DNA of 63,122 bases, filler included, from Reticulomyxa filosa (GCA_000512085.1; 10 parts of 10 records of this genome joined end to end with filler, not necessarily neighbours in it); one strand, 5' to 3'; positions 1 through 63,122 are shown, numbered from the whole stretch's first letter. Numbers and translations: made by a program. The notes: generated from the letters alone by a model not told the origin.

Positions 1-1082
1 AAAGATATTTTCGAAATAGTTCTATAACCACGGCAAGAAGATTAAAAAAATTCCTTATTAATCAAACCGCAGAAATGACAGGTCTAGCTAATACTCGAAA
101 TGTTAAAAGATATGTCTATAGTTATATCTACCAACATTTGTATGAGCAGTGAGTTACGATTAAGTGTAATACGAAAGGAATTTTTTCCAAGAAATAAAAT
201 TTCAGTAAAATGAAATTAATTAAATAAAAATAATTCACAAATGACAAAGAATACAACAAAAACAAGTATTGACGATGAGTAAATTATAACTCATTGTACA
301 ATAACACAAAATGATCATACACCTTTGCTATTTCATTTGCTGATTATTTATTCTTGTGTTTGTGCAGCATTTGAAAATTTTATGTGTTCATTTTATTATC
401 TTTGGGACACTATATCTCGAAGATCATTACCAACAACACATTCGACTCAAACTTATCAACTACTAAAAACAATACAACTTCCTAAAATTTAATTGATTTT
501 TCCTAAAATTGACCAGTTTTTATACGTCAGTTCTGTTTAAAGAAGCTATTTGACAATATTGATCCAAACACGACTACAGAAGAAATGAGGGTATAAATAG
601 TAAGCAGATTGGTATTTTGAAAAAAATAATAAACAAAGTGTAAGTAAAAATAATAATTAAAAGTTAAACTAACGGGTGTATGTTTGAAGAGATCTTTTAG
701 TTTATTTCAAAACTTCTCTTCAAACAAAAAACGAACACAAAACCAAATCATTGATTCGGTTTACTCCAACTACAAAATCATTGACAAAAAACACATTAAC
801 ACTATCGACAATGTTTAGAAACGCATTCAACAGAGTTTATAATAATCAAGATAGGAGGAGAGGGGGAAAAAAAAAAGACAAAACAAAGGAAAAAAAAAGG
901 TACGTATATTATAAAATTGTACGACAACACCGAGACTTTCGGTAATTGCGGTAAGCAATTAGTAAGCGATAGCTCAAGAAAAAAACAAGCAAATAAACAA
1001 AGAACAAAAGGAATAATTTTTGTCATTTGGATGGTTGCGTTTGTTTTCATTTGCATTCTGCTCGGCTCATTCTTTTTGTTTT

Positions 1083-2690
1083 TTAAATTGTGCCAACGTT
1101 TTCAAGTGTGTTTTTAACTACTTGAAGTAATTCCTTGAGTTCATTAACACATTGATCATGTTGTTGCTTACCATTTTCGTCACTTATACGTTCTTCTTTG
1201 TAATAACTGTTACCACCAAGGCTTTGAACGGCAAGTCGAGTTTCTTCAATTGTTTGTTCAATGGCGGTCCTTAAGGCACACATATTCTGTACTCCAACAG
1301 TTGAGTGCAACTTTTGAGACAAGTCAAAAGCTTTTTTCGTTTGCACAACAGGAATCAAAGCTTTTTCAACAGCCAGCGTTCGCTCTTGTGCTGACTTTCT
1401 TTCATTTGATTCGCTCTCATTTCTTCTCTTTTCATTCTTTGCCGAAACCACTGGATGCAATTCTTCTTTCGGAGACATTTTGTCAAGTCTGACGTATCTG
1501 TGTTTCTTCAACTCTTCCATACTGATGCGTTCGCCTTCTGGTTTGAAAATTTGCATCATCAGATCTACAAAACACACCAGAGCAAACAATTACTTACCTT
1601 TTTTTTAAAAAAAGAAAAACAAAATCAAAGATTGCAAAATGGTACGTAACCCAAGGCATCAGCTGTAACTAATGGCAGCCTACCCCAGCGAGCCAATATC
1701 GCACGCAATTGCCCAGAGAAAATACACCGAAAAGCAGGATCGGTTTGAATGGGAGCTGCATAAGGAGGCGCGCCAACTAACATCATAAACAACATTACCC
1801 CAAGGCACCAAATATCAGCTTTTTCAGGTGAGTATGTTTTCCTTGCAAATACCTAAAAAAATTTGTTTTTGCGTTTGTGTTTTGGGAAACACGTATACTA
1901 AAAAAAAAAAAGATTATTCGGCAAAAAAAAAAGAAATTAAAAAAAATATTACCTCTGGTGACATGTATCCAAGCTTGCCAACTTTTTCTTGGAATGTTTG
2001 ATCGGGTGAAAGCTGCTGGGCCAATCCAAAGTCAATAATTTTTACCTTGGCTTGATTTTTATCGGCAGACGCCAACATGGTATTTTCTAAGCTTAAATCC
2101 AAATGGGCAACACCGTGTCTGTGCATCCACGACACAGTATCGACTAATTGGCGAAAGATGGACTGCACATATAAACTCCATTGATTTGGGACGTCTTGGC
2201 ACTTTTGCTTTTGCGAAGAGGCATTTTTCACGACTTCGTTCAATTTTCCTTTCGTGTGATTGTCACGAATAAAGTCAAACAGTTCGCCTGCTGCGCAATA
2301 TTCCATTGCTAAGTAATAGCAATTTTCATCTTCCCAGTTTTCGATACAGCGCACGTAGCCTTATATTTTATTTCATTTATTTCCCTTTTTGTTTTAGTGC
2401 ACTGCTTTTACACCACTGATATCCGTACCTTCATTTTGTTCCTCCAGGTTTGACAGAAATAATTGAACTTTTTTTTCATTTTCAAAATTCTCTGGAACCT
2501 TGTGTCCTTCTCGGGACTTTCCTTGTTTCACCAATTCCTTCCATGTCTCTTTCACGACAACCCATGGATACTCACCCTTTTTATCTTGGACCAAGTATAT
2601 TCTTCCTTGTAACGTGTTTGCAAGAACTTTGATGAATCTGAAACGATTTCGTCCTTTCAAATTCTCTATTTTCGCGGCTTTTGATACCAT
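1083..2690 (-). CDS. CAMK-like Ser/Thr protein kinase, 4 exons (2690-2429, 2359-1953, 1852-1651, 1564-1083), with a C-terminal coiled-coil tail
   Basis: Spliced reading gives VVVKE, YLAMEYC..GELFD, HLDLSLEN, IIDFGLA, GKLGYMSPE, KADIWCLGVMLFMML.GAPPY. GT-AG introns of about 70-100 bp keep the frame. Confidence 0.9.
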
Positions 2691-3214
2691 TTCTTTGCTT
2701 CTATGATCTATTTTTTAAAATGATTATCTGAAAGAATTGAAAAATTCCTTAGTTTTTATTTTTATGTTTTATGAGCTTTGAACTTTTGCTGTTGTTTCAA
2801 AAAAGTTGCATCAGGTCAGTATATTGTATTATCTCACAAGAGTTTTAAGATTTTAAATTAAAGAACAAAATCACGGCCCACAACATCTTCTTCGATGTCA
2901 ATTCAATGTAATTACTTGTTTTGTAGTTTATCTTAGTTAAAAAAGAGAAAAACATATTAAGAGTATGCTAACTTATGTGCAACGTTCGCGGAACAAAAAT
3001 ATTCCTTTATGCTTTGTCAACGTTTCCATAATTGTTTTCCAATTCATTTGAAGTCAAAAAGAAACTTTAAAGAAAAATTGCTATTGAAATTTGGATTAAA
3101 TTTCTACCATTAAAGCATTTGGCAGATGTTTAAATTTGAATTACACATTTAAAATAAAACGAAAAACAACATTACGCTGTCTCTTCCTTATAGCACTATT
3201 TGCCGTTCAAAAGG

Positions 3215-4991
3215 TTACTCCACAACAATAACGGATTGAGGCATGACCCACTCTGATTTCATTTCCGCTTTGAAAACCCTCTCGACATTGCGGAAAAAAC
3301 CTTCATTGAAATATATGCTAACCTGATAGTTGTCAACAGGGTGATAAGCATGATTTTGAGCTCCCAACAAGCCTCTGGGAAGAATCTGTGCATAAGGAGG
3401 GAAATTTCCTACTCCAGAGATGGTTCTTTGCGAAGCCAATTCAGGACTGATATTGGAGCGTGTATCATTAGGGTTGTGTTCATTGTTGTCCAAAGGGCCT
3501 ACAGTATTGGCAGAAGAAAAAGGATGCAAGCGATTAGAAAGAGCCACTTCCTCTTGCAATAATGATCTTTTGTCATGATTTGGACTATCCGCATTCACAT
3601 TTACATCTGAGTTGGTGTTATTGGTAGCTGCATTTGCAGCATTGTTATCATTGACGCCAATGATGACATCTTGGCGAGGTTCCTCACCACCATACTGCGG
3701 TTCCATGTATCTTTGAACAATTTGTGGCTGGATGACCAAGGATGTAATCATCCACAATGTTACCAATGAAAAAATAAATAAACAACGATCAAAGTTTTTT
3801 TCTATATACACATATATGTATATATGCATATATATAAAAGAGAAGGTGTAACAAGTTAAACTTTAATCATTTCATACGTAGTTTGGCCGGTGGCGATCAA
3901 ATACGAATGATAGATCGAGATGCTAACGACAGCAAAAGTAGCGATGCCCATGAGAAGCACATATAAGACCCGGCCAATCCAACCGAGTATTGTCCTTTGG
4001 GAGTCGGCACTTTGATAAAACAGCGTGTTGATTCCGAATGTTAACCCCCACACCACAACAATGCTCTGCACCCATGTGAAGGCGATGAAATATCGTTGGT
4101 TGTTTCCGCCCACACAGTTGCCAACAAATGGACAATGGTGGTCGAACTTGACCACGCATCGATCGCAGTCGTAGCAATGTTTACTGCGAATGGGACGTAA
4201 GAACTTGCAACGATAACAAAAATGTTGTGGCGGATTGGTTTTGGATATTCGCACGGCCACTTGTCGTGATAACGTCGTCGGGTTCAATCGCACTCGACGA
4301 GAGGCGTCTCCATTGTCGGTTTCGTCCAGCTCGTCTTCTATCGACTTGGACTCACTTTCGTTGCGAATTCGCTCCAAATGCGTCTTTTGTTTCTTTTTTC
4401 CTGACTCTTTGTGTCCGTCTTCTTTTTCTTCTTCTATAGTTTTTACAAAAAAAAAAAAAATCAAGTACATCAGAACAATTATTGTTTATAAAAGAGAAGA
4501 TAAAAAAAAAAAAAGGGGGAGTAAGATTAAGAACTTTTTTTATAATAATAAAAAATAGTAGTCCTTAGAATACTGATTGTGCAAGGTAAAAGCTTGAACA
4601 AAGATAGCATTTTTTTTAATGCGAAGTTGCGTTTCATGTTTAATTTTTTTTTTAAAAAAAAAAAGAAAAAAAATTGACCATTGAACAAAGGAACATATCC
4701 TGGATTGCTAAATGTTGTGATTGCGTACAAAATGATTGCTATAACTTGCAACAAATGAAAAAAAATATTCAAAAACGCTTCGTCATGTGCCAGCCATTGC
4801 CTCAAAGCACCATCTTTCCAACTGTACGCTATAGCAATCGCAACAATATTCCAGACAACGTACTGGGTTCGGACTGAGTATTTTTTCATACGACTACGCA
4901 ATAATTCCTTCTCAAATTCGTCAACAGGGGGGTTAAATATTGTTGCATAGCAATCGTGTAACACTTGATTACAGTTGCAAAACGTAGACAT
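3215..4991 (-). CDS. DHHC (zf-DHHC) protein S-palmitoyltransferase, multi-exon
   Basis: CYRCKFLRPIRSKHCYDCDRCVVKFDHHCPFVGNCVGGNNQRYF, upstream SNPGY, downstream TTYE motif, flanking hydrophobic helices. Confidence 0.93.
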
Positions 4992-5924
4992 ATCTTTGTC
5001 TTATTGAGGGTGTACCCTTTACTCTTTTACAGCTTTGCTTTTTGACTTCCAACAGCTTCGGCAGTTTATGCCGTCAGAAAACTTGTTTTCTTGGTAAAGC
5101 GTTACAAAACGGCTTTTTTAAGGAAAGCATTGGCAATAGATGTACTTTACAGGAAAATTGCTCAACTTTTAAATTTATCGAATAAAACAAAAAGCTGAGT
5201 ATTCTACCTTGTATTTGATACTACATGAGTTGAAGTTAATCAATTGAATTATTTTGGTGCATTGAAATTAAACTAAAACAACGTTTAAGTATCTTCTTTA
5301 TCCCCAAAACAAGAAAAAACCTGCAATTATTATATTGTTTTATCTTTTCCTATTCGTAGTGATTGGGACTCATTTGTATTACTAATCCATACGTATCTTC
5401 CAGTTCAATTTCATATTGTTATCTTCAAATTGCACTAGCAATAACACTTATGACAGTGAGTACCCAACATTAAATCTTCAAACACCAAAACAAATGGCGC
5501 TTTTGTTTTGTTTTATTTTTGTTGTTTCCATCCGAAGCTGATGTCAGTTTAAAAACTGAAGCAAAACAAAAAGAAAGCGAAAAGAGAAACAGAGGGAAGG
5601 AGGGTGAAGGAAGTGACACAAAAGAGAAAATGGAAAAGAAAAGGGAGGAGGACAACGACAAAAACAATCAAAATTACAAAAAAAGCAAGTGAAAAAAACA
5701 GAGAAATTAGTAACGTAAGGCAAAGAGGGGGAAGAGAGGTATAAGATGGTCAAAATGTTTTATTGGAGAAAGAAGTTGCCAACAAAAAAATGTGATGAGT
5801 ACGACAATCACACCTGGTGACCATTTGTTCTCTTATTCCCCCTTGCATTTTTTGTTTTTGTTTTGTTTGGTTGAGAAAAAAAAATAGGAGCAAACAATAT
5901 TTTTCTTTGTGGTTGGAATTGTGC

Positions 5925-8900
5925 ATGCCGCGTAAACAACCCACAAACCCAAGAGGGTACAAACTTGTGCGAATTTGCATTAAGATTTTTTCGGGGCGCA
6001 ACGTTTTTTTGTTTTACGTTCCTCCTCCCTTTGCCCCCTTTTTTTTTTTTTTGCTAGTGACGTTATTTTGAATTTTGACTGAAATTGTCACGTGTTTCTT
6101 GTTAATTGGGCCGTTATTTCGGTGAGACTGACTGGTTTGCGGGAATGTGTTTTTAATTGTCCAAAAAATTACTTTGAGAATAACCTACAAAAACGCGCGC
6201 AAAAACTTTGCTGCGTCAGCGATGATTGCTTTCATAAACCTAAGTGGTCAACGAAGTATCAAAACCCATTCCATCACATCACTTTTGACTTTTTGCTCTT
6301 GAAACGTACTCGACGATACAAAACAAGACAAAAGCAAAAGAAATCAAATGATACAAACAAACATAACAAAACAAAAAATAGACGACAACAACACATTGGA
6401 GACAAGCGGAATCGACAAGGAAAGAATTAGCCCTATTAACAAATATTGAAGAAGTGATTAAAAGCTCTCGTCTCCGTTTGGAACACGACAATGACAAAGG
6501 CAAGAACGCGTTAAACAATGAGTTGGCAAAAAGTAAGAAACAATTGCTTGAATCAACATACTGTATTTGCCGAGGACCACATGTCGAAAATAAATCCATG
6601 ATTATGTGCAATGTTTGTCAGGAGTGGTATCATGACGAATGTGTTGGACTCTCTCAGTTAGATTTTAAAAAAAAGGCAAGAAAAAAATTATTTAAAAGGA
6701 TGTCAAAAAAAATAAATTATTTTGCCAATTAATTCAGTGACCACTTTGTACACACAAAAAAAAAAAAAATGAACAATGTAAACATAGCCAAGAGGCAAGT
6801 GACGGCGAAGAATACGAGTGTGCGATATGCTTGGGGACAGAGCATCCAAACAAGGGTAAAATATACAAGGAAAACGATTTTCGCAATTCTTTGAAAGAAC
6901 GCCGACAGCGAGCGCTACAAAAAAGGAGACTCCTCATTGAAAGGGTCACACGAAGAAAAGAGGATCTGTTGAAGGCACAAATGAACAGCAAATCTATCCC
7001 ACACGTGGTAGGTCTCAGCGACACAGACGACTCACCACCTCCTCCAAATATTTTGCTTGGTAAAAAACCAAAGCGATACATTTATTGTCCTGCTACAAGT
7101 TCGTCCATACACATACACATATACATATATATGTGTATATATGTATATGTATATGTATATACAGTATACACATATATATTTGCGCATTGGTTGCATGATT
7201 TTTGTTTTGTTTTGTTTTGATGGGGCAATGTATGAATAATGCAATTGGTTGGCGGTAACAGCAACAACGGCAGAAACAGAGACAGGGGCAACAATAGCAA
7301 CATCTCCAGCTTCAGTTGTTGCCACAAAACATGAACCAAAAAGTGTAAGTGAAGAAAGCACACCGTCGTCGTGGAGTAGCGGAAGCGATACAGCATTCCC
7401 TTTAGACACGAATCATATGTCCTCGTCGGCAATATCCGGCCGAAGAGCAATTCGACGTCCCTTGGCCCGCCCTGGCAGCAGTGCGTTTAAACATCTCCCC
7501 ACCTCCACCGTGGCTGTACCTTCCACTACTGCCCCACGTGCGTTTGTGTGCGTATGTGTATGTATAGATACGTATACACACGCACAAAAATCAACACAAA
7601 TAAAATTGAATACAATATATTGTGGCAACATCCGTGTTTTCAATGCGTAATTATATATGTATTGTGTGTTATGGAACTGAGATAGCATCGACAATGAAGA
7701 AACGACAGTTGAATGAGGTATGCAATGAAAAAGAAGAAATTGAAGTGGGCCTTAGCCACAAACGACATAAAAGCAATGAGCACGCACACAAATCAAAGAC
7801 AAGACGAATATCTTATGTGGAACAAAATGAAACCATCCCGGCGTTAGAGTCCACGCAAACCTCTTCAATTATTTACCCTCCAATTGCCCCTCCTGTATTT
7901 GCAATTCGAGACCCCCCGACTTTGTTGCAGCCTTCAAGTCCCTCCCTCCCTCGTGCTGATGGCAATGACGATGATGACGACATCGCTGACGGCAATAACA
8001 ACAACAACGACGAAGAAAATGATGGTGATGACAACGATAGTCAATCTTCATTGCAAGACCTTTCATCCTCTGTCAATCGCAATGGAAAGCCAATGCACAA
8101 GTATCAATACGGACAAAAAGAACGAAAATATCAAGAGCAGAGACACGTGTCCCAACAGCAACAACAACAACAACAACAACAACGACAACTGCAAACACAG
8201 CAAGCACAACAAGAACAAAAAAGAAAGGAAAAGGAGCTAATGTTGACAAAAGAACGCCAGCGGAAGGAAGAAATGGAAAAGAAAATCCGTGCACACGCTC
8301 GAAAGCTTGTTCGACGGGCATTAGGTCATTACTTCAACGCAGAGCACTGCAATAATTTGGAGCGTCACTTGTACTCAACCTACGGCCTTAGTCCCATGCG
8401 AAATTGGAGTCGAGGGATTCTTGAACGAATGACCAAATTCATTCCTACTTGTGATAAAGGTCAAAATTTTGTTTGTGTGAAATTGTCTTACAGTCCTTAT
8501 GCGTTGTAAATACCCCTTGAGAAAACATTATATACATATATATATGTATATATATATAACGTGTATGCGTTGCAACAAAAAAGGAATCACAAATAATCCA
8601 TATGCAAATAAGTACTTTGAAGTGATGGAAAGATTGACAAAATTCCCATCGTTGGTGAAATTGATTCGCTTGGGCGAATTAGACATTACAAAGATATTGA
8701 ATGTGAGCAATGATGAAATCATGGATGCCACTCGAAAAACGGACACGAACGCAAAGCTGTTGCAGCAGTTGTTTCCATTGGTCGGCAACGCATTGGCGGA
8801 GGAAATATTACAGCAAGCAAGGCAATATAGCAAAAAAGATAAAACGAAATATCGAGACAAAATTCGAGATTTGATGTTTAATTTAAACAAAAATCCAAAG

Positions 8901-11497
8901 TTGGTCCAACGTTTGACCAGTGGCAACATGACTGCCGAACAATTGGTCCATGCCACCAATGAAGAATTGGCTTCCGAGGAAATTTCTCAATATCGTAACA
9001 AAGTCCGAAAAGAAATCGCCCAAGCGCAAGTTTGTTGTAATTGTTCAACCCCTTTTCGTTTTGTGTATGAAAAAGATGCAACTTATTTCCTTTTTGTGTG
9101 TTCTTCAATAGATAATTCATGAGAAATTAACGGACTTGAAACGAGAAGGAATAATCAAGAAACAAGTCGAAGTGAAGCCAGACGATATCCCGTTGTCCGA
9201 GTCTATTGTGAAAGACATGGACACAGGGACGACAGTAGGTATGGCTGTGAACAATAGCAACAGCAATCTTAATGCCAACAGCACGAACAGCAATAATCAC
9301 ATCAACACTGCCAATAACACCACCAACAATGACAACAAGTTTACGTCACAAAGCCAACCCGTAAGCAGCTCCGCCACCGTTGTTGACGACGATAGTGACG
9401 AATCCTCAGAAGATGATGACGATCTTATTTTGGAAGTTGTTACCAAAGCAACGATCAATCGTGCCAACCCTTCTGACAATGGTATATACATGTATATACG
9501 TATATGTATGTTTTTAATACTTGCATTTTGTTCACATGTATGATTATACTTGTAATCATTTGTGTGATGGACAGATGTGATTGATATCACAAACGATGAA
9601 AAAGACACGGCGAAAGACAAAAAAGGAAACAATTCGATGCCAAAACCATCAACCATTCGATCGTCGGTAATCGAAACGATACGAGTAAAGCCCAGCGATC
9701 GACACGAGTCTTCCCAAGAGAGGATGGAAGAGGAAGACAAAGGAGTAATGTTTGCCAACCGACACAGCGACAGCGAAAGCGAAACCGAGGAGGAAGAGCC
9801 ACTTTCTCCGACGGAAATGACCATACCTATGGAAATGAATATGCACATGGATGCGGAAGACGATAATGTGGACTTTGTGGGATTATTTGACGAGTCGAGC
9901 CATCGACTCCACGACAGCGGTGATTCGAAACAACAAGAGGCAGGGGAAGTGAACGAGACCTTGGAAGATTCACAGCCACAGTTATCGACATTGGCACAAT
10001 CCAAAGAAGAAGAACCGACTGCTGTTAGATCATCGAGCAGTAATGACAATGACATTTCTAACAGTAATAAGGATAAAGCCATGGCCGAGGACAGCAAACA
10101 CGAACATGATAATGAAAACGAAAACGAAAAGAATAAAAACAAAGAGCAAGAAGAAAGCTTAGGATTTTTAAATGTCGGACCTTTGAGAAAGCCTTCTCGA
10201 AAAGGGAAGCCACAAAAATCCAAGCATGGCAAAACAGCGGCAAGTGCAAAGGAATATGCGTCGCCGAAAGAAGGCAAAGATTCCGACAAACACCTTTTAT
10301 GGAAAGGAATGTTGGAGTATCGTGATGGCAATGGCAAGGCATCCAGCTTTAAATGCAAAATGCACCAAATTGGTGGAGCCCTTGTTCAACGATTACCGAT
10401 CCCTTCCAAAATTACTATGACTGGGAGAGTCAATCCACAAGAATTGCAAAAACATTTGCTTAAAGTTTTGCCTACCAAAAAAAAAAAAAATCACAGCAAA
10501 AATGTAATGACTATGATTTATTATTTTGTTGTCTTCTTTCTTGTCAACGTGTATTGCATTGAATGCAGTCAATGAAATATGACAATCGAAAAGTATGTTG
10601 CTTAAGCTTATCTGTCATCGCGGAACACGAAAAAGTCGCAAGTGAATGCGAGAAGTATTTAAGAACCGCAGAACGATGTGCACGCTTCAAATTGGATGGC
10701 AAAAACGCTGATCCTATATTTGATTTGTATCTTATGTCACCCGCCGTTCCGCATGTCAATGCCGATTTTGTAAAACAATATTATAAATGTCACTTGCCAC
10801 GACATACTGTTGCGTCATTGCACACATTTATACAAACATGCACATACATGTATATGTACACTATATAAATGTATGTTTGTTTGACAATATTCTTTATATG
10901 TGACTTGGCTGTTTAAACTAGTTATGGGCATTGGCAGTATTTCCAACAGAATCTTTTGCAAAAATTACACAAGACACTGATGCACAACCTCCAACATCAA
11001 CAAAAAGTTGAGCTTATTTTTAATCTGTTTTGGAACGGGCTCATTTACTCAATCAAAAAACATTTGTGTGTATGTTGTACATATGTGTTTGAACCGGATC
11101 GTGGGTGCTGATGGAAAAAAAAAAAAAAAGATCTCGAGACGAAAATTTGTATAGTCCTGAAGTTGAGGTTAATTTAAGTGATGATGACAAAGACAAACCA
11201 ATACAAAAAACGAAAAAAAATGATACCCAAATTACCGAAGGTTTAATGCGAAAAGAAAACAGTGATATTTGGAGTGCTTTAAGTTTACTAACCACTGCAA
11301 TGCAGAACGAATCACCTCTCCCTTCCGTTCAACCCCAAAACCAGCCTTATCAGGCCACTTCTCATTTGCATAATTCCAATCCGCTACCAAACACTTTTCA
11401 ATCGAATGCTTATCCTTCCCCAGTGTACCCGCAATCAATCAACAATCAAACTTATTTGCCACTCGATCCAAGAGTTACAAAGAGAAATCGAATGTAA
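5925..11497 (+). CDS. PHD finger - TFIIS central domain(s) - SPOC domain protein (PHF3/DIDO1/Bye1-like), multi-exon; start codon uncertain
   Basis: PHD: YCICRGP..MIMCNVCQEWYHDECVG...YECAIC (6560-6835). TFIIS_M: KYRDKIRDLMFNL..NPKL..RL.SG...EQLV.AT.EELAS (8840-8980). SPOC-like: LLWKGML...LPIPSKITMTGRV (10290-10440) and FDLYL (about 10720). Confidence 0.82.
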
Positions 11498-11946
11498 GAA
11501 ACGCACCTATTTCACATTCAAGAGAGAGAAAAAGAGCGGAGGGCCTTATCAAAGGTCATGGAGAGGAGATCATTGCTTTTTTTTTTTCCGAAATAAGCTT
11601 TCTGTTTGTTTATTTGATGGGCGTGTTAGTCTTTCGATTGTGTTTGTACAATTATGAAAGTTTCCAAATATTCCCATCCAATATTTCAATTTTTTTTCAA
11701 ATATTAAAAATGAAAAAAAAGTTTTTAAATATATTGTCTTGTTGGCAGCATTTGGCATGAAACACAAACATCTTACGACAATTTCTTAACTTGAGATTGA
11801 TATGTCAAGCTTTATGATATTTTGTGTGTTCCAAAAAGGGCAACAGTCGTTTGGTTGACAGGGTGCAAAAAAAAGTTCGGCAGAATAATCAATTTGTTTG
11901 TTTTATTTGGAACGTCAATAATTTCCCAAATTAGAAATAAAAGAAC

Positions 11947-13346
11947 ATGGATGATGATTTACATACCTCAAGTGAAAATGAGCAGTCACCGGCAGCAGGA
12001 TTTCAAAAGCAAGAAGAAGAAGATAGTCAAGACGAGTTGGACGAGGACACTGGTTATGACAGCGCAGTGGAGATGCAACGACAATTGAATGAATTGGGCA
12101 AGAAAAACGGGATGACGACCTATAGTTCACATGCGCTCGATTTGAATGGACAGACTGGTGCCAACTTGCGCCACGTATCACCACGGTATATCGGACATCT
12201 GGACGACAGTGATGCGGCGGCAATGTTGCGCGACATGCAATCAGAGCTGACGCGTCTGTCACAAGTGAACTTGCACAAGTAAAGAACAATACAAAAAAAA
12301 TGTTTGTTTACAAAAAAAAAAAAAAAAAATATGTATATATAAAAAAATGTTGTTTGTACTTTTTGGTTTAATCAGGGGCACCACCCCTCGTGGTTCATTG
12401 ATGCATGATGCCACAACAGGGGGCTACGTAGTGGCGAGCAGCAACGGAGCCGGAGAGACAGCAATGTTGGCACAGCAAGATCGGATGTCCTCCACCAAGT
12501 CCCTTCCGACGGGTGCCACGACGTCTGCCGGCAAATTGGATCTGTCCAAAGCCGATTCCAATCCTCACACCGTCGGAGCTGCGGGTTCTGCTGTCCCAGA
12601 TGCGTCCACTGTCGCTTCTTCTTCTTCTGGTACTGTCATTACTGCCACCGCTGAGGTCGCTGGAAACGTCGGAGGTGCAAACACCACAGTTGCAGTGTCA
12701 CAACCTCAGATGGACGTCCCTTTACAAATGCAATTGCAAACACAAACACAAATGCAATCTCAATCTCAATCTCAATTGCCACCCACTGTTGTCACTTCCA
12801 ATGGTGTTGCTAATGGCAATGGCTACAGCCACGGCAATGTGAATGGTAATGGTCATATAAATTCCAATGTGTTGCTACTTGAACCTCCTGACGCTTCAGA
12901 GGAGGCTCAAGGGACCAGCGCCTCCAGTGTGACGACTTCGAAGGGACTCAATCCGACACGGACTTCGGTGATCAATGTAAACATGTCCTCGCCTTTGATG
13001 AACTTTGATCCCACTGTATTCACTGTCCAACAGCTGATGTCGCAGCTGGAAATACTCGAAAACAACGACACAAAATCCGACCGAAAAGATCTGTGGACTC
13101 AAATCAAATCCATGGTGGAATCTGAAATGGCCGCCTCGTCCAATACATCCAACAAAAAAGACTCTTTGGCACATCCGACCACCTCTCTCGATGAACAAGA
13201 TATCAAAGTCGAAACAAAAACCAATGAGAAGACTGTCAATCCAAAAAACAATGAAGAATTACTCCAAGTCCTTTCTTGTTTTCATATACATTTGTGTATA
13301 TGTATATGTATAATGAATGACCCAAACTTTTTTATACCTTTTTTTT
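11947..13346 (+). CDS. Unknown protein with acidic then S/T/G/Q-rich low-complexity N-terminus; 3' end cut by the contig end
   Basis: Two GC-richer ORFs (11947-12282, 12347-13346) separated by an AT-rich intron-like gap. No family recognised. Confidence 0.6.
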
Positions 13347-13446
13347 NNNNNNNNNNNNNNNNNNNNNNNNNNNNNNNNNNNNNNNNNNNNTTAATTAATT
13401 AANNNNNNNNNNNNNNNNNNNNNNNNNNNNNNNNNNNNNNNNNNNN
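13347..13446. other. Artificial contig linker (N44-TTAATTAATTAA-N44)
   Basis: The same 100-bp spacer occurs nine times; TTAATTAATTAA gives stops in all six frames. Confidence 0.98.
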
Positions 13447-13523
13447 AAAAAAAAAAATTACATATGTATATGTACATATGCATATGTATGTATACATTTA
13501 TATACATATATGAATGTATGTAA

Positions 13524-14312
13524 TTACACGTAACGGACATATCCTGAATAGCTTGCGCCGTCGCAATATCGCATGTACACACTATTCCAGTTATACATGA
13601 CCGAATTGACACTCTTCTCCGTGGAAAAATATCCATCATTATTAAACATATACGGAGTGTCATACAACGTACTGCCCAATCGATTCAGACTTCGACTGTA
13701 ACAGGTGTCCATTGATGCGGATACAATCTCGTCCAATCCTGCACACCTGTTCATCATTTTTTTTTTTTAAATCTTTGTGTATATACATGTACATATACAT
13801 ATATGTATATGTGTATATATGTATATGCATATATGCATATATGCATATATGCATATATACACATTTTTCATTTGTTATTGTGGAGATATTATGTCGTACA
13901 GTTCCTCATTGAACTTGACACTACTTTTTGTTCTTTTATGCTACATACCATCCGCCGCCTATGTTTAGTTTTGATTTTTTACTGACCCTTTGCAAACAGT
14001 GAGGACTGAAAGAGATGCCAGTGCAACGCAGACAACCCTACCTTCAAGGTAAATAAAAAATTGATTTGTTCCATCGTTCCCCGTTTCCGTGTCGACAAAC
14101 CCTGGACGGAAGTAAAAGTCTGGGGGGCTTCCGTCCAAACACGCCGCTCCAAACGACTCTTGTGAGGAAATCATTTTCACTTGGTAAAAACCATTCTCTT
14201 GGGCAGTGTCGCACCAATGAAAAGTATTATCACAAGCCTTTTCTACTGAGCAAAGCGTTAACCCGACACGCACGTTAAATGCGGCCAATGCTAGTGCAGC
14301 CAGACTCTTCAT
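13524..14312 (-). CDS. Pectinacetylesterase/Notum-family secreted hydrolase, 5' part (truncated by the contig end)
   Basis: Signal-peptide-like MKSLAALALAAF; GAACLDGSPP.FYFRPG, FFIYLEGGGWC (joined through a 10-nt exon), CYSRS..RLGS, NWNSVYMRYCDGASYSG. Confidence 0.88.
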
Positions 14313-14700
14313 TTCCCGAATGTTCTAGCCTCTTTTCGCTCCTTGGAAAAAAAGGAACCCACACTGTTTCTTTTGTAACGGGTCGTCAAAAAAAAGTAAC
14401 TTTTGTCTCTAAATATTCAATTTATGATATTTGATCTACTTGTGGTGATTTTGTAAATTAACTCCCACAAATTATTATCATATAACTTTTGACTGAAAAA
14501 ATTTTATAATTGGACTTTTTCTACATTATTAGAGAGTAATAAAATTTTGTAAATGAAAAAGTCATTCTTTCGACTAGTAACATAAGAGAAGGAGCAAAAC
14601 AAAGACATATTTCTTTGTGCGCTCGTCAAAAGAAAGAAAAAAATCAAGGGGAAATTGAAGCGGCTTTTTCATCAAATTATTTATATAAAACAACTTGGAA

Positions 14701-14955
14701 ATGAGTAAAGGAAGCACAAGCGCAAGTTCAGCTATAGTTGGTGTAAAAGCGAACTACTACTACAAAGATAAGGAGGAAAAGAAAGGATGTATAAACTTTA
14801 CAAAACCAAGCAGCGGAGACGACAACACAGATATCGATATCCTCTTAACAGCAGTTGAAGAATCATTGGAGGCAACTAACGTGTTTTTAACCAACGAAAT
14901 TGAGAATTTCAAAGATCCTTATGCTCCACCTGTCAAGAAAGCAAAATTAACATAA
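14701..14955 (+). CDS. Small protein (84 aa), possible KEOPS/EKC subunit Gon7-like
   Basis: Clean single-exon ORF; N-terminal KANY strand, helix ending ATNVFLTNEIE, basic tail PPVKKAKLT. The family call rests on remembered resemblance only. Confidence 0.5.
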   Translation: MSKGSTSASSAIVGVKANYYYKDKEEKKGCINFTKPSSGDDNTDIDILLTAVEESLEATNVFLTNEIENFKDPYAPPVKKAKLT

Positions 14956-15763
14956 TAATCTTTGCATGAAATTAATTCAGCGTTTCATATAGTACAAGTG
15001 ATTTTCATCTTTTCTATTCATTTTAAAATCATTTTTTAAAAAATTAAGTGCCAAAAACTACACTAGATTTGAAACACTTTCTCTAATACAAAGCTTTTTT
15101 CAAAGCAAAATTATACCATTTATTTTAGTAATCAATATACACGGCAGAATTAGTTCGAGAAAACATTAAATTATTTCAACTATATTGAAAATGGACGCAA
15201 ATTTGTTTTCAGAAAAAAATTATCAAACACGCCTGGCTTAAAAAAAGTGGCCACCCGCTTTGTCTGCTGCTTACAAGTACTTTGTCAGTCAGAAAACAAA
15301 ATTTCGTCCAACAATAACAAAAATCTACACAAAGATTTTGCGAAAAAAAGTAACGACACAGTGTTTTCTAACAATTCACAAGATTAATTTTGAAATTATA
15401 CTCCCGGTCTACCCCTTGGTGCACTTTACCTAAAGTGGGTGTTTCCAGCCTTGTGTTGAAGATTTGTTTGTGTGTTTAATTCGTTTAAGCAAATAAAACG
15501 ATAGTTTAAGGAAAAAGTCACATAATACCGGAAGTTGTAAAGAGATTTAAGATTTCTGTTTTGGGAACCTCTTGTGGGACATTGAGTTCAAGCGCCAAAA
15601 ACCAACAACTTAAACTTTGTGCAGTTTTTTTTTTTTTTTTTTTTAGTTTTAATTGGCGCTGACCATAGTGTTAGCATAAAGAGAAAGGATATTTCCACAT
15701 TTCTTATATAGACAGTATTACGCGCAGGACTGTACACCAAATGACGGTCAACTGCCAGTCCAA

Positions 15764-16800
15764 ATGGTGTTGCCAAACCAAGGAGTAGTATATTACCACC
15801 CTGCACCAATGCATTATCCAGTATACGCAAATGGACTTTCCCCTGAACAGCTCCAACAAGTGCAAGCACAGCCCCATCATCATCATCAGCATCAGCCACA
15901 GCACAATCAACCACCATACCATCAGCGATCACAACAGCAACAAACAATGAAGCAATACGTGAACAGCGTATCCCAGCAGGGAACCGGTTATCATACTACG
16001 AACAACAATAATAATTATAGTAATAATAATAACAATAACAAAGTGGTGGTGACAACACAAGCGCTAGCCTCGAATGAAAACGACGCGAGTAAAAAAAAGA
16101 ATGAAGAATCGGCTGGAAGCATTGGGAAACTAAGTTTGAAAATAGACGAAGAAACGAGTATACGTCCCCGATTTAGTGATTATTATATGTGCGGAGATCG
16201 ATTGGGAAGTGGTACGTTTGCAATTGTGAAAAAATGCTACCGCAAAAACGCAAATCGCCAGGTGTTTGCGGTGAAAATAATTGATAAAAAAAACCTGACG
16301 GCGAGAGAGTTGGTAGGGTTGAAATATGAAACAAAGGTATTGCAAACGATGGAACACCCGTCGATTATCAAGGCGGTGGATGTGTTTGAGAACAAACGTA
16401 CGGTGAAGATTGTTTTGGAAATCTGCGAAGGAGGTGATCTGTTCGATCAAATGTTGAAAGAGAAAGATAAGCGATTGGAGGAACATAAAGCGGCGTGGTT
16501 GATTTGTAGGATTGCCAGAGCATTGAAGTATCTGCACGAACATTACGTATGTCACCGCGATTTGAAACCAGAAAATATTTTGTTTACCAAAGAGGGACAC
16601 GTGAAAATTAGCGATTTTGGATTGGCGCATTACTTGAAGTTACCTCCCCATTTACACATTATGCACACCTGCTGCGGCACTCCTCATTACGTCGCCCCAG
16701 AAGTCTTGGGATCAGACGAGTATGGTGTTCAGGTGGATTTTTGGAGCTTGGGTGTCATTTTGTATATTATGTTATCTGGCTACCAACCATTCAATTCCAA
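15764..16800 (+). CDS. CaMK1-like Ser/Thr kinase with Q/H/N-rich N-terminus; 3' truncated, upstream exons possible
   Basis: LGSGTFAIV, FAVKII, HRDLKPEN, DFGLA, CGTPHYVAPE, VDFWSLGVILYIMLSGYQPF. Confidence 0.93.
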
Positions 16801-16883
16801 GTTTTTTTTTTTTTTTTTTTTTGGTGAAGCTGCAGAACCAACTTCTTTTTTTTCCTCCTCTCTTTTTTTTTTTCAAACAAAAA

Positions 16884-16983
16884 NNNNNNNNNNNNNNNNN
16901 NNNNNNNNNNNNNNNNNNNNNNNNNNNTTAATTAATTAANNNNNNNNNNNNNNNNNNNNNNNNNNNNNNNNNNNNNNNNNNNN
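16884..16983. other. Artificial contig linker
   Basis: N44-TTAATTAATTAA-N44. Confidence 0.98.
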
Positions 16984-17126
16984 TAACATATGATCGATCA
17001 TCAATTATGAATCAATATCAAAATATTTCAGATTATTCTTCTTTGGTGATTGATGGAAAGTTAAAACTTTTTCCTGATCATGCTTTGCGACAAAAAATCC
17101 AACAATTTTTTGAAAATTCAAAATAA
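16984..17126 (+). CDS. 3' end of a U-box domain protein (rest is off the contig)
   Basis: Manual translation TYDRSSIMNQYQNISDYSSLVIDGKLKLFPDHALRQKIQQFFENSK* fits the second half of a U-box (TY[DE]R..I ... L.P...L+..I..F). Confidence 0.7.
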
Positions 17127-17469
17127 TTTTCTTTTTTTGTGTGCACAATTTTTTGTTTTCAAATTTTGTGGAGAAAGACATTTACTTTATTGAAATCGTG
17201 CATTATTTGATTTTTTTCTTCCATACAATTTGAAATGGGAAAAATGAAAAAAAAAAAAAGTAAATGCAGTACTTTATCATACTATAGATCAAATAAATTG
17301 CTTTGTCGCTTTTTAACACTTGATTGAAATTAAACAAAATCAAAGCGTGCAATATTCACTTTTGGATGAAAGAATGGCATTATTTTTAATGCAATAATTA
17401 CTGGATCGCAAACAAACATTTTGTGAGACTCCGTTAATGAAATGAAAATGAGAACTCAGTTACTGCTTT

Positions 17470-17980
17470 TCCTTTAAAAATTAGTTAATTCTGTCGCAAA
17501 GCAAGGTTTGTCGTCAATTTCAACTCCATTCTCAAAGAGAGCTGAAGCATTAGCAAGTTGACGAGCTTTGAACACAATTGATTTGCGGTCATAAGTGACC
17601 CCATTTCGAGCAATAACAGGGTCCTTCATAATATATTTGAAAATTCATCACAGACCCTTACTTGTGGGAACAGCGAGTGTGACTAAGTGTATACGAGCCG
17701 AACACAGCGGCGCACAGGTACATTTTAAGATATATATCAAACTAATAAAGCACATTTTAGATGTAAAATTACAATTTTCTGAATTCTAGTTGTCTTGTTT
17801 CATTATTTTCCTTTTGCAACAACTTTTCTCTTTTTCTCATAAAGCAGAGTATTTCTAAATTTTCAATGTTGTGGGTCTGAACTTTGTGCCATTTTTTTCA
17901 CTTTCCTTTTGTTCCAATGATTTCAGCAATTGCTGAAGGTCACCACCTAATTCAATCAATGTCTTCAATAATTTAGCCAA
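17470..17980 (-). pseudogene. Degraded U-box gene
   Basis: Minus strand reads KYIMKDPVIARNGVTYDRKSI (about 17575-17640); the upstream frame is broken by stops and frameshifts. Confidence 0.55.
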
Positions 17981-18680
17981 AAAAGAGCGGATACGAGATA
18001 AATACAATTTAAAAATTTCGCCGAAAGCTCATAAACAAAAAAAACTTAGCGTTAAAAAAAAACACGTGCTGTACTTAATACTTGGCTTCATTATTCAATG
18101 CCAATGTAATCTTTGAAACGTCTTATATGTTAATCCATAGACTTTCCCTATCTTAAATAATTTTTTAAGAAAATGTTATTAACGATATAACTTTTTCACC
18201 AAATATGTTAACCTTTCTCATAATAAATGCATTGTATCAGGTTTACATTATGATATACTAGATTAATAGATGTAAGTTATCATAGACTAGAAATTACAAA
18301 AAAAGTCAGAGACCTTGCACATTTTTCACCTAATGGAAATATTATCATATTTTGCTCATGCAATAAAATGAACTAATTACCATTCATTCTATTTGAATGT
18401 TTGCCAACTATGCATCAACCCACTTTCATTTTCAAAATTTTTGATTGAATGAACTTTTGATCAAATCAATTGTAAAAGTGCAAGGAAATTGACGGCCAAA
18501 AAAAACAACGTACAGTTAGAACTTCAAATCGCCCTTTTTTTGAAAAAATCTTGGGAATTGATTGGATAAGAAGGCAATTGCAAAAGTATCCACAGCAATA
18601 TCGTTTCTAACATTATTTGTTCTTAAACTTTTGGGAAACTGACAACACTTATTTTCAAAAAAAAAAATTTTGAAAAGAAA

Positions 18681-19610
18681 ATGAAACAAAATTCGAGACC
18701 AAGAATGGACCCAAGAACGGAAGGGATTGTGCATAGCATAGCGGGTGGTGGAGCAGTGGTATTAGAGACGTTGTTAAATTACCCGTTGGACACACTGAAA
18801 ACCAGATACCAACTAATAAAAAGCACTTCATGTATGGAGTCACCATCCTTGCATAAATTGATGAGCTCAATGATCAAAAACGAAGGATTGATAAGCTTGT
18901 ACCGTGGACTCCCTTCTGCACTGGCAATGCAAGTACCAAGGGGTGTTGTAAAATTTGGGACCAATTATTATATCCAACACGTATCTTATAATTGGCTAGT
19001 GCGCAAGGAAGGTGTAAACAGCCATGTAATGAATGCCCTCAGTGGATTGATGACCGGTATCATTGATGGAATCATTGTGTGTCCATTTGAATACGTCAAA
19101 GTAAGAATGCAATCAAGTGACTACAGGTATACGTACCGCAACTGCCTCCAATGTTTGTTGGAGCCCAGAAATTATCGACACGTATGGAACGGATTGGAGT
19201 GTACCCTTTGGAGAAATGGACTTTGGCATATGACATATTTTGGTTTATTGCAAAGGCAAAAACAAAGCAATGATCGCTTTGTGAAAAATAAGTGGCATGA
19301 CTTTGCCATCGGCTGCGCCGGTGGTGGACTAGGCTCCGTTTTTAGCAGTCCCTTTGATGTTTGCAAATCTCGAATCCAAAACATGCCCACACAGACTCTG
19401 CCAAAGCAGCAGATCCCCTGGGCCCTCGGCATGGTTTATACCCTAAGCCGTACCGAGGGCGTCTCTTCATTGTATCGAGGCTTTGTCCCCAAGTTCCTTC
19501 GCTTGGCCCTTGGAGGAGGTGTGCTAATGCTTTCTTTTGAGTATATTTTGAACGGTTTTGAAACTGTCTATTGGTTCACTGCCGGGCATGTTCGAGAGCC
19601 TTCTTTTTAG
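18681..19610 (+). CDS. Mitochondrial carrier (SLC25), probably 2-oxodicarboxylate carrier-like; intronless
   Basis: Three Px[DE]xxKxR signatures (PLDTLKTR, PFEYVKVR, PFDVCKSR), EG..SLYRG motifs, 309 aa. Confidence 0.93.
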   Translation: MKQNSRPRMDPRTEGIVHSIAGGGAVVLETLLNYPLDTLKTRYQLIKSTSCMESPSLHKLMSSMIKNEGLISLYRGLPSALAMQVPRGVVKFGTNYYIQHVSYNWLVRKEGVNSHVMNALSGLMTGIIDGIIVCPFEYVKVRMQSSDYRYTYRNCLQCLLEPRNYRHVWNGLECTLWRNGLWHMTYFGLLQRQKQSNDRFVKNKWHDFAIGCAGGGLGSVFSSPFDVCKSRIQNMPTQTLPKQQIPWALGMVYTLSRTEGVSSLYRGFVPKFLRLALGGGVLMLSFEYILNGFETVYWFTAGHVREPSF

Positions 19611-21458
19611 GTTGTTTCCTCTCTTTTTTTTTTTGATTAATTTTTTGTGGGATCGAAGTTGTCATATTTTGCAGGGATTTTTTTTTTTTTGAGCTCCTGT
19701 AAGGACGTTGGAGCCATACTGAATTTTATATAATAATTATTCGAATTGTAATTACTAAAAGAGCAGAATTTTTAAATTATTGATTTTCATCTCCTATATT
19801 TTCTTCGTTCCCAAGATTATCTTATTTTCCCCTTAAAACCTGGTAAATAAATTAAAAAAAGTACACAAAAAAAGGAGTCGGCCGAATAAATTTCTTTTTT
19901 TGTTTAAATGACTGTTATTTTTACCCAAAAAAAAAGATTTGGAGGAAATGGCGAAAAAAATAACAACAAGTTATTATTTGTTGTATATTTTTTTATAATA
20001 TTCAAAATTGTTCATTTGTTCAAACAAAACAAAAAAATAATTGAATATGATCATAATTATTTTAAAACCTTGACTTTTTTCATATGGTGGTGTATTCACT
20101 TCTATCATTTCTGCTTCGTAATGCTTGGCGGTATCGAATATAATTCAGTTGTCAAGCAGCAACATTATATACTGTTCAAAATGGATCGCCATTTGTTGAT
20201 AAAGACAAAGAGAGATGGGCAAACGAATAAATAAAAAAATTGCAAATCTAACTTGTTTTCAACTAAATAATGCAAACTATACGCTGTAAATAAAGTTGTT
20301 TATGTTTCAAAGAGATTTGACTGATTAGTTCTTTTATTCAATTATATGCAATGTTTGTTAGATAATAAAGGGACAGTAGTATCAACTCACATGAAGACTA
20401 AAGTGTGTATATGTGATCATTCAGAGTTGGTAATGATTTGTGAAATTTATGCGTTAGCCATTTAAGTCAGACATTTAAATATCAAACGTCAATGTCTTTA
20501 TGAAGAAATACTAACTCCGAATTGATTTTATGCTTTCAATTGCTTTGATATTCTGAAAACAAAGACATATTATTCAATTATTGATTGTCAGAATTGAGTA
20601 ACAATACACAAAACTCTTTTTAAACATAATGTCCGTTGTCTAACTTCATACACGAAAAGATGATGAAGAGGAGTACTGAAATTTAACAAAAAAACAACAC
20701 CAACTCCAATGGGATTTGATATTATGATAAAATAATTGCAAAGTAATTAACATACGAAAAAAAATCCCCCAAAATGAACTGACACAAAAAATTACAATCA
20801 AATTGTAATTTTTTCTTTATAAAATTGAACAATTTTAAGACTAATTTTCTTTTAAATTGAAATTATTCCTATAATTTGCAAACAAATTTTTTCAATTTTT
20901 TGAAAAAATTAAAAATGGTCATACATTCTCCTTGTACCAACTTAGAACAACATAAATCTGTTGAAAATTCAATGCAGTGATGTTTATGTCCCAAGTTATG
21001 TCTCTACAAATGTATTCAAAATTATCATCAACAAACAATTAGAAATAATTTCATATTATCATATTCTAGCAATAAAAAACTAAACATAATTTTTTTCCGA
21101 TAAAAAATTTGATTCACATAATAATATGGTAATATTATGTATGTTTATTTCATTTATGTGTGCAATCAATTGAAAAACATATAAAATTAAGTTCAATTGG
21201 CTACAAAAAATTTTGGTATATCCAAGATTTTCCAAATTCAGAAATATTAGCAAACAGTTTTTGTTGTCAGTACTTAAGGACCAACAACAAAAAATTCCCC
21301 TTTTCTTTGAAAAAGAAAAATGTTCGAAGAAGCGTTTTTCAAAAGCTTGTTGGAAGAGTGTATCTCCTCCTTTCTCCCTTCTTCTAAAAGTAAAAACGAT
21401 GATACAGAGAACTTGGTGAGAATGAGCCAGAGCAAACACTCCCTGGAGTATGTCCAGG

Positions 21459-21558
21459 NNNNNNNNNNNNNNNNNNNNNNNNNNNNNNNNNNNNNNNNNN
21501 NNTTAATTAATTAANNNNNNNNNNNNNNNNNNNNNNNNNNNNNNNNNNNNNNNNNNNN
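21459..21558. other. Artificial contig linker
   Basis: N44-TTAATTAATTAA-N44. Confidence 0.98.
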
Positions 21559-21615
21559 TATTATTATTATTATTATTATTATTGTTATCATTATTAATTA
21601 TCACTCTTTTAAAAA

Positions 21616-22650
21616 TTAAAACCAAAAAAAAAAAAAAAAAAAACCAAAAACAAAGACAAAATAACAAAAACAATAACCCCCATGAAGTGCATTAAATTTC
21701 CACGTGGCTTGATTTGCTGGAGTACATGAAAAAGTGAAGTTGTCCAAGGGATGTAACGAAGCTAGATTAGACACGGAGCAATCCGTTAATATTGGCAGAT
21801 TATCCATACTCAAATTCAACAGCTGTGGAAATGTACTTTGTACATATGTATAAGTGTGCGTCCATATTTATATAGTACGTAATAGTGTTAACCTCCCTCT
21901 CCCCCCCCCCTTTCTCTCTTTCTCAATTAAAAAAAAAAAAAAAAAGTGCAAAAACTCTTGAAAAAGCAAAAGAGGATCTTGAATGGTCATGGACAAGGTG
22001 TATTTTGTGTTGGGTTGAAAGAACCACGTGCCGGAACGTTGGTCGGGACAATAGTGCAAATGAATGGTACGAATGGACGGCCACACCACCTGGACATTCA
22101 CAGTATATCCAGTGTCTTCTGGAAAGAGAACAACCGGCGATTTCACAGTACTGGCCAATACTGGCAACAATTGCTCCGCGCTGTTCCAAATGTTCCCATT
22201 GCCGTCGTCCCATGTCCATATGAAACATGTCGCACAGTCGACTGGGAGTTGCACAATTGCACTCGAATTTATGTGCACTTCAAACGACATTTCGATACGT
22301 CCGAAAGGATCCAAATTGTCCACCGAAAAACGCTCTTGGTTGTTCACTGTTATTTCTTTCAATTGTACTGAAATCCCTGATTCTGACCATTGAACCGCAA
22401 ATGGGGATTGCGATGTTCCATCACTTCCTATTTTACATTTCACCCCCCATCCCAACATCGGAGTCAATTCAATATAATTAGTTATGCAAAATACCAAGTT
22501 TTTGGACTTTTCCGAAGCTTTACGCTCATATACTTATAAAGTTGTGCAAAAACGTTCATGACACAAAAGAAAAAGTCACACTTCATCACCAGAAGAGGCT
22601 TGGATTCCATAAATCACTGCCACACAATATACTAGCAATCTACCCAACAT
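21616..22650 (-). CDS. Unknown secreted or surface protein, multi-exon, 3' truncated
   Basis: ATG at 22650 gives signal-peptide-like MLGRLLVYCVAVIYGIQASS; a phase-1 intron joins it to the beta-rich ORF 22497-21960; a further exon lies near 21830-21680. Confidence 0.55.
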
Positions 22651-23411
22651 TTTTTACTCTTTCTTTTCTTAGAAAATTTTGGTACAACAAATTTCTCTGG
22701 GAATCCTCGAAAGTTTTGTTGTGTACATGAATTTCTTTAGTTCGTCAAGCAGCTTTTTAAAATTACAGATAAAAATGTATAGTTTCTTTACATAGCAATT
22801 CCATTTTCTTAAGAACATAGCAAACATTGAATTCATGGCCGTCAGTGATGGCACGCAAACATTTTACAAAGAGCAACTATAACCATATAACTCACTAAAT
22901 AATAATACATAACTATTAATAGCAAAAAATACAACAATAGAGTGCAAAATAGATTACAAAACTGAAACCCTAAAATGTCACCTATAAAATTTTCATTTTC
23001 AAAATACAAATCAAATTGAGTACTTATTTTATATTGTTTTATTGTAGATGAACTCTTTTTTGCTTTTTTTTATTTAAAGTTTTGCAATTGTTTAATGCAC
23101 TTTTTTCCTTAAAATGAATATTTTGTGTTAAAAAAATATTGCTCTTTTTTCCTTTTGATTATGCTGATGCACATGCAATACGCCAAGATACATTTTATCT
23201 GTTTCAAACACAAATTCTATTTACAAAAAAATTAAAGCAAAAAATCAATCAAATTCAAAACAAATAAAAATTACTAAACAAAATTTTCTGCTAATATTAA
23301 AAAATAACTGGTTAAATTTTGTTTTTCCATTGAAAAAATTTACCGTCTCATTTCCATTTATTTATTTATTTTTCCTTCCTTTCTTTAATTGTTTGTATCA
23401 ATAGTTTTCAA

Positions 23412-23847
23412 ATGGAACAAACTGATAGTTTATTCAACACAAGAGAACTACCTTTCAAAAAAAATGCAATAACAAAACCAAAAAGAAGACATGAACTCAA
23501 TTTTCTTTACGATTTCAGTGCGACAGCATTGTCACTTGTAGATATTATAACAGACATGCTTGTGGTGCATCGATTTTGGACGAGTGGACGCACAGCGTTC
23601 TTCAGCGTGTCTGTAGTGATGTGGATTTTCACACAAGAGAGTATAGAATGGTTGTTTTGTTTTGTTTCATAAAGTTTTGTTAATCCATACACCTTTTGCC
23701 GACATGCAATTACCATTCTGTAATTCTTGCTCATAACGGCAATCGAAATAATTTTTTAATGTTCCAATTTGGTCATGGCAAACGAATAACTGTCTAAAAA
23801 AACTTACTTCAAAGAGGGAGCGTAAGCTCCTTTTTTTTTTTTTTTTT
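23412..23847 (+). CDS. Membrane protein with XK-related-like first helices; truncated
   Basis: ALSLVDIITDMLVVHRFWTSGRTAFFSVSVVMW resembles the D..TD..v...y...g...ff pattern of XK-related TM1-TM2. Confidence 0.45.
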
Positions 23848-23947
23848 NNNNNNNNNNNNNNNNNNNNNNNNNNNNNNNNNNNNNNNNNNNNTTAATTAAT
23901 TAANNNNNNNNNNNNNNNNNNNNNNNNNNNNNNNNNNNNNNNNNNNN
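23848..23947. other. Artificial contig linker
   Basis: N44-TTAATTAATTAA-N44. Confidence 0.98.
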
Positions 23948-24522
23948 TGGGAGCGAAACATTTGTTTGATGACGTAGAAGAAACTTTTGAGCATTAATCA
24001 GTTTCTTTGAATAAAATATTGAAGAAAAAAAAAATGAATATGCTGATAAATTTTTGATTACTGTAATAAATTGATACGGATGGACAAAAGGGCTTCACTT
24101 TTCGCGGTCTGCAAATACCAACAAGGGCATTGCAGAGTTGTCCAAATCACTCACACTCATCCCAATTAATTCAATGGAGATAGAAACATAGACATTGGCT
24201 TAAATGTTAAATAACGAACCACAAAAAAATTAGTGATAATAATAAAAATTTAAAACAGAAATATCCATTTTGAAAAAATATTGGAAACATTACTGCAATT
24301 GCTTTCAATGTTATTACAAAAACATCAGAGAAACATTAATATGTCAAAGCAAGTTTCTGTTGAATAATTTACTGTAATGTCTAACATAGCTAGTCTTAAT
24401 TTGCTCACCATCAAATGTTATTTGATTTAAAGACAAAAATTTACCAAACAACATCCCAAATTTAAAAATGGAAATAAACACATTTTATCCATGCCTTTTC
24501 ACTTTGCAAAAACTTATATGTG

Positions 24523-25874
24523 TTATCCATAAACACGTATTGGACCTTTGTCTGAACCATAATATAAATTAACGCAACAATTGCCATTTGTTTTTTGTTT
24601 ATTGTTTCTTTTCTTTTTCAATAATACAAATTTAAAACATATTATTCCATAGTCTTCTTTCTCATTTCCTTTGATTACATGCAATTGATTCTTATTTGAT
24701 CGAACATCCCAAAAACAAACTGTATTATCATATGATCCTGAACATATCACGTTTGAACTACAACCAATTTTTTCATTGTCTATCACAAATGGTGAATATT
24801 CAACAGTGTACACAGTATATTTATGTCCATTGAACACTTGGATTTGTTGACCAGATCGAATATCCCACAAACGAACACTTTTATCATATGATCCAGATAA
24901 TAATGTATTTAATAATTCATTTGAGCCATATTTAACACATCTCACTGTACCTTGATGTCCTTTGATTACAATGAGTTCTTTAGGTGTTTCAATATCCCAT
25001 ATACGAATGCTTTTATCCCATGATCCAGAACAAATTGTATATCCATTCCCACCAATATTATTCATTTTATTATTATTATCATCTTTGTTATTGCTTCGTA
25101 ATGGTGAAATATCCACACACGCAACACCATCTTCATGTCCATTGAAAACATATAATGATTCATATGTTTCAATATCCCATAAACGAATTGTTTTGTCATA
25201 TGATCCAGAACACAAATATCTACCACCACTAAATGGTGAAAATTGAATGCCATAAACATAACTTGTGTGTTCATTGAATATTTGCAATTGTTGATTACAT
25301 TTGATATCCCAAAAACGAATAGTTTTGTCTTCTGATGAAGAACAGATGACATTACGACAATGATTATTGTAGTGATATGACGAAAATTTCACACAATTCA
25401 CACTATTTGAATGTGTATTGAATGTTTGTTTGTTGTTTTCAACATCCCATACACGAACTGTATTATCATCTGATCCAGAACAAAGCAGCTGTCTACCATC
25501 AAATATTGAGTAATCAATACTATTTACACGCTTTGTGTGTCCATGGAGTGTTTTAAGTAATTTAGAAGACGAACGGAAGATATCAAATATGAAGATATTA
25601 ATAGCCTGTGATTATAGATAAACATTTCACTTTTTTTGTTTTACATTTTAAAAAAAAACAAAAGAACATAACATATTTGATAATAATTTGATCAAAATCA
25701 TGGATCCATCCTAATTTTATTTTTAATATTCGGATCCAATGTTGAATAATTAATGGAATCTCTTCTTCTTTTGGCTAGTTCAATCACAAATTACATACAA
25801 TTACTACCAAAAGACAAACAAGCTAAAATGAAGCTTACTGGCTGTAGTTGCATTGATATCTCTGAGGCAGTCAT
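24523..25874 (-). CDS. Lineage-expanded WD40 protein (family A) with the N-terminal W.R/GW..DF exon module; 3 exons
   Basis: Exon 1 MTASEISMQLQP, exon 2 25774-25673 PKEEEIPLIIQHWIRILKIKLGWIHDFDQIIIKY, exon 3 with repeated GH...CSGS.D.T/SIR.WD units ending GPIRVYG*. Confidence 0.9.
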
Positions 25875-27259
25875 TCTATCAACTTATTTGCTTGGGATAA
25901 GATAAAGTTTCAATTTTTTTATATCAATATCAATATTTAAATGGTTCTCAAAATATTTATAAGAATTTTTGGAAAAAAAAAGGACATTTTGAACTTTAAA
26001 CAAGGTTTTTTTTAAGCTAGATGTTTTTGACATTTACTCCATTTTATTTTTTGAGCAAAATAAATAATGACGTATAAAATTTCAACTGAAGTTGTTTCTG
26101 TTACAAGAAAAAGATTCCAAAGTTGATATCGAAGAAACAGTACATTGTTCTCAACTGTTTCAACAAATGCATCTTCGTGAAAGCATATGTCATTTTGGAA
26201 CGCACGCTGGCCATTTCAGTGTTGTATAACACATAAATGACGTTGTTGCCTTGTTTCACCACACTGATGGAGCACTCGGTACATTTAGTGTGGCCATGTC
26301 TTTCACAAAGTCGTCCAAGCAATCGTAGTCACTCGAAAACAAACATATCACGTTTAATACGTCGGTGTGCAAAAAGAACTTTCATTTTTTTGTTTTTGCT
26401 TCTTGTTGCCACTGGAAATGCATTATTTTTATGTGTGCTTTCTTCTCCTTGTTTTTGTACTTTTTCATTGGTTATGTTTTCGACATTTTTACTACTAGTC
26501 AGCCCATTGACGACGTTGCGTACATAGTATTGAAACTGAACAAAGTTTTTGAATGTTTTTTCTACTTCTTTACATTTTGGCTGCAAAAAGCCTACTTCAA
26601 GCATCCTTATCTGCTAATATATTTTGAGTTTCTCTTTTGCTGATGACCGAAATTGATGTGTCCCCTTCGACAAAAAATTCACCTGCTGAACGCGACTCCT
26701 TTTTTAAATTTTTTCTTGGGAAAAAAGGTATTCACCAATGGTGTTGATTTTTTTTCATCCACTTTTCATTTTTTTAAAAAATTACTATTTGTATATATTT
26801 TTATCTGCTCATATATTGAATATTTTTACAGCAAAAGAGAATGTCGAGAGCATAAGTTACACGCCTGCATTGATGACAATAAAAAGTGGTAATCACTCGA
26901 CTGGATTCGGTTTGTCTTGGACCAAAGGTTCGTTGCTGCTCGAGATCAATTCGAACCATCGTAGTTTTATGCTAATAAATAGAATGTGCCTTCCAATTTT
27001 TTTTAACAGGCAAAGAGTTAAAGAAAGAAAAATATAAGGAAGGAAGACTGTTTTTCTTTTTGTTTTGCTTTTTTTTTCAGATTATAGTATTTTACTTTAA
27101 TATTGATTAACAGAAAAAAAAGCATTTTCTATCTTATTGCCATGCTTACATTGGATAGTCATCAAACAAGACTTTTCTAAAAATGTGAACATAAAGTAAA
27201 TTGGACGCTAAGTTTTTTTTATTAAAAGAGCTTTGACTTGTAAATTTTTTACATTTGGA

Positions 27260-27955
27260 ATGGCCCAAAGTTTGTTTGCGGTAATGTCATCTCTAAATTT
27301 GTGGGTGTCATTAGTGGTATTTTGTTCGGTGCATTTGACAACTGTGACAAGCAAGTTTATAGATAACCAACAATGCAACTATGTAGTTTTGGACCTGGTC
27401 TACGCAACGGACACATGTTTGGAAAGAACGAATTACGGATTAGTGTATAGTGACCAATTCAAATGTGAAAATGGCAACGTAACATTATATCGATGGTACA
27501 CTTCAGGTTGTAGAGGAGTGCCCTCACTAACGAAAAAAGTGGATGAATATTCCAAGGAGTTTAATGTCGAACCAGCAGGTGTCGTTTGGAAATGTAACGG
27601 AACCGCATCACCTAGTCAATGCAGTGCTTTCTTTCGCGTATATGACGTTCCGCCAACAGATGTCACTTGTTCTGGCAATGAATATTCTGATTATGCCGTC
27701 GGTGTAAATTTTTGTGTGAACCTCGGATATAATCAAAGCATCCTTTTCAATTGTTCCAACAACGAACTTGATATCAATTATTTCAATGGTAGCAGTTGTT
27801 CTCACTTTTATCACTTCGAGAGATTCACAAGCAACTGTGAACCAGATAGAAATGGTGTTTATACGAAATTGGAAATCCGTTGTGCTGCTTCTTCCTACTT
27901 TTCTTTTTCTTTTCTCCTTTTCTCTCTTCTCTTCCTTCATCTTGTCTATTCATGA
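27260..27955 (+). CDS. Cys-rich secreted, probably GPI-anchored surface protein with an internal duplication
   Basis: Hydrophobic N-terminus; two similar halves (C..S.QFKCEN..V....Y..SGC versus C..SILFNCSN..L...YF..SSC); C-terminal AASS followed by a hydrophobic tail. Confidence 0.72.
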   Translation: MAQSLFAVMSSLNLWVSLVVFCSVHLTTVTSKFIDNQQCNYVVLDLVYATDTCLERTNYGLVYSDQFKCENGNVTLYRWYTSGCRGVPSLTKKVDEYSKEFNVEPAGVVWKCNGTASPSQCSAFFRVYDVPPTDVTCSGNEYSDYAVGVNFCVNLGYNQSILFNCSNNELDINYFNGSSCSHFYHFERFTSNCEPDRNGVYTKLEIRCAASSYFSFSFLLFSLLFLHLVYS

Positions 27956-27977
27956 GAAAAAAAAAAAAAAAAAAAAC

Positions 27978-28077
27978 NNNNNNNNNNNNNNNNNNNNNNN
28001 NNNNNNNNNNNNNNNNNNNNNTTAATTAATTAANNNNNNNNNNNNNNNNNNNNNNNNNNNNNNNNNNNNNNNNNNNN
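27978..28077. other. Artificial contig linker
   Basis: N44-TTAATTAATTAA-N44. Confidence 0.98.
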
Positions 28078-28151
28078 TTTTTTTTTTTTTTGCAAGAAAA
28101 AGGAAAGGTATAAAGGATGGAAGGTTGCACTATCTATTAACAAACAAAATA

Positions 28152-30284
28152 GAAAGAAAGCCAGCTAAAAAAGCTGAAGGCGGAAAAAGAACATTTAAAC
28201 CAAAGCCGAAGCGGTAAAGACAAAGGAAATGGGCCAGAGGACGAATTGCAAGAAACTTTGGGTGGTGCAGGTGTAGAAGATTATGAAATTGAGCAGATGA
28301 AGCTCAAAGCAGAAGAAAGTTTGATGGATCCCAATACACTCCTTGGTAAATTTGAACCTTTAGTCCTGAGAGTGATTAGTCAACGTGAAAAATTTAATGT
28401 ACTGTTTTTGTTTGTTTTTTTTCTTCCTCCCTCTCATCCTTGTCTTCTGTGCGGAAAAAATTGAAACATGAGACAGAAATTTTGTGAACAGTGTCCTATT
28501 TTACAATCTGCAGCAGTTCTGGCGTTTGCCAAATTTATGTGCGTGTCATCAACAATGTGGTATGTTTGTCAAACAAACAAAAAAAAAGCTTGGATATGCT
28601 TTGTTTGATTTTGACACTGTTGCTATGGTGATGATGTTTAGTGAAAGAAATCTCCAAGTCTTATTCACGCTGCTCGAAAGACATACAAATCCCAACATTC
28701 GTGCCAACATCATCATTGCTTTGGGTGACATGTTAAGTAATGCTTAAGTCAATAGTAAAGCGTAAACAAAGGAAACTGGGTCAGTATGTAATAATTTGTA
28801 ATTGTTTAAACTCTAGGGCATTTCGCTTTCCAAACGAATTGGATGCCTGGTCTCCAAGAATGTACAAGAATCTGAGAGACAGTAATGTTGTCGTCAGAAA
28901 AAATGCGTTGATGGTTTTGACGCATTTGATCTTAAATGACATGGTCAAAGTTAGAGATAGCATCAGCGAGATTGCATTGTTGCTTTTGGACGAATTGCCT
29001 GAGATTAGCGACCAGGTTTGCGTTTTTTTCACTTTTCGACAAACAATCTTTAACGTTTTTTTGCTGATGGATCATAGGCACGTTTGTTTTTCCAAGAATT
29101 AGCGAAAAAAGGTAAAAATCCAATATATAATGTAATTCCAGACACGATCAGCCGATTGTCAAACAATGAAAATGTCAGTGACGAAACATTCCAATATGTG
29201 ATGAAGTTTTTGCTCGCGTTCATTGAAAAAGACAAACAAAAAGAGAATTTATTGGAAAAATTGTGCAATCGATTTACCGCGGCAGGCGACGATATGCGAA
29301 GTTGGAGAAATATTGCTTATTGTTTGTCGCAGTTACAATACTCAGAGAAATTAGCTCGCAGCATTGTTGATGAAGAATTGACCAAAAAATATGAAGATAA
29401 ACTGGGCGATGAGATTGTGTTTCAACATTTTAAGGATATTCAAAATAAATGTCGAAAGCACATCAAACCAGTTGAGAAAACAATTCTCTTTGTTGGTTTG
29501 TTTTGTTTTTTTTTTCTCCAGCAAAAGTAGATGTTTGTGGTTTTAAACGAAAACAAGGAATTCAAGGAAACGTTCGAAGCATGGATCAATCATTTGCAAG
29601 CAATTCATGACAAACAATCAGAAAATGCTGCGGCTATTGATCGCGGAGACTCCAAATTACAACACAATCGAAAGCATCCAAAGAAGACGGAAGAAGATGA
29701 GGAGAACAATGGGCATGACATTGTAGAGAATGATCCAAAAGAAAACCAAGAAACGACAGCAGTTTTGAATAAGCTAGAGTCATATCTTAGACCAAATTTA
29801 ACATCACGTACATAAAAAACTAATTAACAGAAAAAGGGCAGAAGGACCAAAAATAGGGAATCAATCAAAGGCCAAGAAGAAAATAGAGGTCGTGGTGTTA
29901 AGAATCATGGTCGTGGCCGAGGTCGTGGACGTGGCCGTGGGCGGACATTAGTCAGAAGAAATGTTGAAAGCGATAGTGATTTGGAAATTGAGGCGGAGTC
30001 GAGTGAGGAAGAAAAAAAAATTACTGATGATCAAACAGATTCTGAGAAAGAAAACGACAAGGAAAACACAAATACGCGAAATAATGCTTCAAAGGATATC
30101 GAGGAAGAAAGAGAAAGCAGTGAAAATGAAGCAGCTGCGGTCGAGACAGAAACTAAACAAGTTAAGAGAAAATATAATACAAATTAGTGAATATCACAAA
30201 TACTGTAAATTGCAAAAATATCAATAGAGCGAAGAAAAATCGAGGGCGGGCAGGCGTCGACTTGTAAGACGACACAATCGTTAA
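28152..30284 (+). CDS. NCAPD2: Condensin I non-SMC subunit 1 (CND1/Ycs4/CAP-D2), 3' part, multi-exon
   Basis: LQSAAVLAFAKFMCVS, RANIIIALGDM-AFRFPN, LRD...VRKNALMVLTHLILNDMVKV, PIYNVIPDTISRLS, KDKQKENLLEKLCNRF; acidic and RG-rich tail. Confidence 0.92.
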
Positions 30285-30820
30285 TACAAATTTAAATTAC
30301 AATTTACTGAACAGGGAAATGTAAAGAAATTGAAAAAGGTTGGTATTGGTCATTGTTAAACTATAATCGACAAAAACTTCTTATTTAGATTTGTCCAATT
30401 ATTTATTTTGATTTTTTTTTATGAAATCGTACCAACGTTTCATCATTCCTTCTTCTTCTTAGAAACACTTCTTTTGGTCCAGACAAACTTCTCTCAGCTG
30501 TTTAATTGCATGCAAAGAAAAAAATGGCTCTCGAGATGATCAAAGATTTAAGTCAAATGATGCAAATTTTAGATCCAGGAATCGTTGTGTTTATGAACAT
30601 GTTTTCATGAAATATTAACAACAAGTTTCTAAATACAAAATAACAGAGCTATGATCGTTGATATTTTTGTGACGTTTTCCAAAGTTGGATTGTGTACAAA
30701 AAATCAGGAAAATCATCAAAAGAAAACAATTTCTGTCAAGCTGCGAAAACAGGTTTTCCCCGCATAAGTTTTCTTTAATTCAAGAGAATTCGAAATAAGA
30801 AAAGTTGTACTGACAATACA

Positions 30821-33800
30821 ATGATTGAAAGAGTATTTGTTTCGAACGCGAACCGTATTGAAATCAATGATTGGCTTTATGTTGATAACAAGTGCATAAA
30901 ATGTTTGGGAGGAATGCAAAACAGACCAAAATCAACAAAATATGAGCTGGAAATGAAGGCGTTAAGGAGGTTATGCGGTAATGTAATTGAAGAAGATGAA
31001 TTGCGAAAACAGCTCGAAGAAAGTAATGGTAATGTATCTGTGGTGATTGGGCGAGTGGTCGCTAAATTAATGAATCCACAAGTAATTTATCCATAAAATT
31101 TAAACTACAACTTGTGCAATAATCAATGTTATTACAAAACAAAACAGATCGAAAGTTGTGATCCAGATTTTGTCAATAAAGTCAACCAATCAGAAAATGA
31201 ACATATCATGTTATAGCCGCATAATCAATCTTTCATTTATTTTGTCACACGTTGCGTTTGTTTTTATATGTGTAGCCAGGCGGGAGATACGCAAGAATCG
31301 CAGGTAAGTGAACTAGTTGAACAAAAATTAGACAAATTGAAAAAAGAAGAGGAAAAAATCGAAATTGGAGAGACAAAGCCAGGGATTAATCTGCAAGGCC
31401 ACTGTAGAAACATGGATTGTTTGGCAGCAAAAGCAAAACTTCCTGTGTGGATAAATCTTGAATTTGGTAGTGTTACATTTGTCTCTGATAACACAGCTTA
31501 TAATTGTCCAGATTGTAAGCAATCAACAGTAACATCGATTATCAAAGTAATGATATTTAATTCCGAACATTCTATTTGTGCGAGTGATGATACGATACCC
31601 GTGAAAGACAACCATTATCAATGCACTTATCCAATTAAATCAGGATTATCCTATGACTTGAAAGCCAATAAAATTAGACAGCACGCAACAAGTTTAGAAG
31701 ATTTAATTACTCGAAGTGAAATTGCCATGACAAGCGTTGAGATTGTGAATTTGGTTGCAGAGTTGCAAAATTATTTAATTACCGTGGTAAAACCATCCAA
31801 AGTAAAAGATAAGGTAAGATTATTGGAAAAAAATCCAATGTGATTATGGTGGGGATTACAATCAGGCGTTTGATGTTGGAAGATTCACCATTTTATGTGA
31901 TAATGCAACCAAATTGCAAACAGCAGTGGCGGTGATGAAGAAAGCAGAGAAATTTAATTTGATTGTATCTGAAGATAAAGACTTCTTTGAAAGGCAATCC
32001 AAGACACATCACAGATTTCACAATATTAAATTATATGTTCCGAAACATGATGTATATGTGGAGATGCAAGCGACTTTAAAAAATTTTACAACACTAGAAG
32101 GATATACTGTGATTGAAAATCCAAAATTAAGCCATTTGTTTTATGAACACATCAGAGCATGGAAGCCAAATGGTCCAGAAGAGGAAGAACTTAAACAGGA
32201 AGGCGATAAAACATTAGCTAGAATTAATGATGTTATTTGTGAATGGATTGATGACAAAGGAATACAAAAAATAACATACCACTACAAATCTCATTTAGAT
32301 ATTGGAATATTAAAGCCACCACAACTATGCAAAAAAAGTGAATCAGAAATTAATGCTAATACTTCACTAAGGATAGCACAATTTGTATATGAACAACTTT
32401 GCAAATTCACTCCAACAAAATTAAAAGGGAAAGCAATATATGTGATTTTATATGAATATTATAAAAAATATATTATTGGAAACAAAAGCCCGGCAAGTTG
32501 TGCGGATTTCCTTTCATTATTACAAGAAGCAAGAAAATTGGAAATGGAAGAAGATCCAGCAATATCCCAAGCACTTGAAATGTATATTCCACTACAAGCA
32601 AATAGTTATCCGCATATGGACAGTGATGATAATCAAAATAATCAAACTTATGATTGTCATCAAAATGTACTTGAATTCCTGGGAGCAGAAGAAAAAGAAG
32701 AGAAAAGTGAACAACACCAGAAAAGAAAAGTAATGATAATTCAAGGAAAATCAGGATCAGGAAAAAGTATATTCTGTCGCCACTTAGAAGAAACGCTATG
32801 GGATAATTATAAGCTTAATTCAAAAAGTCCTATTCCAGTTTATATTTCATTTCCAAAAGTTTATAACAAACACCACGAAAAAGATATTATTTTACAAGCA
32901 TTACAAGGTAAAAATATTAACAAAGAAATTATGGATGCCATTCGTGAAAAAATATCTTTTGTGTTTATTATGGATGGATTTGATGAAATATTTGATTTTT
33001 ATCGCAAAAATGAAAATGAACAATATTTCTGTGACCGTTTTAATTTACATGAATGGAATGCAAAAATTATTGTCACTTGCCGAAGTAGTGTATTACATGA
33101 CGATGATATTAAAAGTACTTTGATTGGCGCAAATCAAAATGATACAACAATGATGTATTTATGGCCATTTACGAAACAACAAATGCATAATTACATTGAA
33201 AAATTTGCAAATATGAAATTTAAAAATAACAATAATGTAGGTAACACGAATGATTGGACGACACAACAATATGAAGAAACGCTAAATAATTATCCAAATC
33301 TACATAAAATGATAGAAGAACCATTTCTCCTTCAATTGATTTTGAATGTGTTGCCATCATTAATACAACAATATGGTGCAGGAAGCAACATTTCAAAGGT
33401 GCAAATATATGAGGTGTTCAATGACCAATGGATTGATATTCATAGTCAAAATGTTATCTCAAATTTATCAGAATTACGTATTCAAATGAATATAAACAAA
33501 ATCAAAGCAGCGCTAAAACAATATTGCCTTGATTTAGGATTTGATATGTTTCATCAAGGAGATCAAGTGACAATTGAACCAGGATTTCGATATCAAAACG
33601 ATGACACAATTTTGAGTAAATTAGATCCAAAAATGGAAAATGAAAGCAAAGGTATTGTGGATGAAGTAACAAAAGTAAAAACAATGGATGAAAATTCAGG
33701 TGTAAAGAATATTTGGGAGAAGTATTTCCATGGCGATAGTATTGCTAAATATGTATTGAGAAGAGTTGGCGAAAACAAATATCAGTTTTTACACAAATCT

Positions 33801-36468
33801 TGCCAAGAGTATTATGCTGCACAAAAGATCATATTTGATATCATTTCATGGAAACCTAGTATTGTTGATGTTGATAATATTAATAATCAACAATTTCAGC
33901 AACAATTTGAAATACATATTCAAAAACTATCCATCAATTACAAAATATTAAATGAAGAATTAGGAATTATTCAATTCATTGCAGAGCGGGTTCATGAAAG
34001 CAATCCGATATATGTGAATTTAAAATCGCGATTGTTTCGGATCATTGAATCGTCAAAGAATAATGCAAATGTCAGCATCGCAGCAGCAAATGCAGCTACC
34101 ATACTCAATTCAGCAAATGTCAATATGCATTATCGAGATTGGAGCAGTATCAAAATTCCTAATGCTATTTTGGATCACTCTTTTCTTGAAGGAACTGACT
34201 TTAGTAATTGCTAATTTAGATAATGTTCACTTCTATCAGGCTTTTTTGAATAAGGCTATTTTCACAAATGCATCAATGAATGGAATTTATTTTGGAGAGT
34301 ATGCCTATTTGGAAGGGCATTCAAATATTGTAAATGGAATTCAATTTTCACCAGATGGAACAAAAATTGCGTCATGTTCAGATGATTCAACTATTCGGAT
34401 ATGGGATACATCAACAGGAAAACAACTTCATTTATTGGAAGGGCACTCAGGTTATGTAAAAGCAACACAGTTTTCTCCTGATGGTTCTATGATTGTTTCC
34501 TGTTCACAAGATAAAACAATTCGACTATGGGATGTGTTATCCGGCCAACAAATCCAAGTGTGGGAAGGTCACTCAGGTGTTGTAAACGCGGCTCAATTTT
34601 CCTCTGATGGTTCTAAAATTGTGTCATGTTCACAAGATAATACGGTTAGAATATGGGATATATCATCCAGAAAACAAATTCAATTATTGAAAGAGCATTC
34701 TGATTGGGTTAATGCAGTACAATTCTCATCTGACGATTCAAAGATTGTATCTTGTTCAAATGATAAAACAGTTAGACTGTGGGATACTTCGTCCGGAAAG
34801 CAGCTTCAAATTCTAGAAGGACATGCAGACGATGTAATTGGAATTCAATTTTTATCCAATGGATCAAAGATTTTATCATACTCGAAAGACACAACCATTC
34901 GAATATGGGACTTATCTTCATACCAGCAAATTCAAAAATTGGAAGGACACTTAGAAGTTGTAAATGGTGTTCAAATATCACCAGATGAAACAAAAATCTT
35001 GTCATATTCAAATGATACAACAGTTCGAATATGGGATTTGTTGTCCGGAAAACAACTTCAAATTTTGGAAGGACATTCAAGATGGGTAAATTCAGCACGA
35101 TTTTCACCGGATGGTTCCAGAATTGTATCGGGCTCATTAGATGAAACAATTCGAATATGGGACGTGTCATCTGGAAAACAACTTCAAGTATTAGAAGGCC
35201 ATTTACATTGGATAAATGGAGTGGATTTTTTCCCAAAAGAACCCAAAATTTTGTCATGTTCATATGATAAAACTATTCGAATATGGGACGTAGCTTTAGA
35301 AAGAAAGATTCAGTTAACAGAAGGACATCTAGACAATGTAATGCAGGCCAATTTTTCACCAGATGGCTCCAAAATTGTATCTTGCTCATGGGATAAAACA
35401 ATTCGATTGTGGGATACATTATCAGGAAAACAAATTCGTGCCTTTGAAGATAATATAAAACATGTACGTGGAACACAATTTTCACCAGATGCCTCCAAAA
35501 TTGCATCATACTTTCGTGAAAAAATAATTCGCATATGGGATGTATCATCTGGAAAACTGGTTCAATTATTGGAAGGACATTCAGATGTAATAAACTCAAT
35601 ACAATTCTCACCAGATGGTGACAAACTTGTATCATGCTCAGATGATGCAACTATTCGAATATGGGATTTGTCATTAGGGAAGCAAATGCAATTGCTGAAC
35701 GGGCATTCTTCTCGAGTATTAGAGATTCAATTTTCGTCAGATGGCTCCAAACTTGCATCTCGTTCTCGTGATAAATCAATCCGATTATGGAATGCGTTTT
35801 CTGGAAAACAACTGCACTCCTTTGAAGGGCATACAAAAGATATAACAAGCATGCAGTTTTCTCCAGACGGCTCTAAAATTGTATCAGGTTCAGAAGATAA
35901 TACTATTCGAGTGTGGGATTTATTGTCTGAAAAACAACTCCTATTATTGAAAGGTCACTTACACAGTGTAAGAGATGTTAAGTTTTCACCAAATGGTGCC
36001 GCGATTGTATCATGTTCAAACGATAAAACGATTAGATTGTGGAACACATTTTCTGGAAAACCAGTCCATGTGTTAGAAGGGCATCAAGATCATGTATGGG
36101 GGGCACAATTTTCTCCTGATGGCTCTAAAATTATCTCTTATTCCTGGGACAAAACTATCCGAATATGGGATACATCTTCCGGACGGCAAATCCAAGTGTT
36201 GGAAGGACATACTGGAAGCATATTTGGAATGCAACTATCACCGGACGGTACAAAGATAGTATCATGCTCAGAGGATAGGACAATTCGATTATGGGGCAGT
36301 GACTACAGCAAAACATTTGGCAAAGCCGAGGCTAGTTTGGTGAGGTGTATTTGGCAAGTAGGTGTTCAAAGGTTTGGATTATCAATGAAAGATAGTTCCT
36401 GGAAGCATACAAACGGTTTGACACAACAGCAAAAATTGCTTGTTGAACAACGAGGTGGAAAATTTTGA
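30821..36468 (+). CDS. NLR-like STAND protein: UBA-like, Cys4 zinc module, RelA/SpoT-like nucleotidyltransferase, NACHT NTPase, pentapeptide repeats, 16 WD40 repeats; two +1 indels (31827-31833, 34208-34209)
   Basis: Walker A IIQGKSGSGKS, Walker B FVFIMDGFDEI, IIVTCRS, PFLL, FLHKSCQEYYAA, AAANAATILN, 42-aa WD repeats. N-terminal K.KVK...R..EK / D..R / EMQ / H..YE motifs. ORFs 31268-31843, 31914-34214 and 34045-36468 join when one base is removed at each site. Confidence 0.88.
34310..36295 (+). repeat. Tandem array of 16 126-bp (42-aa) WD40 coding repeats
   Basis: Periodic GAAGG.CA....TT.TC.CC.GATGG..ATTCGAATATGGGA units; 16 counted in the translation. Confidence 0.9.
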
Positions 36469-37404
36469 TTTTTAGTATTTGTTACAAATAGGATTTGTTT
36501 ACTCTGTTTAATACAATTGCAACTTGATTCTTCTGAGCATAATTGTTGATTTTCAATTTTGTAACATAATCTCAAAATTTTATTGTTTTTTTAAACAAAA
36601 CGTTTATTACTTTACTATGCAATGAGTACACTTCTGTGCAAAATTTGAATGATGTTATACAAGAATAAAACAGGAAAGAAAGTATGTAAAAATAAGAGAA
36701 AGCAATAATTTGCAAAAATGATAGCGTTCCATAAAAGAAAATTAAATTGCAACAAGATTTAAAAATTGATCTTCAAAGTTACCAAAACATAACTTTGTAA
36801 GTACAATAATGCAAAAAAAAAAGCTAATCCCAGGATTTATCAAAAAAGATGCAACGCTGAGAAAGAATTGAAAACGTTGCTTTCACGGAAAAAAATGATT
36901 ATTTCCATAGTAATATTTTACTTTTTTCGTCCAGTTGTGAAATAACATTGGATATTTCACGAGCTATTGATGTAATTGCTATATCTTCTTAGGATAAGCT
37001 ATTTGACTGTGGAGCTGTTATGTATAGATTTCATCATAACAGAACCCAAGCTGAGATCAAATCAACTACATAAATTTTTACAAATAAGAAAAAAAAAGAA
37101 GAGGAATAAGGAGACATTTGTGCAGATGAAGAGAACACAAAGAATATTCTAATTATCGATGAATAAAGACTGTTATATTTTATTTGAAACTGACACGTAA
37201 TCTTTTCTTGAATCCTAAAATTTGTTAAATCTTAGCTGTTGCACATAACTCGTTTTTTAAGAAAAATGCGTAAATAAAAGGTTTTTTTGCAGTTACAAGC
37301 AAATTAAACAAAATAAATTTGAATAGGGAACTGTTGGAAGTTCAAAGTTTATTTTTGAATAGACATTGTAATCATTAGAAATAATTCAAGAAAAACGCTT
37401 TGGA

Positions 37405-38626
37405 ATGAATCTCAACGCAAACACTGATACTGTCTCTTTTCATCGAGACAACCATGTAGGGATGAATATTGAAAAAGAGAACACAACACGAGAGTTGGTA
37501 AGTTTTGTAATTTCACTATATCGTGCTATGAAAGCGAAATTATTTCACCGAACGAATAACAAAAATAGTCCGAAAATGAAGTAAAATTAATAATTCAAAG
37601 TTGGATCCGGATTTCAAATATCAAATCAGGGTGGATCCATGATTTTGACAAAATTGTTATTAAATACGTTGAGTCATAGTTTATTTCTGTTCAGTTTGAC
37701 TGGAGATATTTATTTGTATAAGTAATCAATTTTCGACACAGGTCAAATATTTTAAATTATTGAAAATTTTACAAGGGCATGATAAGGGTGTAAACAGTGT
37801 AAGATTTTCATCAGATTGTCGTAAAATTGTCTCGTCATCAGATGATGAAACAATTCGAATCTGGGATATTGTGTCAGGAAAACAAATTCAACATTTTAAA
37901 GGGCATTACCATTGGATCTTTGTTGCAGAATTTTCTCCAGATGGACAAACCATTGTATCATGCTCAATGGACAAAACAATTCGATTGTGGGATGTAACAT
38001 CAGGAAAAGAAATGAGAAAATTAGAAGGGCATAGAAATCAAATATGGGATGTGAATTTTTCTCCAAATGGTGCAAATATTGTGTCCGGTTCATCAGAAAG
38101 AACAATCCGATTTTGGGATGTGGATTCAGGAAAAGAGATGCAAGTACTAGTAGGACATTCAGGTGGTGTAATGAATGTACAGTTTTCTCCAGATGGTCAA
38201 AAACTAGTATCGTCATCTATTGATAATACAATCATCCTATGGAATGTAAAATCTGGTGAAAAACTGAAAGAGTTGGTCGGACATTCCAGTACAGTAATTC
38301 GCGCAAAATTTTCACCAGATGGTCAATTTGTTGTATCATGCTCAAGTGATAAAACAATCCGAATATGGAATATAGAATCAGGAAAAGAAGTGAAAAAATT
38401 AGAAGGACATTCAGGTAGTGTCAATGATGTAAAATATTTTCCAGATAGTCAAACTATTGTGTCATGTTCAGCTGATAAGACAATTCGTTTGTGGGATGTG
38501 AAATCTGGAAATGAAATACAGAAATTAGAAGGGCATTCTGATTGGATGACAGGAATTGATGTTTCACCCGATGGTAATACAATTGGGTCAGGCTCACGGG
38601 ATTGTACAATCCGAATTTGGGGATAA
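37405..38626 (+). CDS. Seven-repeat WD40 protein (FSPDG-type repeats) with the N-terminal W.R/GW..DF exon module; 3 exons
   Basis: Exon 2 37569-37667 SENEVKLIIQSWIRISNIKSGWIHDFDKIVIKY; exon 3 from 37742 with seven GH...FSPDG..IVS.S.D.TIR.W repeats ending IWG*. Confidence 0.9.
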
Positions 38627-39662
38627 TAATACAAGTAAATAGAAAGCTGCTGTAAAAAAAAAAATTCCATTAATTATGCATTCCTTAAAACAAAGTAAAA
38701 GAAGTTATAATTGCAACGATCATTATTTTTTGTTATTACTTTGAGCTATTGCCTTGAAGTCTAGCATATGAAAAATACCGCAACAACCAACCCAAAGTTT
38801 TCCAATGTTCCTTTTTTTAATTGTAACAACAAGCGCATAATTAAGAACGATGCATAGATATTGAAAGTTAAAATTTGTGCAGAAAAACAGTCTATTTTCA
38901 TTTTTCGACTGGATCAAGCAATATCAGGACATATCGATAAAAAATCTTATAGTATTTTTTAATAATTTCTCAACAAAAATTTACACTATAAAATCAATGG
39001 ATCAAAGAACTACAGTAGTGTCAGATATAATAGCAGATTCAAGTGGAATGTAATTCTACAAAACTTGATGTTAACAACGTTCAAATACATTTTATAACTC
39101 TCAATAACGCATTTACCAATGTGACAGTACCAAAGTTGTTGAAATGTAATAATAATGTCAAAATCATTCTTATTGACACACTTTATTCATAAAACTCGAA
39201 ATGCAACACTTGGAGTGTGCCATATGTTGATAATTCTTCCATATTGTGCTACAATATCTATTTATCTTTTAATTAAATTCTACAAGAATTCAGTTGTACG
39301 GCCGATTTTATTTATAATTTTATTTTAAATTATATTTTGACAACTTCTTTATTCATGTTTTAAAATTTTTGTCAAACCCAGATTTTGGAGAATATTGATA
39401 GTCTTAAAGCTTCGTTTTTCATTTAGAAAATTGAAATATTTAAAGCGTCTATTTTGGGAAATATTATAAAATTTGCATCCTTCTCTGAGAAAATATGCCC
39501 ACGCAAGGCTAACAAGAGATAAGGCCTGACAATCAATATAATCAAATACACAAATCAAACAAATCAAACTACAAAAAAAAAAAACAAATCAAATTCAAGT
39601 TCCAAAATCAACATTGCTTGGACTTGAAAGATATCAAATATTTTCCCTGATTTCTTTTCTAC

Positions 39663-41455
39663 CTAAATAAATGAAGCCTTCTCCATTTCTCGTTTAATCA
39701 ATGCAAGGTTTACATTTGCAATGACTGATTGCATCATTCCTGTGTCTAAAGAGCAAGTCAAGTGAAAAAACAGTCCTCTTTTTCGATGCCAAGTTTCAGG
39801 ACAATCTTTGTACCAAATCGCCTCAAATCGAGTCTCGATATACTTTAGGACTTTGTCTTTATCATGTTTTGATGAGTCATCAAATGATTTGTCGTAAATT
39901 GTGAAAGGTACACTTTTTATTTTTTCTTCGAACAGATCCATCTATTCAAATCAAGCAAGCAAACAAAGAAATTCTCTCTTGATTCAAGACAAGACCTTTT
40001 TTCTTCTTCTTCATCCTCAAGAGTGAAACTAAACTTTATTTAAAAACACAAAAAAGTCAGTAGCTTGAAACACAGAATTTTGAGCAATTTGTCGAAAGAC
40101 ATCGAACGTTTCATTATAACAATTGATAGAGCCGTCTTCAAAAGTGTTTTGATCGTATCCGTTCAAGGACATAATATAAATGATCACGTCAATGCCATGA
40201 AACACATTCACCCATTTTTTACGTTCGCTTTTTTGTCCACCAACATCGATTAACCGAAACGTCCATTTTTTATTTTGGATTACTTTTGATATATTACAAG
40301 CAGACACTCCTGTGTACCAAAAGCAAATCCAAATCAAACTGTAATAAAAGTATGTACTTTTTTTTTTTTTTTTGCAAGGGGATTTATTTTTTTTTTCCCC
40401 AAATATACAGTGTCTCCCTTTTTTTTTTTTTTTGTTCCGTCCTCCCTCTTTCTCTTCTCCTCATTCGAATGCATCCCTCTGTATGATAAAACATGTCACG
40501 TGAGTGTAAATGTGACCAGTAGTTTGCTCTCGAATCCTTAAGTAGTCGTCCCATGACGGGGTGTATCGAATGTCCTTTGGGTTGATTTTTGTGGAGCCCT
40601 CGTCTCCATCGAAATATAGCTTTTGAATTTGATCTAAAAAGTATTTCGTGTTGTCCATGATAAACTGGTGTTGGAGACGCTTAAATGTGTTCTGAATACC
40701 ACGACAAGCCCAGATCTTTTCGATTCGTTCTGCCATCGTCTTTCGGATAATCACTTGGTGGAAAAATATCGATTCGTCGCTCGCAATTGAATCCACCCAT
40801 TTACGACATCGCTCATCCTCGATCTCAAAGTCTGCATTTTTGTTGCGCTCTTTTGCATTAAAGCTGCACAATGTTACACTAGTTGTTCCCCCTCGCAATA
40901 GTACACACACATAATTTTTTTTTTTATATACTTTTATATACAATGTATATACATATATATGTATGTAAATTGTTTGACAGTATACGTCACAAAGTTAAAA
41001 AAAGTTTTGTTTTGTTTTTTTATTTGTTTGTTTTGTTTCTCTTGCATGTCGTAGCAGATCATCTTGTGAATCGATTCCAGACATTGAGTCGAATCAAATG
41101 GCTCTTTTGCTTCTCTTTCATTGTCGTTCATATTTATCATCTGTTTTGCTACTGTCGTTTTTCCGCTTCCTTTTTTATGGTTCATTTTTATTGTTTTATT
41201 TTTTGTTTTTTTAATTTTCTTTTTTTTTTTTGAACAATAATCAAAAAAGGAATGACCTCCTGGTCCAAGCATCAATACGTGAATTATGCTTTTTGCAAGT
41301 ATTTTTTCTTCTTGGAATTTGATGTCAATTTCAGAAGACACTTCCTCAGCTTTTTTTTTTTCCTTCTCCTCGTTTTGCTCAGCGGACGTCGCATTTGTCT
41401 CTCTTTCCTCACTCATTAAACTTGAGCGCTTTGAAAACCATCTCAATAATTGCAT
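39663..41455 (-). CDS. Heterotrimeric G-protein alpha subunit, divergent, multi-exon
   Basis: G1 VLMLGPG-GSGKTT (across an intron), G2 LRIREQTTG, G3 DVGGQKSERKKW, G4 FLNK-D, G5 TCSLDT. Confidence 0.92.
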
Positions 41456-42816
41456 TTTTTGTCTGTTGCTATTAAACAACTGGAGAGGGTGGATCTCTCA
41501 ATTTTTTAAATGTAAAACGTGTCCCAACTATTTTGTTCTTGTCCTAGACGTTTTACAGGATTATAAAAGTATTATGACATCCCTATCACAAAAGCGTGTC
41601 ATATAATGTACTATTGTAAATAGAAGCTTTACACGCTGTCATTTCAGAAATTAATAAAGACAATATCTGCTTACTAAGCTATATTTTAAATCCGATAAAT
41701 GATATTTTAGTGCAAACTATAAGTAATGGCACTATTAAATAACAAACTATTGGTGAAAAAATAATTTTAAAAAAAACAAATCCAATACAAAAAAGATGAA
41801 AGTCATATACTAATTTTTAAAAAAATCATAAGTCCGATAAACTGTAAATGCAATGTATACAGATTTATTTAGTAATGTGGGACGTCTGCTGATAGTATTG
41901 GTACACTAACTGTAATACGAGAGATGTTTACTAAGAAGAGAATAGGGGTTTCGTAAAACGAAAGTAATTTAAGTAATAAAACAAGATAACGAAAGAAAAG
42001 TAAAGAAAAGCAAGAAAGTAAGAAGTAGTTTGTTGAGGAAGTTTAACCTACTGGGGATTCCTCAGCTCCCTTGGCGTTCAGGTACTCATAATATGGACTT
42101 GCCCTACAGTGAGAACCAACACTTTTTTTATTTTGTTAATTTTTCTTCTGATTAGCTTCAGATTGGAACAGTTCGATGCTCACTAAAAAACAAGCGTTAA
42201 AATACAATTACGTTATTCAAATAGCAATTTTACTAATTCAACTAGATGATGCTTTTTTTCATTACAATTTTTTAAAAGTTACTTATTACAATTATGATTG
42301 CTGTTTTTAAGTTTGTGATTTGGTGACATTGCGATTGTTTATAGCTGCTGGAGCTTTGCTATTTTTAGCTTTGAAGAAGTGGGCTCAAAATGGAAAGCTA
42401 CAAGGAAAAGCAAACACAAGTCAATTTGAATCACCCAAGTGTAAGCGAACCAAGCACGGATGCGGAGCAAAATTTACGAATAAGAAATTGTCTGTAAGAT
42501 CGACAATTTTGATTGAAGCAATTTCAACAATGTTTGCATGAACATAATCAATAAATGCATTGAAGTCTTTCTCACAAAAAAGTGACATTAAAAAAGATTT
42601 ACAGTAAATTTATTTTTCGTAAAAGTTAAAAACCAAATGTATTAACTTTAATTTGTTATTTGAAAATGTATGATGAAAAGTTTTTCAAAGGTCAAGCACA
42701 AACTATTTTACAAAACAATAAACTGAAAAGACGAACAACTAAAAAATTAGGAGATCCCACCTTATTTTTTGTTGATTGTGGAACTAATTCCTTGGCATTA
42801 TTCCTTATTTGAAATT

Positions 42817-44272
42817 ATGTCTAGTACTAGTTATGCATATCAACAAGGACATGGAAAGTATCCAATTTACTATCGTTCTGTTGCACAGAGGCCCACATCT
42901 CGTACAAGCTCTGCCGTTGAAAGTGGGGTTAATTACGACAGCGAAGTGATCATGGATGAAGAAGCTCTCTACACCAAAACAGTGTATCAAAAAGTTGTAA
43001 CTGATCATTACAACAAAGAGAGCTCTCGTCGTGTATTTTCAACATTTGAGTTTTGTAAAAAGAAAAGTAGAGTGAGGAGCAAGGAAAGAAAAAGAAAATA
43101 GAGGTAGCAATTAGAAAAAAATAATTATTTTGGACTTTAATAAAGTGAATATACGCACAAATAAAAAAAAAGTGAAGAATTAAATGCCAACAAAGATCAG
43201 AAGAAGCAAAAAAATAAATTATGGCGAATAAGCATGGGCGGAATAGTGATGTTGTTGTCAGTATGGGTATGGTGGAACTACGGACAATACTTAACATTCA
43301 AATCTTTACGAACACATCATCAATACATCAATGATTATGTGATGCAACACCCACATACCACTCCCTTACTCTATATTGTGACCGTGATTGTTGTAGTTGG
43401 ATTGACTTTGCCTGGTTAATTTTTTTGTTGTTATTCCTCTTTCTTCTTCTAATAAATGTTTTGTATGCAATTATGTATTATGCACACAAATTTTTTTTTT
43501 ATGTGATAATAATGCACAAATCTTAAAAAAAAAAATGACTGTGTATGCATGTGTGCATGCGTGCACTTGTTTGTAATGGACAAACATTTTACCCAGGGGC
43601 TACCGTGTTAAGCATGGCCGCAGGATTGATATTTAGACAGCCTTGGGCAAGTGTTTACGCGTGGCTCGGTTGTGGCATTGGAGCTTGTATTTGTTATGGC
43701 CTAGTCAAAAGTATTTTCGCTGATTGTCTAAAAAGCAAAGTCTCGAAATATTCAAACTGGTTCCGAAGGTAAAAACTAACAAGCCTTATATATATATACC
43801 TATATGTTTGTGACAATTATTTACATCGTTATTAACCACATAAAAAAGTTTTGAAGAAGGGCTTCGCGCAAATGAGCTATTGTATTTAATTTATGCTCGG
43901 TATATGATAATAATCCCATTCTGGTGTGTGAATGTTGCGGCAGCATTGTTGGAAGTGCGAACTGACTATTTTGTGATATCGACATTGATTGCAACCATTC
44001 CAGGCTCTTTGTTGTACACAACAGCTGGGCGTGGTTTGGCAAATGCATTTGAGCTTTATAGGGACGACATTAGCACATGGACACTGTGGAAACAGGTTTT
44101 ATTTACCAATGAAATCAGGTTTTGTTTACTTTTACTTTTGATTTGTGGACTGTTTCCAATGGGTATTCGATATTACAATAATAAATATCGCAACAACCTT
44201 TCATATACTAATACCATTTCGGGAGGAAAAAAGGAGTTTGACTATTTAATATTTTTGGCCTATTGTTTCTAA
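42817..44272 (+). CDS. TVP38/TMEM64/TMEM41 (DedA/VTT, SNARE-associated Golgi) membrane protein, multi-exon
   Basis: GLTLPG-ATVLSMAAGLIF, GIGACICY, ARYMIIIPFWCVNVAAALL, TLIATIPGSLLYTTAG. Confidence 0.88.
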
Positions 44273-44779
44273 CTTACTAAAATCTGGTTTCTGCTACATT
44301 TTTCCAGCCTTCATTAAATTGTGTTTTAGAGTGCTAAAAATTTATCAATTTATTTAGCTATGGACGAAAATGCTGATAAATTATAATAAATCAAATCTTT
44401 TAACAAACAGTTTCAAAAATTTTAAAAAATGAAAAAGAAATGTTAAATGAGGTTAATTGTTACAAATCTTGTAATAAATCAAAAAATGTTATGCTGAGAT
44501 TTTAATATTGCATCAAATTTCAAAGCTGCGCATTAAATTTGTTTTGCGCTTACTGTTTTACAATTATGACAAAAGTAGATCTACTTTGTAACACATATTT
44601 ATGTTTTCTAATTTCAAAAATGAAATAGTTTAAAATTTTATTATTTTACACTTAGTTATGCAAGGAAAAAGAATCAACAGTTGCATATCATTTCAGGATA
44701 AATGTCAATTATTCAAAATGTTCGTAGATTTTTCGCAGTTTTTCCTATTATTTTCCATCAAACAAAGATGAAATTTAAA

Positions 44780-45908
44780 AAAAAAAGAGATGAACATTCC
44801 AGTTTGATTCTTGGTTTTCATGTCCGCAGTTACTTTTTTTTTAAGCATTTGGTGACATTCAATCATTGACTCAATTCACCAAATAAAGCATTCATGTTTC
44901 CATCTTTTGGTTGCTCTTTTTGTTCTTCCGCGCCGCTCAAATCTCCTCCCTTTTTTTTTTAAAAAAAGGGGGATAATTTTTTTTTTTTTTCAAAAAAATG
45001 AAATAAAATTTCAAAATATCAAAACTTTAGGATTCCATGTTAATCCCGTTTAAAAGTGCTCCTTAATGAATTCGATTTGTGCCTTACAAATTTTTTTCAA
45101 GGCTTGCACAAATGCCTTTGTCTTGTCGTCCTTGACTTCCTTCAACACGCGATTCAAGTTGAAGTCGCACGCTTGCGTCTGCTGGTCACAATGACCCAAA
45201 GGAGACTCACTTGGAGGAGTTATCACCACCCATTGTGTTAAGGTGAGCACTTCGTAGCACGCCTTATAATGGTCACCCCCACTTTATTTATTTTTATTTT
45301 TATTTAAAAAATTTATTTATGAAATTGGAAATATCGGGAAAATTTAACTTTTTTGAGGTCCTTACCACGATAACGAGCGTTATCTGCTTTGGCAATTGCA
45401 TCACTTGCGCGACCTAAAAATGCAACGAGATCTTTCTATTTTTTTGTTATTTCGTTTGTAGTTTGTATACGAATTTTTTTATGTTCTTCTTCTCCCCTTC
45501 CCTCCCTTTCTTCAAAATAAACAAATACATAAAAAAATAAAGATTGAACTTGCTCTGGCTTTTTTGCATTGGGGAGTTTTTGGACGAGTTCCAAAACGTT
45601 GTCAAATCCTTGCTTGATAAGCGCATCCATGTCAAGAACTCCTATAAATCATCGCAAGCTTTTGCTGCTGCTGCTGCAACATCCGTTTGCACAAATTTCG
45701 TGTATTCGGACACATAAGGAGGTGTGCCACTTGCCTCATCGTCTCCTCCACCACCACCGCCTAATTTACGCGTGGCGTTTTCAAGTCTTGTCACAGCCTA
45801 GGTTTTTTTTTGTTAATTCTTAATATTATTAGCTTGGGTGAATGACACACCAAAGCAAACACAAATCTATTTAACTGCTTCCAATCGAGATACAAGTGCT
45901 TTGGTCAT
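44780..45908 (-). pseudogene. CAP: Cyclase-associated protein (CAP/Srv2) N-terminal half, disrupted and truncated after the WH2 region
   Basis: MTKALVSRLE-AVTRLE motifs; helical domain ending EHF*TGLTWNPK (TAA at 45050-45052); WH2-like NALFGELSQ*LNVTKCLKK/VTADMKTKN with TGA at 44863-44865 and an A-run frameshift. No CARP domain seen downstream. Confidence 0.75.
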
Positions 45909-46418
45909 ATCTAATCTAAATGAATTTTTGATCTAGAACAAAAGACTAGCAACAAACATTTACACAATTTAATTTGCTGTTGGGAGTGTAAAATCTGAAT
46001 TCTTTTTCATTTTAGTTATTTGGCCAACAATAAAGCAAAATTAAGCAAAATTAAGCGAAGAAACGCATTGTTGTGCAAGCACGACTTATTTTTAAAAATA
46101 AGTTTATTGTCAAATAAGATTTGTTCTTTTCTCAAAGAACTGATTATAGAATTTTCCTATTCTTCGTGATGATCACGAATCCGATTTTGGAAAACATGAC
46201 GATAGTGAAGAATTTTTTTGGCTTTCTTGGCGATTGACTAATTTTTTTTTCTAAAATCTAATTATTATTTGACATTTCGTTTGTTGCTTTGTTATTGTGT
46301 GCTTGGATGTTATTATTAAAAACTCTTTATTTTTTTGTTGTTTCTATTAATAACGAGTACTCTTTTCTTAGAAGACGAAAGAAGATGATAATTGAATCTT
46401 CAGACAAAAAGTAATTGA

Positions 46419-46518
46419 NNNNNNNNNNNNNNNNNNNNNNNNNNNNNNNNNNNNNNNNNNNNTTAATTAATTAANNNNNNNNNNNNNNNNNNNNNNNNNN
46501 NNNNNNNNNNNNNNNNNN
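46419..46518. other. Artificial contig linker
   Basis: N44-TTAATTAATTAA-N44. Confidence 0.98.
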
Positions 46519-46555
<37 letters not shown>

Positions 46556-47504
46556 CGAATTTAATAAATTAGGGGAATTATGGATGCTACCTTTTCTTGA
46601 GTTGACAACCATACACAATAGCAAAGATTCACTTGTGAAAATGCATCCAGACTTTAACCCTCTTTGCAAAGTGTCTTTATTGAATACTTTGGTATTGCAC
46701 ATGCTTTGTGACTCATCCTCGGATCTAAGTAAAGGTATACGTTTGTCGCAGTTCCAGACTCGCTTTGTTCAAACGTATGGTCAATACTTCCCTTCCCATC
46801 GAAACTTGACTCGGGCTTTGCAAAACTTGGCTGCGGTCACGTGCGACGCAAACCTTTCATTGACCACCGAGCCGTGGATTGTCCCACGGTCTGATGCTCC
46901 CTATCGCTTGCATTTGAAAGACACAGCCGACAATCTTTGCACCATTTTGCAAGACTGTCTGTGCGTGACATTGGCTACAATTCGTCAACGCTATGAAGCA
47001 AAGTACCACAAACCCTTGCTATTGTCCTTTTCCGCCTTGCGACATGTGTTGCAATTGCATCATTTCCATATGCACTTGCAGCCGCCTTTGGATATCGTCA
47101 TCACCACTACTAGCACACACCTGAATCCTGTGCAATTGGGCTGCTTCCGCGATATGGTCAAGCGATTGACCCAAGCCTTGCAACGCATAAACAAGTCCAT
47201 ATTTGACAATGATCTTGTTCGACAAATGTCGATGACCGACAAAGAAAGAGAGCTATTCACCATCCGTGATAACCCCCATTTCCTTGTCCATTTACTGTTA
47301 CAATATTATCCTAATCGCTTTCACATCCTTCACAATGACGGCCATTACTCTTTACACTTACGCCAATCCTTTTTATCCATCACGTCTGACAAAGACAAAT
47401 TGAAAATCCTGGCAGATAAGCAATATCAATGTTTCGATGCAGTTCTATATCAAATTGTTAAACAACTTAATGTCCAAGAAACCAATGATAATAACAACAA
47501 CAAC

Positions 47505-47542
<38 letters not shown>

Positions 47543-49230
47543 TACATTAAGATTAAGCCATTTTCAAAATGACATCGACAAGCAATTGAGAAAATATAGC
47601 TCCGAAGATGTGCACTTTGCGTTTGATTATGCATTGTTGCTTCGATCACTTCCGGCTCATTTCGAGCCTTTCTTTTCGGTGCGTTTTGCGCGCAATGGTA
47701 TCCCGACTTGCTAGTCCAAATGCGTCACGTGCGGTCCTTTCAACAGAAATGCGAAGCGGGTGTGTTTCTTTTGAACAGCAAGGCCAAATGGGTGCGCGAC
47801 TGCATATTGGCGCAGCTTCACTCCACAAGTCAACGCCAAATGCCGGTGGAAGAGCTCCATCGTCGTATCCTCGCTACGTGGCAAGAGGTCCACTCCGTAT
47901 CTGTCTCTGCCTTGTTAACCGTCATTGCCGAAATTTGTTCTTTGGACTTGCAATTATCTCGTTCTGAAAATCAATGGATGGTAACATTTTGGAGTGATCT
48001 ATTTTCCGAGCCAACTCAATCTCAATCTCAATCTCAATCTCAATCACAATCACAATCAGAGATGCAAATCCAATATCGTACAATTGAACAAGCGTTGATC
48101 GGAATGTGGCTCCAACAAGTCAACATGCCATTGCATCAATTTCAACAAAAGCTGTGGGGCAATTATGGCCATGTTCTTATTGCTCCCAATATAAGGAAAG
48201 CATTGATTGCAACTGGGATATTTGTATCGAATGGTCGATTCCAAGTCGATGACAACAACAACTGGTCTTGTCCGGTCGTCTCCACAGTCGAATGGATATC
48301 TCCATTACGACAACACATATTGCGAGCGCTCGCCACACATGCTGCCGCGGACATGCCTATCCAAGTACTTTTCGACAGGGTCGGGCGATTGCACCAAAGG
48401 AATGGAGTGGCTCCGCCAGACGACCATATCATATTGCATACGCTTTGCAATGAATTGTGGTATCATGTATTCATTCATCGTGACGATGATATCAATCATG
48501 GAAATGTTGACAAGATTCGATTGAGAAATATCGATACAAAGATCATTGATACTGTTTCGTTTTACTTTTATTTATTTATTTTTATTTGTAAATGTAGCAT
48601 GCACGTAGTGTGCATGTGTGTGTTGTTCATTCACAAATAAACAATACGTAATGATTAGAACGTTGGCAAAAAGCGTTTGTTAGAACTGGAAATGGACTTG
48701 AAAAAGGGCGACAATCGAGTCCTTCGATTGTCTCAGTTGTCTCGTTATCAGTTGTGTCCAATCGAAAATGAGGAGTTGACCCTGACATTGTACAAGTATT
48801 TGACGAAGCATGGGTTTGCGGTGTTATTGTTACAGGAGGGTGATGGTTTGGTTGGCTTGCAAAATGCAATGCTACGAAGAGCTTTGATCCGAATGGCCTT
48901 ACAGAGAACAGAAACATTGACGTCGTTGAAAGAGTTGGATGATATTATTTGGAAGCAATTCATTCATCCGATATATTCACATGTGCCCAATAATGAGGAC
49001 GCAAGTGATGCTAAAATTATGAATTGGTCAGACTCGAAACACTTCAATAGCAATTTGACATTTCCACCAGTGGAATACGATGAAATCCAAAATTGGTGTT
49101 TGGATTTGGTCAAGCACGTGTCCAACGATGGAATAATAAGAAGGTAATGTGTATTGTTATCAAAAAAGACCTTTCTTGTCAATCGCTGTGAAGATTCAAT
49201 TTTTAGTAATTGCGAACGGCTCTTACTTTA
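46519..49230 (+). CDS. Large protein with repeated winged-helix (OST-HTH/LOTUS-like) units; 5' truncated; one frameshift near 47703
   Basis: ORFs 46584-47714 and 47708-48640 join if one C is added in GGTATCCCGAC; another exon lies near 48660-49143. Units such as GIRLSQFQTRFVQTYGQ, VTLATIRQRYEAKYHKPL and MPLHQFQQKLWGNYGH. Confidence 0.55.
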
Positions 49231-49603
49231 ATAAAGACAAATATAATAGCAATTTTTTTTTTTTGCTCCAAATGGTTTAATAATCTTTTTTTTTTTACAA
49301 AAAAAAATTGAATTTATCATTAATTTATTGCAAAATTGCCTGACATGGAAAAAAGTAACACGCTCTGGTCCTTAAGTTGTTCATTTGTACAAGGAAAAAC
49401 GTCTCAAATATTGCAACAATTTTTGCAATAGTGTCCTGTGTCTTAACTTCCTTCTTCCAATTTATGCTTGGATGAAACGTGTTGATTAGAGGAAAGAAGA
49501 CAAAATTAACTATGATGTACGAAAAAAGTTAGTCACCAAAAACTCTACACAATTTTTTTATGAACAATTATTTTTGAAAGAAGAAAGTTAATGGCTGAGT
49601 ATC

Positions 49604-50882
49604 TCAAGTTAAAATTCGGAACCACATAGGGACTGTATACTTATATTGAGATGAAAGTATCTCACTCATAGCCTGGCTACGATCGTCTAGAACTTTCCAT
49701 GCTTTTTTGTCTCTCGGATCCAAGACTTCCACAATTCCAGATTGCGTTGTATTTGAGATATTTCTTTTCGTAAAAAAACTTGTGATTGTAAGTAAATGTG
49801 TTTGAGGATTGACAAAAACATTGGCACATCGAATAGTTTGCGAGTGGCAAAAATTTGTGTTTGGTAATTTGAGCCATTTCATTTTGACAAAATCAAATTC
49901 ACTCGTTTCCTTGGAATTAGTGCCATTAATAACAATAATATTGCCAAAATTTTTTTGATTCCATTGGCATATATTAGAACAATAACCATGTTGAGTGCGA
50001 TTGGGCTCCAGCTTTGTCCATTTTCGATTGGTAAAATCAAACAGTGCCGTTTGACCCTTGTCTACAGCGTGGCTAAATAAAAAGCATTTGTCACGGCTAC
50101 CAAGTTCACAAATTGTGGCATTAGATAAATTCCCAGGCTATGCAATGATGATATACATATTATATATGTATTGTATATAAACATGTGCAAGCATGTACAA
50201 ACACAGAAAAGAGAAAACTTTTATTGCACACATGACGCCAATAGTTACAATCTGGGAGTTTCACCCACGAATTTGTAACATTTTTAGTTGCAGTTAATTG
50301 GAGCTGCGCACATCGAGTGAAATTATCTAGAGCCAGACATAGGACTCCAATATTTTTGTGATACAAGATTTTTTCTTTAGAAAATATGAAGTCACATGGC
50401 GGCAGAGACCACAACAACGCCTCATCTTTTAGCAATAAGGCTCCGATACTTCCATTAACGTTTGTGCTTACTTGCAACAGTACTGGATATCGTCTTTTAT
50501 TATTTGGAATTATCAATTCGTGATCGAATCCTAAACATTTTAGGTTTTCCTTTGTCAGCTCGTCAATAAATAATAAATCCAGACATGGAGCTTCTTTTTG
50601 TAGAAAATTCCGAGAATTTGCTATTTGCTTAAAATCTAACCACTTTACGGCTTTTTTTTCCTTTACATTAAACAATACTATACTATCAAATATATACTCA
50701 CATCCATTTGAAAATACGCCTACTTTGTACTGCTCTTCCAACAAGTTTTTGTAACAGTACTTAAAAATTATCCACTGGATCGCTTCCACCCCTCCGAGAT
50801 GTTTTAATGAAAATTGAGTACGAACCCAGTACTCTAAAATATACTTAATTTCATGTTTATTTATTTCATATATCTCGGTCAT
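49604..50882 (-). CDS. Kelch-like beta-propeller protein with a divergent copy of the N-terminal W.R module; 2 exons
   Basis: N-terminus EIKYILEYWVRTQFSLKHLGGVEAIQWIIFKY; blade-like segments NSWVKLPD, FDFTNRKWTKLEP, FDFVKMKWLKLPNT, VEVLDPRDKKAW. Confidence 0.65.
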
Positions 50883-51590
50883 AATGAAATTGATGTGTGA
50901 AAAAGGGACAGAAATCGTTCGTTTTCTCTAAAAGTGTTTACTGATGAGACAGAGTTAAAGATTGAATTTAACATATAACGTAAACGATTGCAACAAAGAA
51001 TAACTTTCAATGTAATACCGCTGATTTAGCCTTAAGAATTTAGAGATTCATACAAATTAGATGACAAAATATTTTTTTTGAGAAGTAAATCATTCATTGC
51101 ACGTTATATAATCATTTTTTCAACAAAAATTTTAGAGGATAAATACGTATTAGATACATGCTACAGTTCCGACAAGTATTTGCACATAGTAACGAAAGGC
51201 TAGCCTTAACGATATCGTCCAAAGCTAATATGATTTGTTTTCAATTGTTAATGTATGACAATGGATAGTATCTTCTTGAGCTTTCCCTTTCGTTAGTGTT
51301 CAGTTTGCTCTGAGTGATGTTCTTGCTGGAACAAGACATAATATTTTGACTGCTGGAAAATATTCATAGCTGAATTTTTCATCGTTTCTTGATAGAAACC
51401 CCATATCCAAATTGTATTACCTTCTGAAGACAAAATAATCCTTCAACAAAACTTTCCATAACTTAAATTTAAAAATTGTTGACTAACATATGGTTTTCTT
51501 GTTTTTTTTGACTTGTTTTTCCCCTTCAGAGATATTGATAATAATATTAAAATCAAATTTTTTCTTTGTATCAAAAAAAAAATTGCAAGA

Positions 51591-52449
51591 ATGACTACTT
51601 CACTCGTTGAAAAACAGATATCAGTACAACCACGATTGGTAAGCATCGTTTCAGTCTGTCAGAATATGCTTGTCTCCAGGTTATAATTGTGTGCGGTCTG
51701 ATTGAATTAGTTAAAAGAAGAAGAGATCAAAGTAATTATTGACCATTGGCCCGAATGTTAAAAATTAAATTTGGATGGGTCTATGATCTTGACAAACTTG
51801 TCATCAAATATGTTACGTCTTTTGCTTGTTGTCCAATCCAAATCAAAATATTCAAATTCTCAAATGTTTATTCATAACCACTATTTGACACAGACAATGA
51901 ACATCTTCATGTTTGATACCTTTCATTCGTCATCTAAATTACTCCAATCGCCATGGACATAATGATCATGGTGGGGTATTGATTATTCAACGTTTGACGA
52001 TAATCAATTCATTTGTTCTGGGTCAGATAAAACAGCTCGTGTGGAATGTAGAGACCAACGAACAAATTCAATTATTCAATAAACATTCAAGTACTGTGAG
52101 TTGTGTAAAGTTTTCACAATATCATAATCATAATCATCGTTGTCATGTAGTTTGTTCCTCATCAGCTGACAAAACCATTCGTTTTTGGGATATCAAGGAT
52201 AATCAACAATTTCAGATATTCAATGAACGTACTAGTAGTGTTAGTGGTATTGAATTTTCATCATTTAATGGTGGTAGATACTTGTGTTCTGGATCTGCTG
52301 ATAAAACAATTCGTTTATGGGATGTTGGAACATCCAAATTATTACATATTTTCGATGGGCAAAGAAAGAACAACGAAAAAACAAATTATATTTATAATGT
52401 GAATTTATGTTATGGTTCGTACAAAGGCCACATTCATATTTGGGGATGA
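51591..52449 (+). pseudogene. WD40 family A pseudogene
   Basis: Same exon layout as 24523-25874, but exon 2 (51711-51811) is 101 nt (1-nt deletion), there are more indels near 51950-52040, and an internal deletion joins LLHIFDG directly to the C-terminal NLCYGSYKGHIHIWG. Confidence 0.8.
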
Positions 52450-52714
52450 AACATTCATCGAATATTTTTTTGAATTTGTCATAGTTTTTGTTAGTGAAAA
52501 GAGCTGAAATATATTGTATATGATTCATTTCATAGAGCGTTGTTTAATTACTTTTTTTTAGAATTTTCAAGAAAAGAATTATTCTCTTTGTAAACCGACG
52601 ACTTCGGATACAGTATTTTGATAATTATACAAAATATCTATTTACAAAATGGATGTGTAAAAGATTTGAATATTGCTTACGTAGGAAGCTACAGATTTCA
52701 AGATTATCTTCTGC

Positions 52715-53020
52715 AAATAAAATTACGATGAATTGATGATTTTAACAAAATTATTATAAAATACAGCCGAAAGATATCTACATTTTAACATATAGAGATA
52801 GTTGATTTTTCGATGAAAAAGCAAAATTAAAATATATCTTTTTAAAATATGTCTTTGATTTTATTTTTATTTGATCTATGTCTGTCCCATAAGCATGGAA
52901 TTTACCATTCCATACACGGACTATGTTATCAATTGATAAATTGGCCATTATCAAATGTTGAATATCAATAACGTATGAATGTTTTAAGTAATTTTGATGA
53001 TAAACTAAACGTGTCAAACA
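52715..53020. pseudogene. Degenerate WD40 family A relics on both strands
   Basis: Plus strand KLR*IDDFNKIIIKY (about 52720-52765); minus strand FDTFSLSSKLLKTF ... DNIVRVWN (about 53020-52905). Confidence 0.55.
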
Positions 53021-53197
53021 TGCAGAGAGTAGATTTTGTTTTAAACAAAATTTACCAATAATGGTAGTGGTCTTCTTTCAACTCCTTTTTTCAGATAAGA
53101 AAAAAATTTAAACTTTTTTTTAACAAAAGCATTAAAAGAATTGTTGTTGTTATTATTTTTATTAGCATTTGTAAGCATTATTTTGAAAAAATGATAA

Positions 53198-53881
53198 TTA
53201 TCCCCAAATGCAAATTGGACCTTTGAATGAACTATAACACAGATTAATGCCACAATCACCATTATTTTTATTTTTCATATTCTTTTTTAATTGAAAAAAT
53301 GTAAGACACATTATTCCGTGATCTTCTTTAATAATATGTAATTCACATTTATTTGATCGAATATCCCAAAATTGAATTATACCATCCCTTGATCCAGAAC
53401 ATATTACATTTGAATTACCACCAAATTCAATATTTTTTACTATAAATGGTGAATATTTAACAGTCCATACTTCACTTTTATGTCCATTAAACATTTGACT
53501 TTGTTGACCAGATCGGATATCCCATAAACGAACACTTTTATCTTCAGATCCAGATAATATTGTATTTTCAAGTTTATTTGATCCATATTTTACACTCCTA
53601 ACTACATTTTCATGTCCTTTAAATATAATAGATTGTTTTGTTGTTTCAATATCCCAAATACGGATAGTTGTATCATGTGATCCAGAACAAATGGTATATC
53701 CATTACCACCAATTATACCAATATTATTGTTATTGTTTTGCAATGGTGAAATATCAACACACCAAATGCCATTCATATGTCCATTGAAAACATATAATGA
53801 TTTTGATGTCTCAACATCCCATAAACGAATTGTTTTATCAGCAGATCCAGAACACAAATATCTACCACCATTAAATGATGA
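53198..53881 (-). CDS. WD40 family A protein, 3' part (5' end off the contig)
   Basis: FNGGRYLCSGSADKTIRLWD ... GGNGYTICSGS ... KYGSN ... GPICIWG*, closely matching 24523-25874 and 59266-60630. Confidence 0.88.
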   Translation of the reverse strand, partial: SSFNGGRYLCSGSADKTIRLWDVETSKSLYVFNGHMNGIWCVDISPLQNNNNNIGIIGGNGYTICSGSHDTTIRIWDIETTKQSIIFKGHENVVRSVKYGSNKLENTILSGSEDKSVRLWDIRSGQQSQMFNGHKSEVWTVKYSPFIVKNIEFGGNSNVICSGSRDGIIQFWDIRSNKCELHIIKEDHGIMCLTFFQLKKNMKNKNNGDCGINLCYSSFKGPICIWG

Positions 53882-53981
53882 NNNNNNNNNNNNNNNNNNN
53901 NNNNNNNNNNNNNNNNNNNNNNNNNTTAATTAATTAANNNNNNNNNNNNNNNNNNNNNNNNNNNNNNNNNNNNNNNNNNNN
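53882..53981. other. Artificial contig linker
   Basis: N44-TTAATTAATTAA-N44. Confidence 0.98.
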
Positions 53982-54056
53982 AACAACAACAACATCGATC
54001 TATTTAATGTATTTATCCGACAAAATAAAAAATAAATGTATGTTATATGGATAAAG

Positions 54057-54666
54057 GTAATGACTGCGTTGATGCAAAATTTCAATGGACTGATGCGATT
54101 GAAAAATGAGAGCTCACAAGACCCCAAAGTAAGTAATCCACCTCCCGTGACAATAGATACACACTTGAAAGAACTCAAAGCATGTGAACGGGGATTCCAT
54201 GAGTGGAGCAAGATTATGATTCGACTGGACGAATATCAATATCTGCGAGAGTTTCTGGGGGTCATTTGTGGCGACTTTCAGGACTCCTCGTCCCCTGCTT
54301 ATATTGACCGAAATATGACAAACGACTTGTTGTTGGCTACCATTGATCCACCGCTCGACAAAAATCAAACTTTCCAGTTTTCGACGTTTTCTTTGTCCAG
54401 CGTTTGGGAGACATTCCAACACGATAGTGCCAGGCCGCAAAGAAAAAAACAAAAGAGAAGAAGGGAAGCAAAAAAAAAAGTCCAATCAAAACTCTTCTCG
54501 TCGCAGTGATGACAATGCTTCGGATAATCCAATTGAAAAAATTAAAACAATTGGAAACCATTTAGTTAATGATGCCGTGAACTCGTTTGTTAGCTATTGG
54601 AATGGAATTAAGCAAACTGTCGAAACACATTTGGCACAAAATAACAAGCAGGTCCAAGAGGAATGA
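54057..54666 (+). CDS. 3' end of an unknown protein (frame change in the A-rich stretch near 54440-54480)
   Basis: GC-richer coding-like ORFs 54036-54509 and 54343-54666. No family recognised. Confidence 0.45.
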
Positions 54667-55421
54667 TATTTTTTGTTTGTTTGTATTTTTTTCACTTATC
54701 TTGCACTTCAATGTTCAAAGTACTGACATGTTTCAGTATCTCATCTCACAAAAAAAAAAAAAAACTCCTTTTCATGTAAAAGTGCTCCAAGCCATCATTT
54801 TTTATTAAGTAACTCCAAAATAAAATTATTATTGCGAACTGCTTTGGTCAAGTTTTTGAGGAAATCATTTTTGTTTGAACTTAAAATGCAAAATAAATGT
54901 ACTTTCAACACTTTATATTGACATTTAATTATTCTTTTATCATTTACAAAGCAGACAAATTCAAAGGAATAATACAGTGGCCCAGCAAATTATATTTAGC
55001 TGCTTTTGTTTTTAGTTATTTTTGATGATATTAACAAAATTTAACAATTTATTCAAAAGTCAAAAACAATTGTAAAAATAAATTATGTTTTTAAGCACAA
55101 CACTTGTTTTGTGATTTATTTTAAAAATTTTTAAGAAAAAACATTTCTTCTAACAGTTTGGAAGGAGTTGTGAACATTGCAAACAATACCAACAAATCTG
55201 TGTAGATGTATTACATACAGTTATGTTTTTTTAATTTTCTACATTTTATTTTTTTTTGGCAGTGACTGTAACTGGAAAGAAAAAGCGAACAAAACAACTG
55301 ACAATTATCTGAACAAAGCCACTAATACAAGACATTTGAATCTTCACTCCCTAAAAAAATCAGTCAAACAAAAAGAAAAAAAAAGAAAAGAAAAGGAAAG
55401 AAATTCAGCAACCAGCAGCCA

Positions 55422-56649
55422 TCAGCCGATTTGATGAGGTTTTTCGTGTGTCCTGCAGTTCAATGCAAACATGTACAAGTGGAACAGAAAGAACAGGAAA
55501 AAGAAAGCATTATGAAAAGAAAGAAACTGATGCGAGGGACTCCAAGTCCAAGCCTGTTTCTGTACGCCAGCAAAAGTGTGCACAACTTTTAGGACATTGA
55601 TATTCCTTGAAACATTGTTTAACACCCCGGTCCATACGTCAGCATTTTCAAGGCAGAAGCGCTTTCGAATGCTCTCCACCGAAGTTGGAGGCTGATCTTT
55701 GAGGCGATTGGAATTCCGTTGCAAATGAAATAGCACTTGTTGAGTGTGTTCTATCATAGTAATAATCCACGCACACGTACATACGATATTTGTGCAATGC
55801 AACGAAAGAATACAACAAATCCTATCTTTTAAAAAAAAACAAAAAAAAAACAACATATACCTTGAATCATTTGTTGTAATTGTTGACGGACATGATGGAA
55901 ATAAAAAAGGACGAGTCCAATAGCCAACAGAGCAAAGCAAAAGAAGAGTTGATACGAGTTTTCGTCCGCCCATTCGGAAAGCAGACACATGTAGGGTTTG
56001 ATGGGGACATTACTTTTCCAGCGATCACGGCCGCGGTCGAACTCTAAAGAAAAGCGGTTTTCGCTGGAAATCTGGGCAAAGTGTTGGAAGGCGCTCCTCC
56101 AGAGCTGTTCCTCTTCATCACTCAATTTGCCAAACCAACGGCGCGCAATATCTTTCACATGGGCCGTGGTCGGGTTGTAATTGGCATTGTGGTAGCCGCA
56201 CAAATGCATCCCCAATTGTTCGCTCAACTGCTTTTCCACGAGCACAGCAATTTTATTTGATACGTCTTTGATCGAGTCTTCTAGCACACACTCTACACCT
56301 TTCCTCACATAATGGATATCGCAATGTAATTTTCCTTTTCATTTGTTTGTTTATTTGTGTTAATTGTGTATGTATACGTATACGTATACGTATACATATA
56401 TATATATATATATATTTAATAAAACAGTACCGCGAAAGCAGTGTCCATGTCGTGGACAAGCCCAACACTTGGAAATGGGCCTGCCTTCGATGAACCCGTT
56501 CTTATCTTTGTCGCAGAAGATGCTGTCATGGACAGGCGCGTAGAGACGCGAGAAGCACAGTCCGCAGAGCGTCAGCGTGACCAAAGCCACGACCACGACT
56601 AACAGCACGCCCTTGAGCTGTCTCCACGCGTCGAGCGTCATCGCAAACA

Positions 56650-56691
<42 letters not shown>

Positions 56692-58031
56692 AATTCTTTT
56701 TCTTTTTCTTTTTTTCTTCTTCTTTTTATTATCATTGTCATTATCATTATCATTATCATTATCATTATCATTATCATTATCATTGTCATCATCATTGTCA
56801 TTATTGTTATAATTATTATAAGTATAATTACTGTCATTATAAGTAGGATTATGACTGTGACGCGAATTTGCGTTTGGGAAAGTTGTGTCATGCAATCTTG
56901 CAGCACTTGATGAAAGCGGCGTCGCCATTGTGGCGTGCAAGTGCGACACATGTTCCGAAGGCGTGTAAAGCGGTTGATCGTGTCGATAGATGTGCATTGG
57001 CTTTTGCTCTTCTGTTTCATTGCATGTTTTTGCATTCATCTTCGTCCAATTGTTGATATTACCACCATTGCTGTTGAAAATAGTAGAGGTAGTAGCGGAC
57101 ACAGGTCGCAAAGGGGCACTCATATGCTGCGACCGTGAGTAATCGACTCCCGAGTCCTCCTTTCGACAGTTCTGCAAGATCTCGCTCGTCACATATCTTT
57201 GTCTGGGTTGGTTCGATGCATAACTCGACTTTTTCGTCGATTGAATGTTGAATCCATTTCCATCGCTGTCTCTATCTCTGTCTCTGTTTTTGTAGTCGTC
57301 AGCCCAATGCCTATTGTAATTATCGCAATTATAATTGCTGCGATGGTCGAAATTGTTGGAATCGCAATTGAATTGCATTCTCTGATTTCTTTTAAGAGTG
57401 TCCCAAGCATCCATTTGCGCAATGTCATCGGTACTGAGATCGTGGTGATACGACAGAGGAGGAGGAGAAGGAGGAGGAGGAGATGCGTGCCAAGGGTTGT
57501 GCAACGTCGATCTCGCATGGCTGTCGACGTCCGTGTGGAGAAGCTCTGCATTGGTGCTGAACAGTTTCTTTGGCTCGACTGAAGACAGGCTGGGGTTGGC
57601 CTTGATCAGCGACATTATGAACGGCTCGTTTTTCGTGTCCACCTCGTCTCTCTGCGGCATCCTTGCGCTGTTTCTGCTGTTTCTGTTGTTGTCGACACGC
57701 CGGTATGTCATCTCCTTCGCTTGTCGTGCAGCAGATAATTTGTTATGCTGTCGTATCACATAACACATACATAAATAACATATACATATACATATATATG
57801 TATATGTGATTAAGTCGTTTATCTCTTTGGTACTGGCAAAACTCAACTCACTCAAAAAAAGGAGAAAAAGGGGGGGGGGGAGGGGAATTTTTTTTTTTTT
57901 TTAAAAAAAAAAGAATAATGATAAAACAAACTTGTGGGTAATTGTTCTCTCTTGGCAACATAACGCAGTCGTCTTCGAATCGTATTGTCAAATGATCGTT
58001 TTGTTTTGTTGCTATTGTTCGGTCCGAACAT
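55422..58031 (-). CDS. MAN1/Src1 (MSC domain) inner nuclear membrane protein, multi-exon
   Basis: Disordered N-terminus, TM1 GVLLVVVVALVTLTLCGLCF, lumenal FCD...CWACPRHGHCFRG...C...C, TM2 YQLFFCFALLAIGLVLFYF, C-terminal winged helix ending VWTGV...AGVQKQAWTW. Confidence 0.75.
56648..56830. repeat. Compound microsatellite (GAC)n / T-rich / (CATTAT)n inside the MAN1-like gene
   Basis: Tri- and hexanucleotide repeats are directly visible. Confidence 0.9.
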
Positions 58032-58168
58032 ATTCGGCGTGAAAATGAGAAAATAAAAACAAACATCAGAAATCAAAATGAAAACTGAGGAGAAAGGAAA
58101 AAGGGGAAGAGGAGGGAGGGGGGGAGGGGGGGGGAACGGAGAAAAAGAAAAAGAAGATACAATGAAAA

Positions 58169-58268
58169 NNNNNNNNNNNNNNNNNNNNNNNNNNNNNNNN
58201 NNNNNNNNNNNNTTAATTAATTAANNNNNNNNNNNNNNNNNNNNNNNNNNNNNNNNNNNNNNNNNNNN
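58169..58268. other. Artificial contig linker
   Basis: N44-TTAATTAATTAA-N44. Confidence 0.98.
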
Positions 58269-58550
58269 CTTCCTTTTTGTTATGTATATTTTTTCTTCAA
58301 GCTTTTGATTGATAGTTTTTTAAAAAACCCGCGAAGAAGGAAAAACAAAAATAATTCGCGAAGGATAAAGAATATTAGTATACAATCCCAACAGTTTAAC
58401 ATAAGGTATGCATTTTTGCATAGATTGTTGATAATTTATTGAATTTTATTCACACTGCCAACAATACTGCACAAAATACGATTTGAGGTAAAGCACCCTA
58501 ATGGTTGCAAAAAAAAAAAAAGGAGTCTGCAAAAAAACCAGAAAAGAAAC

Positions 58551-60630
58551 ATGCAATCAGAAAAGATGAGAGAAGACCTGAACAATGGAATGACTCCAGT
58601 CTCTTTTGGCCAACTGTGCTTTGATAAAAACTGGATTTTACAAACTAATCAATCTGAGGTAATCAACCACTTTACTTGTTGGATTTGCAAACAAGTTACC
58701 AACAATGCTTTGGAATCTCATTGTCCTCAACATGAAGATATGAAAGAACTATTGGTTGTAGGAGAATATTGTTTACAACAATATCTCAAATCAAATTCCA
58801 ATTCGTGTCCTATCCAATCACATGAAAATCCCAACTTTTTAAGAAATAAAGCGTTGCAACAACAAGTTAGTGATTTGATCGTGTTGTGTCCATTACAATA
58901 TGGAAATGACCAAAGAGGTGAAATAACTGAAAGAAGCAAAGTTTGTAATTTCAAAGGAAAGATTAGAGAATTATTGGATCATTTGCACAAATCATGTCCT
59001 TTGAAATTACTTGATTGTTGGTTCAAACCATTTGGATGTACTCATGTTTGTTTTGGACAGGAATTAAATGAACATTTGATATCTAACATTCAATCTCATT
59101 TTCAATTGGTCATTCAATTTATCCAAAAAATTATAGAGAAACTATTCCAACCTCAAAAAGATTTTCAATTATCCAATTTTCCAATGGTTTTTTTTTTGTT
59201 TGTTTGTTTAAACATATATAGTTTTACTTTTATTTTATTTTGTATTTGTCTTGTTTTAATAGCAAATGATCATTTCTGAAATTGATAAGTTGAAGAAGAA
59301 GAAGAAGAAGAACACTCAAAACAAAGATAACGAAATTAATATATCTAATGAAGTTAAAGTACCTCAAAGAGATTTGCAACAAGAATTGATTAAAAATCGT
59401 GAGGAAATAGAAATTATGAAAAAATTGATTACATTATTGGAAGAAAAGAATACAGCTGCCACACAAGAATTAACAAAACAGGAAAATGAAAAAGAAGAAA
59501 AAAAAAATGATGATGTATATTTTTCTTCATTCAAACAGTTTTCTACTATCTCTTTTGATTCATTTAAATCTTCCAAATTAATCAAAACTTTCACTGGACA
59601 TACTGGTATGGTAAGGAATATTGATTATGCGTCATTGAATGGTAAACAATACCTTTGTTCTGGAGCAAGTGATAAAACAGTTTGCGTATGGAATGTAAAG
59701 ACAAGACAACTATTGAAATGCTTCAAAGGACATTCTACTGAATTATATTGTGCAAAGTTTTCACCATATCATTATTATAATAATCATCGCTCAGTAATTT
59801 GTTCTTCGTCATGTGATAAAATCATTCGATTTTGGGATTTCAATATTGATAAAGAATTTCAAACATTCAATGGGCATAGTGATCGCATTATTTTCCTCCA
59901 ATTTTCACGATTTAATGGTGGTAGATATTTGTGTTCTGGATCACGTGACAAAACTTTTCGTTTATGGGATGTTGAAACATCCAAATTATTACATGTTTTC
60001 AATGGACATGAAAATTGGATTTGGTGTGTGGATATTTCACCATTGCAAAGCAATAACAATAGCAATAATGATAATAATAATAAAAGTAATGGTATTGGTG
60101 TGATTGGTGGCAATGGATATACAATTTGCTCTGGATCACGAGATAAAACCATTCGGACATGGGATATTGAAACAACCAAACAACTCATTGTGCTCAAAGG
60201 ACATGAAGATACAGTGAGGAGTGTAAAATATGGATCAAATGAATTAACACATACAATATTATCTGGATCATCTGATACCAGTGTTCGTTTATGGGATATT
60301 CGATCTGGCCAACAAACTCATGTGTTTAAAGAGCATACAAAGGTGGTATATTGCGTAGAATATCTTCCTTTCAGAAACAATAGCATAAATGATATATTAA
60401 ATTCAAATGTAATATGCTCTGGATCAGAAGATAATACCATTCGTTTTTGGGATATCCGCACCAACAGAAAATTTTATAAGATTAAAGGAGATGATGAAAA
60501 AGATGGAGGAATAAGATGTATTGAATTTGTGGCATTGGAGAATGGGAATAGTAATGTTATTGATGGTAGGAATTATAATTATAGTTTATGTTATGGAGCA
60601 TGTAAGGGGCCCATTTGTATGTGGGGATAA
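58551..60630 (+). CDS. Degenerate RING - TRAF-type zinc finger - coiled coil - WD40 (family A) protein, TRAF7-like architecture; 2 exons
   Basis: FTCWICKQV...CPQH...GEYCLQQYL...CPI..H; CNFKGKI..L.DHL..SCPL...CWFKPFGC...C....L..H; E/K-rich coil; WD repeats ending GPICMWG*. Confidence 0.88.
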
Positions 60631-61026
60631 ACAGATATTCTGATGGAACATTTTGTGAAAAGATCACTTTGCAAAAATTTTTTTTTTCAATCAAAGATGA
60701 AATAAAAGTAAATTATTTTGTGCAAGATAAAAAAAGGCTATTCAGACTCAAAATTTACAAAATTTTAATTATCTGTTAACATTTTCATTGTGTTTTCAGT
60801 TGTTTCATCAATTCATATTTGTTAAAAAATAAGCAACTCGAGCCGAATCTGATGGCTTTTGTCCATAAACTAATATGTAGCAGCTGTGTTGACAGTATTA
60901 TATATTATGTAAAAAAAAAATTATGCTTGTATCATTCGTAGTCTTTGAGAAAAATCATATTCTTTTATTCCAGTTTATTGCTTCAGTAGTAAAATTTGAA
61001 TCATTTGGCATACAAAGTGAATAAAC

Positions 61027-61126
61027 NNNNNNNNNNNNNNNNNNNNNNNNNNNNNNNNNNNNNNNNNNNNTTAATTAATTAANNNNNNNNNNNNNNNNNN
61101 NNNNNNNNNNNNNNNNNNNNNNNNNN
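61027..61126. other. Artificial contig linker
   Basis: N44-TTAATTAATTAA-N44. Confidence 0.98.
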
Positions 61127-61183
61127 TTTGATTAAATGTTGTTTTTTCATGGAGAAACACAATCATCTCTATAAGGTGGCGTT

Positions 61184-61445
61184 TTAGGTGTCAACTTTCT
61201 TTTTTATCTTACTGTAATTTTTTTTATTATAATTGTTATTATTGATTTGTAATGGTGAAATATCAACACACCAAACAGCGTCTATATGTTCATTGAAAAC
61301 ATGTAATGATTTTGATCCCATAAACGAATTGTATTGTCTAATGATCCAGACAGAAGAACACTTACAGCAATACGTGCAACAAAGCAGTGGAATATATCCA
61401 GTCTGTGTCATGTATTATTTCATGAAAAATTTTCACAGTGCGATT
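61184..61445 (-). pseudogene. WD40 family A fragment
   Basis: SKSLHVFNEHIDAVWCVDISPLQINNNN, preceded by frameshifted CSSVW/DNTIRLW remnants. Confidence 0.65.
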
Positions 61446-62251
61446 TTTTACGAGTCAGAATATTGAAGATAGTGGCCAGAGTCAACTTTGAATGTTCACA
61501 TGGACACTAAATACTGGAAGTCATTTTTGAACGAAAATCAAGTAAAGAAAAAAATCCATAAAGGACAATATAATAGAACTTTATCACATATGCAATACCT
61601 TGTTTGAACTCGTTTTCTTACTACAAGCCATCATGATAAAAAATTTGTTCTAAGTTTTATTTTTCATTTCACAATTTTTTTGATAGTACTTGTAAAATAT
61701 GGAGGTATCAAAACTCCAACCGAACTGGCAATAAAAAGGGACTATCATAATGATTGACATAAGGACAGTGATTCCCAAATATTGAAAGAATTGAACAAAG
61801 AAAGATCAGCAATTGGAAATACCAAAAATTTATTTGGAAATATTTTTGTCTTAATTTAAGTTTGCACGTGTTCATGCTCAAAAGTAACGACACAACAAGT
61901 TAAAATTTACTTTTTTTGTGCAACTCATTGTAAATTATCTATTTATTTTTTCTTAAGATAATAAGAAAATGTCTTTAATTTTTAATTGGATTATTTTGAT
62001 TATCACAGACAAGTTTGTTGTGTTGTTTTTTTGGCTAGTGTTGTGTGCTTGAATGTTCCTTTTTTTTTATGAATAATTGCTTTAGGATGTTTGTAACGAA
62101 TTAATACTGTTGCTTAATGAATAAATGCTAATATAACCACTGATTACTCTAAAGTGAAATATTCAAAATGCTGTGGTTATGAGTAAACAGTATAATTTTT
62201 CAAGAAAAACTTTGAGTAAGTTCAACAAAAAAAATACAATCAATAGAGATA

Positions 62252-63010
62252 ATGAGTGTCGTCCTTAAATATACTTTACATGAATTACTCGAAAAGGCTA
62301 CAGATGAGGAAATATTGAAGGCCTTTCTTTTGACAGAAGACACAAAACTGGAAAAAGTGAGTCCAAAGCGTGTGAAGTTTGTGTCAAATCTCTATCGTTC
62401 CCTGCTCGTCGACCATGTGGAGAAATTTCTGGATCAAACACGTGGCAAGTCTCGATATGTTTTATTATCCGAATTTTCAGAGGGGACTGGTATTACACTA
62501 GACGAAGTTTATATCTACCTATACATACATATATATAAATATATATGTATATGTGAACATGAGAGAAAAGGGGACAACAAACATGTTGAGAAAAGTGAAC
62601 CTTTGAAATGATTCAGTTCGTAATGTCAAGCAAAGAAAATAAGAAATTTTTTGAAAGTTTGCCGGAAGTGGTGTGGAGTCGAGTGATCAATTATATCGAT
62701 ACGAATGAGCGAATAAGCAAGCTAACATGTTTGTGTCGGGATATGTACAATTTAGTGTATAGTCCAGTGACATGGAACACGTTTACATTCGAAGCGAAGA
62801 AAATACCTATCGAATATTGGAAAAATACGTTTCTATTTTACGTCGGGACAGGGTTGAAACAAGTGACTTTACAGTTTGAAAGTTTTGATGAAAAGGACAT
62901 ATTTTTGAGATATCATAACGTGAGAGACGTGAAAATGCCGCGAAGCGGAGCTGATGAGATTACGTTGCATATTTCTTACTTAGCCAAATATGCCAAAGGC
63001 TTGAAAGTTG
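62252..63010 (+). CDS. F-box protein, 5' part (truncated by the window end)
   Basis: Second exon (about 62630-63008) reads FESLPEVVWSRVINYIDTNERISKLTCLCRDMYNLVYSPVTW, which fits the F-box consensus LP.E+...+..Y+.......+..+C+.+. Confidence 0.72.
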
Positions 63011-63122
63011 TGTGTTCATTGAATCGGTTGGATTTGCTTTATTTCATTTTATTGGTTTTTTTTATTTTTATTTTTATTTCATTTCATTGTTTTATTATTG
63101 TCATTATTATATTATTATTATT

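Follow-up and report, generated by a model that had tools for sequence, protein, structure and literature searches.

The Reticulomyxa filosa locus described here lies in a window of 63,122 nucleotides (the whole stretch of DNA that was analysed, filler included), and its source record is contig ASPP01008975.1. It probably encodes a member of an NLR/STAND family, a triggered sensor with a RelA/SpoT-type synthetase (SYNTH) domain as its effector. Sequence comparison and structure prediction establish the order of domains along the protein (Cys4 β-domain, SYNTH, linker, NACHT, pentapeptide repeats, 16 WD40 repeats), the predicted RSH fold, the retention of motif residues, strong purifying selection on SYNTH, and the fact that its nearest kin are the Tas1-like toxins, which synthesise (p)ppApp. 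An earlier note on this DNA had proposed such a receptor; its interpretation is supported, having held in every check run that might have refuted it, while the enzymatic and immune functions are what we infer. The features are the following.

31268..36468, plus strand: whole NLR-like gene, in three collinear open frames
31382..31678, plus strand: Cys4 all-β N-terminal domain (C-x5-C ... C-P-x-C, four conserved Cys; AF2 model)
31670..32246, plus strand: RelA/SpoT-type synthetase domain, Tas1-like clade (profile, motifs, fold), split by frameshift 1
31784-31831, plus strand: basic donor-ATP motif VVKPSKVKDKVRLLEK (motif reading)
31827..31833, plus strand: frameshift 1, an A7 run where paralogs have A6
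31872-31883, plus strand: Mg-binding Asp motif D-x-G-R, within FDVGRF (31869-31886)
32001-32024, plus strand: KTHHRFHN, containing the G-loop T-H-H-R (motif reading)
32055-32075, plus strand: YVEMQAT, containing the catalytic E-M-Q (motif reading)
32130-32156, plus strand: SHLFYEHIR, containing H-x-x-Y (motif reading)
32247..32729, plus strand: SYNTH-NACHT linker, about 160 residues, conserved in paralogs
32730..33206, plus strand: NACHT NTPase (PF05729, 37.2 bits, E 3.3e-9)
32745-32768, plus strand: Walker A, GKSGSGKS (motif reading)
32958-32987, plus strand: Walker B, FVFIMDGFDE (hhhhDGFDE; motif reading)
33207..34181, plus strand: post-NACHT region typical of STAND proteins, conserved in paralogs
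34182..34290, plus strand: short pentapeptide-repeat segment (PF00805, 21.5 bits), holding frameshift 2
34282..36300, plus strand: 16 WD40 repeats (PF00400, E 8.7e-181, 15 stretches)

The three open frames, 31268-31843, 31836-34214 and 34045-36468 (188, 791 and 752 codons), are divided by two single-base insertions, and bridging both breaks yields one protein of about 1732 residues; ATG 31268 is the earliest Met of the first frame. That frame terminates in ...VRLLEKNPM* and the following one starts with QCDYGGDYNQAFDVGRF..., where the intact paralog P0001 continues ...RLSEKIQCDYNGDYNQVFDVGRF...; intact paralogs align without gaps to both pieces of the window. The DNA reads GAAAAAAATCCAATG in the window and GAAAAAATTCAATG in paralogs, so that the A run of the window, which is exactly seven long, has one surplus base, as the earlier note had proposed. 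The note was also right that this frameshift splits the domain, but it is not the only break: a second one, absent from that note, is a surplus T relative to paralog L003 (TT at 34208-34209), in the pentapeptide-repeat linker that joins NACHT to WD40. The WD40 array is collinear with the NACHT frame, this single-base break lying between them in the assembly. The expectation that automatic annotation would call only a WD40 protein was mistaken: GenBank divides the locus into a NACHT protein, RFI_12393, which includes the SYNTH domain minus 17 residues, and a separate WD40 gene (34276-36468, 730 aa). RFI_12393, whose model has extra upstream exons starting at 30536, conceals frameshift 1 inside a 52-nt artificial intron (31814-31865), and the 17 residues that this intron deletes belong to the ATP-binding helix of the SYNTH domain.

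The two insertions are more plausibly errors of the draft assembly than real lesions. Each of the five loci examined has one or two frameshifts, mostly in runs of at least four identical bases, and otherwise keeps open frames of 600-1250 codons, a pattern that fits a systematic artefact of a draft with an N50 of 3.6 kb. That the window copy is instead a recently dead pseudogene, with both insertions real and other family members functional NLRs, is nevertheless a serious minority possibility: two frameshifts fall within 5.2 kb, the second sits in a 2-base run, unlike a typical homopolymer error, and large, fast-evolving NLR families commonly contain many pseudogenes. This copy, however, has no in-frame stop in its three frames apart from the two shifts, and its motif residues are intact. 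Comparison of the window with four paralogs gives dN/dS of 0.05-0.09 for SYNTH, the lowest in the protein, and 0.14-0.23 for linker and NACHT. These ratios argue that SYNTH has been under strong purifying selection; since dS is near saturation (0.9-1.5), they mostly record the more distant past and say less about how the window copy has fared recently. Most of SYNTH together with NACHT occupies one uninterrupted frame of the window (31836-34214), complete SYNTH and NACHT share a single ORF in P0001, P0022 and P0033, and in paralog L004 a 1252-codon open frame runs from SYNTH through NACHT into the first WD40 repeats; in genomic sequence, then, the domain is fused to NACHT, as the earlier note had it.

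The motifs that were quoted for the domain (VVKPSKVKDKVRLLEK, FDVGRF, KTHHRFHN, YVEMQAT and SHLFYEHIR) are all located in the window, and all five SYNTH motifs occur there in the correct order. The RelA/SpoT profile PF04607 (gathering score 27 bits) matches 44 of 50 paralog domain copies at E<=0.01 (best E 9e-7), and two intact paralogs, P0001 (30.2 bits) and P0022 (27.9 bits), exceed the gathering score; P0033 scores 26.4 and P0010 21.0. The window's own SYNTH piece, from which frameshift 1 has cut off the first strand and helix, scores 10.6 bits (E 0.72). These scores place the family at the margin of what the model recognises. Of 51 copies, at least 44 retain any given one of the tracked motif residues (basic donor motif, D, G-loop, E-x-Q and H-x-x-Y): K549 is present in 50, R574 in 50, Q636, H658 and Y661 in 47-48, and the catalytic residues singled out by the earlier note in 51 (D571) and 48 (E634). 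The three exceptions at E634 are gaps or fragments. A distant environmental homolog, P0096 (Ank-SYNTH-NACHT), also keeps the tracked residues.

This conservation, together with the low SYNTH dN/dS, makes a catalytically inert SYNTH-like domain, working only as an adaptor or in oligomerisation, very improbable, even though NLR N-terminal domains are often adaptors. The same low estimate covers programmed frameshifts (ribosomal frameshifting, or transcriptional slippage at A7). A7 is a known slippery sequence, but the window would need a +1 shift, slippage at heptanucleotides being typically -1; moreover, at both positions where the window breaks, paralogs stay in frame, and their own breaks lie elsewhere.

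The only PDB sequence found by the family profile is Tas1 (E 3.8e-4 with 7 sequences, 1.1e-4 with 50), and by this measure, a profile search of the PDB, the SYNTH domain appears nearer Tas1 than other RSH subfamilies; HMMER leaves the central region, from G-loop to E-x-Q, unaligned with Tas1 because it is too divergent. The only tblastn match in the collection is a protein of Bordetella phage PHB04, ATI15652.1 (493 aa; 23.5% identity over 152 aa, E 0.2), whose RelA_SpoT domain is C-terminal; its gene adjoins a portal gene, and two genes downstream follows an HD_4 gene that carries the annotation (p)ppGpp synthetase/hydrolase. Alignment of the family profile with this protein by hhalign (probability 95%, E 3.4e-8) brings D, G-loop and E-x-Q into register and places the T-H-H-R of the family on the E-G-Y-R of the phage.

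The fold was predicted for residues 498-702 of P0001, the nearest intact paralog, which has 84% identity to the window over the aligned segment. The AF2 model (pLDDT 83.9) matches the SYNTH fold, a mixed α/β, pol-β-like core with RSH-specific helices. Every one of the 36 Foldseek matches in the PDB at E<1e-3 is an RSH synthetase, Tas1 coming first (E 1.1e-7, TM 0.62/0.65). VIA likewise ranks Tas1 first (Z 13.4, 172 of 194 residues aligned, rmsd 3.0, 19% identity), and after it only alarmone synthetases and CapRel: RelQ follows at 12.5 and CapRel at 11.5 over 170 residues, small alarmone synthetases spanning 11-12.5, long RSHs about 8-11, and pol-β nucleotidyltransferases outside the RSH group not exceeding 8.4. 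The structural match anticipated by the earlier note is thus found, and with RSH synthetases alone heading the fold search and PF04607 matching 44 of 50 copies, the SYNTH identification is more than chance. The VIA preference for Tas1 over RelQ and RelP amounts to about one Z unit, and Tas1, RelQ and CapRel span about two; with scores so close, the fold cannot assign the acceptor.

The G-loop is where the family departs from the canonical RSH pattern. Across 51 copies it reads T-H-[H40/Y8]-R, with the canonical Gly lost and Tyr in a minority only; in the window it is surrounded by a basic stretch, K-T-H-H-R-F-H-N-I-K. The earlier note had observed that HH replaces GY, which the hhalign mapping bears out, and had taken this to suggest a different acceptor; since the second His is Tyr in 8 of 51 paralogs and in two environmental homologs, an altered acceptor is not required. 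By analogy with Tas1, the most likely option, at a little under even chances, is an adenine nucleotide as acceptor, which would yield (p)ppApp and rapid ATP depletion; Tas1 synthesises (pp)pApp and drains ATP (PMC11782079). A minority possibility, clearly behind it, is that the pyrophosphate goes to the 3'-CCA end of tRNA, as with CapRel, FaRel2 and PhRel2, in which case the domain would shut off translation instead of making (p)ppApp. The missing Gly-Tyr and the structural closeness of CapRel, itself a sensor-coupled abortive-infection effector (PMC11782079), speak for the tRNA end; what tells against it is that Tas1 is the only PDB relative at the level of sequence, that a DY-x-GD ... D-x-x-R-x-T-I signature is common to the family, Tas1 and the phage RelA_SpoT protein near the HD_4 gene, and that strongly basic G-loop surroundings are reported for alarmone synthetases in contrast to FaRel2 (PMC11782079).

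Production of (p)ppGpp, for example against bacterial prey, symbionts or pathogens, is improbable. It has been proposed for fungal RelA_SpoT NLRs (Dyrka et al.; PMC4986451), and close structural matches include RelQ, RelP and SaEAS, an exported synthetase (Z 11.8-12.5). The guanine-stacking Tyr, however, is replaced by His in most copies, and the protein would be an intracellular STAND protein, no signal peptide having been noticed on inspection by eye. R. filosa eats bacteria, which favours this reading; Tas1, the nearest sequence relative, is adenine-specific (PMC11782079), which does not.

The Cys4 β-domain always precedes the synthetase domain and was modelled with AF2 (pLDDT 91, pTM 0.82); it has no Pfam match, no PDB sequence match and no known family, its best Foldseek hit has an E of only 0.17, its best VIA partners are cupin/crystallin-like sandwiches (Z 5.9), and we regard it as previously undescribed. 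Neither the SYNTH-NACHT linker, the first residues of which are helical in the modelled part, nor the post-NACHT region matched a Pfam domain. The NACHT match stands above its gathering score of 26.7 bits, and the pentapeptide profile scores 27.6 bits in paralog P0054. The WD40 repeats have a period of exactly 42 residues (TRF period 126), with hypervariability localised to repeat positions 14-16, 18 and 34.

With the adenine-nucleotide acceptor preferred, the protein might operate as follows. Ligand binding to the WD40 propellers, on their variable face, would bring about nucleotide exchange and oligomerisation of NACHT; oligomerisation would release or cluster the N-terminal SYNTH domains, which would move the β-γ pyrophosphate of ATP onto the 3'-OH of the acceptor. 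The affected part of the syncytial cell would be arrested or killed, in defence or in fusion incompatibility. Three features suggest a putative role in non-self recognition or immunity: the domain architecture, the abundance of the family (at least 94 R. filosa gene models) and the localised WD40 variability. More tentatively, the domain may be a eukaryotic Tas1-like (p)ppApp synthetase that acts as the death or arrest effector of an expanded NLR repertoire, activated receptors turning the ATP of the foraminiferal syncytium into (p)ppApp. Bacteria or phages would then be the probable source of the toxin domain, captured along with the Cys4 β-domain, which may regulate it. We know of no role of (p)ppApp in any eukaryote; this would, if true, be the first for an adenosine 3'-pyrophosphate 'alarmone' in eukaryotic immunity or allorecognition.

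Among known systems, Tas1, a type VI secretion toxin of Pseudomonas aeruginosa (PDB 6OX6), offers the best structural match and the only PDB profile match, and has K-x-P-x-K...R...EKI..DY.GD....D..R.TI and H-x-x-YE-x-x-R stretches in common with the R. filosa domain; it is, however, a secreted interbacterial toxin with an immunity protein, Tis1, whereas in R. filosa the domain forms part of a eukaryotic STAND sensor, and an accompanying immunity protein was not seen. The phage protein has the DY-x-GD / D-x-x-R-x-T-I signature of the family but its G-loop is the canonical Gly-Tyr one, and it lacks a STAND module. RelQ, RelP and the long RSHs (Rel, RelA, SpoT) share the SYNTH fold and the order of motifs; their product, (p)ppGpp, serves the bacterial stringent response, and they have D-x-x-G-x-R spacing and a G-Y G-loop, in contrast to D-x-G-R in R. 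filosa. The toxSAS enzymes (CapRel, FaRel2, PhRel2, FaRel) have the same fold as well, and their toxic SYNTH domain is kept off by a fused or partner domain until a trigger releases it, as is proposed for R. filosa; CapRel-SJ46 directly senses a phage capsid protein. Their regulator is a pseudo-zinc-finger domain or an antitoxin rather than a NACHT-WD40 STAND module, and their substrates are tRNA or adenine nucleotides.

The closest architectural counterparts are fungal, and the earlier note was correct that RelA_SpoT effectors occur on fungal NLRs: RelA_SpoT-NACHT-WD40 proteins exist, for example, in Gaeumannomyces graminis (Dyrka et al. 2014, PMC4986451). Compared by architecture, they have the same order of N-terminal PF04607, NACHT and WD40, and in both groups the WD40 array is very regular, its variability being localised. 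R. filosa, however, belongs to another supergroup (Rhizaria, Foraminifera), and its proteins add the Cys4 β-domain before SYNTH and pentapeptide repeats before WD40. The fungal domain is rare, with <1% of N-terminal annotations (PMC4986451) and 17 NLRs in Sordariales (PMC12258605), against at least 94 gene models in a single R. filosa genome. The RelA_SpoT-NACHT-WD40 combination is thus already known from fungi; what is new is its foraminiferan host and the large, expanded family there.

The NLR-like gene of the window lies in the section derived from ASPP01008975.1 of Reticulomyxa filosa (18,341 bp; 28078-46418) and is matched at 99% identity by the public protein RFI_12393 (P0002). Its features, and those of its surroundings, are as follows.

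Features of the gene and its neighbourhood
31268-31843 (+): open frame 1, stopping just beyond an A7 run (31827-31833)
31836-34214 (+): open frame 2, terminating at 34212-34214
34045-36468 (+): open frame 3, in register from 34210 onward
31382-31678: Cys4 domain, ~100 residues, all-beta with four conserved Cys, directly before the SYNTH (RelA/SpoT-type synthetase) domain
34282-36300: WD40 array, 16 repeats with an exact 42-residue period (TRF period 126 nt)
30536-34214: RFI_12393, GenBank model with extra upstream exons
34276-36468: separate WD40 gene, GenBank model, 730 residues
39349-41455 (-): G-alpha (PF00503) gene, GenBank, 574 residues, convergent with the NLR gene

The three window pieces, both junctions included, align without gaps to intact paralogs. 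At the first junction the window has GAAAAAAATCCAATG where the paralogs have GAAAAAATTCAATG, and at the second (TT, 34208-34209) it has AATTGCTAATTTA where the paralog L003 has AATGCTAATTTG; measured against the paralogs, each break consists of one surplus base. The earlier note had removed one A from the seven-A run, and both its corrected reading and its coordinates were right; the second frameshift was absent from it. Bridging both breaks would give a product of ~1732 residues; searches were run on the separate window pieces or on intact paralogs rather than on any joined or repaired protein.

The domain that precedes NACHT is a divergent RSH synthetase domain of Tas1-like type, as several comparisons attest. 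PF04607 scores only 10.6 bits (E 0.72) on the window's truncated piece, but 30.2 and 27.9 bits, against a gathering score of 27, on paralogs in which the domain is unbroken; it is found at E<=0.01 in 44 of 50 domain copies, with no second family recurring. Searched against all PDB sequences, the family profile has a sole match, the Pseudomonas aeruginosa (p)ppApp synthetase toxin Tas1 (6OX6; E 3.8e-4 with 7 sequences in the profile, 1.1e-4 with 50), in an alignment that spans K-x-P-x-K..R...EKI..DY.GD....D..R.TI and, separately, H-x-x-YE..R. The AlphaFold2 model is of the closest intact module (P0001:498-702; pLDDT 83.9, pTM 0.75), which shares 84% identity with the window across the aligned segment. 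All 36 Foldseek matches of this model to the PDB at E<1e-3 are RSH synthetases, headed by Tas1 (E 1.1e-7, TM 0.62/0.65) and followed by RelP, exported SaEAS, RelQ, Rel and CapRel. VIA-align likewise places Tas1 first (Z 13.4 over 172 residues, rmsd 3.0), then RelQ (12.5) and CapRel (11.5), with other pol-beta-type transferases such as Cid1 at Z <=8.4. A viral library yields RelA/SpoT and "Tas1" proteins of phages, together with a relA/spot protein of Fadolivirus; the ESM Atlas yields RelA_SpoT clusters and a Nucleocytoviricota cluster. A separate feature search of the Atlas gave scores that were all below 0.9 and carried no information. PADLOC and NCBIfam, run on the 50 domain copies, produced nothing beyond scattered chance matches. 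The proposal of a RelA/SpoT-like domain ahead of NACHT is thus borne out.

The best ESM Atlas shape match to model m9b0dfb7c173d is with an unnamed cluster, made up of 59 Nucleocytoviricota proteins (TM 0.74 over 184 residues). Giant viruses may, to judge from predicted structure, carry the same divergent type of synthetase.

Among phage genomes, tblastn finds one weak match, in Bordetella phage PHB04, to the C-terminal half of a 493-residue protein whose gene adjoins the portal gene (L011 571-2836). This protein scores 30.6 bits on PF04607, and hhalign aligns it with the family profile at 95% probability (E 3.4e-8); the D and the E-x-Q of the two coincide, and T-H-H-R of the R. filosa family falls opposite E-G-Y-R of the phage. 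The last pairing upholds the observation that HH replaces the GY of the G-loop. In PHB04 the gene for this protein, whose RelA_SpoT domain is Tas1-like, precedes a 69-residue ORF, beyond which lies an HD_4 gene that carries the annotation (p)ppGpp synthetase/hydrolase; the layout resembles a toxSAS-plus-antidote module.

Aligning 51 near-complete copies to the family HMM (residue numbers of P0001) shows that the active-site residues are kept in most or all of these copies, the catalytic D and E (D571 and E634) being conserved among the paralogs.

Conserved active-site residues in 51 copies
K544, K549, R553, K557: 44-50 of 51 copies
D571: 51 of 51 copies
G573, R574: 49-50 of 51 copies
H616, R618, H620: 47-50 of 51 copies
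E634, Q636: 48 and 47 of 51 copies, the remainder mostly gaps
H658, Y661: 48 of 51 copies

At position 617, which corresponds to the base-stacking Tyr, 40 copies have His and 8 have Tyr. The motifs are also preserved in environmental homologs, with T-H-Y-R as the G-loop in P0087 and P0096. In the model, T-H-H-R lies at the end of the loop that joins strands 3 and 4, a stretch of low confidence; solved toxSAS structures have their G-loop at the matching location (PMC11782079). Nei-Gojobori dN/dS of the window against four paralogs is 0.05-0.09 for the SYNTH part and 0.14-0.23 for the linker, NACHT and post-NACHT segments, values that, with dS near saturation, reflect long-term constraint and not the current state of the window copy.

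The remainder of the protein has the makings of a sensor. Pfam NACHT scores 37.2 bits in the window (Walker A GKSGSGKS, Walker B FVFIMDGFDE), pentapeptide repeats are recognized by Pfam on both sides of frameshift 2, and WD40 is matched at E 8.7e-181. Variability in the WD40 array is focused on repeat positions 14-16, 18 and 34, a pattern that recalls fungal NLRs, whose WD repeats are reported to be both highly conserved and positively selected (PMC4986451). The RSH fold, the conserved active site and this NACHT-plus-WD40 architecture together support the interpretation of the protein as a RelA/SpoT-NLR.

Three regions lie N-terminal to NACHT: the Cys4 domain, SYNTH, and a linker of ~160 residues without a Pfam match. 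The Cys4 domain is modelled with confidence (pLDDT 91, pTM 0.82) and has no match in Pfam, in PDB sequences or by Foldseek; its best VIA Z, 5.9, is to generic beta-sandwiches, and novelty of its fold is not claimed. It is paired with SYNTH in forams and environmental relatives, while ankyrin repeats stand in its place in P0096. Zinc binding and regulation of the enzyme are possible roles for the Cys4 domain; that it docks on SYNTH and inhibits it is speculation, on which a predicted Cys4-SYNTH complex (score 0.00, controls not run) weighs neither way.

No fewer than 94 gene models of R. filosa carry the SYNTH domain, many being fragments at contig ends, and 55 copies cover all of the motifs. 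In P0001 (RFI_08856; L003 814-3897) the Cys4-plus-SYNTH unit occurs twice in tandem before a single NACHT, within one unbroken ORF of 1027 codons. A second array, of ~7 WD40 repeats like those of the NLR gene (37754-38623, in GenBank gene 36649-39192), lies 1.3 kb downstream of that gene and has no NACHT or SYNTH part ahead of it; it may be a piece orphaned from another member of the family.

Beyond R. filosa the searches turned up just a handful of environmental sequences from the family (P0049, P0058, P0067, P0070, P0072, P0087, P0094 and P0096). The A3 profile, run on a set of 5.8 billion proteins, retrieved two environmental proteins besides fragments from R. filosa, and nothing else; region 330-560 of P0096 as query retrieved P0096 alone; pattern scans of contigs from viruses, prokaryotic genomes and JGI metagenomes yielded no further relatives, and tblastn against plasmids no match. 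P0096 is a distant relative of 1170 residues (L006 2745-6257, ENA metagenome) in which ankyrin repeats are followed by a SYNTH-like domain with all motifs kept and then by NACHT. On a eukaryote-like environmental contig (L008 786-1919; Logan SRR7467839, also JGI 3300022690), Cys4 and SYNTH domains are read in successive frames with intron-like gaps between, downstream of a RecA-like gene fragment.

GenBank splits the window gene in two, RFI_12393 and the separate WD40 gene. The RFI_12393 model absorbs frameshift 1 by treating 31814-31865 as a 52-nt "intron", which deletes 17 residues (VRLLEK...DYNQ) from the helix that binds ATP, and its UniRef label is merely "NACHT domain-containing". The expectation that automatic annotation would call only a WD40 protein therefore fails, in that a NACHT protein is annotated beside the WD40 gene, but the domain is indeed damaged by annotation. 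With genes split and artificial introns deleting parts of the active site, domain surveys will undercount the R. filosa copies. The upstream exons of RFI_12393 (30536-31267) include a UBA-like ...NGNVSVVIGRVVAKL... end at 30821-31096. They probably belong to another gene.

The assembly was reportedly made from 454 reads, a point not used as evidence here. We lean toward assembly error as the source of the window's frameshifts. One or two single-base frameshifts are found in all five loci inspected (the window and the paralog loci L001, L003, L004 and L005), mostly within runs of at least four identical bases (A7, A6, T5, T4); frameshifts apart, these loci have open stretches of 600-1250 codons, and the window gene is free of any further interrupting stop. 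The assembly is a highly fragmented draft of 50,809 scaffolds with an N50 of 3.6 kb (PMC13746701). That the frameshifts are real, and the window copy a pseudogene, is a less probable but serious alternative, favored by the presence of two breaks in this copy and by the location of the second in a run of just two bases. Frameshifting programmed in some way is most improbable, and is rejected because the paralogs are in frame at both window sites and broken at others. In the annotation, each of the four paralog loci is divided into at least two genes; taken with the one or two frameshifts that break each of them, this suggests that the draft harbors systematic indel errors and that its multidomain genes are undercounted.

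To an observed architecture, fold, active-site conservation and kinship, a mechanism modeled on STAND proteins and toxSAS enzymes can be fitted: the WD40 propellers would be the sensor, ligand binding would elicit nucleotide exchange at NACHT and oligomerization, and the N-terminal SYNTH domain, then active, would move pyrophosphate from ATP onto a 3'-OH. Because Tas1 is the nearest relative, ATP depletion via (p)ppApp is tentatively placed first among the possible outcomes; Tas1 produces (pp)pApp and drains the ATP pool (PMC11782079). Pyrophosphorylation of the tRNA CCA end, as by CapRel and FaRel2, is the second choice and rather unlikely; (p)ppGpp, the third, is more doubtful still. Nucleotide-making enzymes have a large positive acceptor patch, in contrast with FaRel2 (PMC11782079). 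The basic surroundings of the G-loop, K-T-H-H-R-F-H-N-I-K, resemble such a patch, though this argument carries little weight. R. filosa forms a multinucleate reticulopodial network that undergoes fusion, so that a role in defense against intracellular parasites or viruses and one in fusion incompatibility, as in filamentous fungi, are both plausible.

Literature searches returned no paper with both Reticulomyxa and NACHT and no description of NLRs in Rhizaria, and the fungal-NLR literature examined (including PMC4986451) contains no functional test of a RelA/SpoT effector on a eukaryotic NLR. With ~55 near-complete copies that conserve the active site and a relative of known chemistry in Tas1, the function of a RelA/SpoT-NLR becomes directly testable. 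The family extends enzymatic-effector NLRs to Rhizaria, and is a further example of a bacterial toxin/defense domain reused by a eukaryotic STAND sensor. The RelA_SpoT NLRs of fungi, in which the domain is known as a Pfam label alone, are receptors of the same kind; the R. filosa family places that kind in a new supergroup and differs in its divergent, Tas1-like version of the domain, in the additional unassigned domain before SYNTH, in the pentapeptide repeats that precede the WD40 array, and in its very large copy number.
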